Origin: Phycisphaerae bacterium
Lineage (GTDB): Bacteria > Planctomycetota > Phycisphaerae > UBA1845 > Fen-1342
Direction: 5' to 3'
Assembly (NCBI GenBank): GCA_963675745.2
Contig: CAXXWX010000015.1
Coordinates: 384,001-448,000, forward strand
Length of the DNA: 64,000 nucleotides
Below, in pieces: positions 1 through 64,000 of this stretch. Each line of letters starts with the position of its first letter. Position 1 is the first letter of the stretch. A program made the position numbers and the translations under genes. A model generated the notes under the pieces. It saw only the letters and a program-made list of their open reading frames with translations. It ran no database searches and was not told the DNA's origin.

Positions 1-1015
1 GTCCGACGTTCTGGATCAATCCGAGATTGATGCGCTGCTGGCCGCGGTCGACCATGACAAAGACCAGTCGCAGGCGGGGGAACAACGCGCCACCCAGGCC
101 GGCTCCTCCGAGCCCCCCTCAAAGCCGGTGGGCGGGTACGACTTCAAACGACCGGAGCGCGTGAGTAAAGACCACATCCGCGCGCTGGCCGCGATTCACG
201 ACGGTTTTGCCCGCAACTTCGGAGCCACCTTATCCGGCTTCCTGCGCACGATCATCGATGTCCGCGTGGTGGACGTTGAGCAACTGACCTACAGCGAGTT
301 TGTACACTCGCTTCCCAACTCCACCTGCTTCGTCATCCTCGAGGCCCCGCCACTTGAGGGCCAGATGTGCCTCGAGATCAGCCCACTGATCGTCTATCCG
401 ATCGTCGACCGGCTGCTGGGGGGAAACAGTGGCGAGGTTTACCTCCCCCAGCGCCCCCTGACGTCAATCGAGTGGCGCCTGGTGGGACGCATCGTCGAGC
501 GCGCACTGGAGCACCTCTCCGAGGCATGGAAGAACCTCGTCGATGCGCGGTTCGTCATGACGCAGACCGAGAGCAACCCGCAACTCGTACACATCGTCGC
601 GCCGACCGAGGTTGTCGTATTCATCACGTATGAGATCAAGATGGGCGACTGCGCGGGCACGATGAGCATGTGCGTCCCATTCAACGTGATTGAATCGATG
701 CTCAGCAAGCTGACCACGCAATCCTGGTTTGGCTATCGTCCCAAGGAAGCCACGCCGGAACAGCAGCAGCGCCTGTTGCGCAATCTTTCGAAGACGACCG
801 TGGACATGGCCTGTTTCCTTGGCGCCACGCGCATAAGCCTCAACGACCTGAGCGCGATGCGGCCGGGCGACATAATCCAGCTCGAAAAGCGAACCAGCGA
901 AGATCTGATTCTCCAGATCAAGGGACACACCAAGTTCGCCGGTCGTATCGGCGGCTATCGCGGCCGGCGCGCGTTGCGGCTGACGCGCCGCGCGGAATAC
1001 GACGAAATCCTGTAG
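1..1015 (+). CDS. fliM: Flagellar motor switch protein FliM (start codon apparently cut by window edge)
   Basis: Frame from nt 2 reads SDVLDQSEIDALL (CheY-binding N-terminus), then YDFKRPERVSKD, EQLTYSEF, ESNPQL and a C-terminal SpoA-like domain; in frame with ORF 128..1015. Confidence 0.95.
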   Translation, partial: SDVLDQSEIDALLAAVDHDKDQSQAGEQRATQAGSSEPPSKPVGGYDFKRPERVSKDHIRALAAIHDGFARNFGATLSGFLRTIIDVRVVDVEQLTYSEFVHSLPNSTCFVILEAPPLEGQMCLEISPLIVYPIVDRLLGGNSGEVYLPQRPLTSIEWRLVGRIVERALEHLSEAWKNLVDARFVMTQTESNPQLVHIVAPTEVVVFITYEIKMGDCAGTMSMCVPFNVIESMLSKLTTQSWFGYRPKEATPEQQQRLLRNLSKTTVDMACFLGATRISLNDLSAMRPGDIIQLEKRTSEDLILQIKGHTKFAGRIGGYRGRRALRLTRRAEYDEIL

Positions 1016-1182
1016 CGATCACTGTTGATTCCCGGATGGGAGGTTCTCAGGAAGGGGCCGGGGCAGCACTGCGCTCGAACAGCGTAGTTCTGACGCGGAC
1101 CTCACGGCTCATAGAGCCGTGGCACACACGTGTCACACCGCGAAGTGACGAACGCGCTATTGAAGTCGATGCCGCTGCCCGT

Positions 1183-2697
1183 TCAACGCGCCTGTGTCTG
1201 GCGCGCGGCGGCGTCGTACGCTTCGCCGATCAGCCGCCAGGCTGTTTCGATGTGCTCGCGACGCGTGCGCAGATTCCCGACAGTGAGGCGCATCACCAAA
1301 CGCCCGTGGAGGCGTGTGTGCGACAGGAAAACCGGGCCGGCTTCATTGACCTGCGCCAGGATCTGCTCGTTGAGCGCGTCCAACCGGTCGGGCGGAAGGT
1401 CGGCGCGGGCGCGAAAGCAGACCGTGCTGAACGGAACCGGGGCGCATAGCTCAAACCGCGCGTCGGCCTCCACCCATGATTGGAACTCGCGGGCCAGCGC
1501 GCAGTGCAGTCGTATCCGTTGACGTATTCCATCGAGCCCGAACGCGCGCATGACCATCCACAGCTTCAACGCGCGAAAACGCCGCCCGAGCTGCACGCCG
1601 TAGTCCATCAGATTTGTGACGCCCTGTTCGGTTGTGGTCAGATAGTCGGGCACTATTGAGAACGCCTCGCGCAGATGCCGCGGATCGCGCACGAAAAGCA
1701 CGGAGCAGTCGACCGGCACGAACATCCACTTGTGCGGGTTCGTAACCAGCGAGTCCGCCATGGCCAATCCCGGCATCAGCTCACGCAGCTCGGGCACGAG
1801 TGTGGCGGTACCGGCGTAGGCCGCGTCGACGTGCAGCCAGAGTTTCTCGCGGCTTGCGATCGCTGCGATCTCCGGAACCGGGTCCACACTGGTGGTCGAG
1901 GTTGTGCCGACTGTCGCAACGACTGCAAGCGGATGATGCCCGGCACGCCGGTCGGCCTGCACGGCATCCGCCAGGGCGGCGGGGCGCATGCGAAACTCGG
2001 CATCGCTCTCTATCTTGCGCAGGTTGTCCAGCCCCAACCCCAGCGCGACACAGGCCTTGTCGATCGAAGAGTGTGCGTGCTCACTGGCGTAAACAGTCAG
2101 ACGCGGCAACTCGGGCCGCCCGCCCATGCCGCTACGGCGGATGTCGTATTCCGCGAGCCGATGGCGCGCCGCGGCGACCGCCAGCAGCGAAGCGATCGAG
2201 GCTGTGTCGTTGATGTGCCCGACAAACTCGGCGGGCAGCCCCATCGCCTGACGCAGCCAGTCGCAGACATGCTCCTCGAGTTCGGTCGCGGCCGGCCCCG
2301 TACGCCAGAGCATGGCGTTGACGTTCAGCGCGCTGGCCAGCGTCTCGGCGATGATGCCGGGGCCTGATCCAGTAATGGCGAAATACGCCAGAAACCCGGG
2401 GTGGTTCCAGTGCGTGGTGGTGGGCTCGATGATACGGCTGTAGTCGCTGAGAATACGATCGAGCGAGGCGGGCTCTGCCGGGGGAGCATCGTCGAGCTGC
2501 CCGCGAATATCACCCGGCACGACCTTGGGCATAACCGGATAGTTGCCCACTCCCTCCAGGTAATCCGCGACCATATCCGCCGCCCGGTGCATCGCCGCGC
2601 GAAATTCCTCCGCGGGGATGTCGCCGGGCGTGGCGCTATCGGCGTCATTCGCGGCCGCGGACGGCGGCGGTGTGGGTGATTGCTCGTGCTGTGTCAT
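1183..2697 (-). CDS. PLP-dependent group II decarboxylase (aromatic L-amino acid decarboxylase family)
   Basis: THWNHPGFLAYF, PAATELE, HSSIDKA, WLHVDAAYAG, NPHKW (PLP lysine), LGRRFRALKLW; start placed at ATG 2697 (MTQHEQ). Confidence 0.9.
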   Translation of the reverse strand: MTQHEQSPTPPPSAAANDADSATPGDIPAEEFRAAMHRAADMVADYLEGVGNYPVMPKVVPGDIRGQLDDAPPAEPASLDRILSDYSRIIEPTTTHWNHPGFLAYFAITGSGPGIIAETLASALNVNAMLWRTGPAATELEEHVCDWLRQAMGLPAEFVGHINDTASIASLLAVAAARHRLAEYDIRRSGMGGRPELPRLTVYASEHAHSSIDKACVALGLGLDNLRKIESDAEFRMRPAALADAVQADRRAGHHPLAVVATVGTTSTTSVDPVPEIAAIASREKLWLHVDAAYAGTATLVPELRELMPGLAMADSLVTNPHKWMFVPVDCSVLFVRDPRHLREAFSIVPDYLTTTEQGVTNLMDYGVQLGRRFRALKLWMVMRAFGLDGIRQRIRLHCALAREFQSWVEADARFELCAPVPFSTVCFRARADLPPDRLDALNEQILAQVNEAGPVFLSHTRLHGRLVMRLTVGNLRTRREHIETAWRLIGEAYDAAARQTQAR

Positions 2698-2963
2698 TGA
2701 ACCAGTGTCCTTCCGGCAAGTACCGCGCACCGCTGTCAGCCCAGCGCGGGAGTATTGGCAACGCTCACGAATGTAACGGCCGGCGCCCCGCCGGCCGCCG
2801 ATCACCAGCCGCGCCACTCCGCACCAACGGCCCGCGCAACGCTCAATCCACGGCCGACTCAGGAATCGCCCGCCACTCGATTGTCGCGCCGGACTACGCC
2901 GCCGCATCAGGAATATAGCCGGTTCACGCACCCGGCAACAGCGACGTGAACTGCGCCAACATC

Positions 2964-2998
2964 AGCGAACGCGCCGCACCGTCAGGCATGTGCCGGCA
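2964..2998. repeat. 35-bp direct repeat, left copy (duplicate of DnaJ-domain gene 3' end)
   Basis: agcgaacgcgccgcaccgtcaggcatgtgccggca, identical to 4139..4173. Confidence 0.9.
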
Positions 2999-3235
2999 TG
3001 GGATTCGAGCGTGTCAGTGCTGACGGGAGCCGACGAGCCGCGATTGCTGTGGGTGGACACGCGCACGCGCTATGTGATAGGGTACACGCGTGAAGATCGC
3101 GGTAGGGTCGCAACAAGACCGGCCGCAACATGTGGGGTCGCCACGACCAATAGATGTCCAGCGAGACGCCAAACGCGACGATCCCGGGCGTACGAACGAA
3201 CTCGCTACAGGCAGTCGTTGACCGGGAGGAGACAA

Positions 3236-3460
3236 ATGAGCTGCGATGGTTGGGATGTGGGTGACAAATGCCAAGCGGCGCGTGTAGTCGCCGTAGAGGG
3301 GACAGGGGGACGCACGATCGAGATCGCCGCCGGAACGTACGGCGTGGTCCGTGAAGTCAATCACGCGGCGCATCGAATCGTCGTTGAGTGGACTCCAAGC
3401 CGGGTGCAGGTGCCTTTCTCGCACTCGCAGATACACGATTACCTCCGTCGTATCACGTAG
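3236..3460 (+). CDS. Small hypothetical protein (74 aa), possibly an SH3-like beta-barrel
   Basis: Strong RBS GGGAGGAG before ATG 3236; pattern VGDKC...AGTYGVVREV...IVVEW. Confidence 0.6.
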   Translation: MSCDGWDVGDKCQAARVVAVEGTGGRTIEIAAGTYGVVREVNHAAHRIVVEWTPSRVQVPFSHSQIHDYLRRIT

Positions 3461-3475
3461 GTGTAACGCGCAGCG

Positions 3476-3973
3476 ATGAAACGGCTACGGGAAGCTCTGC
3501 AAATGCCTTGGCACCAGCTTCGCGCCGTCGGAAACTTGAAAGTCCTGAAGGCATCATATGTCGTCTGGGCGATTGTACCGTTTGTTTCCCAGCAGCGGTG
3601 GCTCGTTGCTGCAATGGGCCTAAGTACTTGGCAGCTTGCCGAAGTGTACTTTGCCACCGTTTTCCTCGCCGTCGCAAACCTCATTTACGACCTCATGTGC
3701 CCACCCATTGTCAAGCGGTTCGCGAGCCCAAACGACCTGTACTCAAAGATGTTGGAGATGAGAGAGCTATCGGTACGCCTGTATCCTGAGGACCAGTTTG
3801 AAGCATCCCTTTCGCACTGCAGGGCCGCGTATCTAAGAAAGACGGACGCGAATCCGCTGTCGCGCTGCGTGTGTTCGATCCTCTTCCTGGCTGCTGCTGG
3901 GTTGTTTGCCGTGATTCTGCTGCATCGGTCGTTCGTCGTTTTGGGGGCGCTGTTCGCGCAGGGTGCCGCATAA
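3476..3973 (+). CDS. Hypothetical membrane protein (about 3 TM segments)
   Basis: 165-aa ORF 15 bp after the previous gene; hydrophobic segments ASYVVWAIVPFV, VYFATVFLAVANLIY, ILFLAAAGLFAVILL. Confidence 0.65.
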   Translation: MKRLREALQMPWHQLRAVGNLKVLKASYVVWAIVPFVSQQRWLVAAMGLSTWQLAEVYFATVFLAVANLIYDLMCPPIVKRFASPNDLYSKMLEMRELSVRLYPEDQFEASLSHCRAAYLRKTDANPLSRCVCSILFLAAAGLFAVILLHRSFVVLGALFAQGAA

Positions 3974-4136
3974 TCCGCCCCGGGCGAATTCCCGTCCGGA
4001 TGGGCCCGGCGCGACGGACCACGCGACGATCTCGCGGGCGTGCCGGTCGGCGGCGCGCTTTGCTTGTGATCCCGTGCGGTTTGGTCACGGCCGTCGCAAC
4101 ACGGCGCGCCAAACCTCCGTGGCATCGGCAGCAGGC

Positions 4137-4646
4137 TTAGCGAACGCGCCGCACCGTCAGGCATGTGCCGGCAAGTGTCAGCATTCCGGTGGCGATGGCG
4201 CCGAGGCTTAGGAGTGCGTAGTCGAGGTCGTGGGTCGTTGCGTAATTCACCGCCAGCGCAACCCCCAGAACATAGAGCACCAGCACCGCGACGTGCTTGA
4301 CGGTCTCCACGGCGTACGGCGGCAGAAACCGGCTGAGGCGCGTAAGGCCGAGCAGGCAGTCGGCGCAGCCGGGGCGGCCATCGAGACCGTCCAGCAATTC
4401 ATCATAATTACCGCAGCGCGGGCAACGACGCCGTGCCGATCCGTCGCCGAGAAGGCCCAATTCGTGCTGCAACACACGATAAGCCTTCACGACGCGCGCG
4501 AAACGCCGACCGGACTCGGGGGATCGGTTCAGATCGGGGTGGTGTTGTTTGGCCAGTCTGCGGAAGGCCATGCGCACTTCCGCCGGGCCCGCCGATCGCG
4601 GCAATTGCAGGACACGAAACGACTCGTCTGATGAGAAGCCGCGCAT
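4137..4646 (-). CDS. DnaJ (J)-domain protein with Cys pairs and two C-terminal TM helices
   Basis: AFRRLAKQHHPDLN (HPD motif), CPRC...CADC, two hydrophobic segments. Confidence 0.85.
   Translation of the reverse strand: MRGFSSDESFRVLQLPRSAGPAEVRMAFRRLAKQHHPDLNRSPESGRRFARVVKAYRVLQHELGLLGDGSARRRCPRCGNYDELLDGLDGRPGCADCLLGLTRLSRFLPPYAVETVKHVAVLVLYVLGVALAVNYATTHDLDYALLSLGAIATGMLTLAGTCLTVRRVR
4139..4173. repeat. 35-bp direct repeat, right copy (within DnaJ-domain gene 3' end)
   Basis: Identical to 2964..2998. Confidence 0.9.
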
Positions 4647-4869
4647 TGTGCTTCAGTCCCGAACGAAGGCGGTGGCCGTCAATCGACGGCACGTCATTCT
4701 AATGATACGTCGAGCGGCGAGATTCGGGCAGACGATTTTTCGGACCCGCGGCCGATAAGTTGTACAGATGCCGGTTCACGCAGTGATTGTCAGGCGCACC
4801 GTCCGCGCCCTTGCGCTCAAACCCGCGTGCGGCGGGCCCGTGGCACAATCGGCGGATGGCAGGCATGCC

Positions 4870-5051
4870 GTCCCGCAGGGACCCAATGAACATAGCCCAG
4901 CACGCAGTGCTGGGGCAATTGTGGACACGCGAAAACCGAGTCCCGGAGGGACGGCTGAGCTTTCAGTCGTCCCTGCGGGACTTGGCAGCCAGGTACGCGA
5001 TCCCAACCCAGCACTGCGTGCTGGGCTATATTCAGATGCCCCTACGGGGCA
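4870..5051. repeat. Composite palindromic REPIN-like element (A-B-C-C'-B'-A')
   Basis: gtcccgcagggac / tagcccagcacgcagtgctggg / gtcccggagggacggctga mirrored by tcagtcgtccctgcgggac / cccagcactgcgtgctgggcta / gcccctacggggc. Confidence 0.8.
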
Positions 5052-5222
5052 CATGACTCGGAAACCACGGGCGCGGAATTCCCGCCGCAAGTGTCACGAA
5101 CCCGCGTGCGGCTGATGGTATGGCCGCGCGTTGCCGCGGTCACGCGTGTCACGTAGGATGAGTCAGGGCGGCCGGTGCCGCCGGCCACGCAGCGCCAGCG
5201 CGAATGTGAGGAAGAAGATCTG

Positions 5223-6611
5223 ATGTCGCCGATCGCGCGGAGTCTTGTCGCCGGGATGATCATCCTGGGCCTGACCGTTTGCGGTTGCGAGCGGGCGACG
5301 CCGGCAGACACGTCGGCGCGGCGTCCGAACGTGCTGCTGATCGTGATCGACACCTTGCGCGCCGATCGACTGGGCTGTTATGGCAGCGAATTGGGGGCGA
5401 CTCCGCGGATCGATGCACTGGCGGCGGAAGGCCATCGGTTTGAGCGAGCCTATGCGCATGCCCCGTGGACGCTCCCGTCATTTGCCTCGCTATTCACGTC
5501 CCAGGCACCGCCGCGCCATGGTGCCGGCGGGCAATTGCGGCAATTTCTTCCGCTCCAGGCGAGCGCGCGCACCGTGGCCGAGGTGTTCCGCGACGCCGGC
5601 TTTGCCACCAGCGCGATCATCAACGTGGATTTCATCGCCGAACGCTTCGGCATGATGCAGGGCTTTGATCACGTGGATTTCGTGTCGCACGCCAGTAATG
5701 AGAATGAGCGCACGGCGGAAGGCACGACTTCAGCCGCGGCGGCGCTGCTGGCCAGCAAGAGCGACCGCCCGTTTTTCCTGCTGGTTCACTACTTTGACCC
5801 ACACCTGATCTACGACCCGCCACCCGAATACCGCGCCAGGTACGGCGGCCCGCTGGACCGTGACAACCGCGACTGGCAGTTCGGCCAGACCGCGGATGTG
5901 ATCGCGTACCGTCACGGGAAGTTCGCGATAAGCGAGGAGACCATTCGCCGGGCGGAACTGCTGTATAACGGAGAGGTTGCTTACACGGATGCGCAGGTGG
6001 GGCGGCTGCTTGATGAGCTCATGCGTTTGGGCCTGGCCGACTCGACTATTGTCGTACTGACCGCCGATCACGGCGAGGAATTCCTCGACCACGGCGGCTT
6101 TGAGCACGGGCACACGCTGTACAACGAGTTGCTGCACGTACCGCTGATCATCCGCTATCCGCGTTGGGTGGCTACGGGCGTGAGCGAGTCAATGGTGGGC
6201 CTGATCGACGTGGCGCCGACGCTGTGTGACCTGGCGGGACTCGATGCCGACCCGGCATTTGCCGGCCATAGTCTGGCGGGGCTGATGGAGGGGGCGCCCT
6301 GGGCCCAGCACCCCATCTATCTATCGGGGAACTTCTGGGGCAAGCCGTTTCACGGCTGGATCAACGAGGAACACAAGTTGATCGCAAGTCCAAACGAGGT
6401 AATGCTCTTCAACTTGGCCGCGGACCCGCGCGAGCGGCAAAATCTCACAAACGCCAAACCCGGCCTGGCGCGCCGCATGGCCACGGATATGCAACTGGCC
6501 TTCAAGGCGATGCGCGCCACGGCGCCGGGCCGGGCTCAGCCGCTACAACTCAGCGATGCCGAGCGAAAGCGGCTCGAATCGCTTGGGTATCTGCGCTCGG
6601 AAGAGCCGTGA
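5223..6611 (+). CDS. Sulfatase-like hydrolase/transferase, putative lipoprotein
   Basis: PNVLLIVIDTLRAD, APWTLPSFAS, HYFDPH, ADHGEEF, HGHTLYNE; signal-like N-terminus ending LTVCGC. Confidence 0.88.
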   Translation: MSPIARSLVAGMIILGLTVCGCERATPADTSARRPNVLLIVIDTLRADRLGCYGSELGATPRIDALAAEGHRFERAYAHAPWTLPSFASLFTSQAPPRHGAGGQLRQFLPLQASARTVAEVFRDAGFATSAIINVDFIAERFGMMQGFDHVDFVSHASNENERTAEGTTSAAAALLASKSDRPFFLLVHYFDPHLIYDPPPEYRARYGGPLDRDNRDWQFGQTADVIAYRHGKFAISEETIRRAELLYNGEVAYTDAQVGRLLDELMRLGLADSTIVVLTADHGEEFLDHGGFEHGHTLYNELLHVPLIIRYPRWVATGVSESMVGLIDVAPTLCDLAGLDADPAFAGHSLAGLMEGAPWAQHPIYLSGNFWGKPFHGWINEEHKLIASPNEVMLFNLAADPRERQNLTNAKPGLARRMATDMQLAFKAMRATAPGRAQPLQLSDAERKRLESLGYLRSEEP

Positions 6612-6718
6612 CGGCCACGCCCGTGCCACGATAGCACGAATTCTCGTGCCACGCGCTTCACTTAAACGGCGAGTTCAGCGGATTGCAATCCTGCTCCCAC
6701 GGCGCGGGCGCCGAGTCG

Positions 6719-8704
6719 CTATGGCCGGCGGGCCTGATCGACAAGTTGGAGCGCCGCGCGCGGCTGGGGGAAGGTAGGATCGAGCTCGAGCGCCCGGTTG
6801 AATGAAGCCTCGGCTTCATCCAGGCGGTTCTGGGCCAGGCGCATCAGGCCGACAGCAAGGTGGAGACTTGCGTCGCGCGGCGCGAGCTCAAGTCCGCGAT
6901 CAAGGTGCTTTTGCGCCTCGTCGTAGCGCCCGAGCGCCGCCAGCGCGACCGCGATCTCCTGCATCGTGCCGGTGTCAGTCGGAAGCAGGTCGAGTGCGAT
7001 CGTATATTGATCCACGGCCGGCTCAAGCATCCGCGCCCCGGTCAGGATGCGCCCGTATGATCTTCGCACATAATAGTCACTGGGGGCCAGTTCAACGGCT
7101 TGCTCGATGATTACGAGCGCGTCCTCCACGCGGCCCTGCTCCTGCAAGGCATCGGCCAAGTCGGATCGCAGCTTGGCGACCTCCGGGAAAACCTCGATCA
7201 ACTCACGGTACAACACTTCGGCCTTGTCAAACGCGCGGAGCCCCATATACCACGAGGCCTGTGAGCGTTTGTGAATGTAGTCGACGAAATCACGCGGGTT
7301 GCGACCCTCCGGCTCAAAACGTTCGAGTTCGCTGCGGCTGTCTTCCGCGGACTGTGATCCGAGATACCCCAGTGACTCCAGCCGGGCGCGGTCCGCCGCG
7401 CCGAGCGTCACAGCGCTGACCTGCGGATCTTCCGCAACCGGCGGCGGAGCCTCAGCAATCACCTGCCGCAGGCGCTGTCGCAGCGACGCCACCAACTCCG
7501 GCCTTTCATCGGCGAGGTTGTGGTTCTCACCCGGATCGCTTGACAGTGCATAGAGCTCCGGCCTGGGGGCGTGAATGTACTTGTAGCCATCGGCCGCCAG
7601 GCTGCGCAGGTGTGAGAGCTTGAGCTCGATCTGGTTTTCAAACGTATCGGCATACGCCGTGAGCCCGAGGTCCTGCTCCTCGTCGGTGATCAGCGGGTAC
7701 AGGCTCATGCCCTGCACGTCATCCCACGCAGGCAAACCGAGCAACTCCAGCACGGTCGGGGCAATATCAATGGTGCGCACCTGCGCGGCGATCGACCGGC
7801 CCGCGGGGACGCGGCTCGGACAGTTGAAGATGAGTGGGACGTGCAGCACGGTCTCGTAAACGAAGTTGCCGTGCCGCAACTCACGATGATCGCCAAGTCC
7901 TTCGCCATGATCGGCAACCACGACTATAAGCGTCCGATCAACGACACCCATGGATTCGAGCTGGGCGATCAGCAGGCCGATCTGCTTGTCCACGTACTCG
8001 ATCTCATCCTGGTAAGCTTCCCTCGAATCGGTATCCGCGGAGTACGCTGACTCGTAGGGATGATGTGGGTCGTAGAAATGCGCCCACAGGAAGAAAGGTC
8101 GGTCGGCTACTCCGCGGAGTTGTTCGAGGACATCTTCGCGGATGTCATCACCGCGCCGTTCGGCCTTGAACGGGTTATCCGATCCGTTGGCCACAACGTC
8201 GTGGTAGACATCGAATCCCTGGCCAACTCCGAATTGCTTATTCAGCACAAACGACGCCACGGCCGCACCGGTCTGGTAGCCGGCTTCGCCAAGCGTTTCC
8301 GCCAGTGTTTGAGCGGTCTCCGCCAGACGCGTTGTGCCATTGCGGCGCGCGCCATGCACGAACGGATAAAGCCCGGTCATGATGCTGGCATGTGACGGAA
8401 GCGTGATACCGGCGCAGCTCGAGCAGCGCGTGAACAGCACGCCGTCGCGCGCGAGTTTGTCAATATTCGGCGTGTCAGCCGATTCGCGACCAAAGCACCC
8501 GAGGTAGTCGGCGCGTGTCGTGTCCAATGTGATCAGAAACAGATTCAGCCGCTCCGCGCCGTTGACGGAGTGCGGCCGGCGTCGCATGACGCCCTGTGCG
8601 GCCCAGAGGCCGGCAACGACGACGGCGACCACGACAATCCACACAAGATAGCGGTGGTCGCGCCTTGGTTTCCGGACCGCGTCGTTCTCGTGCGCTGCGC
8701 CCAT
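6719..8704 (-). CDS. Membrane-anchored sulfatase-like protein with C-terminal TPR repeats
   Basis: N-terminal TM, LITLDTTRAD, ITLPSHASIMTG, HFYDPH, ADHGEGLGDH, TPR-like helices (RGLELAP, RALELDP). Confidence 0.88.
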   Translation of the reverse strand: MGAAHENDAVRKPRRDHRYLVWIVVVAVVVAGLWAAQGVMRRRPHSVNGAERLNLFLITLDTTRADYLGCFGRESADTPNIDKLARDGVLFTRCSSCAGITLPSHASIMTGLYPFVHGARRNGTTRLAETAQTLAETLGEAGYQTGAAVASFVLNKQFGVGQGFDVYHDVVANGSDNPFKAERRGDDIREDVLEQLRGVADRPFFLWAHFYDPHHPYESAYSADTDSREAYQDEIEYVDKQIGLLIAQLESMGVVDRTLIVVVADHGEGLGDHRELRHGNFVYETVLHVPLIFNCPSRVPAGRSIAAQVRTIDIAPTVLELLGLPAWDDVQGMSLYPLITDEEQDLGLTAYADTFENQIELKLSHLRSLAADGYKYIHAPRPELYALSSDPGENHNLADERPELVASLRQRLRQVIAEAPPPVAEDPQVSAVTLGAADRARLESLGYLGSQSAEDSRSELERFEPEGRNPRDFVDYIHKRSQASWYMGLRAFDKAEVLYRELIEVFPEVAKLRSDLADALQEQGRVEDALVIIEQAVELAPSDYYVRRSYGRILTGARMLEPAVDQYTIALDLLPTDTGTMQEIAVALAALGRYDEAQKHLDRGLELAPRDASLHLAVGLMRLAQNRLDEAEASFNRALELDPTFPQPRAALQLVDQARRP

Positions 8705-8785
8705 CAGAGGCGTCCTCCAACCCGGTTACGGTCGCACCGGTCGCTCGTGCAGCCCCGCGTTCACGAACCGACCACTCGGAACCGA

Positions 8786-10762
8786 CTACTTCTCGCGGGC
8801 CTGCGCCACGTACCGCAAACCGGCTTGTGCCGGTGCAAACTGTGGATCCAACTCCAGCGCCGCGTGAAAGGCCGCCTCGGCTTCGTCCAGACGCTCCTGC
8901 TTCAGCCTGAGGACACCCAGCACTTGTCGCATCCGCGTGTCATTCGGGGCCAATTCCAGACCGCGCTGTATGTAGCTCTCGGCGGCGTCAAACCGCCCGA
9001 GTTCGACCAGTGCAATTGATATTTCGGGTAGTGTGCCCGTGTCGTCAGGCACGATGTCAAGCGTTATCGCAAACTGGTCAACGGCGTCCTGAAAGCGCTC
9101 AGCCGTAAATAGCAACTGCCCATATGTGCGCCGCACCAGGTAGTTTGCCGGGGCGATGTCGCAGGCATCATCTATCACCGCCAGTGCGTCGGCGAGCTTG
9201 CCCTGCTTGTGTAACACCTGCGCCAGCGCGGCGCGTAGCTGAGCCACGTCGGGAAACACCTTGATCAAGTCACGGTAGATTCGCTCGGCCTCGCCAAAGT
9301 CGCCCCGCGCCGCACAAGTCAGCGCGACGGTGCGCATGTTGATGTGCGTGATATGGTCCTTCGGGTCGCCGCCCTCCGGCTCGAAGTGGTCCAGCTCCGA
9401 ACCCGCATCCTCCTGCCGCGAGCCGCCGATATAGCCCAGCGACTCCAGCCGGGCCACGTCCACTGGCGACAACTCCACCGCGGCGTCTCGCGCATCCGCC
9501 GCCACGGGTGGCGGCGCCTCGGCGAGCACATGTCGTAGACGCTCGCGCATCTCGGCCGCGCGCTGTGGCTGCTTGGCAGCCAGATTGCGTAGCTCGCCGG
9601 GATCGTTACCCAGGTCATACAACTCCGGCGTCGGCGCGTGGATGTACTTGTAGCCGCCGTATACCACGCTGCGCAGTTGCGAGAGGTTCAGCTTCACCTG
9701 GTTCTCAAAGGTCTCGGCGTAGGCCAGCAAGCCCAGGTTCCGCTCCTCTCCGGCGATCAACGGAAACAGACTGACGCCCTGCATCTCGTCGCCGGCCGCG
9801 ATACCCAGCGCCTCCAGAATGGTGGGCGTGATGTCGATTGTGCGCACCTGCTCGGGTATCTCCAGCCCCGCGGGGATTACGCCGGGCAGGCGAAACATGA
9901 GCGCGACGTGCAACACCGAGTCATACAGGAAATTGCCGTGATGCAATTCGCCGTGGTCGCCCAGCCCCTCGCCATGGTCCGCGACAACGACCACAAGCGT
10001 CTTCTGCTCGAGCTCCAGTTCACCGAGCGCGTCCAGCAGCCGGCCGACCTGCCCATCCATGAATGATATCTCGTGCGCATACGCCACGGGAGAGTCACGC
10101 TCGGCCACGACCGGTGACTCATACGGATCGTGCGGATCGTAGAAATGCACCCACAGGAAGAAGTGCTGCCCGGCCACGTTGCGCAGCAGATCAAGCGCGT
10201 CATCGGCGATATCGTCGCCTTTCCGCTCCGCTTTCTGGGCGTCCTTGGCGCCGCTGATGATCACGTCGTGATATGTATCAAACCCCTGGTCAGTGCCGAA
10301 TTGCCGGTTCAGCACAAACGAGGCCACGGTCGCGGCAGTGCTGGCGCCGTTGGCCTTGAGAGTTTCCGCGAGCGTAACATTGGCGTTCGACAGCCGGGTC
10401 GTCCCGTTGCGCCGCGCGCCGTGCACGAACGGATAAACACCGGTCATGATGCTGGCGTGCGATGGCAGTGTCATACCCGAACAGGTCGTACACTGCGTGA
10501 AAAGCACGCCCTCGCGCGCGATGCGGTCGATATTGGGGGTGCGAGCGTATTTGCGCCCAAAGCAACCAAGATAGTCCGCGCGCGTCGTGTCCAGTGTGAT
10601 CATGAGCACGTTCAGTGCCTCGGGTCGCGCGCCACCCGATTGCGGCACAAGTCGCGCGACCGCCCACGCGGCGGCCACCACAAGCAGTACAACACCGAGC
10701 CACACACCCACACCGGGGCGGCTTCGTCGGAGATCCTCAGCGTCCGGAGTACCTCTGGTCAT
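8786..10762 (-). CDS. Membrane-anchored sulfatase-like protein with C-terminal TPR repeats (tandem paralogue of 6719..8704)
   Basis: Same motifs: ITLDTTRAD, MTLPSHASIMTGVYPFVHGARRNG, ADHGEGLGDH, TPR tail. Confidence 0.88.
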   Translation of the reverse strand: MTRGTPDAEDLRRSRPGVGVWLGVVLLVVAAAWAVARLVPQSGGARPEALNVLMITLDTTRADYLGCFGRKYARTPNIDRIAREGVLFTQCTTCSGMTLPSHASIMTGVYPFVHGARRNGTTRLSNANVTLAETLKANGASTAATVASFVLNRQFGTDQGFDTYHDVIISGAKDAQKAERKGDDIADDALDLLRNVAGQHFFLWVHFYDPHDPYESPVVAERDSPVAYAHEISFMDGQVGRLLDALGELELEQKTLVVVVADHGEGLGDHGELHHGNFLYDSVLHVALMFRLPGVIPAGLEIPEQVRTIDITPTILEALGIAAGDEMQGVSLFPLIAGEERNLGLLAYAETFENQVKLNLSQLRSVVYGGYKYIHAPTPELYDLGNDPGELRNLAAKQPQRAAEMRERLRHVLAEAPPPVAADARDAAVELSPVDVARLESLGYIGGSRQEDAGSELDHFEPEGGDPKDHITHINMRTVALTCAARGDFGEAERIYRDLIKVFPDVAQLRAALAQVLHKQGKLADALAVIDDACDIAPANYLVRRTYGQLLFTAERFQDAVDQFAITLDIVPDDTGTLPEISIALVELGRFDAAESYIQRGLELAPNDTRMRQVLGVLRLKQERLDEAEAAFHAALELDPQFAPAQAGLRYVAQAREK

Positions 10763-12393
10763 TCACCACCATCATCGCGCGCGGCGTTTGGATCATCGCG
10801 CGTCTCGGGCTCGTCGTCGAACAGATCCTCTGTACCGCCGCCGCCGATGTACCCCACGGCACGCAGGCGACGGATTGTCTCCGGATCGAGATCGCCGACC
10901 TCGGCTGTCTGGACCGCCGCCTGGATACACTCGTCGTACCATGTCTCGGCTTCGGCGAGCATCGCCTCGACGACCGCGGGCCGTTCGGAGGCGATGTCAT
11001 TGCGCTCGTGCGGATCCCGCGCGAGATCGTAGAGCTCGAGTGAATCCAGGTTGACGTTCCATATCCCCTTGAGCTGGCCCTGCCGGATAACGACGTTGAC
11101 ATCCCCGCGTGTCAGGCGCCACGGCTTGAAATACCGCGTTGTGTTGATGCGCAGGCCGGTAATCGCGGGGTCGCCGACGTCCGGCGGGTCGCCGCCGGCG
11201 ATCAACGGCAGCAGGCTGCGCCCCCGAGCGCCCCCCGCCAGATCGGTGCGTCCGACGTAGTCCATGAGCGTCGGCAGCAGATCCACCAGGGATACCGGCG
11301 TCTTCACGCGCTGTCCGGCGAAGCGGTTGCCGGGAAAGCGCACAATCAACGGCACGCGCACGAGCTCCTCATACACCGATTGGTCGTGCAGCCAACCGCC
11401 GTGCTCACCCATTTCCTCGCCGTGGTCAGCGACGTAAATGAACAACGTGTTGTCCCACAGATCCATGGTCTTCAGGGCCGTAATCGTCGTGCCGACGCGC
11501 GAGTCCGCCAGACGCACGGCGGCATCGTACAGCTCGCTCCAATCGCTGTGCATGGCCTGCATGCTGCTCAGGTGCTGCAGCTGCGTGTCGGTCTGATCGT
11601 TCGTGCCCAGCGGCAGACGCTTGCGATAATCGTATTCGGCCGCCGCCTTGTACTCGTGAAAGTCGAGCTTGACGCGTTGCCGCACCGGGTCGGAGATATC
11701 GCGGAAACCGTCGGTATGCTTCGGCGCGTAGTGATACGGGTCATGCGGCTCCATGTTGTGGACATACATAAAGAACGGCTGCGGCGGCGATATCCCGAGC
11801 GCCGTGGCCACTCGCTTACCACCATTGCGCCCGCCCGCCTGTGGTCGCATGAAACCCTGCGACATACCGAACTGCGGACCGATGAACTCGTTACCGTAAA
11901 GCGCGTAAGTCGTATAACCGGCGCGGACCAGCCGTTCGGCGAGCGTGTCGAACGACTCGGCCAGGCGTTCGTAGCGCGTCAGCATGTTGTGTTCGCACGG
12001 GTACGTCGATGTGAACATCGAGGCGACCGATGGTATCGTCCACGGCGCGGGGGCCGTCGCGTTTTCGAATACGACGCCGGTCGCGGCCAACTCGTCGGCG
12101 CACGGCGTCGTCGGCCGGTTGTACCCGTAGGGCCCCATCCGATCAGCCCGCAGCGTGTCAATCAGGAAGATGAAGATGTTCACCGGCTGCTTGGCGCGCG
12201 CGTCGGCGACGGTGCCTTTGTCCACGTGCGTCCAGGCGCCGGACTGCGCCTCGCCGCCATCAGGCTCTGCGTCTTTGCCGCCACGAAGCATGGCCCATGC
12301 TACGGCGGCGATGAGCACAACCAGCACGGCAATCGCCCCGCCAAGCCGTCGTGGCCCCGGGCTCGGCGTGGCAGCGTGTTTCTGCTTTGACAC
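10759..12393 (-). CDS. Membrane-anchored sulfatase-like protein
   Basis: FLIDTLRAD, APWTIPSVAS, HNMEPH, ADHGEEMGEH; start set at GTG 12393 behind GGAGG; 4-bp overlap with the downstream gene. Confidence 0.85.
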   Translation of the reverse strand: MSKQKHAATPSPGPRRLGGAIAVLVVLIAAVAWAMLRGGKDAEPDGGEAQSGAWTHVDKGTVADARAKQPVNIFIFLIDTLRADRMGPYGYNRPTTPCADELAATGVVFENATAPAPWTIPSVASMFTSTYPCEHNMLTRYERLAESFDTLAERLVRAGYTTYALYGNEFIGPQFGMSQGFMRPQAGGRNGGKRVATALGISPPQPFFMYVHNMEPHDPYHYAPKHTDGFRDISDPVRQRVKLDFHEYKAAAEYDYRKRLPLGTNDQTDTQLQHLSSMQAMHSDWSELYDAAVRLADSRVGTTITALKTMDLWDNTLFIYVADHGEEMGEHGGWLHDQSVYEELVRVPLIVRFPGNRFAGQRVKTPVSLVDLLPTLMDYVGRTDLAGGARGRSLLPLIAGGDPPDVGDPAITGLRINTTRYFKPWRLTRGDVNVVIRQGQLKGIWNVNLDSLELYDLARDPHERNDIASERPAVVEAMLAEAETWYDECIQAAVQTAEVGDLDPETIRRLRAVGYIGGGGTEDLFDDEPETRDDPNAARDDGGE

Positions 12394-12520
12394 AACATCC
12401 TCCAACATGCAAACCCACAGTATAAACGATCGGCACGCAGAATGGGCCCCGTCGAGTCGCTGACAGCCAGCGCGCCAAGTCGTACAATCGCGACAAGCTG
12501 ACACATTTGCGAGTGCTAAC

Positions 12521-14554
12521 GTGCTACTGAGCGCCTGGTCGATCCTCTGCGAGTCCGCACCGTTTATTCTGGCGGGGTTCTTCATCGCCGGTCTGCTCGA
12601 CGCACTGTTGTCAGCTCGGCGACTGGCCGGATGGCTGGGCGAGTCCGGGACACGCTCGGTAATCCGCGCAACGCTCGTCGGGGCGCCGCTGCCGCTGTGC
12701 TCTTGCAGTGTATTGCCGGCGGCGGTGACGATGCGCAAAAAAGGCGCCAGCCGCGGAGCCACACTCTCCTTTCTGGTGTCCACGCCGGAAACCAGCGTCA
12801 CTTCGCTGCTGCTCACTTACGCGCTGCTGGGGCCGGCGCTGGCGGTAATCAGACCGATCGCGGCACTGGTCACGGCAATCACGGCCGGACTGGTCGAGAA
12901 CTTCGTCGAAGCACGCTGCGCTGAGAAACCAGGCGCGGTTGGCGATGGCCCCGCTTCGGAGGATGGACAGTCCGACGAAGATGCTGCGGCTGCTCCCGAC
13001 GCGACACTCCCGCTGGGGGCGCGACTGCGCGCCGGCATGCACAACGCCTTCGTCAGCTTGTTTGATGACATCTTCATATGGGTGTTGCTGGGGATATTGG
13101 TGGCGGCGGGTATCCAGGCCTGGCTGCCGCCGGAGTTGCTGAATCGCATACTGGGCGGCGAACTGCGTTCCATGCTGGTGATGGTCCTGATCGCCGTGCC
13201 GCTGTACGTGTGCAATGAAGCATCGACGCCGATCGCCGCCGTCTTCATGCTCCAGGGGGTGAGCCCCGGGGCGGCGCTCGTTTTCCTCTTGTGTGGACCG
13301 GCAACCAATATCGGCTCGCTGGGTGTGTTGTATCGCCTGCTCGGCCGGCGCGCGGTGATTGTGTACCTGGCGTCAATCATCATCGTCTCGGTGCTGGGCG
13401 GCCTGGCCGTCAACATGCTGTTGAGCCGACCCGAGATCGGCCTGCAACCGCGCGTGCTCGACGAGCCGCTAACTCCCGCATGGATCAAGGTTGTCGGCGC
13501 CCTGGTGTTCCTGGCGCTGGGTGTGATGACCATCAGGCGAGCCCGATACGCCACCCGGCTGGCTGCCTGGCTCGAGGCCCGTCTGCCGGTACCGGTGTCA
13601 CCCGGCGTGGTGCACATTGCCATGTGGCTGCTGGTCATCGGCGGCTACTTCTGCTCCGGCTTCGGCATCGTGCGCGCCGGCGAGATCGGCATCCAACAGC
13701 GCTTCGGAAAGATCATCCGCGCCGATCTGTCACCCGGACTGCACTACACGCTGCCCTACCCCATCGACACGCTGGATCGCGTGGCGGTGCAACTGGTACG
13801 CCGCACGATCGTCGGGATTGAATACGACGAGAGCGGAGCCGTTGTCGACACGGACCCGCGCGAGGCATGGATCCTGATCGGTGACGAGAACATCGCGGAT
13901 ATCCAGGCCGCCATCCACTGGGGGGCCAGGGCCGATCAGCTCACTCTCTTCGAATACGGCGTGACCGACCGGGAGCAGCTTGTGCGCGACGTGGTTCAGG
14001 CGGCCATGCGCGAGGTGCTTTCCGGCGCATCGATTGAAACCCTGTTCACCGCGAGCCGGCGACAGCACGAGTCGCAGGTCGAGCAGCTCACCCAGAGTCG
14101 GCTGGATGCGTACCAGAGCGGGATCCGCGTACACGCCTTTCACATTCTGTATGCCCACTCGCCACCCGATGTTCACGAGGCTTTTCGCGATGTGGCCAGC
14201 GCTTTGGAGGACCGGGCGACACAGGTCAACCAGGCGCGGGCGCAGGAAGCGCAACTAATCCCGCTGGCGCGCGGGGAGGCCGACTGGATGTTGCGAGAAG
14301 CCGAAGCCTATGCCGCTCTGACAGTCAGCCGGGCTCGTGGCGACGCGGAGCGGTTCACGGCTTTGCAGCGTGTCTACCACGAGTGGCCGCACGTGACCGC
14401 GAAGCGTCTGGAGTACGAGACGATCGAGAAAGTCTTGCCGGACATACGAAAGTACCTCATTCCACCGCGACCGGCGTCTGATGAAATCGAGATCTGGTTC
14501 CTCGATGACGCCGCCAGGAAGCGGACGCCCTTGTGGGCACCGGAGGATCAGTGA
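12521..14554 (+). CDS. DUF318/SO_0444-type permease fused to a C-terminal HflK-like SPFH domain
   Basis: N-half PLPLCSCSVLP, FLVSTPET, PLYVC..ASTPIAA, GPATN with many TM segments; C-half GIQQRFGK..PGLHYTLPYPID, GDENIADI, PPDVHEAFRDV, ARGDAERF. Confidence 0.85.
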   Translation: MLLSAWSILCESAPFILAGFFIAGLLDALLSARRLAGWLGESGTRSVIRATLVGAPLPLCSCSVLPAAVTMRKKGASRGATLSFLVSTPETSVTSLLLTYALLGPALAVIRPIAALVTAITAGLVENFVEARCAEKPGAVGDGPASEDGQSDEDAAAAPDATLPLGARLRAGMHNAFVSLFDDIFIWVLLGILVAAGIQAWLPPELLNRILGGELRSMLVMVLIAVPLYVCNEASTPIAAVFMLQGVSPGAALVFLLCGPATNIGSLGVLYRLLGRRAVIVYLASIIIVSVLGGLAVNMLLSRPEIGLQPRVLDEPLTPAWIKVVGALVFLALGVMTIRRARYATRLAAWLEARLPVPVSPGVVHIAMWLLVIGGYFCSGFGIVRAGEIGIQQRFGKIIRADLSPGLHYTLPYPIDTLDRVAVQLVRRTIVGIEYDESGAVVDTDPREAWILIGDENIADIQAAIHWGARADQLTLFEYGVTDREQLVRDVVQAAMREVLSGASIETLFTASRRQHESQVEQLTQSRLDAYQSGIRVHAFHILYAHSPPDVHEAFRDVASALEDRATQVNQARAQEAQLIPLARGEADWMLREAEAYAALTVSRARGDAERFTALQRVYHEWPHVTAKRLEYETIEKVLPDIRKYLIPPRPASDEIEIWFLDDAARKRTPLWAPEDQ

Positions 14555-14585
14555 GCTCCGCTGAAACGCGAAGCGGGATAACGCC

Positions 14586-15539
14586 ATGCGAACAACCGTT
14601 ACACTCCTGATTGTGGCCGCACTCCTGGCGCTGGTGTGCTCGTGCTTTTTCATCGTCGATGAAACCGAGTTTGTCATCCAGTTGCGCTTCGGCGACCCGG
14701 TGAACACGCGCACCGAGCCGGGCCTGTACGTCAAGTGGCCTTGGCCGATCGACCTGCTCGCGCGCTTCGACAACCGGCTGATGGTGCTCGAAAACCCCGC
14801 GCCCGGCGAGGCGGACAAGGAATACCTGACACAGGATGAGGAATCCGGCATCGGCAAGAACGTCGTGGTGACAACCTACACCTGCTGGAGAATCAAACCC
14901 GATCCAAACGCCGCGCTGCTCTTTCTCAAAACCATGCGCGATATCCCCAGTGCCGAGGCACGGCTTGGCGACATAGTTGTCGCGGAACTGGGCGTCGCGC
15001 TCGGTGAGCATGACTTCTCGGTGCTGGTAACCACCGACGAATCGCAGCACCGCTGGGCGCAGTTTCTCGAGGATGTGCGCGCCAAGTGCGCGGCACGCGT
15101 GAAAGACGCGTACGGTATCGAGGTGCTTGATATCAAGATCCAGCGTCTGAACTTCCCAGACCAGAATCGGCGCAACGTGTTTGATCGCATGCGCGCCGAA
15201 CGCGAGACCATCGCGACGCGCTATCGCTCCGAAGGCATGGAGCAGGCCACGCGCGTTCGGGCCCAGGCCAATCGCCAGCGCGAGGAACTGCTCGCGCAGG
15301 CCATCGAGGAGAGGGAGCGCATCCGCGGCGACGCCGACGCCGAAGCCGCCCGGACTTACGCCGAGGCGTACGGCCAAGACCCGGACTTCTACGATTTCAT
15401 GCGCACGTTGGAAGCCTACGAAACCACGCTCAAGGAGAACACCGTCGCGGTCTTGTCGGGAAGCAGTGATTTCCTGCGCCTGCTGAATAGGCCCCCGCGC
15501 TCATTGTCGCCGACGACCCAACCGTCGACCGAGGAATAG
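14586..15539 (+). CDS. hflC: HflC-like SPFH protein
   Basis: FIVDETEFVIQLRFG, PGLYVKWP, VFDRMRAERE, RSEG, GDADAEA, DPDFYDFMRTLEAY. Confidence 0.9.
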   Translation: MRTTVTLLIVAALLALVCSCFFIVDETEFVIQLRFGDPVNTRTEPGLYVKWPWPIDLLARFDNRLMVLENPAPGEADKEYLTQDEESGIGKNVVVTTYTCWRIKPDPNAALLFLKTMRDIPSAEARLGDIVVAELGVALGEHDFSVLVTTDESQHRWAQFLEDVRAKCAARVKDAYGIEVLDIKIQRLNFPDQNRRNVFDRMRAERETIATRYRSEGMEQATRVRAQANRQREELLAQAIEERERIRGDADAEAARTYAEAYGQDPDFYDFMRTLEAYETTLKENTVAVLSGSSDFLRLLNRPPRSLSPTTQPSTEE

Positions 15540-15546
15540 GCACACC

Positions 15547-16491
15547 ATGCCAAGGGCACGCACCTGGACCATCCTGGCGGCCGCCATCGCGCTGCTCGCC
15601 TACGCCGCCTCCGGCTTCTATTTCGTGGAGTCGAACGAGCGCGGCGTGGTGCGTTGGTTTGGGCGGGTCTACGAGTCGGGTCGCAAAGTCCAGCCGGGAC
15701 TGCACTACGCCGCGCCCTGGCCGATCTGCCAGGTCGATACACCCAAGACCACCGAGGTGCGCCGCGTGTATGTCAGCCTGCTGCCCGCGCAGCGCGAGGC
15801 GATAGCGCGCGGTGAGATTGAGTCGATCGAGGCCAGCCCGGCGAGCGACGTGCTTTCAGGAGACGTCAACATCCTGAAGGTGACCATGGTCGTGCAGTAC
15901 CAGGTGATTGAGCCGGCGGCGTACCTGTTCAATACCAAAGATCCCGACCAGTTGGTGCGCGATGCCGTGCAGGCGATTCTGATCGAGGAACTCGCCGGCA
16001 TACCCGTCGATGAGGCCCTGACCTCCGCCAAGGCCCGCCTCCAACTGATCACACAACGACGCGCGCAAGAGACGCTCGACCGCTATGGCTGTGGCGTGCA
16101 GTTGGTCGCCGCCAACCTGGAATCGATCCAGCCGCCCCGCGCGATCATCGCGGCGTTCCAGGACGTCGTCAGTGCCAAGAAGGACGGCGAAAAGTCGGTT
16201 GACAGCGCCGTGGCCGAGGCCAGTCGCGTCGTTTCGCGCGCGCGGGGTGAGGCCGCCAGAATCCACGAGGAGGCCCTCGCCTATGCCAGCACCCGGCTGA
16301 GCAGGGCGCGCGGCGAAACCGCGCGTTTTCTCAGCATTCTGGCGGAGTATCGCCGTCAACCCGAGGTGTACGAGCGGCGTCTCATGTTGCAGACGTTTGA
16401 GAGCATCCTGCCCGATATGCGGATCTACATCCTGGACCACCAGGAGGGTGATCCGCCGACCCGGGTGCGCATCGTCGATTCACCGGAATAG
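15547..16491 (+). CDS. hflK: HflK-like SPFH protein
   Basis: ERGVVRWFG, PGLHYAAPWPI, LSGDVNI, QPP..AFQDVVSA, ARGETARF. Confidence 0.88.
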   Translation: MPRARTWTILAAAIALLAYAASGFYFVESNERGVVRWFGRVYESGRKVQPGLHYAAPWPICQVDTPKTTEVRRVYVSLLPAQREAIARGEIESIEASPASDVLSGDVNILKVTMVVQYQVIEPAAYLFNTKDPDQLVRDAVQAILIEELAGIPVDEALTSAKARLQLITQRRAQETLDRYGCGVQLVAANLESIQPPRAIIAAFQDVVSAKKDGEKSVDSAVAEASRVVSRARGEAARIHEEALAYASTRLSRARGETARFLSILAEYRRQPEVYERRLMLQTFESILPDMRIYILDHQEGDPPTRVRIVDSPE

Positions 16492-16507
16492 TCCCCCCCC
16501 GCCAATA

Positions 16508-16545
16508 GGACAAGGCACCGGCAGGAGGGTACCGGTGCCTTTTCC
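16508..16545 (+). terminator. Hairpin downstream of hflK, likely terminator
   Basis: aaggcaccgg...ccggtgcctt stem ending in a T-run, 17 bp after the stop. Confidence 0.5.
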
Positions 16546-16775
16546 GTGTCCTCAATGGGCGTTGGTGCGGGATACCGACGCCCGTGTCCCGCCCGGCAGG
16601 GCACCGGGCGAAGACGTGTCATGCAAGGGCTACTCGATCGTTATCCGCGGCTTGCCATTCTGCCGCGGCTTGTGCAGAAGAAACCCAAAGCTGCCAATGA
16701 CCAACAGGAGGCCAACGAACCAGAAAATAGTGCTAAGCATCGCAATCCCAACCACGTCCCAGCCTCGGTTTGGCC

Positions 16776-17858
16776 TCAGTCGCCGTACCAATCGACGCCC
16801 AGCCGCACCACCGCTGGAATCCGCTCCTCAGTTTGGACAAAGAACTCGAGCCGTGCTCTTGGCTCCTCGTTATCCTGGTACACGTCAAACTGATAGAGGT
16901 GGCGGCCATTTTCTTCAGAATACCACATCTCGAAATCGGCGGATTTGAGCGTTTCGATGCTCAGTGGTGAGCCGCAGTCGATGACAAAAGTCGCCAGACC
17001 GCCGCTGGGGCCACGAATCCATGCCTCGAAATGGGGCAGTTTCACACCCTCAAGTTCCTGGAAGTATTTATCGGACCACTGATTGCTCTCGGCGGCCGGG
17101 ACTATCACCAGATCAGGAGCGCCGACCAGCCGCACCAGCACCGTGTCCGTCGATTCGTATCCCCGGTCATCCACTACGGTTAGCGTGAACTCGAGATCGA
17201 TCGGCTCCCAGAACAGGCCATAGTGCGCATCGAGATCAGTGGCGATCGTCTCCGCCATCTCCCCCTGCTCAATCGTCACTCTGGGACCATCGGTCTGCGC
17301 CCACAGGTATCGTATTCCGACACCTTCGCTCGCGTTTCCCCCCAGCACGACCTTGCCCGCTCCGGCCCAGATAACCTGATCCACGCCGGCGTCGGCACGC
17401 GGCATCGGTCGATTCGCATCATCCTCGGACTCGGGCTCGGGCTCGACCGGCTCCCGCGGGTCACCGGGATCCTCGTCTGCGAGCGGCACGTCACCCTCGG
17501 TGGTTGACCTGCCCGGGCGCCAGATACGCTCGGGGATTTCGGGTGAATCCGGGGACTCGGAAGCCGGATATGCAGCGTCAGATGAGTCATCCGGCGAGGC
17601 TGCGTGCTCAGTCGTGTTGGGTTCCGAGGATGGACGCGCTGGCGACAGCGACACGGTCGTGACACGCGGCGATCTGCGCGCCGGAAACGGGGAGCCATGC
17701 TTTACCTGGAACTCCTCACCGTCGGCAACCAGCCCGTCATTCGCTTCGGGGCCCGCCGCGGCGGGCAGCGCGCTGGCCTCGCGCGGCTCATACGCCGAGC
17801 TGAGCATCATCAGCGTAACGCCCAACGAGAAGCACAATATGAACAAAAACGGTCGCAT
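16776..17858 (-). CDS. Secreted hypothetical protein with acidic low-complexity linker and PKD/K319L-like Ig domain
   Basis: Signal-like N-terminus; PRADAGVDQVI...YLWAQTDGP...LEFTLTVVD...STDTVLV. Confidence 0.65.
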   Translation of the reverse strand: MRPFLFILCFSLGVTLMMLSSAYEPREASALPAAAGPEANDGLVADGEEFQVKHGSPFPARRSPRVTTVSLSPARPSSEPNTTEHAASPDDSSDAAYPASESPDSPEIPERIWRPGRSTTEGDVPLADEDPGDPREPVEPEPESEDDANRPMPRADAGVDQVIWAGAGKVVLGGNASEGVGIRYLWAQTDGPRVTIEQGEMAETIATDLDAHYGLFWEPIDLEFTLTVVDDRGYESTDTVLVRLVGAPDLVIVPAAESNQWSDKYFQELEGVKLPHFEAWIRGPSGGLATFVIDCGSPLSIETLKSADFEMWYSEENGRHLYQFDVYQDNEEPRARLEFFVQTEERIPAVVRLGVDWYGD

Positions 17859-18282
17859 GTTGCAGGTTCCCTGGTGGCAAAGCGCGCGTCAGTAAGACCG
17901 TATGTGTTTCATCAGCAATCGGGGTCGCCGACTCCAGGATGACGTGCGTTTTCCCGCTGTGATACCTGATCGGCGTGTTGGGCACGCGGTTGGGGAAAAG
18001 TGGTGGAATTGCGCCTATTCGTGCCGCCGGTCTGCCGATGGACTATGGCAGAGGCATCGCCGACAAGAATTTCGGACTCTGCATGGCGATGAAGTCTGAT
18101 AGATTCAGCCCTTCTCGCCGACCAATCGGGACTTGGTGTGGAGACCTTCGACGGAGTCGTGCTATAATATAGATGAAATCATGGCACATCTGGTGAGTTG
18201 CGACCGGCTCTGGCCGGCCGTTCGATGACGCCACATATCTGACGCCATCCGAGACAACTGGCTGACGCACTGGGAGGATGCG

Positions 18283-18495
18283 ATGTCCAATAGCGACCGT
18301 ATCGCAATGGCTGAGGACTTGGCGAGAATCAGCACAGACCTGAGCGCGTTGCTCTCACGCCGCGAGGCGATCCCACCGCCCGTTTTTCAGATCCGCTACC
18401 AGGAGTTGAGCGAAGCGCGCAAACGGCTGGAAGCCAATATCGAACTGGACTGGGAGCGCGAACTCGCCGCCGGCAGCGCCGAGATGGTCCACTGA
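18283..18495 (+). CDS. Small helical hypothetical protein (70 aa)
   Basis: GGGAGG RBS before ATG; TATAAT near 18163; helical, coiled-coil-like composition. Confidence 0.5.
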   Translation: MSNSDRIAMAEDLARISTDLSALLSRREAIPPPVFQIRYQELSEARKRLEANIELDWERELAAGSAEMVH

Positions 18496-18550
18496 CAGAA
18501 CCTTTGTGGCGCCTCATGGCGCCGACTTCTGCGCGGAGCGGACGCCGCGC

Positions 18551-19156
18551 TCATGCCCGTGTGAGCAGACGGAACGCCTCGCTCTCGAGCATCAGACGCA
18601 GCGCCTGGCCGCGATGACTAATCGCATTCTTCGTATCGGAGGATAACTCCGCGGCACAGCGCCCCAGCGCGGGTACGTAGAAGTGCGGGTCATAGCCAAA
18701 CCCGTTCACGCCGCGCGGTTCATCGACAATCAGCCCCTCAAATTTCCCGTGCGTCTCGGCCAGGACCGCTCCCCCGCGGGCCAGCACCATCACACAGTGG
18801 AAACGCGCGGTGCGGCGCTGCGGCGGAACGTCGCGCACCGCGCCGACCAGTTTGCGGTTGTTGGCGGCATAATCGCGCGGCTTGCCGGCGTAGTACGCCG
18901 AATCCACGCCCGGCAACCCACCAAGACAATCGACTTCCAAGCCCGAATCGTCCGCCAACGCCACAAGCCCGGTGGCTTCTGCATAGAAGAGGGCTTTCTT
19001 ACGCGCGTTCTCGGCAAACGTGTGCCCGTCCTCAACGGCTTCCGGTACGTGCGGGAAATCGGCCAGGCCGACCCACTCAACGTCCGTTCCCGCTGTCATC
19101 TGGCGCAGCTCGCGCAGCTTCCCGGCGTTGTTTGTCGCCAGCAGCAGGCGCGTCAC
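18551..19156 (-). CDS. rdgB: Non-canonical purine NTP pyrophosphatase (RdgB/HAM1)
   Basis: ATNNAGKLRE, TFAENARKKA, ADDSGLEV, GFGYDP, SHRGQA. Confidence 0.95.
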   Translation of the reverse strand: MTRLLLATNNAGKLRELRQMTAGTDVEWVGLADFPHVPEAVEDGHTFAENARKKALFYAEATGLVALADDSGLEVDCLGGLPGVDSAYYAGKPRDYAANNRKLVGAVRDVPPQRRTARFHCVMVLARGGAVLAETHGKFEGLIVDEPRGVNGFGYDPHFYVPALGRCAAELSSDTKNAISHRGQALRLMLESEAFRLLTRA

Positions 19157-20016
19157 CGCGGTCCTCCGCTCGCCGCGTTTCGCTCGGCGCGCTGAACGCT
19201 GGGCAGCTTGACCACCACTGATGGCCGCGGAAAGCGCTCTTTCTTGCCGGTGCGCGTATCCAGTTGCAGGTCGCTGACAACGTGAAGATTCTCAAGGTTG
19301 TGGGGGTACTTGGCTTGCAGGGCGCGCAATCGTCGATCAATGATGCGGTACTCCGCCACGTGTTTGGGTTTGCCTTCCAATGTCCCCTGGCGGCGTTGTA
19401 TCGACATCATGGCTTTGCGCGGAAACGTGCCGATCAGCACCGAACTCATCGACGGCCCGTGGTAATAGTACGCATCTTCGCCTTTGGCGCGCAGCAGCCG
19501 GCAATAGTCCACCGCGGCCTGCCGCCGTCGCTGCATGGTCTCCGTGTTGTAGAACACGCCTACCTGGAGCGACCAGTATCCCTCGGCTCGACTGGCATCC
19601 CAGGCCGGGTTTCCAACAGCATCGGCCGGCACTGGCATCAGGTGTGCCGCACCAAACGGACGCGTCACCTGGTCGGCCGACAGAGATTTGATCAGCTCTA
19701 GGTCTTCGGCTGGATCCGGGTGATAAGTCGGCTGGTCGGAAAACGGGCTGTGTTGCAGCGTGTAGCTACCGTAGTACACATTGCCGAAATCTTCGTCGAA
19801 GATCACACGCACCAGGTCGGCATCCAGGGCTTCGACGTGCCGCAGTGACTCGGCGTAGTAATTCGCAATCGTGTGCTGGTCCGGGCCATCAACGGAAATG
19901 CACTTGATCGCCCACACATCCGCACCCGGCTGCGCACAGCCAACACAGAGCGCCAGCCCCGCCAACGCCAGGATCATGCCCGTTGTAAGCCGGCTCTCTC
20001 GCGGCATGCACTTCAT
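19153..20016 (-). CDS. Hypothetical lipoprotein, translationally coupled between rph and rdgB
   Basis: Lipobox-like LALCVGC; 4-bp overlaps with both neighbours. Confidence 0.7.
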   Translation of the reverse strand: MKCMPRESRLTTGMILALAGLALCVGCAQPGADVWAIKCISVDGPDQHTIANYYAESLRHVEALDADLVRVIFDEDFGNVYYGSYTLQHSPFSDQPTYHPDPAEDLELIKSLSADQVTRPFGAAHLMPVPADAVGNPAWDASRAEGYWSLQVGVFYNTETMQRRRQAAVDYCRLLRAKGEDAYYYHGPSMSSVLIGTFPRKAMMSIQRRQGTLEGKPKHVAEYRIIDRRLRALQAKYPHNLENLHVVSDLQLDTRTGKKERFPRPSVVVKLPSVQRAERNAASGGPR

Positions 20017-20753
20017 CGCAAACTCTCCGGGGCCGCCGGCACACTCTGCGCCAAGGCCGCCCGCTGAAGTTCGAACAACTGCTCGATCGCGCGGCGCCCG
20101 CCGGCCGTCATCGCGGCAAGCTGTGCCTCGCTGAAACTCCCAGCCTCACCCGTGGCCTGCACCTCGATCCACTCCCCCTTGCTCGACATGACCAGGTTGC
20201 AGTCCACCGCGGCGGCGACATCCTCCCGGTAATCCAGGTCAACCAGAATCCGTCCGTCAACGATGCCCACGCTGACGGCGGCGACCGCCACCACGTTGAC
20301 ATCCGCCCCCCACAGGTCGCGCCGCCGGCCTTCGGCGAGCGCGTCGCACAACGCCACGTATGCGCCGGTGATCGACGCGGTTCGCGTGCCCCCATCGGCC
20401 TGCAAGACGTCGCAATCCAGCGTGATCGTCCGCGGGCCGAGGCGCGCCAGATCCACCGCCTGACGCAGCGAGCGGCCGATGAGTCGCTGAATCTCCTGAC
20501 AGCGGCCGTCGACGCCGGTGCGGTTGCGCGGCCGGCGGCTGCCGGTCGAGCCGGGCAGCATGTCGTATTCAGCCGTGACCCAGCCATGGCCGCTGGCCTC
20601 GCGCCACGGCGGCACCGACTCATCGATGCACGCGGTACACAGCACGTGCGTGTCCCCCGCGCGAATCAGCACCGAGCCGGGGGCGGCGCTGGTAAACCCG
20701 CGATTGATCTCCAGCGGCCGTAATTCGTCGTCTTTTCGCTCATGAGATCGCAT
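20013..20753 (-). CDS. rph: Ribonuclease PH
   Basis: GWVTAEYDMLPGST, EIQRLIGRSLR, DCDVLQADGGTRTASITG; start at ATG 20753. Confidence 0.95.
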   Translation of the reverse strand: MRSHERKDDELRPLEINRGFTSAAPGSVLIRAGDTHVLCTACIDESVPPWREASGHGWVTAEYDMLPGSTGSRRPRNRTGVDGRCQEIQRLIGRSLRQAVDLARLGPRTITLDCDVLQADGGTRTASITGAYVALCDALAEGRRRDLWGADVNVVAVAAVSVGIVDGRILVDLDYREDVAAAVDCNLVMSSKGEWIEVQATGEAGSFSEAQLAAMTAGGRRAIEQLFELQRAALAQSVPAAPESLR

Positions 20754-21095
20754 GTGCGCATTGTTAACACAGCACCCGCCGCATGGCAACGACTTGCGAA
20801 AGAAGTACTGGCCAGAGCCCCGAGTCGGTCGTTCGAAGAAGCGTTAGTCGCCCCCCGAGCGCGGGCAACCACCTCCACCTCGGGCGTCCGTTGCCCCTTC
20901 CGCTGGCGGCGAGGCGACCGTACTACATGCACGCTTTTCTCCTGGCCCTTGATCTGCTCAGGAATCTAATCCCATTGCCCCGCGAAACGCTAAGGACGCG
21001 AACTTGCCGACGGGGATGTCGTATCGTATCTTAACGAGCGCGAGAACTACGCGCAACGACTTCTCGCTTTCTTCAGCGGATCGTTACCATGGTGG

Positions 21096-21875
21096 GTGCA
21101 AACAATGGACACCGAAGAGAGCCTTGAATTCGCGAGTTTGCCACTCGTTGAAGTTGTGTTGCGGATGAGCTTCGAGCGGCCGATCGTAATGAGCTTTGAG
21201 CTCATCAACAGATTCTCTGCTGCCCTTGGTCCGGACTTTCCTGATATCACGGAGATCAAGAAGATCGAGGCAGCACCTGGGGTGAAGTTCGAGCTTGAAA
21301 TGGCCGAACTGCCAGGCGCTGTGTTTACGGGTGGTGAATCCGGGCTCCTGATCACGCTTCAGAAAAGCGTTGTTGCTGTGCGATGGCTGAAGCGCGCCCG
21401 CGGCCAGGGCACAGGGTACCCGCGTTTTCCAGTCCTAAAGGAAGCTCTGAGTCGGGCGCACACGGTGCTTGCTGGAATGGACGGGGTCGACGTGAAACCG
21501 TGCGTTACAAACATGGCGTACGTCAATCTCGTTCAGGAGGCGCCATCCGCGAGTTCCCTTCAGCGCTACTTGAGCGCAGGTTCGTTGATGCAGGTTGCTG
21601 CAGATACCGTGCGCATGCATGTACTCGAAGCGGCCTGGCAAGAAAGCGATGGCGTCGATGTCCGCTTCAGAGTTGATGCGCGGCCGCCAACCGTCGAGCA
21701 CCAAGCCGCAGCATTCACGCTGACAACCGTAGCAGGGCAGCGCATCACTCCACCAGCGGCACACGTTGATGCGGCGCTCGACGTTGTTCATCAGCGGCTG
21801 CAGAGCTTTTTCACGCGGCTGATCTCGGATCACGCGAAACAGGAGTGGGGTCTTGCGGAGAACACAAATGCCTGA
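21096..21875 (+). CDS. TIGR04255-like protein
   Basis: N-terminal PLVEVVLRMSF, central YPRF, YVN, C-terminal H...FF..LI.....EWG, matching my recollection of this family; alternative ATG at 21105. Confidence 0.7.
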   Translation: MQTMDTEESLEFASLPLVEVVLRMSFERPIVMSFELINRFSAALGPDFPDITEIKKIEAAPGVKFELEMAELPGAVFTGGESGLLITLQKSVVAVRWLKRARGQGTGYPRFPVLKEALSRAHTVLAGMDGVDVKPCVTNMAYVNLVQEAPSASSLQRYLSAGSLMQVAADTVRMHVLEAAWQESDGVDVRFRVDARPPTVEHQAAAFTLTTVAGQRITPPAAHVDAALDVVHQRLQSFFTRLISDHAKQEWGLAENTNA

Positions 21876-22452
21876 GCCCGCTACGACGCTCCTCGATGGA
21901 CAAGGTCAATCACCGGATCTGGCAGTGTTTGAAGCTCCGGCGGGCCGACGGGCTAGGCGACCGATGCACTACAACTCGGCTGACACCAGTACGAACACTA
22001 GTTTTCTCGCGTTTGCTTTATCAACTGAGATTGCTGAGTCCACCCAGCTTGCAAGCATCCCAGAGATGCTGGGATGCGCGTCCGCCGAGATTATTCGGCA
22101 GGTGGACAAGGATCTGGACGACGGGCTCCGCAGCATCGGCAACGCAGTCAATAGGGACCGCCTCGCGGCTGCGCGGCCGTCCTGCAAGTTGCTTGCTCGT
22201 GGCTTCAGCGGTCTTCTTGCGTTGAAACCGCGCGTCGCGGTCGCAGCGTTTGTGGACGAGGACGACGGTGTGTCGGTTGTCGCTCAGTCCTTCGCGACCT
22301 CCCGACGAGTGACAGTTGTTTTCGATGTGGGAGTTGATAGAGTCCATGTCGTGAAGGTCGATGAGGACCAACACGTATACCGGCTCGATCCCAACTACAG
22401 CCTTGAGAACCTTGGGGAGGAACTGGCTCGGTGGCTGATCGCGCGGCCCTGA
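21868..22452 (+). CDS. Hypothetical protein (candidate antitoxin)
   Basis: ATG overlaps the upstream stop (ATGCCTGA), with GGAG RBS; disordered-looking N-terminus and alpha/beta C-terminus. Confidence 0.6.
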   Translation: MPEPATTLLDGQGQSPDLAVFEAPAGRRARRPMHYNSADTSTNTSFLAFALSTEIAESTQLASIPEMLGCASAEIIRQVDKDLDDGLRSIGNAVNRDRLAAARPSCKLLARGFSGLLALKPRVAVAAFVDEDDGVSVVAQSFATSRRVTVVFDVGVDRVHVVKVDEDQHVYRLDPNYSLENLGEELARWLIARP

Positions 22453-22868
22453 TACCACCGACGAGTGGGGACTGGTTCATTCGTCGCAATCCGTATAACA
22501 ACGGCTTCAAGATCCGGCCAGCGGGAGTGATTGTCGCCCGCAAGGTTTTTCGTGAACGCCACGGCAGTATGTCGCTCACCCGACAGACGGAGGAACTCAC
22601 CACAGCGATGGCGTTGAGCGACTATCAGCTTGCCCACCAGTTGCCATCCGGTGACATTCCCGGTCTCTGCAAAGTGTCCTACAGAAACCTGGTTGAAGAC
22701 GTGCGCCCAGCGCTCCCCCCGCGCTTTGAGTTGGACCGCAACGATGACCGCTATGGCCATCTGCACTACGTCACAGAGCCTCCGACTGAGGATCAGCAAG
22801 AGGTGCTTGCCAAGCTCGCGAGCGAAAACGGCATCCTGCGTGGGTTTGTCGAGAGAACCGTAACATAA
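22431..22868 (+). CDS. Hypothetical protein (candidate ADP-ribosyltransferase/RES-like toxin)
   Basis: GGAGG before GTG, overlapping the upstream gene; FIRR...VF...SMSL...HLHY spacing. Confidence 0.55.
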   Translation: MADRAALIPPTSGDWFIRRNPYNNGFKIRPAGVIVARKVFRERHGSMSLTRQTEELTTAMALSDYQLAHQLPSGDIPGLCKVSYRNLVEDVRPALPPRFELDRNDDRYGHLHYVTEPPTEDQQEVLAKLASENGILRGFVERTVT

Positions 22869-23122
22869 AACCCTGTCGAGCCGGCATCTGCCGAGCGAGG
22901 TGCGATGACCACATCTGGTTGTCGAATAACGAGTTGGTCGGCACAATGCGGTATCAGGGATTGGGATATCAAATGCGGGAAGAACAAAGGGAAAGACAGA
23001 AGTGCGAGGATGACTCATGTGGACGCCGCTCTCGCGAGCGTAAGCGATCGACCCGGCTCGGCCGTGTGTCGTTTCTTCCTCCGGCAGCGGTGAAATGACC
23101 GAATGGACGTCACAGCCATCGC

Positions 23123-23179
23123 TGAAAAATCTTTCTGACACCTTTTTTTCTTGAAAAATCTTCCTGACACCTTTTTTTC
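23123..23179. repeat. Tandem 28-bp AT-rich direct repeat
   Basis: tgaaaaatctttctgacacctttttttc at 23123 and tgaaaaatcttcctgacacctttttttc at 23152 (1 mismatch). Confidence 0.85.
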
Positions 23180-23182
23180 GGG

Positions 23183-24739
23183 TCACGGTGTGCTGGTTGT
23201 TGGTGTGCTGTGGTATAGCGTCAATTCGCTGGTCCAGCGGGTTGAAAGCGCGTGCTGTTGCGTGGATTCCGCTCGCAGCCCGGCGGCATTGGCCAGACTC
23301 GTCACAAGCTCGTCCGGCGGACCGCCAGCGGGCCCTTCAAAACGCAGAATCCACGCCGTTGCCGACGGCAGTTGATCCAACACGAACACCGGCGGCACAT
23401 CGTGCTCCAACTCCAGGTAGTACCGCAGCACCTGGTCGAACTTCGGCCCCACGGGTGGCGCCGGTGCCCCTTCCTCCGGATTCACGATCGCCACGATGTC
23501 CCCCGGCGCGAACTGCGCCGTCACCGCCCGCATCGCCGAACGCTTGTACAGATCTTCCGGCGACTTGCACCTCATGATCACATCCTTGGTCATTCCAAGC
23601 AGCGCGATACCAACCAGCACCACGCCCACCAACCCGCGCGCGCAATCGCGCGCCGGCCGTAACGAGATCCACCCCGTGACCGCCGTCACTCCCACCGCCG
23701 CCACCATGCAGATCACCGGCGCGAAGTAAATCGACACACGTACGCTGCCGCCGTAGGGATATCTGTGCAGCCAGGCGGCGACGAGCGCCGGGGCGGCCAT
23801 GCCCGCGAAGAGCAGCACCAACCAGGCCCGTCGCCGGACGACGAGCACCACCGCCCCGACGGCGAAACAAGCGGTTGTGAGAATGCTGCCATACCCCGTC
23901 CCGCCGTGCGGATACGCAAACATCCGTCCGCAGTGGATCTTCGCCAGCCAGGCCAGCAACGACCCGATCCCGTTGTGCGGCGGGAATGCGTCGCGCCAGT
24001 AAGCTTCAAGCCACGACCCCGCGCTGCGACTCACGGTGTCAGCCTCAATCACCCAGAAGAAAGCGAGGAAGCTCACCATGACGAGCGCGTTGTACACCCC
24101 CCATCCCAGCCACGCCCGTGGCTTGCCCGCGCGAATAGCCGCCGGGAGCGCGGCCACGCTCACGCCAACGCACACAAACACCGCCGGATAGCTGAGCCAC
24201 AATGACGCCGCCGCAACAACCCCGCACACCAGCGGCCACTTGACACCGGGCCGCGCCTGCCGCCAGCGCATCGCGAGGTAGATCAGCAGGGTCGCGACCA
24301 GCAGATCGCCGGCATACGGCTTTGACTCACACGTGTGCCGTACGAGGTAATAGCTGCACGCAGACACACCAACGGCGATATTCGCCGCCAGCGCTTCCAT
24401 CTGCGCCCGCGCGATCCGCCACACGAGCAGAAGTGAAGCGACCCCCGCGATCAGCGACCACGCCCGTAGCGCATACTCCCCGCCGCCGAACAGGTTGAAT
24501 GCCGTCCGCTGAATCCACAGATACAGCACCGGAGCGACCTGAAAGTAGTGCAGCGGCTCCATCAGCCCGGCGTAGTCCCGCCGCAGGATGCTGATGTTGA
24601 GATACGCCTCGTCGCCCCAGAAGGGAAAACACAGCCCGTACCGCAGCACGCGCCATCCGACGCCGAGCAGCAGCAGCGCGCACAACCATCTCCGTATGGC
24701 CACCTCCTCCGGATGATCCACGTCTGATGTCGGCATCAA
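23183..24739 (-). CDS. Polytopic membrane glycosyltransferase (GT-C fold, ArnT/PMT-like)
   Basis: FWGDEAY after first TM, P.LY, EYALR, E.KPY motifs; about 11 hydrophobic segments. Confidence 0.75.
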   Translation of the reverse strand: MMPTSDVDHPEEVAIRRWLCALLLLGVGWRVLRYGLCFPFWGDEAYLNISILRRDYAGLMEPLHYFQVAPVLYLWIQRTAFNLFGGGEYALRAWSLIAGVASLLLVWRIARAQMEALAANIAVGVSACSYYLVRHTCESKPYAGDLLVATLLIYLAMRWRQARPGVKWPLVCGVVAAASLWLSYPAVFVCVGVSVAALPAAIRAGKPRAWLGWGVYNALVMVSFLAFFWVIEADTVSRSAGSWLEAYWRDAFPPHNGIGSLLAWLAKIHCGRMFAYPHGGTGYGSILTTACFAVGAVVLVVRRRAWLVLLFAGMAAPALVAAWLHRYPYGGSVRVSIYFAPVICMVAAVGVTAVTGWISLRPARDCARGLVGVVLVGIALLGMTKDVIMRCKSPEDLYKRSAMRAVTAQFAPGDIVAIVNPEEGAPAPPVGPKFDQVLRYYLELEHDVPPVFVLDQLPSATAWILRFEGPAGGPPDELVTSLANAAGLRAESTQQHALSTRWTSELTLYHSTPTTSTP

Positions 24740-24954
24740 AGCCCCTGGCTACGTAGAACAACAACAGGCCTGCTAGCCAACCGCCGAAATGCCGGCCCCA
24801 CACGTCAGCCCAAGCCTGCGGCCGATGCTATCGAGCGTAGGGAGCCACAACAAGCACTCCACACGCGCCCCGCGTCGCAATCCGCGACCGCCCGCAAGTC
24901 AATATGCGCCCCCCAAGATTCGACGTGCAGCGGTGAGCACCAGACGGCATGCAA

Positions 24955-24990
24955 AACGCCGTCATGACCCGGCCGGGTCATGACGGCGTT
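24955..24990 (-). terminator. Intrinsic terminator after rplU
   Basis: Perfect 36-bp palindrome aacgccgtcatgacccgg-ccgggtcatgacggcgtt, ending in TTTT on the minus strand. Confidence 0.7.
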
Positions 24991-25024
24991 GGATGGTTCA
25001 CGCGCCAGGTGCGGCAGCGCTTCG

Positions 25025-25339
25025 TCAGGCGTTGATTTCGGTGATCTCCACCCGCAGCACTTGCTGGCGATGTCCGAACTTGCGCTGATAGCCCTTGCGC
25101 CGGCTGAACTTGACCCCCGTGACCTTGGGCATCTTCAACTCGCCGACCAGGCGCGCCTTGACGGTGGCACCGGCGACCCACGGCGTGCCGATCTTGGTCT
25201 CGCCCTCATCGCCGACCATCATCACGCGGTCAAAGGTCAGCTCCGACTGCTCCGGTTCGAGGTCTTGCCGCTCGACCAACAGGGCGTCGCCCCGGCTGAC
25301 CTTGTATTGCTTGCCGCCATCTTCGAATATTGCGTACAC
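25025..25339 (-). CDS. rplU: 50S ribosomal protein L21
   Basis: MYAIFEDGGKQYKV...KF.RRKGY.RK.GHRQ. Confidence 0.97.
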   Translation of the reverse strand: MYAIFEDGGKQYKVSRGDALLVERQDLEPEQSELTFDRVMMVGDEGETKIGTPWVAGATVKARLVGELKMPKVTGVKFSRRKGYQRKFGHRQQVLRVEITEINA

Positions 25340-25388
25340 GCTGCTTACCTCGTGTCATGCGGTTCGGGTATCGCGATCAGTAGAGCCC

Positions 25389-25420
25389 ATTATAATAAGG
25401 GCCTTGCGGGCTGGATGCAA
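25389..25420 (-). promoter_or_regulatory. Putative sigma70 promoter of rplU
   Basis: Minus strand TTGCAT-17 nt-TATTAT (overlapping TATAAT), about 50 bp upstream of the start. Confidence 0.55.
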
Positions 25421-25527
25421 CCACCCCCAGCCGGCAAGATACGGCAACCGTGGGGTGTTTTGCGCGCCGCCGGCGCGGCGGACCGCGACGCACCAGCCAT
25501 ACGCTGACCAACGCACAGGGAACCGCG

Positions 25528-28203
25528 ATGCTTCGGCCTGACAACACCGGAATGGATCACGACCCGCTCGAAACCCAGGAATGGCTCGATTCGATCGATT
25601 CCGTCAGGCGTAGCGCCGGCGACGAGCGGGCCGGGTTTCTGCTCCAGCGGCTCCGGGAGTGGGCGGACCGTCACGGCCTGACTGTGCCGTTTTCCGCCAA
25701 CACGGCGTACGTGAACACGATTCAACCCGAGCAGCAGCCGGTTTACCCGGGCGATCGTGAGATGGAACGCCGCATCAAGAGCTATGTCCGCTGGAACGCG
25801 ATGGCGATGGTGGTGCGCGCGAACCGTGCCGCGGAGGGGATAGGCGGCCACATCTCGTCATTCGCCTCCGCAGCCACGCTTTACGAAGTCGGATTCAACC
25901 ATTTCTTCCGGGCTGCGAGCGAGGCGTACGGGGGCGATCAGGTGTTCATTCAGGGACATGCTTCGCCGGGAATCTACGCCCGCGCGTTTCTCGAGGGCCG
26001 GCTGGACGAGGGTCATTTGGAGAACTACCGGCGAGAATTGGCGACGGGCGGTGGGCTGTCGTCGTACCCGCACCCGCGTCTGATGCCTGATTTCTGGCAG
26101 TTTCCGACGGTATCTATGGGGTTGGGCCCGATAACATCGATATATCAGGCACGATTCAACCGATATCTCCAGCACCGTGGCTTGGCCGAGACCGACTCGT
26201 GCCGAGTCTGGGCCTTTCTAGGTGACGGTGAAATGGACGAGCCCGAGAGTCTGGGAGCGATCACGCTCGCCTCTCGCGAACGGCTCGACAATCTCACCTG
26301 GGTGATCAATTGCAACCTGCAACGACTCGATGGGCCTGTGCGCGGAAACGGCAACATCGTCCAGGAGCTCGAAGCCGCATTTCGTGGCGCGGGTTGGAAC
26401 GTCATCAAGGTCATATGGGGCGGCGATTGGGATGCGCTCTTCGCGCGTGATACGGGCGGCTATCTGGTCGACGCGATGCGCGACACTGTCGATGGCCAGT
26501 TCCAGCGCTATGCCATCGAGCCCGGGGCCTACGCGCGCGAGCATTTCTTCGGCCGCCGACCCGAGACGCTCAAGCTCGTTGAGCACCTGAGTGACGAGGA
26601 AATCCAGCATCTGCGTCTGGGCGGGCATGATCCGGAGAAGGTCTACGCGGCCTATGCCGCCGCCGTCGGACATCGCGGCCGCCCCACGGTCATTCTCGCG
26701 CGCACGATCAAGGGATACGGGCTCGGCGAAGCGGGCGAGGGACGCAACGTCACGCATCAGCAGAAGAAGCTCAACGAGGATGAGCTGCGTTCGTTTCGTG
26801 ACCGGTTCGACATGCCGATCACCGACGAACAAATCGCCGAGGCCCCCTTCTGCCGCTTTGAGCGTAACACGCCCGAGTACGAGTATCTGCACGCGCGCCG
26901 AGAGAAGCTCGGTGGTTTCGTGCCAAGCCGCGAGGCGCGCGCGCCGCGAATTGAGACGCCTGATGCCAACATATTCGAGGAGTTCCACGCCGGCAGCGAT
27001 GGGCGCCAGGCCGCCACAACCCAGGCGTTTGTGCGCATGCTCGGGCGTCTGTTGCGGGACCCACACCTGGGCAAGCTGATCGTACCGATCGTGCCGGACG
27101 AGGCGCGCACCTTTGGCATGGAGTCGCTGTTCCGCTCGTACGGCATCTACGCCAGCACCGGGCAGCTCTACGACCCGGTCGACTCGCACCTGCTGTTGAA
27201 ATACGAGGAACGCAAAAACGGCCAGATATTGGAAGAGGGCATTACGGAGGCCGGCGCGTTGGCGTCATTCACCGCGGCCGCGACGGCCTATGCCACGCAC
27301 GGCGTCAACACGATTCCGTTTTACGTCTTTTATTCTATGTTCGGCTTTCAGCGAGTGGGCGACTCGATCTGGGCGGCGGCGGATGCGCGTGCCCGCGGGT
27401 TCCTGGTCGGTGGCACGGCTGGCCGCACGACTCTCGCCGGCGAAGGTCTCCAGCACCAGGACGGGCACAGCCTGCTGCACGCCAGCACGGTGCCGAACGT
27501 CGTGGCATACGACGCCGCCTGGGCCTATGAGCTGGCCGTGATCCTGCTCGACGGCATCCGCCGTATGTACCAGGAGCAGGAGTCGATTTTCTACTACCTG
27601 ACGGTTTACAACGAGCCGTACGAGATGCCGCCGATGCCCGCTGGCGTGCAGGAGGGCATTCTGCGCGGAATGTACCGCTTTCGCGGCGCGGAGAAACCGG
27701 GTCGCAAGGCGCGCGTGCACCTCTTCGGCAGCGGACCACTGTTGCGCGCCGCGCTTGAAGCCCAGGAACTGTTGGCGCGCGACTTCAAGGTGGCGGCCGA
27801 CGTCTGGAGCGTAACGAGCTATAACGAACTGTATCGCGACGCGCTCGAGTGCGAGCGGCACAACCGTCTGCACCCGGAAGAGGACCCGCGCCAGCCCTGG
27901 ATTGTGCGGCAACTGGAGCAAGACCCCTGGCCGATTGTGGCGACGTCGGACTATGTCAAGGCGATCCCGCATCGGCTGGCCCCGTGGCTGCCGAACGGCT
28001 TCTGCGTGTTGGGCACCGATGGGTTTGGACGCAGTGAGACACGCGCGGTGCTGCGTGATTTCTACGAAACGGATTCGCGGCATGTTGCCTATGCGGCCCT
28101 GTACTCGCTCGCGCGGCAAGGGAAGTATGACGCGTCCAAGCTGGGAGCGGCGATCGAGCGCCTGGGGATCAATCCCGAGCGTCCAAACCCCGCCACCGCC
28201 TGA
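25528..28203 (+). CDS. aceE: Pyruvate dehydrogenase E1, homodimeric type
   Basis: DPLETQEW, GGHISSFAS, QFPTVSMGLGP, GDGEMDEPES, NCNLQRLDGPVRGN, GEGLQHQDG, LGTDGFGRS. Confidence 0.96.
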   Translation: MLRPDNTGMDHDPLETQEWLDSIDSVRRSAGDERAGFLLQRLREWADRHGLTVPFSANTAYVNTIQPEQQPVYPGDREMERRIKSYVRWNAMAMVVRANRAAEGIGGHISSFASAATLYEVGFNHFFRAASEAYGGDQVFIQGHASPGIYARAFLEGRLDEGHLENYRRELATGGGLSSYPHPRLMPDFWQFPTVSMGLGPITSIYQARFNRYLQHRGLAETDSCRVWAFLGDGEMDEPESLGAITLASRERLDNLTWVINCNLQRLDGPVRGNGNIVQELEAAFRGAGWNVIKVIWGGDWDALFARDTGGYLVDAMRDTVDGQFQRYAIEPGAYAREHFFGRRPETLKLVEHLSDEEIQHLRLGGHDPEKVYAAYAAAVGHRGRPTVILARTIKGYGLGEAGEGRNVTHQQKKLNEDELRSFRDRFDMPITDEQIAEAPFCRFERNTPEYEYLHARREKLGGFVPSREARAPRIETPDANIFEEFHAGSDGRQAATTQAFVRMLGRLLRDPHLGKLIVPIVPDEARTFGMESLFRSYGIYASTGQLYDPVDSHLLLKYEERKNGQILEEGITEAGALASFTAAATAYATHGVNTIPFYVFYSMFGFQRVGDSIWAAADARARGFLVGGTAGRTTLAGEGLQHQDGHSLLHASTVPNVVAYDAAWAYELAVILLDGIRRMYQEQESIFYYLTVYNEPYEMPPMPAGVQEGILRGMYRFRGAEKPGRKARVHLFGSGPLLRAALEAQELLARDFKVAADVWSVTSYNELYRDALECERHNRLHPEEDPRQPWIVRQLEQDPWPIVATSDYVKAIPHRLAPWLPNGFCVLGTDGFGRSETRAVLRDFYETDSRHVAYAALYSLARQGKYDASKLGAAIERLGINPERPNPATA

Positions 28204-28564
28204 CCTGCCGGTCGGGCGTTCATACGCCATTGTGAGATCGGGGGGGGCATTTCAGGTTAGAGATCATTAATTACGAGTGTACATAGTACCCCCCGGTCTG
28301 GTACGATGGTCCTACTGGCAGGGCAGCCGGCCGTGGGGCAATGAGAGTGGGTTGCAAGAGGAGCTCTCGTTTTATCGGACGGCGCCAAAGCGTGCATCCA
28401 CTCCAGAATTTTCGGGCTCGGCTATGCCGCACCTGTTATGTCTGCGCCTACGTCGCATGCACGCGCGGCCGCAACGGCTGCGCCACACTCGGCGCGGTTG
28501 GCACATGCTCATCGCAGATCAGCACGCAACAACTCGTCAGTTCAACGGGTAAGGAGATGAAGGA

Positions 28565-31500
28565 ATGAGCACAAGATCACTTGCTAACGCTGTCTCGGCG
28601 CTCGCCATCGCGGCGCTGTTTGCGGCGGGTGTCGCCGGCGGCGACGTATGGCTCGCACCCACACCGGATGGCGCACTGGGCGTCAAGGAGATGAGTGCCG
28701 CCGCACCGCCGACCGTGTCGATCCAAAGCCGGGGCACTGCCGGGTTCAGTGCTGCGCTGCGGCTGTCGGGTGTGGAAGCGTTGACCCGCCAGACCAAAGG
28801 GGGTGATTTTGTGGAGCTGAGCTGGCCGGATGCCGCATTCAACGGCGCGGTCGGCGCGCCGCGTGTGCCCGTATGGCGTGAGCTGTTCATCGCCCCGCTC
28901 GATGCGGACGTGCGCTTGTCCGTAAACACCGGCCAACCGGTGACAGGCGATGAGAAGTCGCTGGACCACAACCTGCTCGCTCTGCCGGTGCAACCGTCAA
29001 TCGTCAAGCTGCCCGGTGCGCGCGAGGCGGCGGTTTTTCAGTATGACGTCAAGGCTTACAGCGCGGATGTGGCCCTCCCCGCCCAACGCGCAACCGTCAG
29101 TGAGTTCGGGATCATCCGCGGCCAGCGGGTAATGCTGCTCGAACTCCAACCGGTGGCCTATAACCCCGCAGCCCGGGAGATCACAATCTACCCCAATCTC
29201 TCGGTCGATATTCAGTTCACCGGCGGCACCACGACGCACCAGGGCCTGACACCAATGCCCGGCCTGGAGCGCATCACGCTCAACCCGGAGCTGGTGTCCA
29301 GTGTCAAGCATCGCGGGTCGGGTAACTATCTGATCATCACCGCCGACAGCTTTGCGGCCGGCATCGCGCCGTTTGCCGCCGCGAAACAGGCGCAAGGTTT
29401 CAGCGTCATCACGCACACCGTGACCGACGGCACCGCCAACACCACGATCAAGAGCTATATCGAGGGACTGTGGGGCGGCCCGGATTCGCCGGACTATATT
29501 CTGCTCGTCGGCGACACCGAGTGGATTCCGCATTGGACTGGTGGTGGCGAGGGCAACCCGGCCACCGACCTGCAATACGGGTGCATGGACGGCGCCGGTG
29601 ATTGGGCGCCCGACATCGCGGTCGGCCGCTTCCCGGTGCGCGATACGACGCAGCTCAGCGACGTGATCGCCAAGACGCTGTACTACGAGAACGGCCCGCT
29701 GGCCGATCCGGACTATCTGAAGCGCGCGGTCTTCATGGCCTCGGTGGACAACTACCAGATCACCGAAGGCACGCACAACTACGTCATCGACACGCACATG
29801 GAGCCGAACGAGTACATCTGCGACAAGCTATACCAGGTGACATACGGCGCGGATACTCAGGATGTGCGCGACTCGTTTAACGCCGGCCGCTTCTACGGTA
29901 TATACAGCGGTCACGGCGGAACCTATTCCTGGGCCGACGGACCTCCGTTCGAGCAAAGCGACGTAAACAACCTCACCAACGCCAACATGTATTCGTTCGT
30001 CTGGTCGTTCGCCTGCATCACGGGGACGTACACGGCGAGCGAGTGCTTTATCGAGACGTGGATTCTGGCGCCCAACAAGGCCGCCGTCGCCGCGATCGGT
30101 TCGTCGGTGAACAGCTACTGGACCGAGGATGACATCCTCGAACGCGTGCTGGCCGATGCCCTCTTTGACGCGGAAGACGACGTTCCCAGCGAGGCCGGCC
30201 CGCTCTGGAACGAGGGCCGGGCGCGCTACTTCGATCACTTCGGTGATTCGGCAACGACGCGACGATACTTCGAGATGTACAACCTGATGGGTGATCCGGC
30301 ACTGGCCCTGCCGGGGTCATGCTCTGACGCCGGCACGATTTCGCTGGACGGCAACAAGTACGCCTGCGAAGACACGGCCACGATCCAAGTCGGCGATTGC
30401 GGCCTGAACCTCGACGACAACACCGTCGAGATTGTGATTGTGACCATTACGTCGGATTCAGAGGCCGGCGGCGAGAGCGTCACGCTGACGGAGACCTCGG
30501 CAAGCTCCGCCACGTTCCGCGGGCAGATTGTGCTCAGTGGGACCGACGCGGCGGGTGTTCTGCTCGTCGGCGCGGGTGACACCGTCACGGCGACGTACAT
30601 TGACGCCGATGACGGCCAGGGCGGCACTAACGTCGTCGTCGAGGCCAGCGCGACGGTCGATTGCACACCGCCGGTGATTTCCAATGTCCACGCGGCAGAC
30701 GTGCAGCCGCGCGACGCCACCATAGCCTTTGACACCGACGAGCCAACGCGTGGTACCGTGTACTATGGCATGAGTTGTGCCGTGCTTGATGGCACGGCCG
30801 TGGGTGGCGGCTACAGCGTCAATCCGACAGTCGCCATCGACACCCTCCAGGACGACACCACGTACTACTATGTTGTCGAAGCCGAGGATGAAGCCGGCAA
30901 TGCCGCCATCGATGACAACGGCGGCGCTTGCTACACGTTTACCACGCCGGAGATTCCCGACTTCTTTACCGAGTTGTTCAGCAGCGACAATGATCTGGAC
31001 AACATCAGCCTGCACTTCATCCCGGTCGGCGGATATGAGTTTTACGCCGGCTGTGTGGAGCCGATCACCGTGCTGCCGACCGATCCGGCCACCGGCACGC
31101 CGATCTCGTTGAGCGACGATTCCTACGACACGATCACGCTCACCGGCAGCCCGGTCAGCCTGTACGGCACGACTTACAGCACGTTTTACGTGGGCAGCAA
31201 CGGCTTTATCACCTTCAGCAGCGGCAGCACCAGCACCAGCGAGTCGCTCGAAAATCACTTCAGCCAGCCGCGCATTTCGGGTTTGTACGATGACCTCAAC
31301 CCGGCGTCCGGCGGCACGGTAAGCTGGGAGGAGTTTGCCGACCGCGTGGTGGTCACCTGGCTTAACGTGCTGGAATACAACACGTCGAACGCCAACACCT
31401 TCCAGATCGAGATGTACTTCGACGGGCAGATCACGATCAGCTATCTCGACATAACCATCAGTGACGGTCTGGCGGGCCTCTCGGCCGGCGGTGGCGTGCC

Positions 31501-32599
31501 GCTGGACTTCTTCGAGTCCGACCTGTCGGGTATGGGCAGTTGTGGCCCGCGTCCGCCGAGCGCGTCGAGCGCCGAAGTCAGCACGCCGTCCGACACGCCG
31601 GTGGCGATCACGCTGCAGGCCACCGACGACGGCTTGCCCGATCCGCCGGCGGCGTTGGCGTACATCATCACGGCGCTGCCGACCCACGGCACGCTGAGCG
31701 AACCGGGCGTCGGCACGATCACGTATGTTCCATGGACGCTGACCGCTTCAGTGAACATGGTCGATTACGATCCGGCCGCGTGGTATCTCGGCGGTGACAG
31801 CTTCACGTTCGTTGCCGACGACGGCGGCGTGGCTCCGGATGGCGGCGAGTCAAACACTGCAACCATCTCGATTACCGTCGGCGGCCCGCGCCTGGTTTAT
31901 GACTTCCCGATGGACAGCGACCCCGGCTGGACTACCGAGGGCGAGTGGGCCTTTGGAACGCCTACCGGCGGCGGTTCGCACAGCCTCGACCCCACCAGCG
32001 GGCATACCGGTGACAATGTCTACGGCTATAACCTGGCCGGCGACTACACCGACGACATGCCGCGGTATTACCTGACGACGACGGCGATTGACTGCACCGA
32101 TGTGACCGAGACCGAGCTGCGCTTCTGGCGCTGGCTGGGCGTCGAGTCGTCGCGTTACGACCACGCTGACGTCGCGATTTCAAACGACAGTTTCGTGTGG
32201 ACCACGTTGTGGAATCACGACGCCTACGAAGCCATTGATGAGGGTGAGTGGACAGAGCACACCTATGACATCTCGGCGATCGCGGATGGCCGCGCGGCGG
32301 TATTCGTACGCTGGGGCATGGGTGCGACAGATGGTTCAACGACCTATCCAGGCTGGAACATCGACGATGTGCAGGTCTGGGGGGTGGCCTCGTTCGAGCC
32401 ACCGGCGCTGGGTGACATGAACTGTGACGGCGTCATCAACAACGGTGACATCGACCCGTTTGTCCTGGCCTTGACCGACCCGGCCGCCTACGCCGTAGCG
32501 TATCCGGATTGCAACTACATGCTGGCGGATTGCGATGACAACGGAATGGTGAACAACGCGGACATTGACCCGTTCGTCGCCATGGTCGGCGGTAAGTAG
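28565..32599 (+). CDS. Secreted gingipain-like (C25) cysteine peptidase with propeptide, Ig/FN3-like, adhesin-like and dockerin-like domains
   Basis: Signal peptide; YILLVGD, PDIAVGRFPV, YSGHG (His), FAC (Cys), YNLMGDPAL; C-terminal GDMNCDGVINNGDIDPFV repeat pair; AAGGA RBS. Confidence 0.85.
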   Translation: MSTRSLANAVSALAIAALFAAGVAGGDVWLAPTPDGALGVKEMSAAAPPTVSIQSRGTAGFSAALRLSGVEALTRQTKGGDFVELSWPDAAFNGAVGAPRVPVWRELFIAPLDADVRLSVNTGQPVTGDEKSLDHNLLALPVQPSIVKLPGAREAAVFQYDVKAYSADVALPAQRATVSEFGIIRGQRVMLLELQPVAYNPAAREITIYPNLSVDIQFTGGTTTHQGLTPMPGLERITLNPELVSSVKHRGSGNYLIITADSFAAGIAPFAAAKQAQGFSVITHTVTDGTANTTIKSYIEGLWGGPDSPDYILLVGDTEWIPHWTGGGEGNPATDLQYGCMDGAGDWAPDIAVGRFPVRDTTQLSDVIAKTLYYENGPLADPDYLKRAVFMASVDNYQITEGTHNYVIDTHMEPNEYICDKLYQVTYGADTQDVRDSFNAGRFYGIYSGHGGTYSWADGPPFEQSDVNNLTNANMYSFVWSFACITGTYTASECFIETWILAPNKAAVAAIGSSVNSYWTEDDILERVLADALFDAEDDVPSEAGPLWNEGRARYFDHFGDSATTRRYFEMYNLMGDPALALPGSCSDAGTISLDGNKYACEDTATIQVGDCGLNLDDNTVEIVIVTITSDSEAGGESVTLTETSASSATFRGQIVLSGTDAAGVLLVGAGDTVTATYIDADDGQGGTNVVVEASATVDCTPPVISNVHAADVQPRDATIAFDTDEPTRGTVYYGMSCAVLDGTAVGGGYSVNPTVAIDTLQDDTTYYYVVEAEDEAGNAAIDDNGGACYTFTTPEIPDFFTELFSSDNDLDNISLHFIPVGGYEFYAGCVEPITVLPTDPATGTPISLSDDSYDTITLTGSPVSLYGTTYSTFYVGSNGFITFSSGSTSTSESLENHFSQPRISGLYDDLNPASGGTVSWEEFADRVVVTWLNVLEYNTSNANTFQIEMYFDGQITISYLDITISDGLAGLSAGGGVPLDFFESDLSGMGSCGPRPPSASSAEVSTPSDTPVAITLQATDDGLPDPPAALAYIITALPTHGTLSEPGVGTITYVPWTLTASVNMVDYDPAAWYLGGDSFTFVADDGGVAPDGGESNTATISITVGGPRLVYDFPMDSDPGWTTEGEWAFGTPTGGGSHSLDPTSGHTGDNVYGYNLAGDYTDDMPRYYLTTTAIDCTDVTETELRFWRWLGVESSRYDHADVAISNDSFVWTTLWNHDAYEAIDEGEWTEHTYDISAIADGRAAVFVRWGMGATDGSTTYPGWNIDDVQVWGVASFEPPALGDMNCDGVINNGDIDPFVLALTDPAAYAVAYPDCNYMLADCDDNGMVNNADIDPFVAMVGGK

Positions 32600-32631
32600 A
32601 GTTTGTAGCCCGCAGCGGCGTTTGTTTGTTT

Positions 32632-32678
32632 ACGCCCGAGGCGGGCGGTCGACACGGCCGCCCGTCTCGGCGTTTTTG
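32632..32678 (+). terminator. Intrinsic terminator after the C25 peptidase
   Basis: acgcccgaggcgggcggtcg...cggccgcccgtctcggcgt stem ending in a T-run. Confidence 0.7.
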
Positions 32679-32873
32679 TGCACACGCCGCGACAGATATC
32701 GTCGCTCGTCGATGTTCAGCCGGGAGTGTGCGCGCAGTACTGTGTCCGAGCCATCAACTACCCCGGCGCATTCCATTACCCACCGGGCGCGGCCTGGTGA
32801 TGCCGCGCGCCTCAGCTTACGGTGCGCTCAGGATGTCGGCGTAGATCGTGTGTGCGGTGAGGCAGGACGCAAC

Positions 32874-34028
32874 CTAACCCGCGTGGCCGCCACCCGACCG
32901 GCGCCGCAGCGCCATCAGGCCACATGCCGCCAGCAGCACGGCGCTGGTGGGTTCGGGAACCGGCGTCAGAAGATAAGCGCGACCGTACAGCGGATGGCCG
33001 TCGAGTTTGCCTGAACCGACGATGTGGCCGTGGTTGTTGACGCCAAAGGCGTAGCTGAGCGACCACACGTCGCCGCTGGCGTCGGTAAGGTCGTCCAGGT
33101 CATAGACCTGCCCGTTCGTGTGGTAAAGATACGCGTGGTACCCGGTTGAGCTGGTCTCCTGGCTCTGGCCGACGACCTGGGACAAATCGTTGATGCCGTC
33201 GGCTTCGCTCAGGAAGTAGCTGCGACCGTTGGCGGTTGCCAGATCTTCGAGCAGGGCGCCGAGGTCGGTTGTCGATCCGGAAGTGGTGTCGTGAAGAAAC
33301 GCGCCGGCCGTGCTCAGCGTGTAGCCGCACAGCTCCCCGAGCTCGTTGACATCATTGGCCATGCCGTAGCCCAGATTGGCGCTCTCAATGGTCCCGGGGG
33401 CGTCCCAATAGGCGACGTGCTGCCCGCCGGCCTGGTAGGCGCTGCCGGCGATGTGTTTCTGGTCGCTGAGACCGTAGGCGAAGTGGCTGTCGGTCTGCCC
33501 GGGCAGGCCGGGCAGTACGTGCGCGGTGCCATCCCAGAAGTACGCCTGATAGGCGGGGGCGTGGGAATAGCCGACGACCTCACCGGCGTTGTTGATGTCG
33601 GTGGCGGCCCCCTCGTCTGATCCAGCCAGCTCGAGGCGTGTGACTGTCTGGGTGACATGGTCGTAGAGGAAACCGGTCGATCGCTGCGCGGTGCCATCAT
33701 TGTAGTACGCCTGGCCGACAACCTGGCCGGCGTCGTTGACACCCAGGCCGAGCGACCGGGCGTCGCCAATCTCGTTCTCGATCAGTGGTGACAGGTCGGT
33801 GACACTGCCGTCGGTCGTGTCGTAAAGGAAAGCGCGGTACGCCATGCCGGTGCCGCCCTCCAGGTAATACCCGCAGACATAGCGGCCGTTGTCGCTGATG
33901 TCCTTGGCGGCGTTGGTTTCGTCAAACGTGTTGATGTAGGTGACGTGATACGGCTGTAACGGGGCGGCGACTGCCGACGCGGCCAACAGCAGCGCTACGG
34001 CGGCGCTGAGCAACGCGGTCCGACTCAT
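32874..34028 (-). CDS. PEP-CTERM protein with HAF-type extracellular repeats
   Basis: Signal peptide; repeats A.[DG]IN..G.VVG...AFLYD; C-terminal VPEPTS-TM-RRR; GGAGG RBS. Confidence 0.9.
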   Translation of the reverse strand: MSRTALLSAAVALLLAASAVAAPLQPYHVTYINTFDETNAAKDISDNGRYVCGYYLEGGTGMAYRAFLYDTTDGSVTDLSPLIENEIGDARSLGLGVNDAGQVVGQAYYNDGTAQRSTGFLYDHVTQTVTRLELAGSDEGAATDINNAGEVVGYSHAPAYQAYFWDGTAHVLPGLPGQTDSHFAYGLSDQKHIAGSAYQAGGQHVAYWDAPGTIESANLGYGMANDVNELGELCGYTLSTAGAFLHDTTSGSTTDLGALLEDLATANGRSYFLSEADGINDLSQVVGQSQETSSTGYHAYLYHTNGQVYDLDDLTDASGDVWSLSYAFGVNNHGHIVGSGKLDGHPLYGRAYLLTPVPEPTSAVLLAACGLMALRRRSGGGHAG

Positions 34029-34526
34029 GCTTGATCCTCCCGGGCAGGTCGCCGGCTGGCACGACCCGCGAATGCAAGAGACCTGAGGGGCTGGCGTGTC
34101 TGCCTGTTCGCATGTGGAAACGCGCGTCCCTCCAACAGGTCTAGGCTCGCCGGCGAGAGGAAGTCAACCCAGGCGGCAAGGCACGCGCGGTAGGTGCGCT
34201 GCGTCTTGTGACGGCACGCTCGGCGCGGCGAACCACCAGCTTGAGATGCCTGGCACCTGTGATGAGTAACGCTCATGATTGTCCGGAACCATCACGGTTT
34301 GCCGGGATTTCGGACAGTGACAATCCATCGTTCGCGCAGGGCACTATGCTCGCCGGGCATTTCCGCGCGGCCGATCGGTCAGTCGCCGCGAATCAGGCAC
34401 CGCGCGCGCCTCTTGAGCGCAATTCGGATAAACTCCGGCTACCGGGTCTTACCGGCAGACTATTCAGCGTCAGTTTGCGGGTCCGCCCGGCGCAATTGAT
34501 GAGTCGGCACACGAATGGAGCGGTGA

Positions 34527-35852
34527 ATGAGCTCGCGGGCTACTGGCGTAGATGGCGTGGCGACCATTCGCGATGTGGGCAAGTGCTATCAGATTTACGA
34601 CCGCCCCGCCGACCGCCTGAAGCAAGCCCTGTGGCGCGGACGCCGGCGTTTCTATCGCCCGTTCTGGGCCCTGCGAAACGTATCGTTCGATGTGGCGCGC
34701 GGGCAGGCGATCGGCATCATCGGTCGCAACGGGTCTGGCAAGAGCACTCTGCTCCAGGTAGTCGCGGGCACGCTCGAACCGACCAACGGTTTCGTGCGCG
34801 TGGACGGTCGCGTCGCCGCCCTGCTCGAATTGGGCTCGGGCTTCAACACGGACTTTACGGGGCGCGAGAACGTGTTTCTGAACGGGGCCATTCTCGGACT
34901 GAGCGAACGCGAAGTGCGTGCGCGTTTCGACGAGATCGCCGATTTCGCCGACATCGGCGACTTTCTCGATCAGCCGGTGAAGACCTATTCCACCGGCATG
35001 GTCGTACGGCTGGCATTTGCTGTGCAAGTGCTGCTCAGACCCAACCTGCTGATCGTTGATGAAGCCCTGGCCGTGGGTGACGCGGCGTTTCAGATCAAGT
35101 GTATGACGCGAATGCGGCGTTTGCTCGACGACGGCGTTTCGGTTTTGCTCGTGACGCACGATGTTGAGACGGTGCGCGCGTTCTGTGATCGAGCGATCTG
35201 GCTTGAACAAGGCCGCGTGGCCGCCGCGGGTTCGCCAAGCGAGGTTACCTCGCAGTACGTGCAATTCCTGTTCGGCGACCAACAGACGGAGCCGGCGGCG
35301 CAGCGCGGCGGCGCGTCCGACGATGGCAAGGCCGGCGCAGATGTTCCGCCGACGGTCGCGTGCCGCCGACTTACCGCCTTCTCCGAACTGGACGGCCTGG
35401 AGCGCTGGGGCAGTGGCCCGTTGCGGCTGGAGCGATTCAGTCTCGACAACGGCGTGCCGGGCGGCCCGCTGGCTTTTGAGCACGGCGACCGCCTGCACAT
35501 CGAGCTGGAGGTGCGGGCCGGCGCTGAAGTCGATGGGCAGTCGGTGGGGGTCGGATTCTCGCTGCGCAATACGAAGGGCCTTGATATCATCACGTACACG
35601 ACCTGGGATGCGGGCCTGCGTCTGCCGCCGCTCCGGGCCAACCAGAGCGTCCGCCTGGGGTTCGACTTCGAGAATATCCTGGCGGCGGGCGAATACGCGC
35701 TGGTTGTCAACGTCGAAGAGGTGCGCGCGGAGGTCGATAGGCACTATTATGATTTCATCGAGAACGCGGCGCTGTTGCGCGTGACATCGTCACGCCGCGT
35801 GTTCTCCGCTGTGCTGCCCCACGTGGAGCAGACGGTTTTTGAGGTGCGCTAA
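34527..35852 (+). CDS. wzt: Polysaccharide ABC exporter ATP-binding subunit with C-terminal carbohydrate-binding domain
   Basis: FWALRNVSF, GRNGSGKST, LLELGSGF, PVKTYSTGM, IVDEALAVGD; about 190-aa C-terminal extension. Confidence 0.9.
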   Translation: MSSRATGVDGVATIRDVGKCYQIYDRPADRLKQALWRGRRRFYRPFWALRNVSFDVARGQAIGIIGRNGSGKSTLLQVVAGTLEPTNGFVRVDGRVAALLELGSGFNTDFTGRENVFLNGAILGLSEREVRARFDEIADFADIGDFLDQPVKTYSTGMVVRLAFAVQVLLRPNLLIVDEALAVGDAAFQIKCMTRMRRLLDDGVSVLLVTHDVETVRAFCDRAIWLEQGRVAAAGSPSEVTSQYVQFLFGDQQTEPAAQRGGASDDGKAGADVPPTVACRRLTAFSELDGLERWGSGPLRLERFSLDNGVPGGPLAFEHGDRLHIELEVRAGAEVDGQSVGVGFSLRNTKGLDIITYTTWDAGLRLPPLRANQSVRLGFDFENILAAGEYALVVNVEEVRAEVDRHYYDFIENAALLRVTSSRRVFSAVLPHVEQTVFEVR

Positions 35853-35871
35853 CGCGCGGCGCGGAGTGCAG

Positions 35872-38800
35872 ATGTCGGCATCCGTCACGGAAACCCCCGC
35901 CTGGTGGGATCGCTTCTACCAGGAACAATACTCGTCGCAGGACGGCCCCGGTCGAGCGCGCCGCAGGATGCAACAGGTGCTCGCCAGCCTGTCCGCCGTC
36001 GAACGCAGCTATCTCGCATCCAGCCAGCCGCGCGTGGCGCATGTGGGGTGCGCGCTGGGTGACGGCGTAGATGTGCTCGCGCGGGCGTTTCCCGACGCGC
36101 GTGTGATCGGCACGGACTGCTCACCGGTCGCCATTGCCGAGGCGAAGCGCCGCTTCGCGCGGCGCGAGTTTCATGTGGCGGTTGAGGGCGAACTACCCGG
36201 CAGATTCGATGTGATCGTCAACACCGATCGACTGCGCGACGACGCGGCGTCCATCGCCACGCTTCAACGGCAGCTCGCGCAGTGCGGGCAGCTCTACATC
36301 GCTTGTGTTCCGTGTGACGGGCAGCCGGATTCAGGCGATGGAAACGGTGGCGATACGTGCCGCGCGCTGCCCGAACAACTCGGCGGTTTCCAGCGTATCG
36401 AGTGCAAGCCAATTGGCGCGGACGAACCGGGTGATCGCCCACCACAGCGAATGCTCATCTATGCGGCGGAGGCGTACACGCGCGCGCGTCCGCGCCGCGA
36501 TGATCGTCTGGCTGAGCAGGAGAAGTGGGACACGCTCTACAAAGAGATGCCGCTGGCGGATGAGAGCAAGTACATCCAGGAGTTCAACTCCGAATTCGCC
36601 GCCATGATCCGCGAGTTGCTGCCTGACGGCGGGCGCGTGCTGGAAGCCGGTTGCGGCGGCGGATGGCAGAGTCTGGCGGTTGCGCGGCAAGGCAAGTATG
36701 ACGCCCATCTGATGGACTTCGCCGATGAGGCATTGAGCTATTCGCGCAGGCTCTTCGAGCGCGCAGGCGTATCCGCGAGCTTCCACTACGGCGACATCAA
36801 CGATGCCGGCACCCCCGAATACGACCTGGTCTTCAACGCCGGCGTGCTCGAGCATTATCCCTTCGACGACCAGGTCCGCCTGCTGAAGGGCATGGCCAGC
36901 CGCAGTCGCAAATACGTGCTGGTGCTGGTTCCGAATCGGCTGTGCTACTGGTATTGGCTCTGGCGCATTCAAGTGCAGGGGCACGACCAGTGGCCGTTCG
37001 GCAAGGAGGCGCCGCTGGCCGACTTGTCGGCCGTGTTCGAGGCCGCCGGTCTGCGTTTTGTCGGCCAGCTCTTCACGGCCGAGAGCTGGACGGAAGCTTT
37101 TATCGAGCAGGCAACCGGATCGGCCGGCGACTTGCAGCACAAGATCCTGGAGATCCATCGATCACCGGTGATCCCCGCCGCCTCGAAAGGCTACCTGCTG
37201 GCGGCGCTCGGGTCGGTGGTTCCGGTGTCGCCGCAGCCGGCGCGCTGGCAGCGTTTCGCGTGGAAAGAACATACAACCGAATCGGAGCTGTACGCCGCCG
37301 TCGGTGACGCGCTGGCGCTGCGGGCCGCCACCGAGCAGCAGTTACGGCGTGCTCGCGACGAGCTGGCCGAGCGCGACCACGAGATTCAGGAACTGACCGA
37401 GCAGATCGCCCGCAGTGACGAGCAGGCGGCGGGCTTTGATGCCAAGCTCAAGGAGCTCTATGAGGCGCTCGATCGCAAGTCGGCCGCCGCGGGGCAACCC
37501 GTTCACGACACCGAACGCGCGCGCGTGTTGGATTCGCCGCACGAAGCGGAATTGCTGGCGAAGATCGAGACGCTGAAAGTGGTCATTCAGCGGCGCGACA
37601 GTGCGATCGCCGAACTGCGAACGCAACTGCGTGGTCAGGGCAAAACCGCCACGGCTTTGCGTGACGAGGTTGACAACCGCACGCGCAAGCACATCGAGCT
37701 GCGCAGCCGGCTCGACAAAGCCGAGAAGCGCATCAACGAACTGCGTTCGTGGACGGAGACGTTGAATGTGCGCTTCAGCGAGAAGGCCATGGAGCACCAG
37801 GAGCTGGAGGCTCGGCTGCGCGCCATGACCGACACGGGTGGCTGGAAGCTCGTGCAGTTGGTCTATCGCGTGCGTTACATGTTGGCGCCGCGCGGGACGT
37901 GGCGTGATCGACTCGTGAAAACAGCCATGTATGCTCAGCGGCGTCTGCGGTTCCACGGACGGCGGGGCCCGGTAGCGCTCGCGCGGGCCATCGGCGGGGC
38001 CACGCGGCGGGGTTTCCGGCGCGCCACCGGTGCGGAGCAAGCCGGGCCACTGCACGCCGGCCTCGAACTGGCGCGTTTGGATGCGGACGCCGAGCCGGCC
38101 ATCGAGCTCCCCGGGCTCGTCAGCGTAGTTCTCCCGGTCTACAACCAGGCCGACATGTTATCCGAGTCAATTGAGAGCGCGCTGGCCCAGACCTACGAGA
38201 ACTTCGAGCTGATCGTTGTCAACGACGGGGCAACGGATGGCGTCGAGCGCGTGCTGGCCAACTATGTCGGGCACCCCAAGGTGCGCCTGCTCACACAGCA
38301 GAATCAGGGGTTGCCCAAATCGTTGAGCAACGGTTTTGACTTTGCGCGCGGCGAATTCTGGACGTGGACGTCCGCCGACAATCTCATGGAACCGGAGCAG
38401 CTTGCCAGGCACGTCGAGTTTCTCCAGGCCAACCCCACGGCGGCGATGGTACACTCCGATTACCTGGCCATCGATGATCGCGGACAGCCGCTGCGTGATC
38501 CAAATTTCCGGCCGCACAACCGCCGCACGCCGGATTCCCCCGAAATACGCCTGCCGCGCACGACGGATGGGCTCAGCACGCGCGACGACAACTTCATCGG
38601 CGCGTGTTTCATGTATCGCGCGTGGGTTGGCCGTTTGATCGGCGAATACACGCCGAATATGGGTGTCGAGGATTACGACTACTGGATGCGCGTCAACGAG
38701 CTATTCACGATCAGGCACCTGGGGACAGACGACATACTCTATCGTTACCGCGTCCACGATAACACGCTCTGCGCGCGTGCCGTGGAACACGGAATCCCCG

Positions 38801-40512
38801 AGAGCGTGCGCCGCCTGATGGAACATCAGCGGCAACGGCACGCATACTACGAACAGTCCTGGAACATCCACGTCGATGACGCCACGCGCGCCTGGGTCAG
38901 GAAGCTCAAGACCGGCGCGCACACGATTCGCAAGCTTGACGAGTCGCCCGCAAACGGTGCCGCCGACGCCAAGTCGCTGGTGCTGATCCGGGCTGACACG
39001 TTAGCGCGACTTGATGAATACACGCTACCGGAAAAGTGCTGCGTGGCCGTGTGGTTTGACCAGGAAGACGTCACCGCGCCGTATCGCCTGAACTCGGACA
39101 TCATCAGCCGCGCGGATGTCTGCTTCTGTGACGACGCGCGCACGCTTGCGCGTCTGGCCCTGTTCACGCGCCGGGCATACCACACGGCGCCGGGGCAGAC
39201 GTTGTTTGATCTGGCGCTCGCGTTTGCGAATAACAACGTGTTTTTCGACGATACGACCGCGACCGAGGTTCGCGCTCGCCACCTGCCACTGGCGTTTCAA
39301 CCGCAGGACAGACGTCTGCGCGTGTTGCTGCAAGCCGACAATTTCATGCAGGGCGGATTCGAGCAGGTCGTGCTGGACGTGGCCGCCGTGCTTGACCCGC
39401 AGCGCTTCGATGTGTCGATTCTGGTGGTCGGCAGCGAGGGCCCCGCGGCGATCAAGGCCCAGGGAATGGGGTTGAAGGTGTTGCGTCTGCCGCCCGGCGA
39501 TCGCGCCGAGGGCTATCGGCACCTGCTGACGCACGAACGGATCGATGTGGTTAATCCGCATTACTCCGTGTTCGGGGCGGCGGTGGCTTGCGACCTGGGG
39601 ATTCCATTCATCCAGACCATCCACAGCACATACGTCTGGTTGACCGATCAGCAGATCCGCGAACACCGCGCCGCCGATCCGTTCACTACAGCCTACCTGT
39701 GTGTATCAAGCGCGGCGGCGTCTTATGCCGACCTGCGCTATGGCTTCTCTCCGGCCAAAATGCTGATCGTGCCCAACGGCATTGACGCGGAGGCGCTGGA
39801 TCGGGTCCGCCAGACGCTCGACCGCGCGCGAGAGCGCCGGCAGCTCGGCTTCACGGACGAGCACTTTGTGTTTCTAGAGGTGGCTTCGATCTACCCGCCC
39901 AAGGGGCAGCTACTGTTGGTTCAAGCGCTGGCGCGGGCACTGGAGCACAACCCCAACATCCGCGTTGCGCTGCTGGGCCGGCCGATGGACGAGCGCTATA
40001 CACACCGGGTTCGCGAGGAGGCCCGCAAGCTCGGCGTCGAGCACGCGCTCAAGCTGCTCGGCTATCACGAAGGCGCTCAGAAGTACTACTGCCTCAGTGA
40101 CGCATTCGTGTTGCCGTCATTCTGCGAGGGTTGGAGTCTGGCACTGGCCGAGGCGCTCTACGCCGGCTTGCCGGTCATCAGCACCGATGTTGGCAGCGCC
40201 GGCGATTTGCTGAAGATCACCGGCGGACGCCTGATCGCTCCGCCGTTTGAGTCGATTGTCGAGTTGGACCAGAACCGGCTTTACCGCCTGGTCGACGGAG
40301 AGCACCCCAAGCTGGTCAGCGATCTGACCGACGCGCTGACCACCGTCGCCGACAACCCCGAGCCGCCGTACCTCACGGATCAGCGTCGCCGCGGCCTCGA
40401 TCGCCGCACGGCCTACGAAGCCTACGCGAGAATCTTCCAATGGGCGGCCCTCGGCGGCGCCCCGACCGCCGCCCGCCCGTGGATTCGCGAACTGCACGAC
40501 ATGCGGAAGTGA
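35872..40512 (+). CDS. Multidomain glycan biosynthesis protein: two methyltransferase-like domains, coiled coil, GT2 and GT4
   Basis: HVGCALGDG and VLEAGCGGG SAM motifs; E/L/R/Q-rich helix at about 37320-37830; VSVVLPVYN...SADN...EDYDYW (GT2); VPNGID...LPSFCEGWSLALAEA (GT4). Confidence 0.85.
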   Translation: MSASVTETPAWWDRFYQEQYSSQDGPGRARRRMQQVLASLSAVERSYLASSQPRVAHVGCALGDGVDVLARAFPDARVIGTDCSPVAIAEAKRRFARREFHVAVEGELPGRFDVIVNTDRLRDDAASIATLQRQLAQCGQLYIACVPCDGQPDSGDGNGGDTCRALPEQLGGFQRIECKPIGADEPGDRPPQRMLIYAAEAYTRARPRRDDRLAEQEKWDTLYKEMPLADESKYIQEFNSEFAAMIRELLPDGGRVLEAGCGGGWQSLAVARQGKYDAHLMDFADEALSYSRRLFERAGVSASFHYGDINDAGTPEYDLVFNAGVLEHYPFDDQVRLLKGMASRSRKYVLVLVPNRLCYWYWLWRIQVQGHDQWPFGKEAPLADLSAVFEAAGLRFVGQLFTAESWTEAFIEQATGSAGDLQHKILEIHRSPVIPAASKGYLLAALGSVVPVSPQPARWQRFAWKEHTTESELYAAVGDALALRAATEQQLRRARDELAERDHEIQELTEQIARSDEQAAGFDAKLKELYEALDRKSAAAGQPVHDTERARVLDSPHEAELLAKIETLKVVIQRRDSAIAELRTQLRGQGKTATALRDEVDNRTRKHIELRSRLDKAEKRINELRSWTETLNVRFSEKAMEHQELEARLRAMTDTGGWKLVQLVYRVRYMLAPRGTWRDRLVKTAMYAQRRLRFHGRRGPVALARAIGGATRRGFRRATGAEQAGPLHAGLELARLDADAEPAIELPGLVSVVLPVYNQADMLSESIESALAQTYENFELIVVNDGATDGVERVLANYVGHPKVRLLTQQNQGLPKSLSNGFDFARGEFWTWTSADNLMEPEQLARHVEFLQANPTAAMVHSDYLAIDDRGQPLRDPNFRPHNRRTPDSPEIRLPRTTDGLSTRDDNFIGACFMYRAWVGRLIGEYTPNMGVEDYDYWMRVNELFTIRHLGTDDILYRYRVHDNTLCARAVEHGIPESVRRLMEHQRQRHAYYEQSWNIHVDDATRAWVRKLKTGAHTIRKLDESPANGAADAKSLVLIRADTLARLDEYTLPEKCCVAVWFDQEDVTAPYRLNSDIISRADVCFCDDARTLARLALFTRRAYHTAPGQTLFDLALAFANNNVFFDDTTATEVRARHLPLAFQPQDRRLRVLLQADNFMQGGFEQVVLDVAAVLDPQRFDVSILVVGSEGPAAIKAQGMGLKVLRLPPGDRAEGYRHLLTHERIDVVNPHYSVFGAAVACDLGIPFIQTIHSTYVWLTDQQIREHRAADPFTTAYLCVSSAAASYADLRYGFSPAKMLIVPNGIDAEALDRVRQTLDRARERRQLGFTDEHFVFLEVASIYPPKGQLLLVQALARALEHNPNIRVALLGRPMDERYTHRVREEARKLGVEHALKLLGYHEGAQKYYCLSDAFVLPSFCEGWSLALAEALYAGLPVISTDVGSAGDLLKITGGRLIAPPFESIVELDQNRLYRLVDGEHPKLVSDLTDALTTVADNPEPPYLTDQRRRGLDRRTAYEAYARIFQWAALGGAPTAARPWIRELHDMRK

Positions 40513-40522
40513 GAATAGTCGT

Positions 40523-40600
40523 CAGTTTGCAGTTGTCAGTTTGCAGTTGGCAGTAAGCAGTCCCGATCGCGAGTTTCTGACTTCTTACTTCTGACTTCTA
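40523..40600. repeat. Heptamer tandem repeats between convergent genes
   Basis: cagtttg cagttgt cagtttg cagttgg cagtaag, then tttctga cttctta ctttctga cttctaa. Confidence 0.75.
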
Positions 40601-42496
40601 ACTTCCCTTCGGATATCCCACCTCCGCCAATGAGTCCTTGATCTCTCCCAGCGTGGTCGGGTCGTCGATCGTGGCCGGGGCGCGGTATTCAGTGCCGTCG
40701 GCGATTCTCTTCATCGTGCCGCGCAGCACTTTGCCCGAGCGCGTCTTGGGGAGTCGCTTGACCACGGTTACCAGCTTGAAGGCGGCGACGGGGCCGATCT
40801 TGTCGCGCACCATCTGCACCAGCTCTTTCGTTATCTCGGCGTGCGGGCGCTCGACTCCCGACTTGAGCACCACGAACCCGAGCGGCACTTCGCCCTTCAG
40901 CTTGTCCGCCGCCCCGACCACGGCGCACTCGGCGACATCCGGGTGGGCCGCCAGCACCTCTTCCATGCCGCCGGTGGAGAGGCGGTGGCCGGCGACGTTT
41001 ATGATGTCGTCGGTGCGCCCCATGATGTAGAGATAGCCGTCCTCGTCGCGATAGCCCGCGTCAGCCGTCAGATAGCAGCCCTCAAACGCGCTCAGATATG
41101 AGCTGACGTAACCGTCGTCATTCTGCCAGAGTGTTGGCAGACATCCCGGGGGCAGCGGCAGCTTGATGACGATGCTGCCGTTTTCACCGTCCGGCACCTG
41201 CTTGCCGTTTTCATTGACGATCCGCACGTCATAGCCGGGTACGGCCCGCGTCGGCGAGCCCGGTTTGACCGGCGCCGGATCGAGCCCCATGCAGTTCGCC
41301 GCGATGGCCCACGCCGTCTCAGTCTGCCACCAGTGGTCGATCACCGGAACGCCCAGCTTCTGCTGGGCCCAGGCGAGCGTGTCGGGGTCGCAGCGTTCGC
41401 CGGCCAGGAACAGCGTGCGGAAGCCGCTCATGTCGTGCTTGCCGATGTAACTGCCCTCGGGGTCGTCGCGTTTGATGGCCCGGAAGGCCGTCGGCGCGGT
41501 GAACAGCACGCCGACGTTGTGCTGCGAGATGACGCGCCAGAATGCGCCGGGATCGGGCGTGCCCACCGGCTTGCCCTCAAAGATGATCGTCGTGCAGCCG
41601 TAGAGCAGCGGCGCGTAGATGATGTACGAATGCCCGACCACCCAGCCGATGTCCGACGCGGCCCAGTAAACCTCGCCCGGCTCGACGTTGTAGATGTTCT
41701 TCATGCTCCAGACCATGGCGACCGCATGGCCGCCGTTGTCGCGCACCACACCCTTCGGCACGCCGGTGGTTCCCGACGTGTAGAGGATGTAGAGCGGGTC
41801 GGTCGCTTCGAGTGGCACGCAGTCAGCGGGCTCGGCGTCGGCCACGGCGGCGTTCCAATCGACGTCGCGCTCGGTCATCGTCGCCTGGGCCTGCGGGCGC
41901 TGCAGGATGATGCACTTCTCGGGCTTGGCCGTGGACAGGCGTATGGCTTCGTCGAGCAGGGGCTTGTATTCGATGACCTTCTTGCCCTCGATGCCGCACG
42001 AGGCCGACACGATCAGCTTGGGCTTGGCGTCGTCGATGCGCGTGGCGAGCTCCTTGGCGGCGAACCCGCCAAAGACCACCGAGTGAACCGCGCCGAGCCG
42101 CGCGCAGGCGTACATTGCCACCAATGACTCGGGGATCATCGGCATGTAGATCACGACGCGATCGCCCTTGGTCACGCCTTGTTGCCGCAAGGCGCCGGCG
42201 AAGCAGGCCACCTGGTCACGCAGCTCGCGATAGGTGATGGTCTTGACGGTGTCGGTGACCGGGCTGTCGTAGATGACCGCCGCCTGATCGCCGCGCCCGC
42301 GTTCGACATGCCGATCGATCGCGTTGTAGCAGGTGTTTAGCTGGCCGCCAACGAACCAGCGGTAGAAGGGCTTGTTCGAGCTGTCGAGCACGCGGTCCCA
42401 ACGTTTGTACCAGTCAATGCCCTCGGCGGCTTCGGCCCAGAACTCCTCGGGCGTCTCCAGCGATCGGCGGTAGGCCTCTTCATACGCGCTCGGCAT
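40598..42496 (-). CDS. prpE: Propionyl-CoA synthetase (acetate/propionate-CoA ligase family)
   Basis: YILYTSGTTGVPKGVVRDNGG, ASDIGWVVGHSYI, DHWWQTET, LPKTRSGK. Confidence 0.88.
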   Translation of the reverse strand: MPSAYEEAYRRSLETPEEFWAEAAEGIDWYKRWDRVLDSSNKPFYRWFVGGQLNTCYNAIDRHVERGRGDQAAVIYDSPVTDTVKTITYRELRDQVACFAGALRQQGVTKGDRVVIYMPMIPESLVAMYACARLGAVHSVVFGGFAAKELATRIDDAKPKLIVSASCGIEGKKVIEYKPLLDEAIRLSTAKPEKCIILQRPQAQATMTERDVDWNAAVADAEPADCVPLEATDPLYILYTSGTTGVPKGVVRDNGGHAVAMVWSMKNIYNVEPGEVYWAASDIGWVVGHSYIIYAPLLYGCTTIIFEGKPVGTPDPGAFWRVISQHNVGVLFTAPTAFRAIKRDDPEGSYIGKHDMSGFRTLFLAGERCDPDTLAWAQQKLGVPVIDHWWQTETAWAIAANCMGLDPAPVKPGSPTRAVPGYDVRIVNENGKQVPDGENGSIVIKLPLPPGCLPTLWQNDDGYVSSYLSAFEGCYLTADAGYRDEDGYLYIMGRTDDIINVAGHRLSTGGMEEVLAAHPDVAECAVVGAADKLKGEVPLGFVVLKSGVERPHAEITKELVQMVRDKIGPVAAFKLVTVVKRLPKTRSGKVLRGTMKRIADGTEYRAPATIDDPTTLGEIKDSLAEVGYPKGS

Positions 42497-42795
42497 AACC
42501 CTTGCTCCTTTTCGATCGATCCACCCCGTCAGCGGTTGGGCTCGGCGTCACCTGACTGCCGCAAACAACCACGCCGGCGGAAGCCGCATTGTAGCACCGA
42601 CCCTCCATTCCATCACGGCGGCCGGGTGCCGACAAGTGTCGCAGATGACGCTCCCGGTGCGCCACTGCTCTTGAGCAGTGCGAATGCCGATGCGGCGACG
42701 TGTCCCGCACTGCTCGAAAGCAGTGGCACACCGGCCGTTCCGCCGCGCAGCAGAATCGCAGATCGTCGGCGCGACGCGGCGCCATCGGCACTCGG

Positions 42796-43011
42796 CGGCC
42801 GGCGAGGCGCCGGCCGTTACACCGAGGCCCGCACACACGGCACTGTAGATGGGGATGCAAGCTCCTTGGTCTCCCGAGTACAACTCGGGTGGGTAAATCG
42901 AGTTTCCTGACCAAGCGGCCGGCGCCTCGCAGGCCGTGGACTGCCGATGAATCCCCGTCGACGAACAATCCCACACGCCACCCGCCGTAGCGGCCTGCGC
43001 CTCGCAGGCCG
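42796..43011. repeat. Cluster of about 25-bp GTA(G/A)-footed REP palindromes
   Basis: Copies at 42796..42820 (minus), 42913..42936 (degenerate foot) and 42987..43011; consensus GTARCGGCC(G/T)GCGCCTCGC(C/A)GGCCG. Confidence 0.8.
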
Positions 43012-43116
43012 TCGAGCGCCGGTGCCCCTGCATACGCGTGATGGCTCAGGATTGCACTGCTCGAGAGCATTGGCACACGTGCTGGCCACCTCCTGACGCG
43101 CACACCGCCGCCGCAC

Positions 43117-43340
43117 TAGGTCGGCTTCAGCCGACCTGTTCTTGCCACCAACTTCAGTTGGTGGATGAGGCACTGCCCCGATTCCCGTCCACTGGTAGCC
43201 GGCTTCAGCCGGGCTTTCGGCGCTGCGATGCAGGAAAGGAAGCCGGCTGAAGCCCGGCTTGCGAGGTGATAGAGATAACAACGGCTGCCGCGCACCACCA
43301 GTTAAAACTGGTGGCACTCACCGGTCGGCTGAAGCCGACC
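43117..43340. repeat. Composite palindromic REPIN-like element
   Basis: ggtcggcttcagccgacc / gccaccaacttcagttggtgg / agccggcttcagccgg mirrored by agccggctgaagcccggct / ccaccagttaaaactggtggc / ggtcggctgaagccgacc. Confidence 0.8.
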
Positions 43341-43396
43341 CGGACTTGTACCTGCCAATCCGCATCGTCGGCGCCGCGCGATGATGGTACGATTGT

Positions 43397-44908
43397 GTGG
43401 AATCTCGCGGGGTATCCGGCGTGGACGACTCAACCGACAACCCGACCGCCGAACCGACGACGCCGGCGTGCCCGGTGCCGCCGCCCGGTACGGCGTGGGA
43501 GACCGAACTCCCGCGACGCTTCGTCTGGCTCAAACGCATCGCGGTCGGCGCCGGCGTCGTGCTGGTGCTGCTGGTCGGCCTGCGTCTCTGGTGGGGCTAC
43601 GCCGCCAAACACGCCCTGGATCGCAAGATCGCCGAGCTGCGCGCGGCGGGGTATGGCGTGTACCCGGAAGACATGCCGAAAGATGACAAGTTGCGCAGCG
43701 AGGAAGCGGCCGAATTGTGGGACCAGGCGGCTTGGGCGGCGGCGCAGGTGTTCGATCCCAACGGCCTGGGTCCCGGCGACCTGCTTGCCGACCGGAACCT
43801 GATCACGTTGCGACGCGACGATGTAGATGCTCTGATCGCCGGCTACACCCCGGCGTTTGACTTGCTACGCAAAGCGCGCGAGATGCCGCCGGGAGAGTGG
43901 AATATTCCATGGGGCATCTCGGCTGTGCTGCCAGCCGGGCTTGCAGGTTACCGCGCATTAGCAAAGGCAATCTGTGATGTTGCCGTGTACGACGCGTTTA
44001 CGGGCGACTTTGCGAGGGGCGTTGCGCACCTGCGGGATGCACTGGCAATCGGCTGTGCGCTCCGGCATCAACGTGGGTTTCTGATCAACATGTTGGTGTC
44101 AATCGCGGTGGACTCACTCGCCGCTGGCCGTGTTGAACAGATTCTGATGCACGCTGCGTCAATACCGAACGCCGGGGCGGAGCGGCCCGCCGCGATTCGC
44201 ACGGAGGCAGCAATCCTCATCGATGTGCTGATCGATGAAACGGAAATGGCGTCATCCTGGATCGCGGCGTGGCATCGCGAGCGCCACGTTGTCGTGGATG
44301 AACTACAGCAACTTCTGGACGCCAAGGCCCTGCCGCAGACGCTAATCCGCTTCCCTCGCCCAATGCCAAGACCGAGGGACCATGCCCTGGCGGCACTGCT
44401 GTCACCAGCGTGGCGTGTGGATGCGATCGGGGCCCTTGAAGAGTGCGTCGCGATGGAGCGGGCGAGTCTCGCATCAACCTACTCGGCGGGCAACGAGCAA
44501 TCGCAGTGGGTCTACGCGTACCCGAGAACTACACTCCCTGCTGCCGTGCGGTTTTGGCACGGCGACCTGCTGGATCGTGTCGTGCTCCTCAAATTCCGAG
44601 CAACTGCCCAGCGCCGTCTCGCGGCCACGGCGCTGGCGATCTACCTCTACAAACTTGACACCGGTGAGCGCCCGGCGACGTTGACAGAGCTGGTACCGAC
44701 GTATCTCCCAACGCTGCCAACCGACCCGTTCTCGCCTGACGGCGCCACATTTCGATATCGCCCGCACGGCGAGCGCGGCCTGATCTACAGCCTCGGCCCG
44801 AACGGCGTGGACGATGGCGGCGTGAACAGCGAAGAGCCGGACGGCGGCGATCTCCTGTTCCACCTCGACCCGCCTCCGCCCGGCGACGATGACGCCGCCG
44901 ACAGGTAG
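43397..44908 (+). CDS. Membrane-anchored helical hypothetical protein with GspG-like C-terminal motif
   Basis: Single N-terminal TM; C-terminal AIYLYKLDTGERPATLTELVP.YL..LPTDPF...YSLGPNGVDDGG. Confidence 0.7.
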   Translation: MESRGVSGVDDSTDNPTAEPTTPACPVPPPGTAWETELPRRFVWLKRIAVGAGVVLVLLVGLRLWWGYAAKHALDRKIAELRAAGYGVYPEDMPKDDKLRSEEAAELWDQAAWAAAQVFDPNGLGPGDLLADRNLITLRRDDVDALIAGYTPAFDLLRKAREMPPGEWNIPWGISAVLPAGLAGYRALAKAICDVAVYDAFTGDFARGVAHLRDALAIGCALRHQRGFLINMLVSIAVDSLAAGRVEQILMHAASIPNAGAERPAAIRTEAAILIDVLIDETEMASSWIAAWHRERHVVVDELQQLLDAKALPQTLIRFPRPMPRPRDHALAALLSPAWRVDAIGALEECVAMERASLASTYSAGNEQSQWVYAYPRTTLPAAVRFWHGDLLDRVVLLKFRATAQRRLAATALAIYLYKLDTGERPATLTELVPTYLPTLPTDPFSPDGATFRYRPHGERGLIYSLGPNGVDDGGVNSEEPDGGDLLFHLDPPPPGDDDAADR

Positions 44909-44925
44909 CAGCAATCCCCAAACAT

Positions 44926-45251
44926 GTGGCACTGGTTTTGCGCTACGCTTCGCCTGCGGCGTGTAACCAGTGGTCAGTGGATCTCTCACCGGCTGGAAAC
45001 CGGTGCCACATGGGTATCGGGGTGGATTCCGGCAAGCGTGTCGCCCCAACGGGGCGAGGGCGCCTGGCCACGGGTGGAGCGCAGCGCAACCCGTGGATCG
45101 AAGGGGGGCTTACCATCGTTCCGCCCCGAAGGGGCGAGGGCGCCTGGCGCATGCGTCCTTCCCCCGCCCCTGCCGGGGCGGTGTGGTAGTCGCGTCCACG
45201 GGTTGCGCTGCGCTCCACCCGTGGCTACGCTCCCGCGCCCCTGCCGGGGCG
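44926..45251. repeat. Two adjacent palindromic REPIN-like elements
   Basis: gtggcactggtt...aaccggtgccac (44926..45009), then cgcccc..ggggcg / gccacgggtggagcgcagcgcaacccgtgga and their inverted copies (45042..45251). Confidence 0.8.
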
Positions 45252-45318
45252 AGGCGCGACACGCCGCCGTAATCCCAAAGACAGCGACGCACCCACGGCG
45301 CTCCGCCTCTACCGGCCT

Positions 45319-46147
45319 TCACGGCCAGTTGTTGATGATGATCGCGATGTAGATGACGATGACTGGGACGACGAGTGGGAGGACGCCTCCGAGTAGCCAG
45401 AGCAGCGGAATGCCGATCGCCGCTTTGAGCGTGGCGATCCGGCTCCGCAGCGTGGCGCGGGCACAGCGCACGAGGCTGAGCCACCACATCCCCAGCAGCA
45501 GGAGGGCGAGAAGAATGGCGACAAGGTAAACCACCGGCATATCATCCGGCTGAGTTAAGTACTGCGCCAGGAGTCCGAAGATCAACCCGACGCATGGAAA
45601 CAGCGCCAGCGCCCCATTGCAGTAATAGCTCAGCGTCGCCGCGCGCACGCGCTGCGGGCGCGACATGCCGCGGCGCCAGAACAGCCAGCTTGGCAGGCCG
45701 GTCGCGGCGATAATCCACAATACGCCCGCGGCCGCCAGCGACACGCCGGCTACGAGCGTTGTACTCGCCGAAGAAGTCGACGAAGCGCTCGCCCCACTCC
45801 TCGTACCACAGCAGCGGCAGCGCGACCGCCAACGTGACAATCAGGTGCGACGCCGAGATCCAGCGGAAGAGCTGCGCGTCGCGGTAATTCACCGGCCGGT
45901 ACATCTCGCGCGCCAGCAGACCCGTGCGGCAGACGACGAGCGCCACCGTTTCCCAGTATGTCCGCGTCCAGCCGCGCTCGCTGTGGTGACACCACGGAAC
46001 GCCGGACGCCGTCTCGCGGGCATAGTCGAGCGCGTCGCCGCACTCGGGGCAGTTATTGCCGGTCAGGCCGCGCAGGTCATAGCCGCATTTGCAGCAGATG
46101 ACGCCGACCGGCAGCGGCGGTAGCTCTGGTGCGGGCGAAGTGCTCAT
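45319..46147 (-). CDS. Zn-ribbon membrane protein with one frameshift near 45760 (pseudogene or sequence error)
   Basis: CCKCGYDLRGL...CPECG N-terminus in ORF 45542..46162 continues as TM segments in ORF 45319..45840; deleting one T at 45759-45760 joins them. Confidence 0.7.
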
Positions 46148-46216
46148 GGCAGCCGGCAGCATAGCGGCGGTGGCGACAATGGCTCAACACCGGCGGCAGT
46201 TTGCGGGGTGGTTTTT

Positions 46217-46525
46217 AGAGGTCAGAGGTTAGAGGTTAGAGGTCAGATTTCAGATTTCAGATTTCAGGAACGGCAACAGCAGGCAGGGAACTGGGAACGG
46301 GGAACGGGGAATGGTCGGCCGCTTTCCATCTCGTTGCCTAGCTGCCTAGTTGCCTGGTTGCCGGCTGTTGCCTTGTTGCCTTGTTGCCTACCGTTACCTG
46401 TTGTTGCCTCGTTGCCTCGCTGCCTCGCTGCCTGGTTGCCTGCCGCTCCCCCTCCCGACCTCCGAAAACCCAAAGCCAACCGCTTTCTTGCTTCTGACTT
46501 CTTACTTCTTACTTCTTACTTCCTT
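46217..46525. repeat. Mosaic of 7- and 8-bp tandem repeats
   Basis: (agaggtY)4, (agatttc)3, (gggaaYK)4, about 12 (NGYTGCCT)-like octamers, (cttctKa)4. Confidence 0.85.
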
Positions 46526-46574
46526 ACAATCCTGCAACACAGTTTTCATTCCCCTAGTCAACAGGAGCGGGGCG

Positions 46575-48915
46575 ATGCGCTATCTGGCGGCAGCAATCGT
46601 GTTTCTGATGTGCGCGGGACCGGCGACGGCCGGCGAGGGGCCGTTGACCGACGAGCAGCGCGCCGAACTCTCACGCCACTTCGGCTTCGGCGAGCTCGAG
46701 ATCTACAAGTTCGAGTACGGCGTCGGCCGCATGCGCCTGGCCGACCTGAACAGCGACGGCCGCACCGACATCATCGCGTGGAATCCGCGCAAGGCACGCA
46801 TCGAGTTGCTCTATCAGCCCGACGCCGACAAACAGCCCGCCGCCGACCGGCAGGAGCTCGAACAAAACGAAATCCCCAATCGCGGAAACCTGCGCATCGA
46901 GCATCTCCCGGTCGCCTATGACATCGCCACCCTTGAAGTGGCCGACCTGACCGGCGACAAGCTGCCCGATATCGTCTTCTTCGGCGAGCCCAAGGAAGTT
47001 GTGATTATGCCCGGGATGGCGGGTGGCGGGTTCGGCGCGGCGGATGGCCTGCGGGCGCCGGACGGCGACGCGCGCGGCGGCACGCTGGCCATCGGCGACT
47101 TCAACCACGACGGCCGCAACGATGTCGCGCTGCTCGGCCCGAAAGTGCTTCAGATCTTCCACCAGAAAGCGGGCGGCGGACTGGCCCAGCCCGTTCGCAT
47201 CGTACACAACATCGAACAGCCGATCATCATGATAGCGGCGGACGTCAACGGCGACGGCCGCGACGACCTGGCCATCTCGACCGACGATCGCCAATACGCC
47301 ATCAACGTCATCCTCCAGGAGCCCGACGGTGTGCTGGGCCCGCTGCGGCGCATCAAAGTTCCCAACGTGCGCAGCATGACATTCGCGCCGGCGGCGGGTG
47401 GCGACGACCTGTTCGCCGTCGAAACCACCACCGGGCGCCTGATCCACTATCGCTGGGAGGCACCCGCCGAAACCGCCACCGAATCTGACTGGGCCGCTCT
47501 ATCTCTACTCCTACCCGGTCGAGAGCAAGAGTGAACGCCGTCCGCTTGCAACCGGCGACGTGGATGGTGACGGCCTGCTGGGACGTGGGTAGCGGTCGAT
47601 TCCGATGCCGCCCGCCTGGTGCTGTTCAAACAGACGAAACACGGCCTGCAAACCGGCGTCGACTTCCCCGCGCTGATGAAGACCGTTGATCTGCAAGTGG
47701 TCGATGTCGACGGTGATGGGCGCGCCGAGGTGCTCAGCGTCAGCGCGGAAGAGAAAGTGCTGGGCCTGTCGCGCTTCGCGGACGGGCGCCTGGCCTTTCC
47801 GACGCCACTGCCGATCCTCGGTGATCCGCTGGCGGCGACCATCGGTGAGCTGGTGCCGGGAGCGGGAGCGCGGCTGGTTTGCCTGGTGCGCACCGAGGAA
47901 GATGAGGTGCGCGAGAAGCTGCTGGAAGGCGCAGATGACGACGATGCGGAAGCGTTCCTCTGTGTCAGCGACCCCAGCGGCGCCACGCGGCACACCATCA
48001 CGCCCATCGAGGAGTTGGAAGAGGAACCGACCGGGCTGCGCATCGCCGACGTGAACCAGGATGGTCGCGCGGACGTGCTGCTGTTTTACCCGTTCTCCGC
48101 TTTGGGCGTGTTTCTGCAAACGCCCGAGGGGGGAGTTTGCCCAGTTCGCAGGCGCCGACAAGCGCGACGGGCTGGTCGAAGACGCCAAGCTGGCCGGCTA
48201 TGTGCTGAGCGATGTGACCGGCGACGGCAAGCCCGAGTTGATCCTCACGCTGAAGAACATGGCGCGGGCCCTGGCGGTGCGCGATGGAAAATGGGTCGTC
48301 GTTGACCAGTACAACCCGGAATCGTCGGCGGCCATGCTGACCGGCATCGCGGCGGTCGAAGACCAGCCGGGCAGCCCCACGCTTGTCATGTACGACAAGC
48401 AGGACAATGAGCTGGTGGTCTTCAAGAGGCGGAGCGACAAGACCTACGCGGCCGCCAGAACGCAACCGGTCGGCGTATTCGAGTTGAGCGGCATGTTCGC
48501 CGGCGCAATCGGGGGGGGCGGGAAAGGCGCCTTGCTGCTGGCCGACGCCAAGGTGCTGGCGATGTTACGGCCGGGCGAGACGCCTCTGTCGTTCGTCCAG
48601 CGGCATGCCTATGAGACCGACACGAAGCGCGGCTGGCTGGCGGATGCGGCGGTCGGCGACGTAAACGCCGACGGTGTTCGTGATATCGTCGCGGCCGACA
48701 CGCGCAAAGCGAACCTCGAAGTGCTGACCACACTGCCGAGCGGCGCATTCGATCGCGCGTTACGCTTCCAGGTCTTTCAGGGCAAACGGTTCTCCGACGA
48801 ACCAGATCGCGGCGGCGACCCGCGCGAGATTCTGGTCGGCGACGTGACCGGCGACCGGCACGACGACATTGTCGTCATCGCCCACGACCGCGTTATCGTC
48901 TATCCGGGGCAATAG
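46575..48915 (+). CDS. Secreted FG-GAP/VCBS-repeat protein interrupted by four apparent single-G insertions
   Basis: Signal peptide; repeated D[LFV][NT]GDG..D[IL] motifs across three ORFs; removing one G each at 47491-3, 47580-2, 47587-9 and 48128-33 gives one continuous frame. Confidence 0.8.
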
Positions 48916-49075
48916 AGCGGTTACAACGGCTGCGTAGCGGGACGCGGCCCCCGCACCGCATCCAATCCGGCCGGTATGCGCCGACAGCACTGTAGCGGCC
49001 CGCGCCCCCCAGGCCGTCGGTGTAAGACGGCGCCCCCGCTGTACCCGCGCCCGACGCGCGGCTATAGTCCCCGCG

Positions 49076-50008
49076 ATGCCCAACCACCTGCTGGGACAAT
49101 TCTGTGCACTTATGGCCGCGCTGACCTGGGCCGCCGCGCTCGTGCTATTCAAAAAGAGCGGCGAGTCGGTCGCGCCGCTTGCGCTCAACCTGTTCAAAAG
49201 CGTCGCCGCCCTGATGATGTTCGCCGTCACACTGGCGGTCATGCCGGGCCTGGCGGCGTTGGGTCTGCTGGCGCCGTGTCCCCCGGTGCTCGGCGTGATG
49301 ACCGCGGGGGAGTGGTGGACACTCGCGTTGAGCGCGGTCGTCGGCATCGCCGTGGCCGACACTCTCTTCTTCTGGGCGCTTAACCGCATCGGCGTCGGCA
49401 TTATTGTGGTCGTGGACTGTCTCTACAGCCCGGCGACGATCTTCTTCGCCTGGCTGTTGTTGCGCGAGCATCTGCTGCCGGTGGATTACGTTGGCGGCGG
49501 ACTGGTGCTGATCGGCGTGTTTATCTCAACACGCCACACGCCCCCCCCGGGCCGCACACGGGGTGAGATCGTCGCGGGAGTCGGCGTCGGTGGGTTGGCG
49601 ATGGTCTGCATGGGCTACGGAATCGTAATCGCCAAGCCCGTGATTGAGCGCTATGACGTCTTCTGGATTACCGCCATCCGCCTGCTGATCGGGACAGCCG
49701 CCCTGGCCCTGTTTGTGATGGCCTCTCCCCGGCGCAAGCTCGTATGGGCGGCATTCAAACCGGCGCGCGTCTGGCGCCAGAGCCTGCCGGCTTCGTTCCT
49801 GGGCAACTACCTGGCCCTGACATTCTGGGTCGCGGGGTTCAAGTACACGACGGCCACGGCGGCGGCGATTCTGAACCAGATGTCCGTCATCTTCGCAGTC
49901 GCGCTGGCTTATATCTTCCTCAAGGAGCGGCTTGACCGGAAGAAGGTCATATCGCTGGTACTGGCCTGCGTAGGCGCGCTGGTAATCCTGACGGCCAAAC
50001 GAGCATAA
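49076..50008 (+). CDS. DMT/EamA family transporter
   Basis: About 10 TM segments in two repeats; AWLLLRE and AYIFLKERL motifs. Confidence 0.88.
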   Translation: MPNHLLGQFCALMAALTWAAALVLFKKSGESVAPLALNLFKSVAALMMFAVTLAVMPGLAALGLLAPCPPVLGVMTAGEWWTLALSAVVGIAVADTLFFWALNRIGVGIIVVVDCLYSPATIFFAWLLLREHLLPVDYVGGGLVLIGVFISTRHTPPPGRTRGEIVAGVGVGGLAMVCMGYGIVIAKPVIERYDVFWITAIRLLIGTAALALFVMASPRRKLVWAAFKPARVWRQSLPASFLGNYLALTFWVAGFKYTTATAAAILNQMSVIFAVALAYIFLKERLDRKKVISLVLACVGALVILTAKRA

Positions 50009-50011
50009 AAC

Positions 50012-50114
50012 AGGAAGTAAGAAGTCAGAAGTAAGAAGTCAGAGACACGCTCACGAATGCGGATTGTGCGGCGATGGCGCGTTTCTGACTTCTAACTTCT
50101 TACTTCTGACTTCC
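50012..50114. repeat. Heptamer-repeat inverted hairpin overlapping the folP 3' end
   Basis: (agaagtM)n arm, spacer, then gcgcgtttctga(cttctDa)n arm. Confidence 0.85.
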
Positions 50115-50914
50115 GTCAACGCTTCTACCACGTTCAGCCCGTCGCGCAATGCGCGCACGTCGTGTGTGCGGATGTAGTCGGCGCCCTGCTGCGCCGCCCA
50201 CAGTTCGACCGCCAGGGTCCCGGCGGCCCGTTCGGACACTGGTCGCGGCTCCTCGGAACCGCCGATGACAGCGCCGACAAAAGACTTGCGCGACGCCGAT
50301 ACGCAAATCGGCAACCCGAGCGTTTTCAGTTGATCCAGTCCGCGCAGCACCGCCAGGCTGGCTTCCGCGTTTGACCCGATGAAATAGCCCAGCCCGGGAT
50401 CGAGGATAATCTGCTCGCGATGCACACCGCCCGCGGCAAGCGCGCTCAAACGCCGCTCGAAGAACCGCATGATCCGCTCGACAATTGTCGCTGGATCGGT
50501 GACCAGGCGTTCCGCGTGCGCGTCGCCGGACGTGGAGTGCATCAGGATCAGCCGGGCTCTGGAGTCCGCGACGACCTTGATGGTCTCCGAATCGCGCGCC
50601 CCGGTAATGTCGTTGACGATGTCCGCCCCGAGCGACAGTGCCGCACGCATGACCAGCGGCCGGTACGTGTCGATCGAAACACACACGTCGCGCGCCTTCA
50701 ACGCGCGAATGGTGCTGGACACGCGCGCAATCTCGGTTTCTTCCGAGACGCGCTCGGCGTCGGGATGGCTGGATTCGGCGCCGATGTCGATGACGTCCGC
50801 ACCATCGGAAACAAGCCGCAGCGCATGATCGATGGCGCGGTCGGGGTCCAGGTAGCGACCGCCGTCGGAAAAGGAATCGCGCGTGATGTTAACGATGCCA
50901 AGAATCCGAGTCAT
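50051..50914 (-). CDS. folP: Dihydropteroate synthase, Sul-like
   Basis: GIVNITRDSFSDGG, DIGAESSHPD, SIDT, VND, LMH, LDPGLGYFIG, SRKSF, IRTHDV. Confidence 0.93.
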   Translation of the reverse strand: MTRILGIVNITRDSFSDGGRYLDPDRAIDHALRLVSDGADVIDIGAESSHPDAERVSEETEIARVSSTIRALKARDVCVSIDTYRPLVMRAALSLGADIVNDITGARDSETIKVVADSRARLILMHSTSGDAHAERLVTDPATIVERIMRFFERRLSALAAGGVHREQIILDPGLGYFIGSNAEASLAVLRGLDQLKTLGLPICVSASRKSFVGAVIGGSEEPRPVSERAAGTLAVELWAAQQGADYIRTHDVRALRDGLNVVEALTEVRSKKLEVRNAPSPHNPHS

Positions 50915-50934
50915 GCCGAACCTCAGAAGCAGGA

Positions 50935-51047
50935 AGGTTAGAAGTTAGAAGTTAGAGGTTAGAGGTTAGAGGTTAGAAGCGCGCCTCTGGATGCGACCTG
51001 GGCCACGTCAGCGCGTTTCTTACTTCTTACTTCTAACTTCTGACTTC
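50935..51047. repeat. Heptamer-repeat inverted hairpin between pilT-like gene and folP
   Basis: (agaRgtt)n agaagcgcgc, spacer, then gcgcgtttctta(cttctDa)n. Confidence 0.85.
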
Positions 51048-52140
51048 ATCGCACCAGCCCTTTCTCCATCTCGCGGGTACGCACGCCGCGCAGGGACATA
51101 GTAAGCGCTTCCCGATGCGTTGCCAGCTTCAGCGTTTCGTCGGCGGAGATGCGTTTGGCGCGGCAGAGCCACTCGAGATGCTGGTCGAACGTCTGCATAC
51201 CCAGGTCGCCGTTCATGACGGCCTGCGGGATCGCGGTGACGCGGTTCTCCATGATCAGTTTCCGAACGGTCCCGGTGCCGCGCATGATCTCGCAGACCGG
51301 CACGCGCCCCCCTTCGCGCGCATTGGCGAGCTGCATGGCGATAACGGCCTCGATGTTGAGCGCCAACTGGGTCAGCAGCAGGTTGTGTTGCGCCGGGTCG
51401 AACATCGCGATGATGCGCTCGACGGTCTGCTGCACGTTGGTGGCGTGAACGGTGGCGAAGACCAGGTGTCCCGTATCCGCCGCCCGCAGGGCCACGCGCA
51501 TGCTGGCCAGGTCGCGCATCTCGCCGACCATCAGAACATCGGGGTCTTGTCGCAACACATGGCGAATCGCGTCTTCGTAGCTGCGCGTATCACGCCCGAC
51601 CTCGATCTGGGCTACAAGCGAGCGGGCACTGTGGTGAATGAACTCGATCGGGTCCTCGATGGTGATGATCCGCCTGTCGAAGTTCTGGTTGATATAACCC
51701 AGCATGGCCGCGATCGTCGTACTCTTGCCGCTCGAGGTGGTCCCGGTGACGAGCACCAGCCCGCGGCGCGTGCCGGCGATGTCGCGCATGATCGGCGGCA
51801 GATTCAGCTCCTCAAACGTGGGTATCTCGGCGTGTACGCGGCGCAACGCCAGCGCCGGCGTGTCGAGCTGGTAAAACACGTTGGCGCGAAAGCGGGCGTC
51901 CTCGGAGAAACTGTACGACAGATCACAACTGCCCTCGCGATTCAGCAAAGTGCGGCTGAGCTCGTCGAGCACTTCGTCCGCCATCCGGAGCAGATCCTCC
52001 CGCGTCAGTGGTGGGCAGTCCACGGCGCGCACCTTGCCGTCAACGCGCAGCATGGGAGGCGCGCCGTGTTGCACGTGGACATCGGATGCGTTCACCCGGA
52101 TCGCCGTCTCCAACAGTCGCCGCAATTCCAGGCCGGCCAT
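51046..52140 (-). CDS. pilT: PilT/PilU family type IV pilus ATPase
   Basis: ASDVH, RFRANVF, GTTSSGKST (Walker A), TIEDPIE, LRQDPDVLMVGEMRD, TGHLVFATVH, GMQTFDQ. Confidence 0.88.
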   Translation of the reverse strand: MAGLELRRLLETAIRVNASDVHVQHGAPPMLRVDGKVRAVDCPPLTREDLLRMADEVLDELSRTLLNREGSCDLSYSFSEDARFRANVFYQLDTPALALRRVHAEIPTFEELNLPPIMRDIAGTRRGLVLVTGTTSSGKSTTIAAMLGYINQNFDRRIITIEDPIEFIHHSARSLVAQIEVGRDTRSYEDAIRHVLRQDPDVLMVGEMRDLASMRVALRAADTGHLVFATVHATNVQQTVERIIAMFDPAQHNLLLTQLALNIEAVIAMQLANAREGGRVPVCEIMRGTGTVRKLIMENRVTAIPQAVMNGDLGMQTFDQHLEWLCRAKRISADETLKLATHREALTMSLRGVRTREMEKGLVR

Positions 52141-52293
52141 CTCAATCTCCGTTTACCATGTGTCCACGTCTATCTTAGTAGTTAATTTATTAACAGCAAG
52201 CCCGCTCTCCCCAGGCATCCGCATTGTCGCGCTCGTCGGCCGGCGGTAGGCTGTCACGCGCGGTGCCAACATCGTACCGGCGCGCGAGGGTGT

Positions 52294-53181
52294 ATGGACC
52301 GGAATGCCGCGTACTTACGCCGTATTACCGATGACCAGGGCTGCATCGCTGGAGATCTGGTCTGTCGCCGATGCGCATATAACCTGCGGGGATTGCCGGG
52401 CGGCGGGCGCTGCCCCGAGTGCGGGTTGCCGGTCGGGCGCTCGGCTTGGGGCGATATGCTGCGGTACTCCGACCCGGCCTGGGTGGAGAAGCTCCAGCAC
52501 GGCCTGCTGCTGGCCCTCTGCGGACTGTTGTGCCGCGTGGCCGTGGCGCTCATGGCGAGGCTCGCGGCAACCGGCGCTGACGCGCCGGTTCTCATGGCAC
52601 TGCTGGACCTCGGCGCGACCATGGTGGGGTACTACGGCGTGTGGCGTTTGACCACACGCGATCCAAGCGGGATCGGCGAAGATCAGTACGGGCGTACGCG
52701 CCGCTTCATCCGGTTTGCGCTCGTGGTCGCACTGGTGCTCGACATTGGCGCTGCGATGACAACGGTGATGGTTGCATTGCCCGTTGCCCTGCTGGCCGGC
52801 CCGCCGATCGCCGTCATCCTGACCACCCTGCTGGACGTTGCCGCGTTGCTGGCGACCTTGAGCTACCTTGAGAAACTCGCCAGGCGCGTGCCCGACGACG
52901 ACCTGGCCGACCGCGCGCAAGTCCTGCTATGGGCGCTGGTGGTGTTGTTGGTGACTGGAGTGATCGGGGTTCTGCTGATCGCGTTTACGCAGAGCGGCGC
53001 CGTCGATGGCGCCGGGATCGTGGCTGGAGTACTCGCGGCCGCGAGCTGCGCGGGTGTCTTCCTGCTGCTGCTGTTTGCGGGCATGCTGTTGGCCCTGCTT
53101 CTCCAACTTCAGCAGTGCCTCCGCGAGCAGGCCGAGTTGGCCCGTGCCACATGGGCCGCCGACATTGACGACGAGTTTTGA
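52294..53181 (+). CDS. Zn-ribbon membrane protein
   Basis: CRRCAYNLRGL...CPECGLPVGRS..GD.L...DPAW followed by about 6 TM segments. Confidence 0.8.
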   Translation: MDRNAAYLRRITDDQGCIAGDLVCRRCAYNLRGLPGGGRCPECGLPVGRSAWGDMLRYSDPAWVEKLQHGLLLALCGLLCRVAVALMARLAATGADAPVLMALLDLGATMVGYYGVWRLTTRDPSGIGEDQYGRTRRFIRFALVVALVLDIGAAMTTVMVALPVALLAGPPIAVILTTLLDVAALLATLSYLEKLARRVPDDDLADRAQVLLWALVVLLVTGVIGVLLIAFTQSGAVDGAGIVAGVLAAASCAGVFLLLLFAGMLLALLLQLQQCLREQAELARATWAADIDDEF

Positions 53182-53248
53182 GCGCGGCGCAGCACGGCGT
53201 AATTGTCGAGGAGCTGATGTGCGCGCTGTGATCCGCGGGAAAGAACCT

Positions 53249-53328
53249 GTAACGGCCTGCGCCTCGCAGGCCGCCGGGCGCAGATGCCCTCTCCGGTCCT
53301 CCACGGCCTGCGTGGCACAGGCCGCTGC
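53249..53328. repeat. Inverted pair of REP palindromes
   Basis: gtaacggcctgcgcctcgcaggccg and inverted degenerate cggcctgcgtggcacaggccgctgc. Confidence 0.7.
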
Positions 53329-53431
53329 CGCTGCACCGGTGGCCGTTTCGCGTCGTCGCCCCTTTTCGCCGCTGCCGCTGCCGCGTACTGTGTTTGAAGT
53401 CGTTTCGCGCTGAACCCCGTGGGGCACCGTT

Positions 53432-54352
53432 GTGGAAACACCGCCGGCCGAACTCGAAAGCGTCCTTGACGAACAGGGGTGCCTGAACGTCGATGTGCCG
53501 TGCCGGGCCTGCGGGTACAACTTGCGCGGATTGCCGTGGAGCGGCCACTGCCCCGAGTGCGGCCTGCCCGTGGGGCGCTCGACGTATGGCGACCTGCTCC
53601 AATTCTGCGACCCGGCGTGGCTCGAACGGCTCAGGCGCGGCGTGACAGTAATTCTGTGGGGCGCGCTGGCGTTGGTTCTAGCCCTTGTCGTTGGTCGCGT
53701 CTTGGCGATCACTCTGCGCCTTCCGATCATCTACCCGCTGGTGACGTTGGGCGCGTCAATCCTCACGCTTTACGGCACCTGGCTCGTAACCGAGCCCGAT
53801 CCGAGCGGACTGGGCGAGCGCGAGTACGGAACTCTGCGCCGTCTCGCAAGGGCCGCGCTGCTAATCGGCTTACTTGGCACGCTGGCGATGACCGCGCTGA
53901 CAATTGCGCTGCACCCGGCGGTTATCTTAGGCCTCGTTTGCGTGAATACGCTGGGCGGGATCGGCGGCGCTATCGGCGAGTACGCCAAGTTCTTCTATCT
54001 TTCCAAGCTGGCTGTGAGAATCCCCGATCCGGCATTGTCGCGACGAGCCGCGATGCTGCGCTTCGGAGTCGGCATCCCCATGCTGATCGATGCCCTGCTC
54101 GTCGGGCTGGCGATGTTTGTGGCGTATATCCTCACAGGGACCACACCGGGCGCCACCGGTTTGGTGCCGTGCCTGGTTCTCCCCGTGCGCGCCGTCACGC
54201 TGGTGTTCTGGATTATCTCGCTGGTGCTGCTTTTCCAGCTCCGAAGCCGCTTCAGAGACCTCCACCTCTTCGCCAGCGAGTTCTGGAGCCGGGATTCAGG
54301 AGACGATCCGCCCGCCAACCCGCTGCGGCCCTCAGACGCGCCTTGGTCCTGA
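53432..54352 (+). CDS. Zn-ribbon membrane protein (tandem paralogue of 52294..53181)
   Basis: CRACGYNLRGL...CPECGLPVGRS..GD.L...DPAW, DPSGLGE, LAVRIPD. Confidence 0.8.
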   Translation: METPPAELESVLDEQGCLNVDVPCRACGYNLRGLPWSGHCPECGLPVGRSTYGDLLQFCDPAWLERLRRGVTVILWGALALVLALVVGRVLAITLRLPIIYPLVTLGASILTLYGTWLVTEPDPSGLGEREYGTLRRLARAALLIGLLGTLAMTALTIALHPAVILGLVCVNTLGGIGGAIGEYAKFFYLSKLAVRIPDPALSRRAAMLRFGVGIPMLIDALLVGLAMFVAYILTGTTPGATGLVPCLVLPVRAVTLVFWIISLVLLFQLRSRFRDLHLFASEFWSRDSGDDPPANPLRPSDAPWS

Positions 54353-54367
54353 CCGATACATAAACGT

Positions 54368-57040
54368 GTGATGCTGGGATTTCGGTACGCGCACATTATC
54401 GGGCGAATCGTGGCTGTGGCCGCCACAACCGCCGCGCTGGCGGGTGGCACTGCGCTGGGCGAGCCATGGTCCGGCATCGAGACGCCAACGCAGCATTTCA
54501 AACGCGTCAGGCTCTTTGATTTCAACGAGCCGGACAATTATTACGACGTCCCCATGCACTGGACGCGGTTCACCGGGGATGGTTGGCCCGAATACGCCGA
54601 GGGTGTGTTCGACAACGAGGTCGGACACGATGCGCCGCCTTCGTTCCGCTTGAGCACGGCGATGGAAAACGTCGCGCTCGAATACAACCACCCCGATCTG
54701 GGTGTGATTCCCGGCGCCGACTACCTGATCGTCGGTTACATTCGCGCCGAGCGCGTCCGCCACGCGCGCGCGTTTCTCTCCGCCCATTTCGTCAATCGCT
54801 TCGGCGATACGCTCGAAGCGAGCATGCGCGTCAGCCAGTTGATTCAATCGACCGGCAATGAGGCCGAGCCCTGGCAACGCGTCGAGATCCTGCTCACCGG
54901 CATCTATCCCGAAGCTGACTCCCTCCGCCTGCGCGCCATGCTCGTGCAGCGTTACGTGTGGCGCGATGCCGACGAGACGGAAGTGGACCCGGTTATCCAG
55001 CAGGATATCCGCCCGGCGGCGTGGTTCGACGATATCGCCGTCTATCGATTGCCGCGCGTCGAGCTGGCGTTTTCCAACCCAGGAAACGTCATGACGCGGG
55101 GCGAGGTGGCGGATCTGATTGCCAACGTACACAACGCCACCGATCAACCGCTGAGTGCGACGCTGCTGATCGGCAACGCCTCCGGTGAGTTCGTCCACCG
55201 TGAGAGTTTTACGATACCGCCGCAGTCCGTGACGCCACAACGTGTGATTGTCCCGCGATTGCCGGTCGGCTTGTACGACGCCCGGCTGGTGCTGTCCAAC
55301 GGCGAGCACACCTTGCTTCAACGGTACCTGCGTTTTGCGGTGCTCAACCCGATCGACGAGCGTGCGGGCGCGTCAGCCGACATGGGTGTTGACATCGGCT
55401 CGCAGCGGATCTTCGACGTCGGCGGGGCCACGCGGCTGGTGCAGGAGCTTCGTTGCGGGTTGGTCCGCGCCGGCATCCCGATGGTCGGCGCATTGGACTC
55501 GGATGAGCTGCTGGCCTACTACGACGAGCGCAGCGCCCTGCTGCGCGCGCTGACGGCCCAGCGCATCATGACCGCCGGCGTGATCCTCGCCCCCGGCGCG
55601 GCGTACGACCAGGCCGCCGTCACATCGACACGAGAGATGCTGATCACCGAGCCGCGCTGGCGCGAGCAGTTTAATCCTGTGCTTGCCCAGCACGTGGGCG
55701 CGCTCATCTCACACTGGCAGATCGGCACCGAGGAAATCGAGCTCTCCGGCCCACGCTGCGAGCCCGAGCTGGTGGACGCGGTGCGCGAGCAGCTCGCGCA
55801 GTTTGTCTCGCTCCCGCGCATGATCGTGCCGCAAAGCGTGCTGGCCCCCCGGTCGCCGGGCGACCGCGACACGTGCTATTGGGTTCCCGGGACAGTTTCG
55901 ACCGCCGCCCTGCCCCAGTACCTCGGGTTCCTGACCGAGCCGAGTGCCCGACAACGATGGCTGAAACTGGATCCGGCCGAAACCGCCGGGCTTGATCGCG
56001 GCGGGCGTCTTGCCGACCTGGCACGCCGAGTGGTTGCGGCCAAAGCGCTCGATCCCGATCGGTTGATTGTGCCGGCGCCGCTCGAGCTGTCCACGGGCAG
56101 CGGCATGCCGCTCTGGCAACCGACCGACGAGTACATTGTGCTGCGCACGCTCTTCCACCATCTCGCCGGCAAACGTGGCGTGGGCGCTATCGAGTTGCCG
56201 CATGATGGGATCATGCTGGTCTTCGCCGACGCTGCGGGCAGTTGCATGGTATTCTGGTCGCGGCGGCCCGAGATCAACGAGATTTCGCTCGATCTCTATC
56301 TCGGCGGCGAGCCGGAGTCTGTCGACCTGTGGGACAATCGCGAGCCGCTCCCGGTGCGTGACGGATGCGCGATCCTGCCGCTGAGCCCGACGCCGCGGAT
56401 ACTGATCAACGTTGACGCCCCGCTGACGCTGCTCCAGGCCAGCTTTCATATTGTGCCGACGTCGGTGCAGATCAACGACGTGACGACGCAGCCGGTGCTT
56501 CACTTCCGCAATCACTATGACCAACCGCTAAGCGGAACGGTGCAACTGCACCCGCCCACCGACTGGCGTGTGGCGCCGCAGTCGTTCGACTTTGAGGTGC
56601 CCGCCGGGGGTGTGGTTGATCGCACGTTGGACCTGGAAGTCCCCAATCGGCATCTGGCGGTGCAACGCGATCTGCACGTTGCAATAGAAACCACCGCACC
56701 GGCCGCCGCCAAGCTCGAGTTTGACGTGCCGTTCACCGTCGGCCTGCACGAACTGCAGGTAACCGCCCGCGCGCGCTGGCAGGATGACACTCTGGTTGTC
56801 GAGCAGACCCTGCACAACGCCTCAGCCGAGCCCATAGACTTCACGGCTTTCTGCCAGGCACCACTTCGCCCGCGTGCAGATCGCGCCTTTCTCAATCTCG
56901 CGCCCGGAGAATCCCGTACGCAGACCTATGTGTTTGCCGATGCGCAGATACTCGAGCTGGCCGGCATGACGCTACACCTGGGACTGCGCGAGAACAGGGG
57001 AAACCGCGAGTTGGACCAGCTTGTCGAAATCCCACGCTGA
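54368..57040 (+). CDS. Large secreted hypothetical protein (possible carbohydrate-binding and Ig-like domains)
   Basis: 890-aa ORF with signal-like N-terminus; FDFNE...W, AWFDDIAV jelly-roll-like pattern; beta-rich C-terminus. Confidence 0.65.
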   Translation: MMLGFRYAHIIGRIVAVAATTAALAGGTALGEPWSGIETPTQHFKRVRLFDFNEPDNYYDVPMHWTRFTGDGWPEYAEGVFDNEVGHDAPPSFRLSTAMENVALEYNHPDLGVIPGADYLIVGYIRAERVRHARAFLSAHFVNRFGDTLEASMRVSQLIQSTGNEAEPWQRVEILLTGIYPEADSLRLRAMLVQRYVWRDADETEVDPVIQQDIRPAAWFDDIAVYRLPRVELAFSNPGNVMTRGEVADLIANVHNATDQPLSATLLIGNASGEFVHRESFTIPPQSVTPQRVIVPRLPVGLYDARLVLSNGEHTLLQRYLRFAVLNPIDERAGASADMGVDIGSQRIFDVGGATRLVQELRCGLVRAGIPMVGALDSDELLAYYDERSALLRALTAQRIMTAGVILAPGAAYDQAAVTSTREMLITEPRWREQFNPVLAQHVGALISHWQIGTEEIELSGPRCEPELVDAVREQLAQFVSLPRMIVPQSVLAPRSPGDRDTCYWVPGTVSTAALPQYLGFLTEPSARQRWLKLDPAETAGLDRGGRLADLARRVVAAKALDPDRLIVPAPLELSTGSGMPLWQPTDEYIVLRTLFHHLAGKRGVGAIELPHDGIMLVFADAAGSCMVFWSRRPEINEISLDLYLGGEPESVDLWDNREPLPVRDGCAILPLSPTPRILINVDAPLTLLQASFHIVPTSVQINDVTTQPVLHFRNHYDQPLSGTVQLHPPTDWRVAPQSFDFEVPAGGVVDRTLDLEVPNRHLAVQRDLHVAIETTAPAAAKLEFDVPFTVGLHELQVTARARWQDDTLVVEQTLHNASAEPIDFTAFCQAPLRPRADRAFLNLAPGESRTQTYVFADAQILELAGMTLHLGLRENRGNRELDQLVEIPR

Positions 57041-57203
57041 TGCGACAATGATCTGATTGGGCATCGGCGAGTGATGCGCCGGGATTTTTCGTAGTGCGCT
57101 CGTGGTGGTTTCGCGTCTAATGCAGCAGCCAGACAAACTCCCTAATAACAACGCCGCGGCAGAGGCGGCCGGCAACGGAGGGTCGCGAAAGGACGCGAAT
57201 ATC

Positions 57204-58535
57204 ATGGCCGTGCGCTACGGGGCCATGAATTGGGTCGGACGATTTACGCATGCCCCCGAGCTGGCGCTGGTCGGGCCTGAGAATGTGGTCGTGCAAACCG
57301 ATCGCGGCATCGAGCTAGGGCAACGCCTGGCGCTGGTTGGCGAGTGCGCCCAGTGCGTAAGCCAGGAACAGATAAAGACTTACATCAATAACAGCGGCCC
57401 GGAATTCTACCGCCAGCGCTGCGGCCGCGTGTTGCGCAAAGCTTCTCCCGAAGATATTGATGAACAACGCCATCTGAACGCCCACACGCTGGAGGATGTG
57501 GCCACCTGCGCTGAAATGGCCAAGCAGCACTCGCTTGACATGCACGTCGTCACGGCGGAACACCTGTTGGGCGGCGAACGGATCATCTTTTATTTCTGCG
57601 CGGAGACACGCGTCGATTTTCGCGCGCTTGTCAAGGAGTTGGCCCACCGCTTCCAGACGCGGATCGAAATGCGCCAGGTCGGCGCACGCGACGAGGCTCG
57701 CCTCGTGGCCGATTACGAGGTCTGCGGCCGCGAGTGCTGCTGCCGGACGTTTCTGAAGAAGCTGCGCCCGGTCGGCATGAAGATGGCCAAGTTGCAGAAA
57801 TCCACCTTGGACCCGTCGAAAGTGTCCGGCCGCTGTGGACGTCTGCGCTGCTGTCTGCGCTATGAACACACGGGCTATGAAGAGCTCGCCAAGAAGCTGC
57901 CGCGGCGCGGCAAACCGGTGGAGACGGCGGACGGGTTGGGCACGGTCATAGATCAGCAGATCCTGACACAGTTGGTGATGGTGCGCCTCGAAGACGGGCG
58001 GCAGATCAGCTACCCGGTTGACGAGATCAGCGCGCTGACTCCCGCCGAGCTGGCCGAGCGTCAGGCCGCACGGGCCGCGGAGGTCGCCGCCGCCGCTGAG
58101 CAGCGCTCGTCGCGCGGCGCCGGCGCGCGCAGCAAAGCGCCACCGTCAAAGAGACCCGAGCCGGCACCAGACGCCGCCACGCCCGCGCCACCACCTGACA
58201 AAGCCGCACCCGTCGAGGTCAAGACCGAACGGCCGGACGAAGCTGCGGGCAAGCCGGCGAAGCGTCAGAGGCGGCGCCCGCGCCGCCCGAGGTCGAAGAG
58301 CGACACGCGCCAGGATCGCGGCACGCCGAGGCCGGACAAACGCGCCGCAGAAGACAAACCCGCACCACCGGCGGCGCCGGGCACCGCGGCGACCGGCGAA
58401 AAACCCACCGCCGATAAGTCGGGGGGACGCACTGACTCCACAGCGCGCCCCGCGGCGGACCGCAAGCGCCGGCGCCGGCGACGCTCACGCTCCAAACGAC
58501 CGAAATCCGGCGGAGATTCACCAGCCGCTGGATGA
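57204..58535 (+). CDS. PSP1/RicT (YaaT) family protein with Arg/Pro-rich disordered tail
   Basis: RVDFRALVKELA, RIEMRQVGARDEA, CGRECCC, SGRCGRLRCCLRYE; start uncertain (57120 or 57204). Confidence 0.88.
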   Translation: MAVRYGAMNWVGRFTHAPELALVGPENVVVQTDRGIELGQRLALVGECAQCVSQEQIKTYINNSGPEFYRQRCGRVLRKASPEDIDEQRHLNAHTLEDVATCAEMAKQHSLDMHVVTAEHLLGGERIIFYFCAETRVDFRALVKELAHRFQTRIEMRQVGARDEARLVADYEVCGRECCCRTFLKKLRPVGMKMAKLQKSTLDPSKVSGRCGRLRCCLRYEHTGYEELAKKLPRRGKPVETADGLGTVIDQQILTQLVMVRLEDGRQISYPVDEISALTPAELAERQAARAAEVAAAAEQRSSRGAGARSKAPPSKRPEPAPDAATPAPPPDKAAPVEVKTERPDEAAGKPAKRQRRRPRRPRSKSDTRQDRGTPRPDKRAAEDKPAPPAAPGTAATGEKPTADKSGGRTDSTARPAADRKRRRRRRSRSKRPKSGGDSPAAG

Positions 58536-58572
58536 GCGGGCCGCTGAACTCGCGACTGCTGGTGGAAGCCTG

Positions 58573-58977
58573 ATGGAAGAGACCCTTACCGAGCGCTACG
58601 AGCGCATCATCCGCGAGGACGGACGATTCCCGCTCGGTGCCTACGACTTCCTGAATCTCGGGCTGGATTTCACGACCCGCGCGCGCTTCGGCGCCCAACC
58701 CGCCGAGCGCGCACGCCACGTCACCGGCCAGGAGTTGTGCGAAGGGCTGCGCCGCCTGGCACTCGGGCGCTGGGGCCTGCTCGCCCAGACCGTGCTGGCA
58801 CGCTGGAACATCCGCCGCACACGCGATTTCGGCGAAATGGTCTTCCTGCTGGTCGAACACGATGTCATGGGACGCCAGGAGTCGGACAGCATCGAGGACT
58901 TCGACGACGTCTACGATTTCGATGAGGCCTTCGGCCGATACGAGATACCGCTGCACGAGGTTGACGCGGAGTCGTGA
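58573..58977 (+). CDS. Minf_1886-like conserved PVC-group protein
   Basis: D.RF...AY.F, RHVTGQELCEG, W.I..T.DFGEMVF.LVE, DSIEDF..VYDF. Confidence 0.8.
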   Translation: MEETLTERYERIIREDGRFPLGAYDFLNLGLDFTTRARFGAQPAERARHVTGQELCEGLRRLALGRWGLLAQTVLARWNIRRTRDFGEMVFLLVEHDVMGRQESDSIEDFDDVYDFDEAFGRYEIPLHEVDAES

Positions 58978-59100
58978 ACCGGCGTCGGACACCCCGCGAT
59001 CACGCCCGCAGATCACCGCCGGCCGGCGCGGCTTTTGCTCCCACCCGGGCGTCGGGTATAGTCCGTGTTTGCCCGCGGGGAAGCTAACTGAAGTTTCGGG

Positions 59101-60531
59101 ATGAACTCTGAAGTCAGGCATCATTGTGGTCTGTTCGGCATCGCCAACCATACCGATGCGGCGCAGGTAACCTATCTGGCCCTTTATGCGCAGCAGCATC
59201 GCGGGCAAGAGTCGGCCGGTATCTGTCTGAGCGACGGCGAGACCATAGAACGGGCCGCCGGCTTGGGGATTGTCACCGACGCGCTGGATCTAGCCCAACT
59301 GGAGCAACACCGCGGCTCGGCCGCCATCGGCCACGTGCGCTATTCAACGACCGGCTCGACCAGTGTCAGCAATACACAGCCGCTGCTGGTCAACTGCTCC
59401 CACGGGCAGATCGCGATCGCGCACAACGGCAACCTGGTAAACGCGTCCGCGACGCGCGCGGCCTACGAACACGACGGGCACATTTTCAGCACAACCTCCG
59501 ACACCGAGATCGTGCTGCACATGCTCGCGGACCGCGAATTCTCCGAACAACCCGACCCGCTGGCCGCCGTGCTGCGCCATTTGAGCGGTTCGTATTGTTT
59601 CCTGCTGCTTTACCCGGACCGCATCGAGGCCGCCCGCGATCCGTACGGCAACCGGCCGCTGTGCCTGGGTCGGATCGACGATGCCTGGGCGGTCGCAAGT
59701 GAGAGCTGCGCGTTTGATATCGTGGATGCCGAATATGTCCGCGATGTTGAGCCCGGCGAGATCGTGACGCTCACCCGCCACGGCGTGAGCTCACGCCGCT
59801 TCGCCGATCCTCTGCCACACCGCGCCCATTGCGTGTTCGAACACGTCTATTTCGCCGATCCGGCCAGCCTGGTGTTTGGAGAGAATGTCCATCACGCGCG
59901 GCGGGCGATGGGGCTGCGGCTGGCGGAGGAAGCCCCCGTGGACGCCGATCTGGTAATCGCCGTCCCGAACTGTGCGCGCTGCGCGGCGTTGGGCTATCAC
60001 GAAGGATCGGGGATTCCGCTGGGCCGCGGGTTCACGACAAACCACTATGTCGGCCGCTCCTTCATCCAGCCGTCACAATCGATCCGAGACCTGACGGTCA
60101 AGATGAAGCTGAACCCCATCCGGGCGCGCGTCGAGGGCAAACGGCTGGTGGTCGTGGAGGACTCGGTCGTGCGCGGCACGACGACGCGCGGCAAGATGAA
60201 ATCGCTGCGCCTGGCCGGCGCGCGAGAGATTCACCTGCGTGTCGCCAGCCCGCCGATCCGGCATGGTTGCTACTACGGCATCGACTTCCCCGACCGCAAG
60301 AAGCTGGTGGCCTATAACCGCACGGTCGAGCAGGTGCGCGAGTACCTCGATGTTGATTCGCTGGTGTACCTGTCGCTCGAAGGAATGCTGAGCGTATTCG
60401 AAAACGAGGCCGCCGATTTCTGCAACGCCTGCTTCTCCGGCGCGTACCCCATCCCGATTGAAGCGGATTTCTCGAAAGACGTGTTCGAACACGGGCAGTT
60501 GAAGTTCTTCAACGGCGCCGGAGAGTCCTGA
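59101..60531 (+). CDS. purF: Amidophosphoribosyltransferase
   Basis: Propeptide then CGLFG, QHRGQESAG, GHVRYST, HNGNLVN, VVEDSVVRGTT, Fe-S cysteines (FCNACF). Confidence 0.96.
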   Translation: MNSEVRHHCGLFGIANHTDAAQVTYLALYAQQHRGQESAGICLSDGETIERAAGLGIVTDALDLAQLEQHRGSAAIGHVRYSTTGSTSVSNTQPLLVNCSHGQIAIAHNGNLVNASATRAAYEHDGHIFSTTSDTEIVLHMLADREFSEQPDPLAAVLRHLSGSYCFLLLYPDRIEAARDPYGNRPLCLGRIDDAWAVASESCAFDIVDAEYVRDVEPGEIVTLTRHGVSSRRFADPLPHRAHCVFEHVYFADPASLVFGENVHHARRAMGLRLAEEAPVDADLVIAVPNCARCAALGYHEGSGIPLGRGFTTNHYVGRSFIQPSQSIRDLTVKMKLNPIRARVEGKRLVVVEDSVVRGTTTRGKMKSLRLAGAREIHLRVASPPIRHGCYYGIDFPDRKKLVAYNRTVEQVREYLDVDSLVYLSLEGMLSVFENEAADFCNACFSGAYPIPIEADFSKDVFEHGQLKFFNGAGES

Positions 60532-60596
60532 CGGGGGGGTGCCCCTGGCGGCAAACCACCAGTAGCACCCTCGCGTGCAGTAGCAGCCGTGAGCAC

Positions 60597-62303
60597 TCAG
60601 CTCCCCTCAATCTCCTCCATTGCCGCGTCGATCAGGGGTTTGAGCGTGGCGTGCGAGAAATCCCATTTCAAATGGGCCGCCTCGAACAACTCCGGCAACG
60701 GCCGCGAGCCGCCCAGGGCCAGCGCGTTGCGATACCAGGCAACAGCTTGCCCGAAGTCCTTGCGCGAGTTCATCCATACCTGAAGCGCCCCAAGCTGGGC
60801 GATGCCGTATTCCACGTAATAGAACGGTACCTGGAAGAAGTGCAGCTTCTGATGCCATGAGTGGCGATCGACGTCTTCCAGGCCGCTGTAATCCAGGTGC
60901 GGCGCAAAACGCTTGGTCAACGTTTGCCAGTGGTCGTTACGGCGTTGGATGTCGTGATCGGTGTGGGTGTAGACGTAGTGCTGAAACGCGTCGACGCGCG
61001 CCATCCACGGGAAGAAATTGACGATCTTGGTGAAGAACCTCACGATCGCGCGCCGGGTGTCGCCGCCGTAAAACTCATCGAGATAGGGCAACCCGAGACA
61101 CTCCATGCCCATCGAGGCGACCTCGGCAAACTCCATCGGCGAGTGGCGGTACGGCAGCAGCGGTTCCTGGCGGCAGGCAAACGAGTGAAAGGCGTGTCCG
61201 CCTTCGTGCAGCAACGTGCGCACGTCGCTCTCCGTGCCGACGGCATTCATGAAGATAAACGGCAGCCGCCGCTCTTCGAACACGGCCTGATAGCCGCCGG
61301 GAGCCTTGCCCTTACGGCTGTCGAGATCAAGCATCCTGGCCGCGCTCATGCGGTCGAACTGCGCGCCTAGATCGGGACTGACCTTGTGAAAGATGCGGCT
61401 GCACCCGGAGATGAGCTCATCGACCGCTTGAAACGGCTGCAACGGCGGCCGGCTCTCGGGATCGACCTCCATATCCCAGGGACGCAGCGTGTCAACGTCG
61501 AGCTTGCTCTTGCGCTGATCCGCCAGTTTTTGCACGGCCGGCACGACAACCTGTTCTATCGCATCGTGAAACGCGAGGCAGTCATCGGGCGTATAGTCAA
61601 AACGCTGCTTGGCTTTGAAGGCGTAATTGCGAAAGTCACCGCAATCGGCGTTGCGGGCAATCCGGTCACGAACCTTGACCATCTTGTCGTACAACTCGTT
61701 CAGCTTGTCGGCCTCGACGAGGTAGCGATCCATGCACAGCCGCCACGCCTCTTCGCGCGTGGCGCGATCTGGCTCCTCGAGGTAGCGGGCGGCCTGTTGC
61801 AGCGTGATTTCCTCGCCGCGATAGGTCACCGTCATGGCGCCGGTGATCTCCTGGTATTGTGTGCAGAGCTTGGCGTCTTCGGTTTGCAGCGGGATGTTCT
61901 CATCGCGGAACAGCTCGATGGCGCTGCGCATGTTGCGCGTGAGCACTTCGTAGCGTTTGGCCGGCAAGTCAAATTTCTCGGCGCACTGCACGTACTTCCG
62001 GCGGAGCTTGTGTTCCCAGGGCTCGCGCTGCGGCTCGATGTTTTCAATGAAGTGCAGGAAGGCCTGTTTGGCCTGTTGATCATCAGTGGCGCAGGTCATC
62101 GCGGTGTAGCGCGCCGTCTCTTCTTCGCCGTAGATCGCCGCCACCTCACAGGCATCCAGCAGCCACTGCTCAAACTGCTCTTGCGAGCCGATCTCGCGGT
62201 CGATGAGTTGGCGGTAGTACGGCTCGATCTGCCCCCAATCTCCGAAGTCGGCGTCGGTGGCCACGAAACTGCGGGGAAACTCGGCGGTCGCTGATGCGCT
62301 CAT
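60597..62303 (-). CDS. pepF: M3 family oligoendopeptidase
   Basis: LHEGGHAFH zinc motif, RKGKAPGGY, EFAEVASM, PFYYVEYGIAQLGA. Confidence 0.88.
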   Translation of the reverse strand: MSASATAEFPRSFVATDADFGDWGQIEPYYRQLIDREIGSQEQFEQWLLDACEVAAIYGEEETARYTAMTCATDDQQAKQAFLHFIENIEPQREPWEHKLRRKYVQCAEKFDLPAKRYEVLTRNMRSAIELFRDENIPLQTEDAKLCTQYQEITGAMTVTYRGEEITLQQAARYLEEPDRATREEAWRLCMDRYLVEADKLNELYDKMVKVRDRIARNADCGDFRNYAFKAKQRFDYTPDDCLAFHDAIEQVVVPAVQKLADQRKSKLDVDTLRPWDMEVDPESRPPLQPFQAVDELISGCSRIFHKVSPDLGAQFDRMSAARMLDLDSRKGKAPGGYQAVFEERRLPFIFMNAVGTESDVRTLLHEGGHAFHSFACRQEPLLPYRHSPMEFAEVASMGMECLGLPYLDEFYGGDTRRAIVRFFTKIVNFFPWMARVDAFQHYVYTHTDHDIQRRNDHWQTLTKRFAPHLDYSGLEDVDRHSWHQKLHFFQVPFYYVEYGIAQLGALQVWMNSRKDFGQAVAWYRNALALGGSRPLPELFEAAHLKWDFSHATLKPLIDAAMEEIEGS

Positions 62304-62415
62304 GTCGTACCTCTTGGCTGGCGTTGTCCGGGTAGTTCCTGAAGTGGATGATTATTGACGATGCGCCGCCGACGGCAAGTGCGCCCCCATGTCGCAAGTT
62401 GTCGCGGCCGGCAAT

Positions 62416-62496
62416 GTAGCGGCCGGCGCCTCGCCGGCCGTCGATCACCTGACGCGCTTCCTCGCGCCGGCGGCCTGCGGGGGCGCAGGCCGTTAC
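62416..62496. repeat. Inverted pair of REP palindromes
   Basis: gtagcggccggcgcctcgccggccg (62416..62440) and cggcctgcgggggcgcaggccgttac (62471..62496). Confidence 0.8.
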
Positions 62497-62546
62497 GCGC
62501 CGCACATCGGCCGCTACGCATTCGGGGGCGGCCGGCAGCGCGGCTG

Positions 62547-63598
62547 CTATTCCCGTAGCGCCTTCTCCAGGTCAGGTGAACGAAGTTCGTCGCTACGCTT
62601 TCGCGATGTCGCACCGCGGCGGCCTCGCCGAAGTTGGTGCGCCGGGCCTCGTCCCAATAGCGTCCCTGCTTGTGCTCGTATGACGCCCGCATCGCCACCT
62701 CGGCGACCAGGCCCATCATGATCGCGAAGAATCCCAGCAGGAAGAACATCAGACCCACCAGGGGCGCCTTGCCCCAGAACGCCTGCCACCAGCCTACGCC
62801 CTGGCCGGCCAGGTAGGCCGCGTTGCACACGGCGAAAATCATGCACGCCAGCGTCGCCAGCCATGAGCGCACGGCGATCTTCCCGAAGAAGTGTATGGGC
62901 TTGTTACGATAGCGCTGCAACATGCGCACGAGCAGCAGATCGAACGCCACCTTCAGAATACGCCCATAGCCGTACTTGCTGGTGCCGCTGGTGCGGGGCT
63001 TGTGATCGACGACGACCTCGTGGATGCGCGCCCCGTGCATGGATGCGTAGATCGGGATGAATCTGTGCATCTCGCCATACAGCCGTGAATCGCGGATCAT
63101 CGAGGCCCGGTAGGCCTTGAGGGTGCAACCGTAGTCGTGCAGCTTCACGCCGGTCACGTAGCTGATAATCTTGTTGGCCACGCGGGAGACGAGCGTGCGG
63201 TGCCAGGAGTCCTTGCGATTACGGCGCCAGCCGCTGACGACGTCGTAGCCCTCTTCGAGCTTGTCGCAGAGGCGCTCGATCTCTTCGGGGGGGTTCTGTC
63301 CGTCGGCGTCGAGCGGCACGATGATGTCGGCCCGCGCGGCCCAGAATCCGGCCATCATCGCCGCGGTTTGCCCGAAGTTACGTGCCAGGTGAATCACGCG
63401 GACGCGTGGATCATGGCCGGCAAACTCGTCGAGAATCGCGGCACTCCGGTCTCGGCTACCATCGTTGACGAAGATGAGCTCGAATGAACGCGACTGGCTC
63501 GCCAGAATATCGACGAACCGCGGGACGACGTGCGGGAGGCTCTCCTCCTCCTGGAACACGGGCACAACCACTGATACATCAGGTCGCAAGTGTGGCAT
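62547..63598 (-). CDS. Polyprenol-phosphate glycosyltransferase (GT2, ArnC/GtrB-like); 3' end uncertain
   Basis: VSVVVPVFQE, FVNDGSRD, RNFGQTAA, LDADGQN.P, LHDYGC, GEMHRFIP and two C-terminal TMs; the called ORF runs on through REPs to 62300, so a frameshift near 62620 with stop at 62547 is possible. Confidence 0.85.
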
Positions 63599-63702
63599 AC
63601 TCTCCATCCAACCACGGCCGCCACGGGGGCGGCTGCTGCAGGGCGTTTCGGTTACTATAGCGTTCACGGTCGAGATTCACACAATATCCCGAGGATTTGC
63701 AG

Positions 63703-64000
63703 ATGCCGAAGAGCTACGATGTTGCCGTGCTGATGGGTAGCAAGAGCGACTGGGAGGTAATGCGGGCAGCCGTGGAGACACTCGAGGCGTTTGGCGTTTC
63801 GTGCGCGGCTGGAGTTTTATCGGCCCACCGCACGCCCGATGCGGTGGCCGCCTTTGTGCGTGAATCTGAGGCCGGCGGCACGCAGGTGTTTATCGCCGGG
63901 GCCGGCATGGCGGCACACCTGGCCGGAGCCATCGCCGCTCAGACAACGCTGCCCGTCTTGGGCGTGCCGCTGGCCGCGTCGGCGCTCAACGGGCTCGACG
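63703..64000 (+). CDS. purE: N5-CAIR mutase PurE (truncated at window end)
   Basis: Manual translation: MPKSYDVAVLMGSKSDW...SAHRTP...IAGAGMAAHLAG...LPVLGVP. Confidence 0.95.
   Translation, partial: MPKSYDVAVLMGSKSDWEVMRAAVETLEAFGVSCAAGVLSAHRTPDAVAAFVRESEAGGTQVFIAGAGMAAHLAGAIAAQTTLPVLGVPLAASALNGLD

Follow-up and report, generated by a model that had tools for sequence, protein, structure and literature searches.

An operon with a permease–HflK fusion

The 64,000-nucleotide stretch of Phycisphaerae DNA analysed here (the window) carries three closely spaced genes on the plus strand (Table 1). The first, at 12521–14554 with a GTG start, is a single ORF of 677 aa that joins a SO_0444/DUF318 permease to an HflK-like domain, K1, and it is followed after 31 bp by hflC (ORF2) and after a further 7 bp by a second hflK, K2 (ORF3). 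These coordinates, lengths and gaps agree with the initial annotation, as do the permease motifs PLPLCSCS, PLYVC and GPATN, and the domain make-up that it proposed was recovered by Pfam, with ArsP_1 plus Band_7 on the fusion and Band_7 on both downstream ORFs. The fusion junction is bridged by contigs from two runs with 0 differences and 0 indels, both from one sample that is possibly the source of the window itself. GC3 is equal in the two halves of the fusion (0.78 and 0.79), and recent transfer of the module was rejected, since GC and GC3 show no shift. One sigma70-like promoter match (CTGACA-17-TACAAT) lies in the stretch that separates the operon from a divergently oriented sulfatase gene, a number within chance expectation (0.5 ± 0.8); no terminator was found 3′ of K2, and no Zur-like box or common palindrome was evident by eye across 15 upstream regions.

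Table 1. Features of the permease–SPFH operon and its upstream region (positions in the window).
Feature	Position	Strand	Basis
SO_0444/DUF318 (ArsP_1) permease domain, residues 1–341	12521..13543	+	Pfam, NCBIfam, alignment, fold search
Short basic linker, about residues 342–360, amphipathic helix	13544..13600	+	model, homologue alignment
K1: HflK-like membrane anchor, SPFH1/2 and coiled coil, residues 361–677	13601..14554	+	Pfam, NCBIfam, model
HflC-like subunit, 317 aa, transporter-triad clade	14586..15539	+	Pfam, NCBIfam, tree, model
K2: free HflK-like subunit, 314 aa	15547..16491	+	Pfam, NCBIfam, tree
Sigma70-like promoter match (within chance)	12460..12488	+	

The permease half matches ArsP_1 over residues 7–298 (E 3.8e-45) and scores 355.5 bits against the NCBIfam SO_0444 model NF033936 (cut-off 300), and fused permeases retain both the CSC motif and the second Cys motif (YxC) of this family, to which SaoE and ArsP are related. 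The domain carries C60-S-C62, E90, C231 and N263, with C60, C62 and E90 kept in 118 of 120 fused permeases (the other two have gaps) and C231 in all 120. SO_0444, a relative that has been characterised, is a stand-alone protein controlled by a ZntR-like regulator and is required under Zn/Cu excess (PMC3219624), whereas the permease here is fused to K1, often sits with uptake genes and has D182 and E233, residues typical of the fused type (119/120 vs. 4/30 and 103/120 vs. 2/30 respectively). Its predicted fold, two broken-helix/hairpin repeats, is of the elevator type, like that of ArsB/DASS/TRAP transporters. In a structure search with the membrane domain, the top 13 matches were all such ion transporters (Z 8.3–13.3; next match, Z 5.8), led by 8r33 (Z 13.3, rmsd 5.8, 267 aligned) and including ArsB 10tp (Z 12.4, rmsd 5.7, 270 aligned), a Z near 13 being borderline for helical bundles. 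Foldseek with the whole fusion model gave SPFH proteins only, among the matches listed.

K1 has Band_7 at residues 383–575 (E 5.2e-14), its profile matches HflK of PDB 7vhq_E (E 2.5e-55), and it scores marginally above the hflK cut-off (TIGR01933: 160.7 vs. 159.4; K2, 194.4), while ORF2 scores 173.5 with the hflC model TIGR01932 (cut-off 134.4). Together with a membrane anchor, SPFH1/2 and a modelled coiled coil, these scores place the subunits in the HflK/HflC type (SPFH3). The housekeeping profiles PRK10930 and PRK11029 were not reached (98.8 and 153.2 vs. 660, and 159.9 vs. 427, respectively). The linker, identical in length in 114 of 120 homologues, would be cytoplasmic and the SPFH part of K1 periplasmic. 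K2 lacks both a long cytoplasmic N-terminus and the hinge histidine, which occurs in 29/31 K1 across all fusion types vs. 0/32 K2 and 0/8 dyad or canonical HflK; in the window K1 the hinge histidines are H546 (kept in 102/114 distant clusters) and H552 (76/114). As for the mixed oligomer envisaged in the initial annotation, a predicted complex of K1 and HflC alone passed our controls (score 0.67 vs. 0.00 for the best control), although it may do so by likeness to solved HflK/C; the mark used is reached by 116/157 solved complexes and 2/215 mismatched pairs. Runs agreed in at least 91% of contacts, with partner pLDDT of at least 77.

Conservation of the fusion and exchange of the fused transporter

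Leaving the window protein aside, 118 of the remaining 119 proteins in the best 120 matches (37–58% identity) have both Pfam domains, as do 114 of 135 further clusters at 50% identity, and the order K1–C–K2 was found in all 33 fused loci having downstream DNA. These loci span Planctomycetota, Pseudomonadota, Binatota, Acidobacteriota, Gemmatimonadota, Zixiibacteriota and Eisenbacteria, with Bradyrhizobium australiense WSM 1791 (L040) as a cultured carrier that is not pathogenic. The module is accessory and patchy (8/40 relatives), and one close relative (L034) retains an unfused permease, C and K2 and has lost K1. The initial annotation had staked its reading on conservation of the fusion and gene order elsewhere and on this not being the only hflKC locus; both hold, the same genome carrying a second, divergent triad. 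We found no description of a permease::HflK fusion in the main texts of the openly accessible literature, although such proteins may be listed in the supplements to PMC13086221 and PMC2636767; this widespread design has apparently not been the subject of a published study.

The anticipated separation from housekeeping HflKC was borne out for the C subunit: whether the triad is fused to a permease, a CDF or a P1B-ATPase, its C falls into a single clade (SH-aLRT 99), outside which canonical HflC and the dyads lie. In the K tree, separation of triad K from housekeeping HflK was weakly supported. The K1 domains fused to permeases group together in a single clade (100/98), and the same sub-groups recur in K1, C and K2. 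Other transporters, which the initial annotation had proposed looking for, do occupy the fused slot: CDF::K1 at L104, L142, L143 and L144 and P1B::K1 at L138 and L139 (Pfam-confirmed), with further cases, and PPIase genes adjoin the CDF triads. Other cargo types may be missed, given that only seven proteins came from searching for longer relatives of K2. K1 domains of the different fusion types did not resolve as one clade, nor did a single origin of all K1 fusions resolve (two changes, one change in 7% of bootstrap trees) in a tree built without the TMx, TMp and L144 rows, whose branches are long. Fused permeases likewise did not form one clade, as unfused ones nest among them, with at least six changes forced by the starred branches of an unrooted tree in which the unfused rows were picked by closeness to the query and the 'Us' rows are possibly fragments. 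This nesting indicates that the cage is not needed for transport and, with L034 lacking K1, that neither cage nor tether is essential.

Gene neighbourhoods

ZIP/ZnuA/ABC-3 (ZnuABC) genes occur near 14/33 fused loci vs. 0/46 unfused ones, in a comparison for which fused loci supplied the seeds of the neighbourhood profiles and in which related loci are not independent. At ten zinc-gene junctions checked, the genes lie on the same strand with gaps of −4 to 36 bp. No zinc gene or regulator was found flanking the window copy, and neither was found beside the Phycisphaerae loci L024–L029, L031, L033 and L054. A COG0523/CobW gene lies upstream at L141, and CDF exporters are present in two of the operons. 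The metal export initially attributed to the permease is thus not favoured, as the neighbourhoods hold mostly zinc-uptake genes; with importers and exporters both present, and SO_0444 acting under excess, the indications of direction are mixed.

Comparison with known SPFH systems

The E. coli HflK/HflC cage with FtsH (PDB 7vhp, 7vhq, 7wi3, 9cz2, 9paw) is built of homologous K and C subunits, with the same predicted fold and predicted K–C interface, and the triad K and C are 29–32% identical to Salmonella HflK/HflC. In contrast to the E. coli cage, the module has three subunits instead of two, one of them transporter-fused, lacks the hfq-hflX context, has a K2 without the long Gly-rich N-terminus, is accessory and patchy, and has its HflC in a separate clade.

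In P. aeruginosa, PA2439–PA2437 (PaFlo5-6-7) and hmtA also combine three SPFH genes and a metal transporter in one operon, PA2439 being what we take to be the long membrane-fused K. In similar clusters from Burkholderia, Paraburkholderia and Rhizobium, a long K is followed by C, K and a P-type ATPase, and the hinge His is present; the window operon shares the long K–C–K order. In published work the P. aeruginosa cluster is bound by Zur, and zinc depletion induces it (PMC4542158, PMC8531726, PMC11761036); deletion of its triad is reported to give only mild phenotypes, with no metal stress among the assays in the accessible part of that study (PMC13086221). In clusters of this type, however, the P1B-ATPase is a separate gene, the first subunit bears a different membrane domain and the branches are long and apart from the C clade of the window. 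We found no P1B-ATPase gene near the window operon and no CDF-like domain on its first subunit, and the window permease profile did not match the PaFlo5-6-7-type membrane domains (hhalign E 0.2–0.35). The latter are weakly linked to CDF through intermediate profiles; the K1 membrane domain from Burkholderia/Rhizobium gave no direct match with CDF (E 0.079).

Human stomatin, which encloses AQP1 and UT-B (PMC12407830), is an SPFH oligomer (dome, PDB 9zd2) holding a transport protein and not a protease. It is a cytosolic homo-oligomer with non-covalent cargo, whereas the triad would be a periplasmic hetero-oligomer with covalent cargo.

Interpretation

On balance, we favour a transporter-tethered SPFH cage serving zinc homeostasis. 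Of the dedicated three-subunit cage initially proposed, the conserved gene set, the clade apart from housekeeping subunits and the tie to metal transporters stand. The accessory module would assemble a separate HflK/C-type ring at the inner membrane, on its periplasmic side, in which HflC would alternate with two kinds of K, free K2 and transporter-bearing K1. K1 would hold, by a short and rigid linker, a secondary metal transporter lined with thiols and would act as a cargo adaptor whose slot holds CDF or P1B-ATPase in related modules, and K2 would occupy the remaining K positions, so that only some bear a bulky transporter. The ring may thereby fence the transporter into a membrane patch and aid zinc (or copper) homeostasis, zinc shortage being a somewhat more likely condition than zinc excess. 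A bolder version, which we consider conceivable but rather unlikely, would make K1 a general cargo adaptor of SPFH cages for DUF318, CDF and P1B-ATPase, with the hinge His as a periplasmic zinc site and the dome as a metal-gated, FtsH-independent antechamber that collects or releases ions above the tethered transporter.

The initial annotation correctly recorded no ftsH in the window, and none was found in the 91%-complete assembly; yet 149 of 150 class relatives possess ftsH, the triad carriers G074 and G102 among them, so the absence here, probably an assembly gap, carries no information, and we rejected a 'cage without FtsH' as an argument. It is rather unlikely, but conceivable, that the triad is a specialised FtsH adaptor, recruiting the cell's single FtsH and setting the lifetime of the tethered transporter, which would be protected or removed as metal status changes. 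K1 and K2 are true HflK homologues, and no other HflKC partner for FtsH is obvious here, since HflK exceeds the TIGR01933 cut-off in only 22/151 class genomes and the window genome has no dyad. Moreover, the 'VRELA' strand of E. coli is in part retained in the K1 profile, including its arginine; by our own reading this strand is HflK beta4, the element that FtsH K61/D62/S63 touch (10.64898/2026.10.12.758600). The HflK contact residue is named Arg191 in PMC12048511, although the compared PDB sequence has Ala at 191 and Arg141 fits. Against such an adaptor, neighbour clustering recognised no ftsH among the recurring neighbours of fused loci, the C subunits fall outside the canonical clade, most Phycisphaerae keep FtsH without canonical HflKC, and tethered permeases would probably occupy membrane area that FtsH needs.

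Less probable still is that the SPFH subunits form a folding or stabilising scaffold for mobile transporters rich in cysteine, or an elevator stator, with the permease outside the ring or at its rim and a dome without a metal role. The fixed linker length, the existence of unfused permeases, the use of the slot by three unrelated transporter folds, the PPIase genes beside CDF triads and the fold matches to TRAP transporters, a family that works with an additional scaffold subunit, fit this proposal; but it leaves unexplained the K1-only histidine across all cargo types, the inserts rich in His that some K1 domains (P0211, P0223) have in their periplasmic part and why all recognised cargoes are metal-transporter families. 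That the fusion is incidental or an artefact of assembly, and permease and SPFH genes are functionally unconnected, is highly improbable: L034 is unfused and frame errors occur in such assemblies (L039, L044), but the recurrence of the fusion among homologues and new clusters, by which, together with the bridging contigs, read-through was rejected, the single K1 clade and the equal GC3 of the two halves all argue against it.

Apart from FtsH, the clients of bacterial SPFH cages are loosely bound and hard to name, which has left the role of the cages for such clients an open question. Here the cargo has been tied to a cage subunit by evolution, with three different metal-transporter families, and the fused pair can be expressed, and separated at the linker, making the effect of the cage on the transporter directly testable. 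The triad also suggests what the PaFlo5-6-7 operon of P. aeruginosa, the deletion of which is reported to have only mild phenotypes, might do.

Architecture and conservation of the permease–HflK operon

The initial annotation placed the three ORFs correctly, with intergenic gaps of 31 and 7 bp: a permease of the SO_0444/DUF318 type fused to an HflK-like part (K1), hflC (product, C) and a free HflK (K2), together the K1–C–K2 triad. A Pfam scan of the fusion located ArsP_1/DUF318 at residues 7–298 and Band_7 at 383–575, as had been proposed, and K1 aligns with E. coli HflK over its full length (E 2.5e-55). In family-model scoring the fusion lay above the SO_0444 cut-off and marginally above that for HflK, ORF2 above the HflC and ORF3 above the HflK cut-off; none of the three reached the cut-offs of the PRK models, which are stricter and describe the enterobacterial proteins. 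The operon is isolated, with a divergent sulfatase gene on one side and, on the other, a convergent gene encoding a PKD-like domain. Four consecutive sulfatase-like genes adjoin it (the Pfam scan covered the nearest), two of them ending, by eye, in TPR-like repeats.

Coordinates of the operon and of the other features discussed
Feature	Location	Strand	Remarks
Permease–K1 fusion, 677 aa	window:12521-14554	+	
hflC (C)	window:14586-15539	+	
hflK (K2)	window:15547-16491	+	
Sulfatase-like genes	window:5175-12816		
Second, divergent K–C–K triad	L015:8561-13335 (G000:C10, about 163.5-168.3 kb)		window's genome; between ABC-2-type permease and ATPase genes
AAA-ATPase match	G000:C4:7829-8507 (L019)		window's genome; over two frames
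Permease–hflC–hflK locus, K1 gone	L034:8001-11034		close relative
Permease, K1 and C in one frame	L039:7974-11189		1071 aa
hflK–hflC dyad	L106:7824-11193		Vibrio plasmid

The permease–K1 fusion is real and old, and not the read-through product that had been considered: both Pfam domains occur in 119 of the 120 best matches (query included), at identities down to 37%, and in 114 of 135 newly returned 50%-identity clusters. Contigs of two runs from one sample, possibly the window's source, bridge the junction unchanged. GTDB genomes yielded 576 confirmed loci. In the best 80 of them the permease is fused 34 times, and all 33 fused loci with downstream DNA carry C and K2 after the fusion (two with a frame error, one with K2 cut by a contig end); C and K2 follow the permease at one of the 46 unfused loci. 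Fused loci occur in several phyla, one host being the cultured Bradyrhizobium australiense, and the named close matches are Phycisphaerae; the module is patchy, present in 8 of 40 relatives and 1 of 3 within the genus. The single frame at L039, where a difference from the junction of the close locus L036 removes the K1 stop, is probably an assembly error. In six Pseudomonadota loci (L036, L039, L040, L049, L050, L102) the triad is preceded, ~2 kb upstream of the fusion, by genes for an additional HflC-like protein and a member of the acetamidase/formamidase family; of these additional C proteins, the three included in the tree all nest in the triad clade.

Other transporters in the fused slot

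The cargo slot of K1 is exchangeable. A P1B-ATPase is fused to K1 at L138, L139, L167 and L174, and a CDF transporter at L104, L142, L143, L144 and L161, all in the same K1–C–K2 order, bearing out the suggestion that other transporters might occupy this position. The CDF triads at L104, L142 and L143 have PPIase (Rotamase) genes next to them, as well as a gene for a heavy-metal P-type ATPase or an HMA domain; L104 lies on a conjugative plasmid that also carries PCu(A)C and SCO genes. Divergent triads, of which the window's genome has one, are common in the class (many Phycisphaerae genomes, e.g. L145–L149, L156, L157), beside ABC-2-type genes and often with a P1B-ATPase. Their K1 membrane domain matched the CDF-like domain of L144 in hhalign (E 1.3e-5, probability 81%), matched a four-sequence CDF profile weakly (E 6e-4, 29%) and linked to the Burkholderia/Rhizobium triads (E 5e-5), whose own K1 membrane domains gave no direct hhalign match to CDF. 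With moderate confidence, we read both sets as decayed CDF domains. In the Vibrio plasmid dyad, an unfused SPFH set adjoins a transporter, overlapping an nhaA antiporter gene.

Phylogeny and loss of K1

In a quick tree including housekeeping proteins, C of the permease, CDF and P1B triads formed one clade without canonical HflC (SH-aLRT 99), as the initial annotation had envisaged for a dedicated set. A careful K tree, with long-branch rows left out, recovered the 19 permease-fused K1 as a single clade (100/98) and K2 as one weakly supported group (74/94), but not monophyly of K1 as a whole. In the unrooted permease tree unfused proteins nest within fused ones, with well-supported branches forcing at least six changes. 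Since permease-fused K1 are one clade while unfused permeases nest among fused, one fusion followed by repeated loss is the simplest reading, recombination being possible. L034, where K1 is gone through natural deletion or mis-assembly, is a useful control for K1 loss and, with the nesting of unfused permeases, marks the cage as an add-on, not essential, whose core appears to be K2 and C.

Permease, linker and hinge histidines

AlphaFold models of the fusion (pLDDT 84.9, pTM 0.65) and of the permease alone (87.9, 0.86) were confident; the permease comprises two broken-helix/hairpin repeats, and the CSC and YVC motifs lie where the helices break. The 13 top structural matches of the permease were all ArsB, Pho90, INDY/DASS, TRAP, YdaH or CNT transporters, which are elevator-type carriers, at Z 8.3–13.3 (next row, 5.8), values borderline for helical bundles. 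The cysteines and E90 are kept in fused proteins, which therefore look undecayed; D182 and E233 are common to fused permeases and rare among 30 unfused. In eight unfused deltaproteobacterial permeases (L061, L073, L074, L076, L078, L079, L080, L097) the codon for the first Cys of CSC (aligned to C60) is an in-frame TGA, which none of the fused loci has; USC is a known selenoprotein form of the family (10.1101/2022.07.06.499078). Because the linker from permease to K1 anchor is constant in length (114 of 120 homologues) and rich in Lys/Arg (mean 6.4), it is probably cytoplasmic, which would place the SPFH part in the periplasm, where HflK has its own.

In the hinge preceding the coiled coil, H546 and H552 are invariant in 120 close homologues; among 114 distant ones, five of them truncated, they are present in 102 and 76 respectively. 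The hinge His (H546) is a mark of K1: it occurs in 29 of 31 K1 sequences across all fusion types but in neither K2 (0 of 32) nor dyad or canonical HflK (0 of 8). Distant K1 proteins P0211, P0223 and P0236 have long inserts within the SPFH part, His-rich in the first two and resembling ZnuA loops.

Zinc context

Of 33 fused loci, 14 have a ZIP, ZnuA or ABC-3 gene no more than 8 kb away, compared with 0 of 46 unfused ones; at ten junctions checked, the spacing was −4 to 36 bp. Fused loci supplied the seeds for the neighbour profiles in this comparison, and its hosts are not independent. No such gene was found at the window operon or the nearest Phycisphaerae loci. A P1B gene is near one of the 46 unfused loci, and L141 has a COG0523/CobW gene. 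In P. aeruginosa, a cluster of three SPFH genes with the P-type ATPase HmtA is reported to be induced 9–14-fold (PMC4542158), and to increase at the protein level (PMC11761036), on zinc depletion; it is Zur-bound, although hmtA mRNA in the same study was not repressed by zinc (PMC8531726), and its deletion gave mild phenotypes in a report whose main text does not mention the ATPase (PMC13086221). SO_0444, on the other hand, is reported as required under Zn or Cu excess (PMC3219624) and a DUF318 gene from S. loihica under zinc (10.1101/072470). Uptake-gene neighbours and induction by depletion point one way and this need under excess the other; for the family, a role in zinc shortage is slightly the more likely.

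A putative transporter-tethering ring

The reading we favour, with some reserve, is a mixed SPFH ring that tethers a transporter working in a fenced patch. The HflK/C ring has 24 alternating subunits (PMC12048511); here C would alternate with K2 or K1. K1 would anchor the transporter and K2 act as a spacer between the bulky cargoes, and the transporter would operate inside a fenced membrane patch, much as the stomatin dome fences AQP1 and UT-B (PMC12407830). The mixed-oligomer prediction foreseen in the initial annotation scored 0.67 for K1–C versus 0.00 for the best control (a mark reached by 116 of 157 solved and 2 of 215 mismatched pairs), with contact agreement of at least 91% and partner pLDDT of at least 77; this shows likeness of the model to the solved HflK/C pair, not proof of binding. 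H546 and H552 are absent from its listed contacts with C.

FtsH-directed turnover of the tethered transporter is an unlikely alternative. The absence of ftsH from the window was correctly observed, and none was found in the whole assembly (91% complete), but it is uninformative because 149 of 150 class genomes carry the gene; HflK is above cut-off in 22 of 151. The AAA-ATPase match at L019 does not qualify as ftsH on a domain test, which found no M41 protease domain in the genome. Slightly less likely still, the SPFH subunits could serve as a passive folding or stator scaffold. That the fusion is accidental is scarcely credible, given the recurrence of both domains across best matches and 50%-identity clusters.

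The component families, SPFH cages around transport proteins and the related P. aeruginosa triad are already known. Among the papers listed in literature searches, none treats the covalent transporter–K1 design, and in the part of the 2009 SPFH survey covered (PMC2636767) 'ATPase' does not occur and the sole 'fusion' is unrelated.
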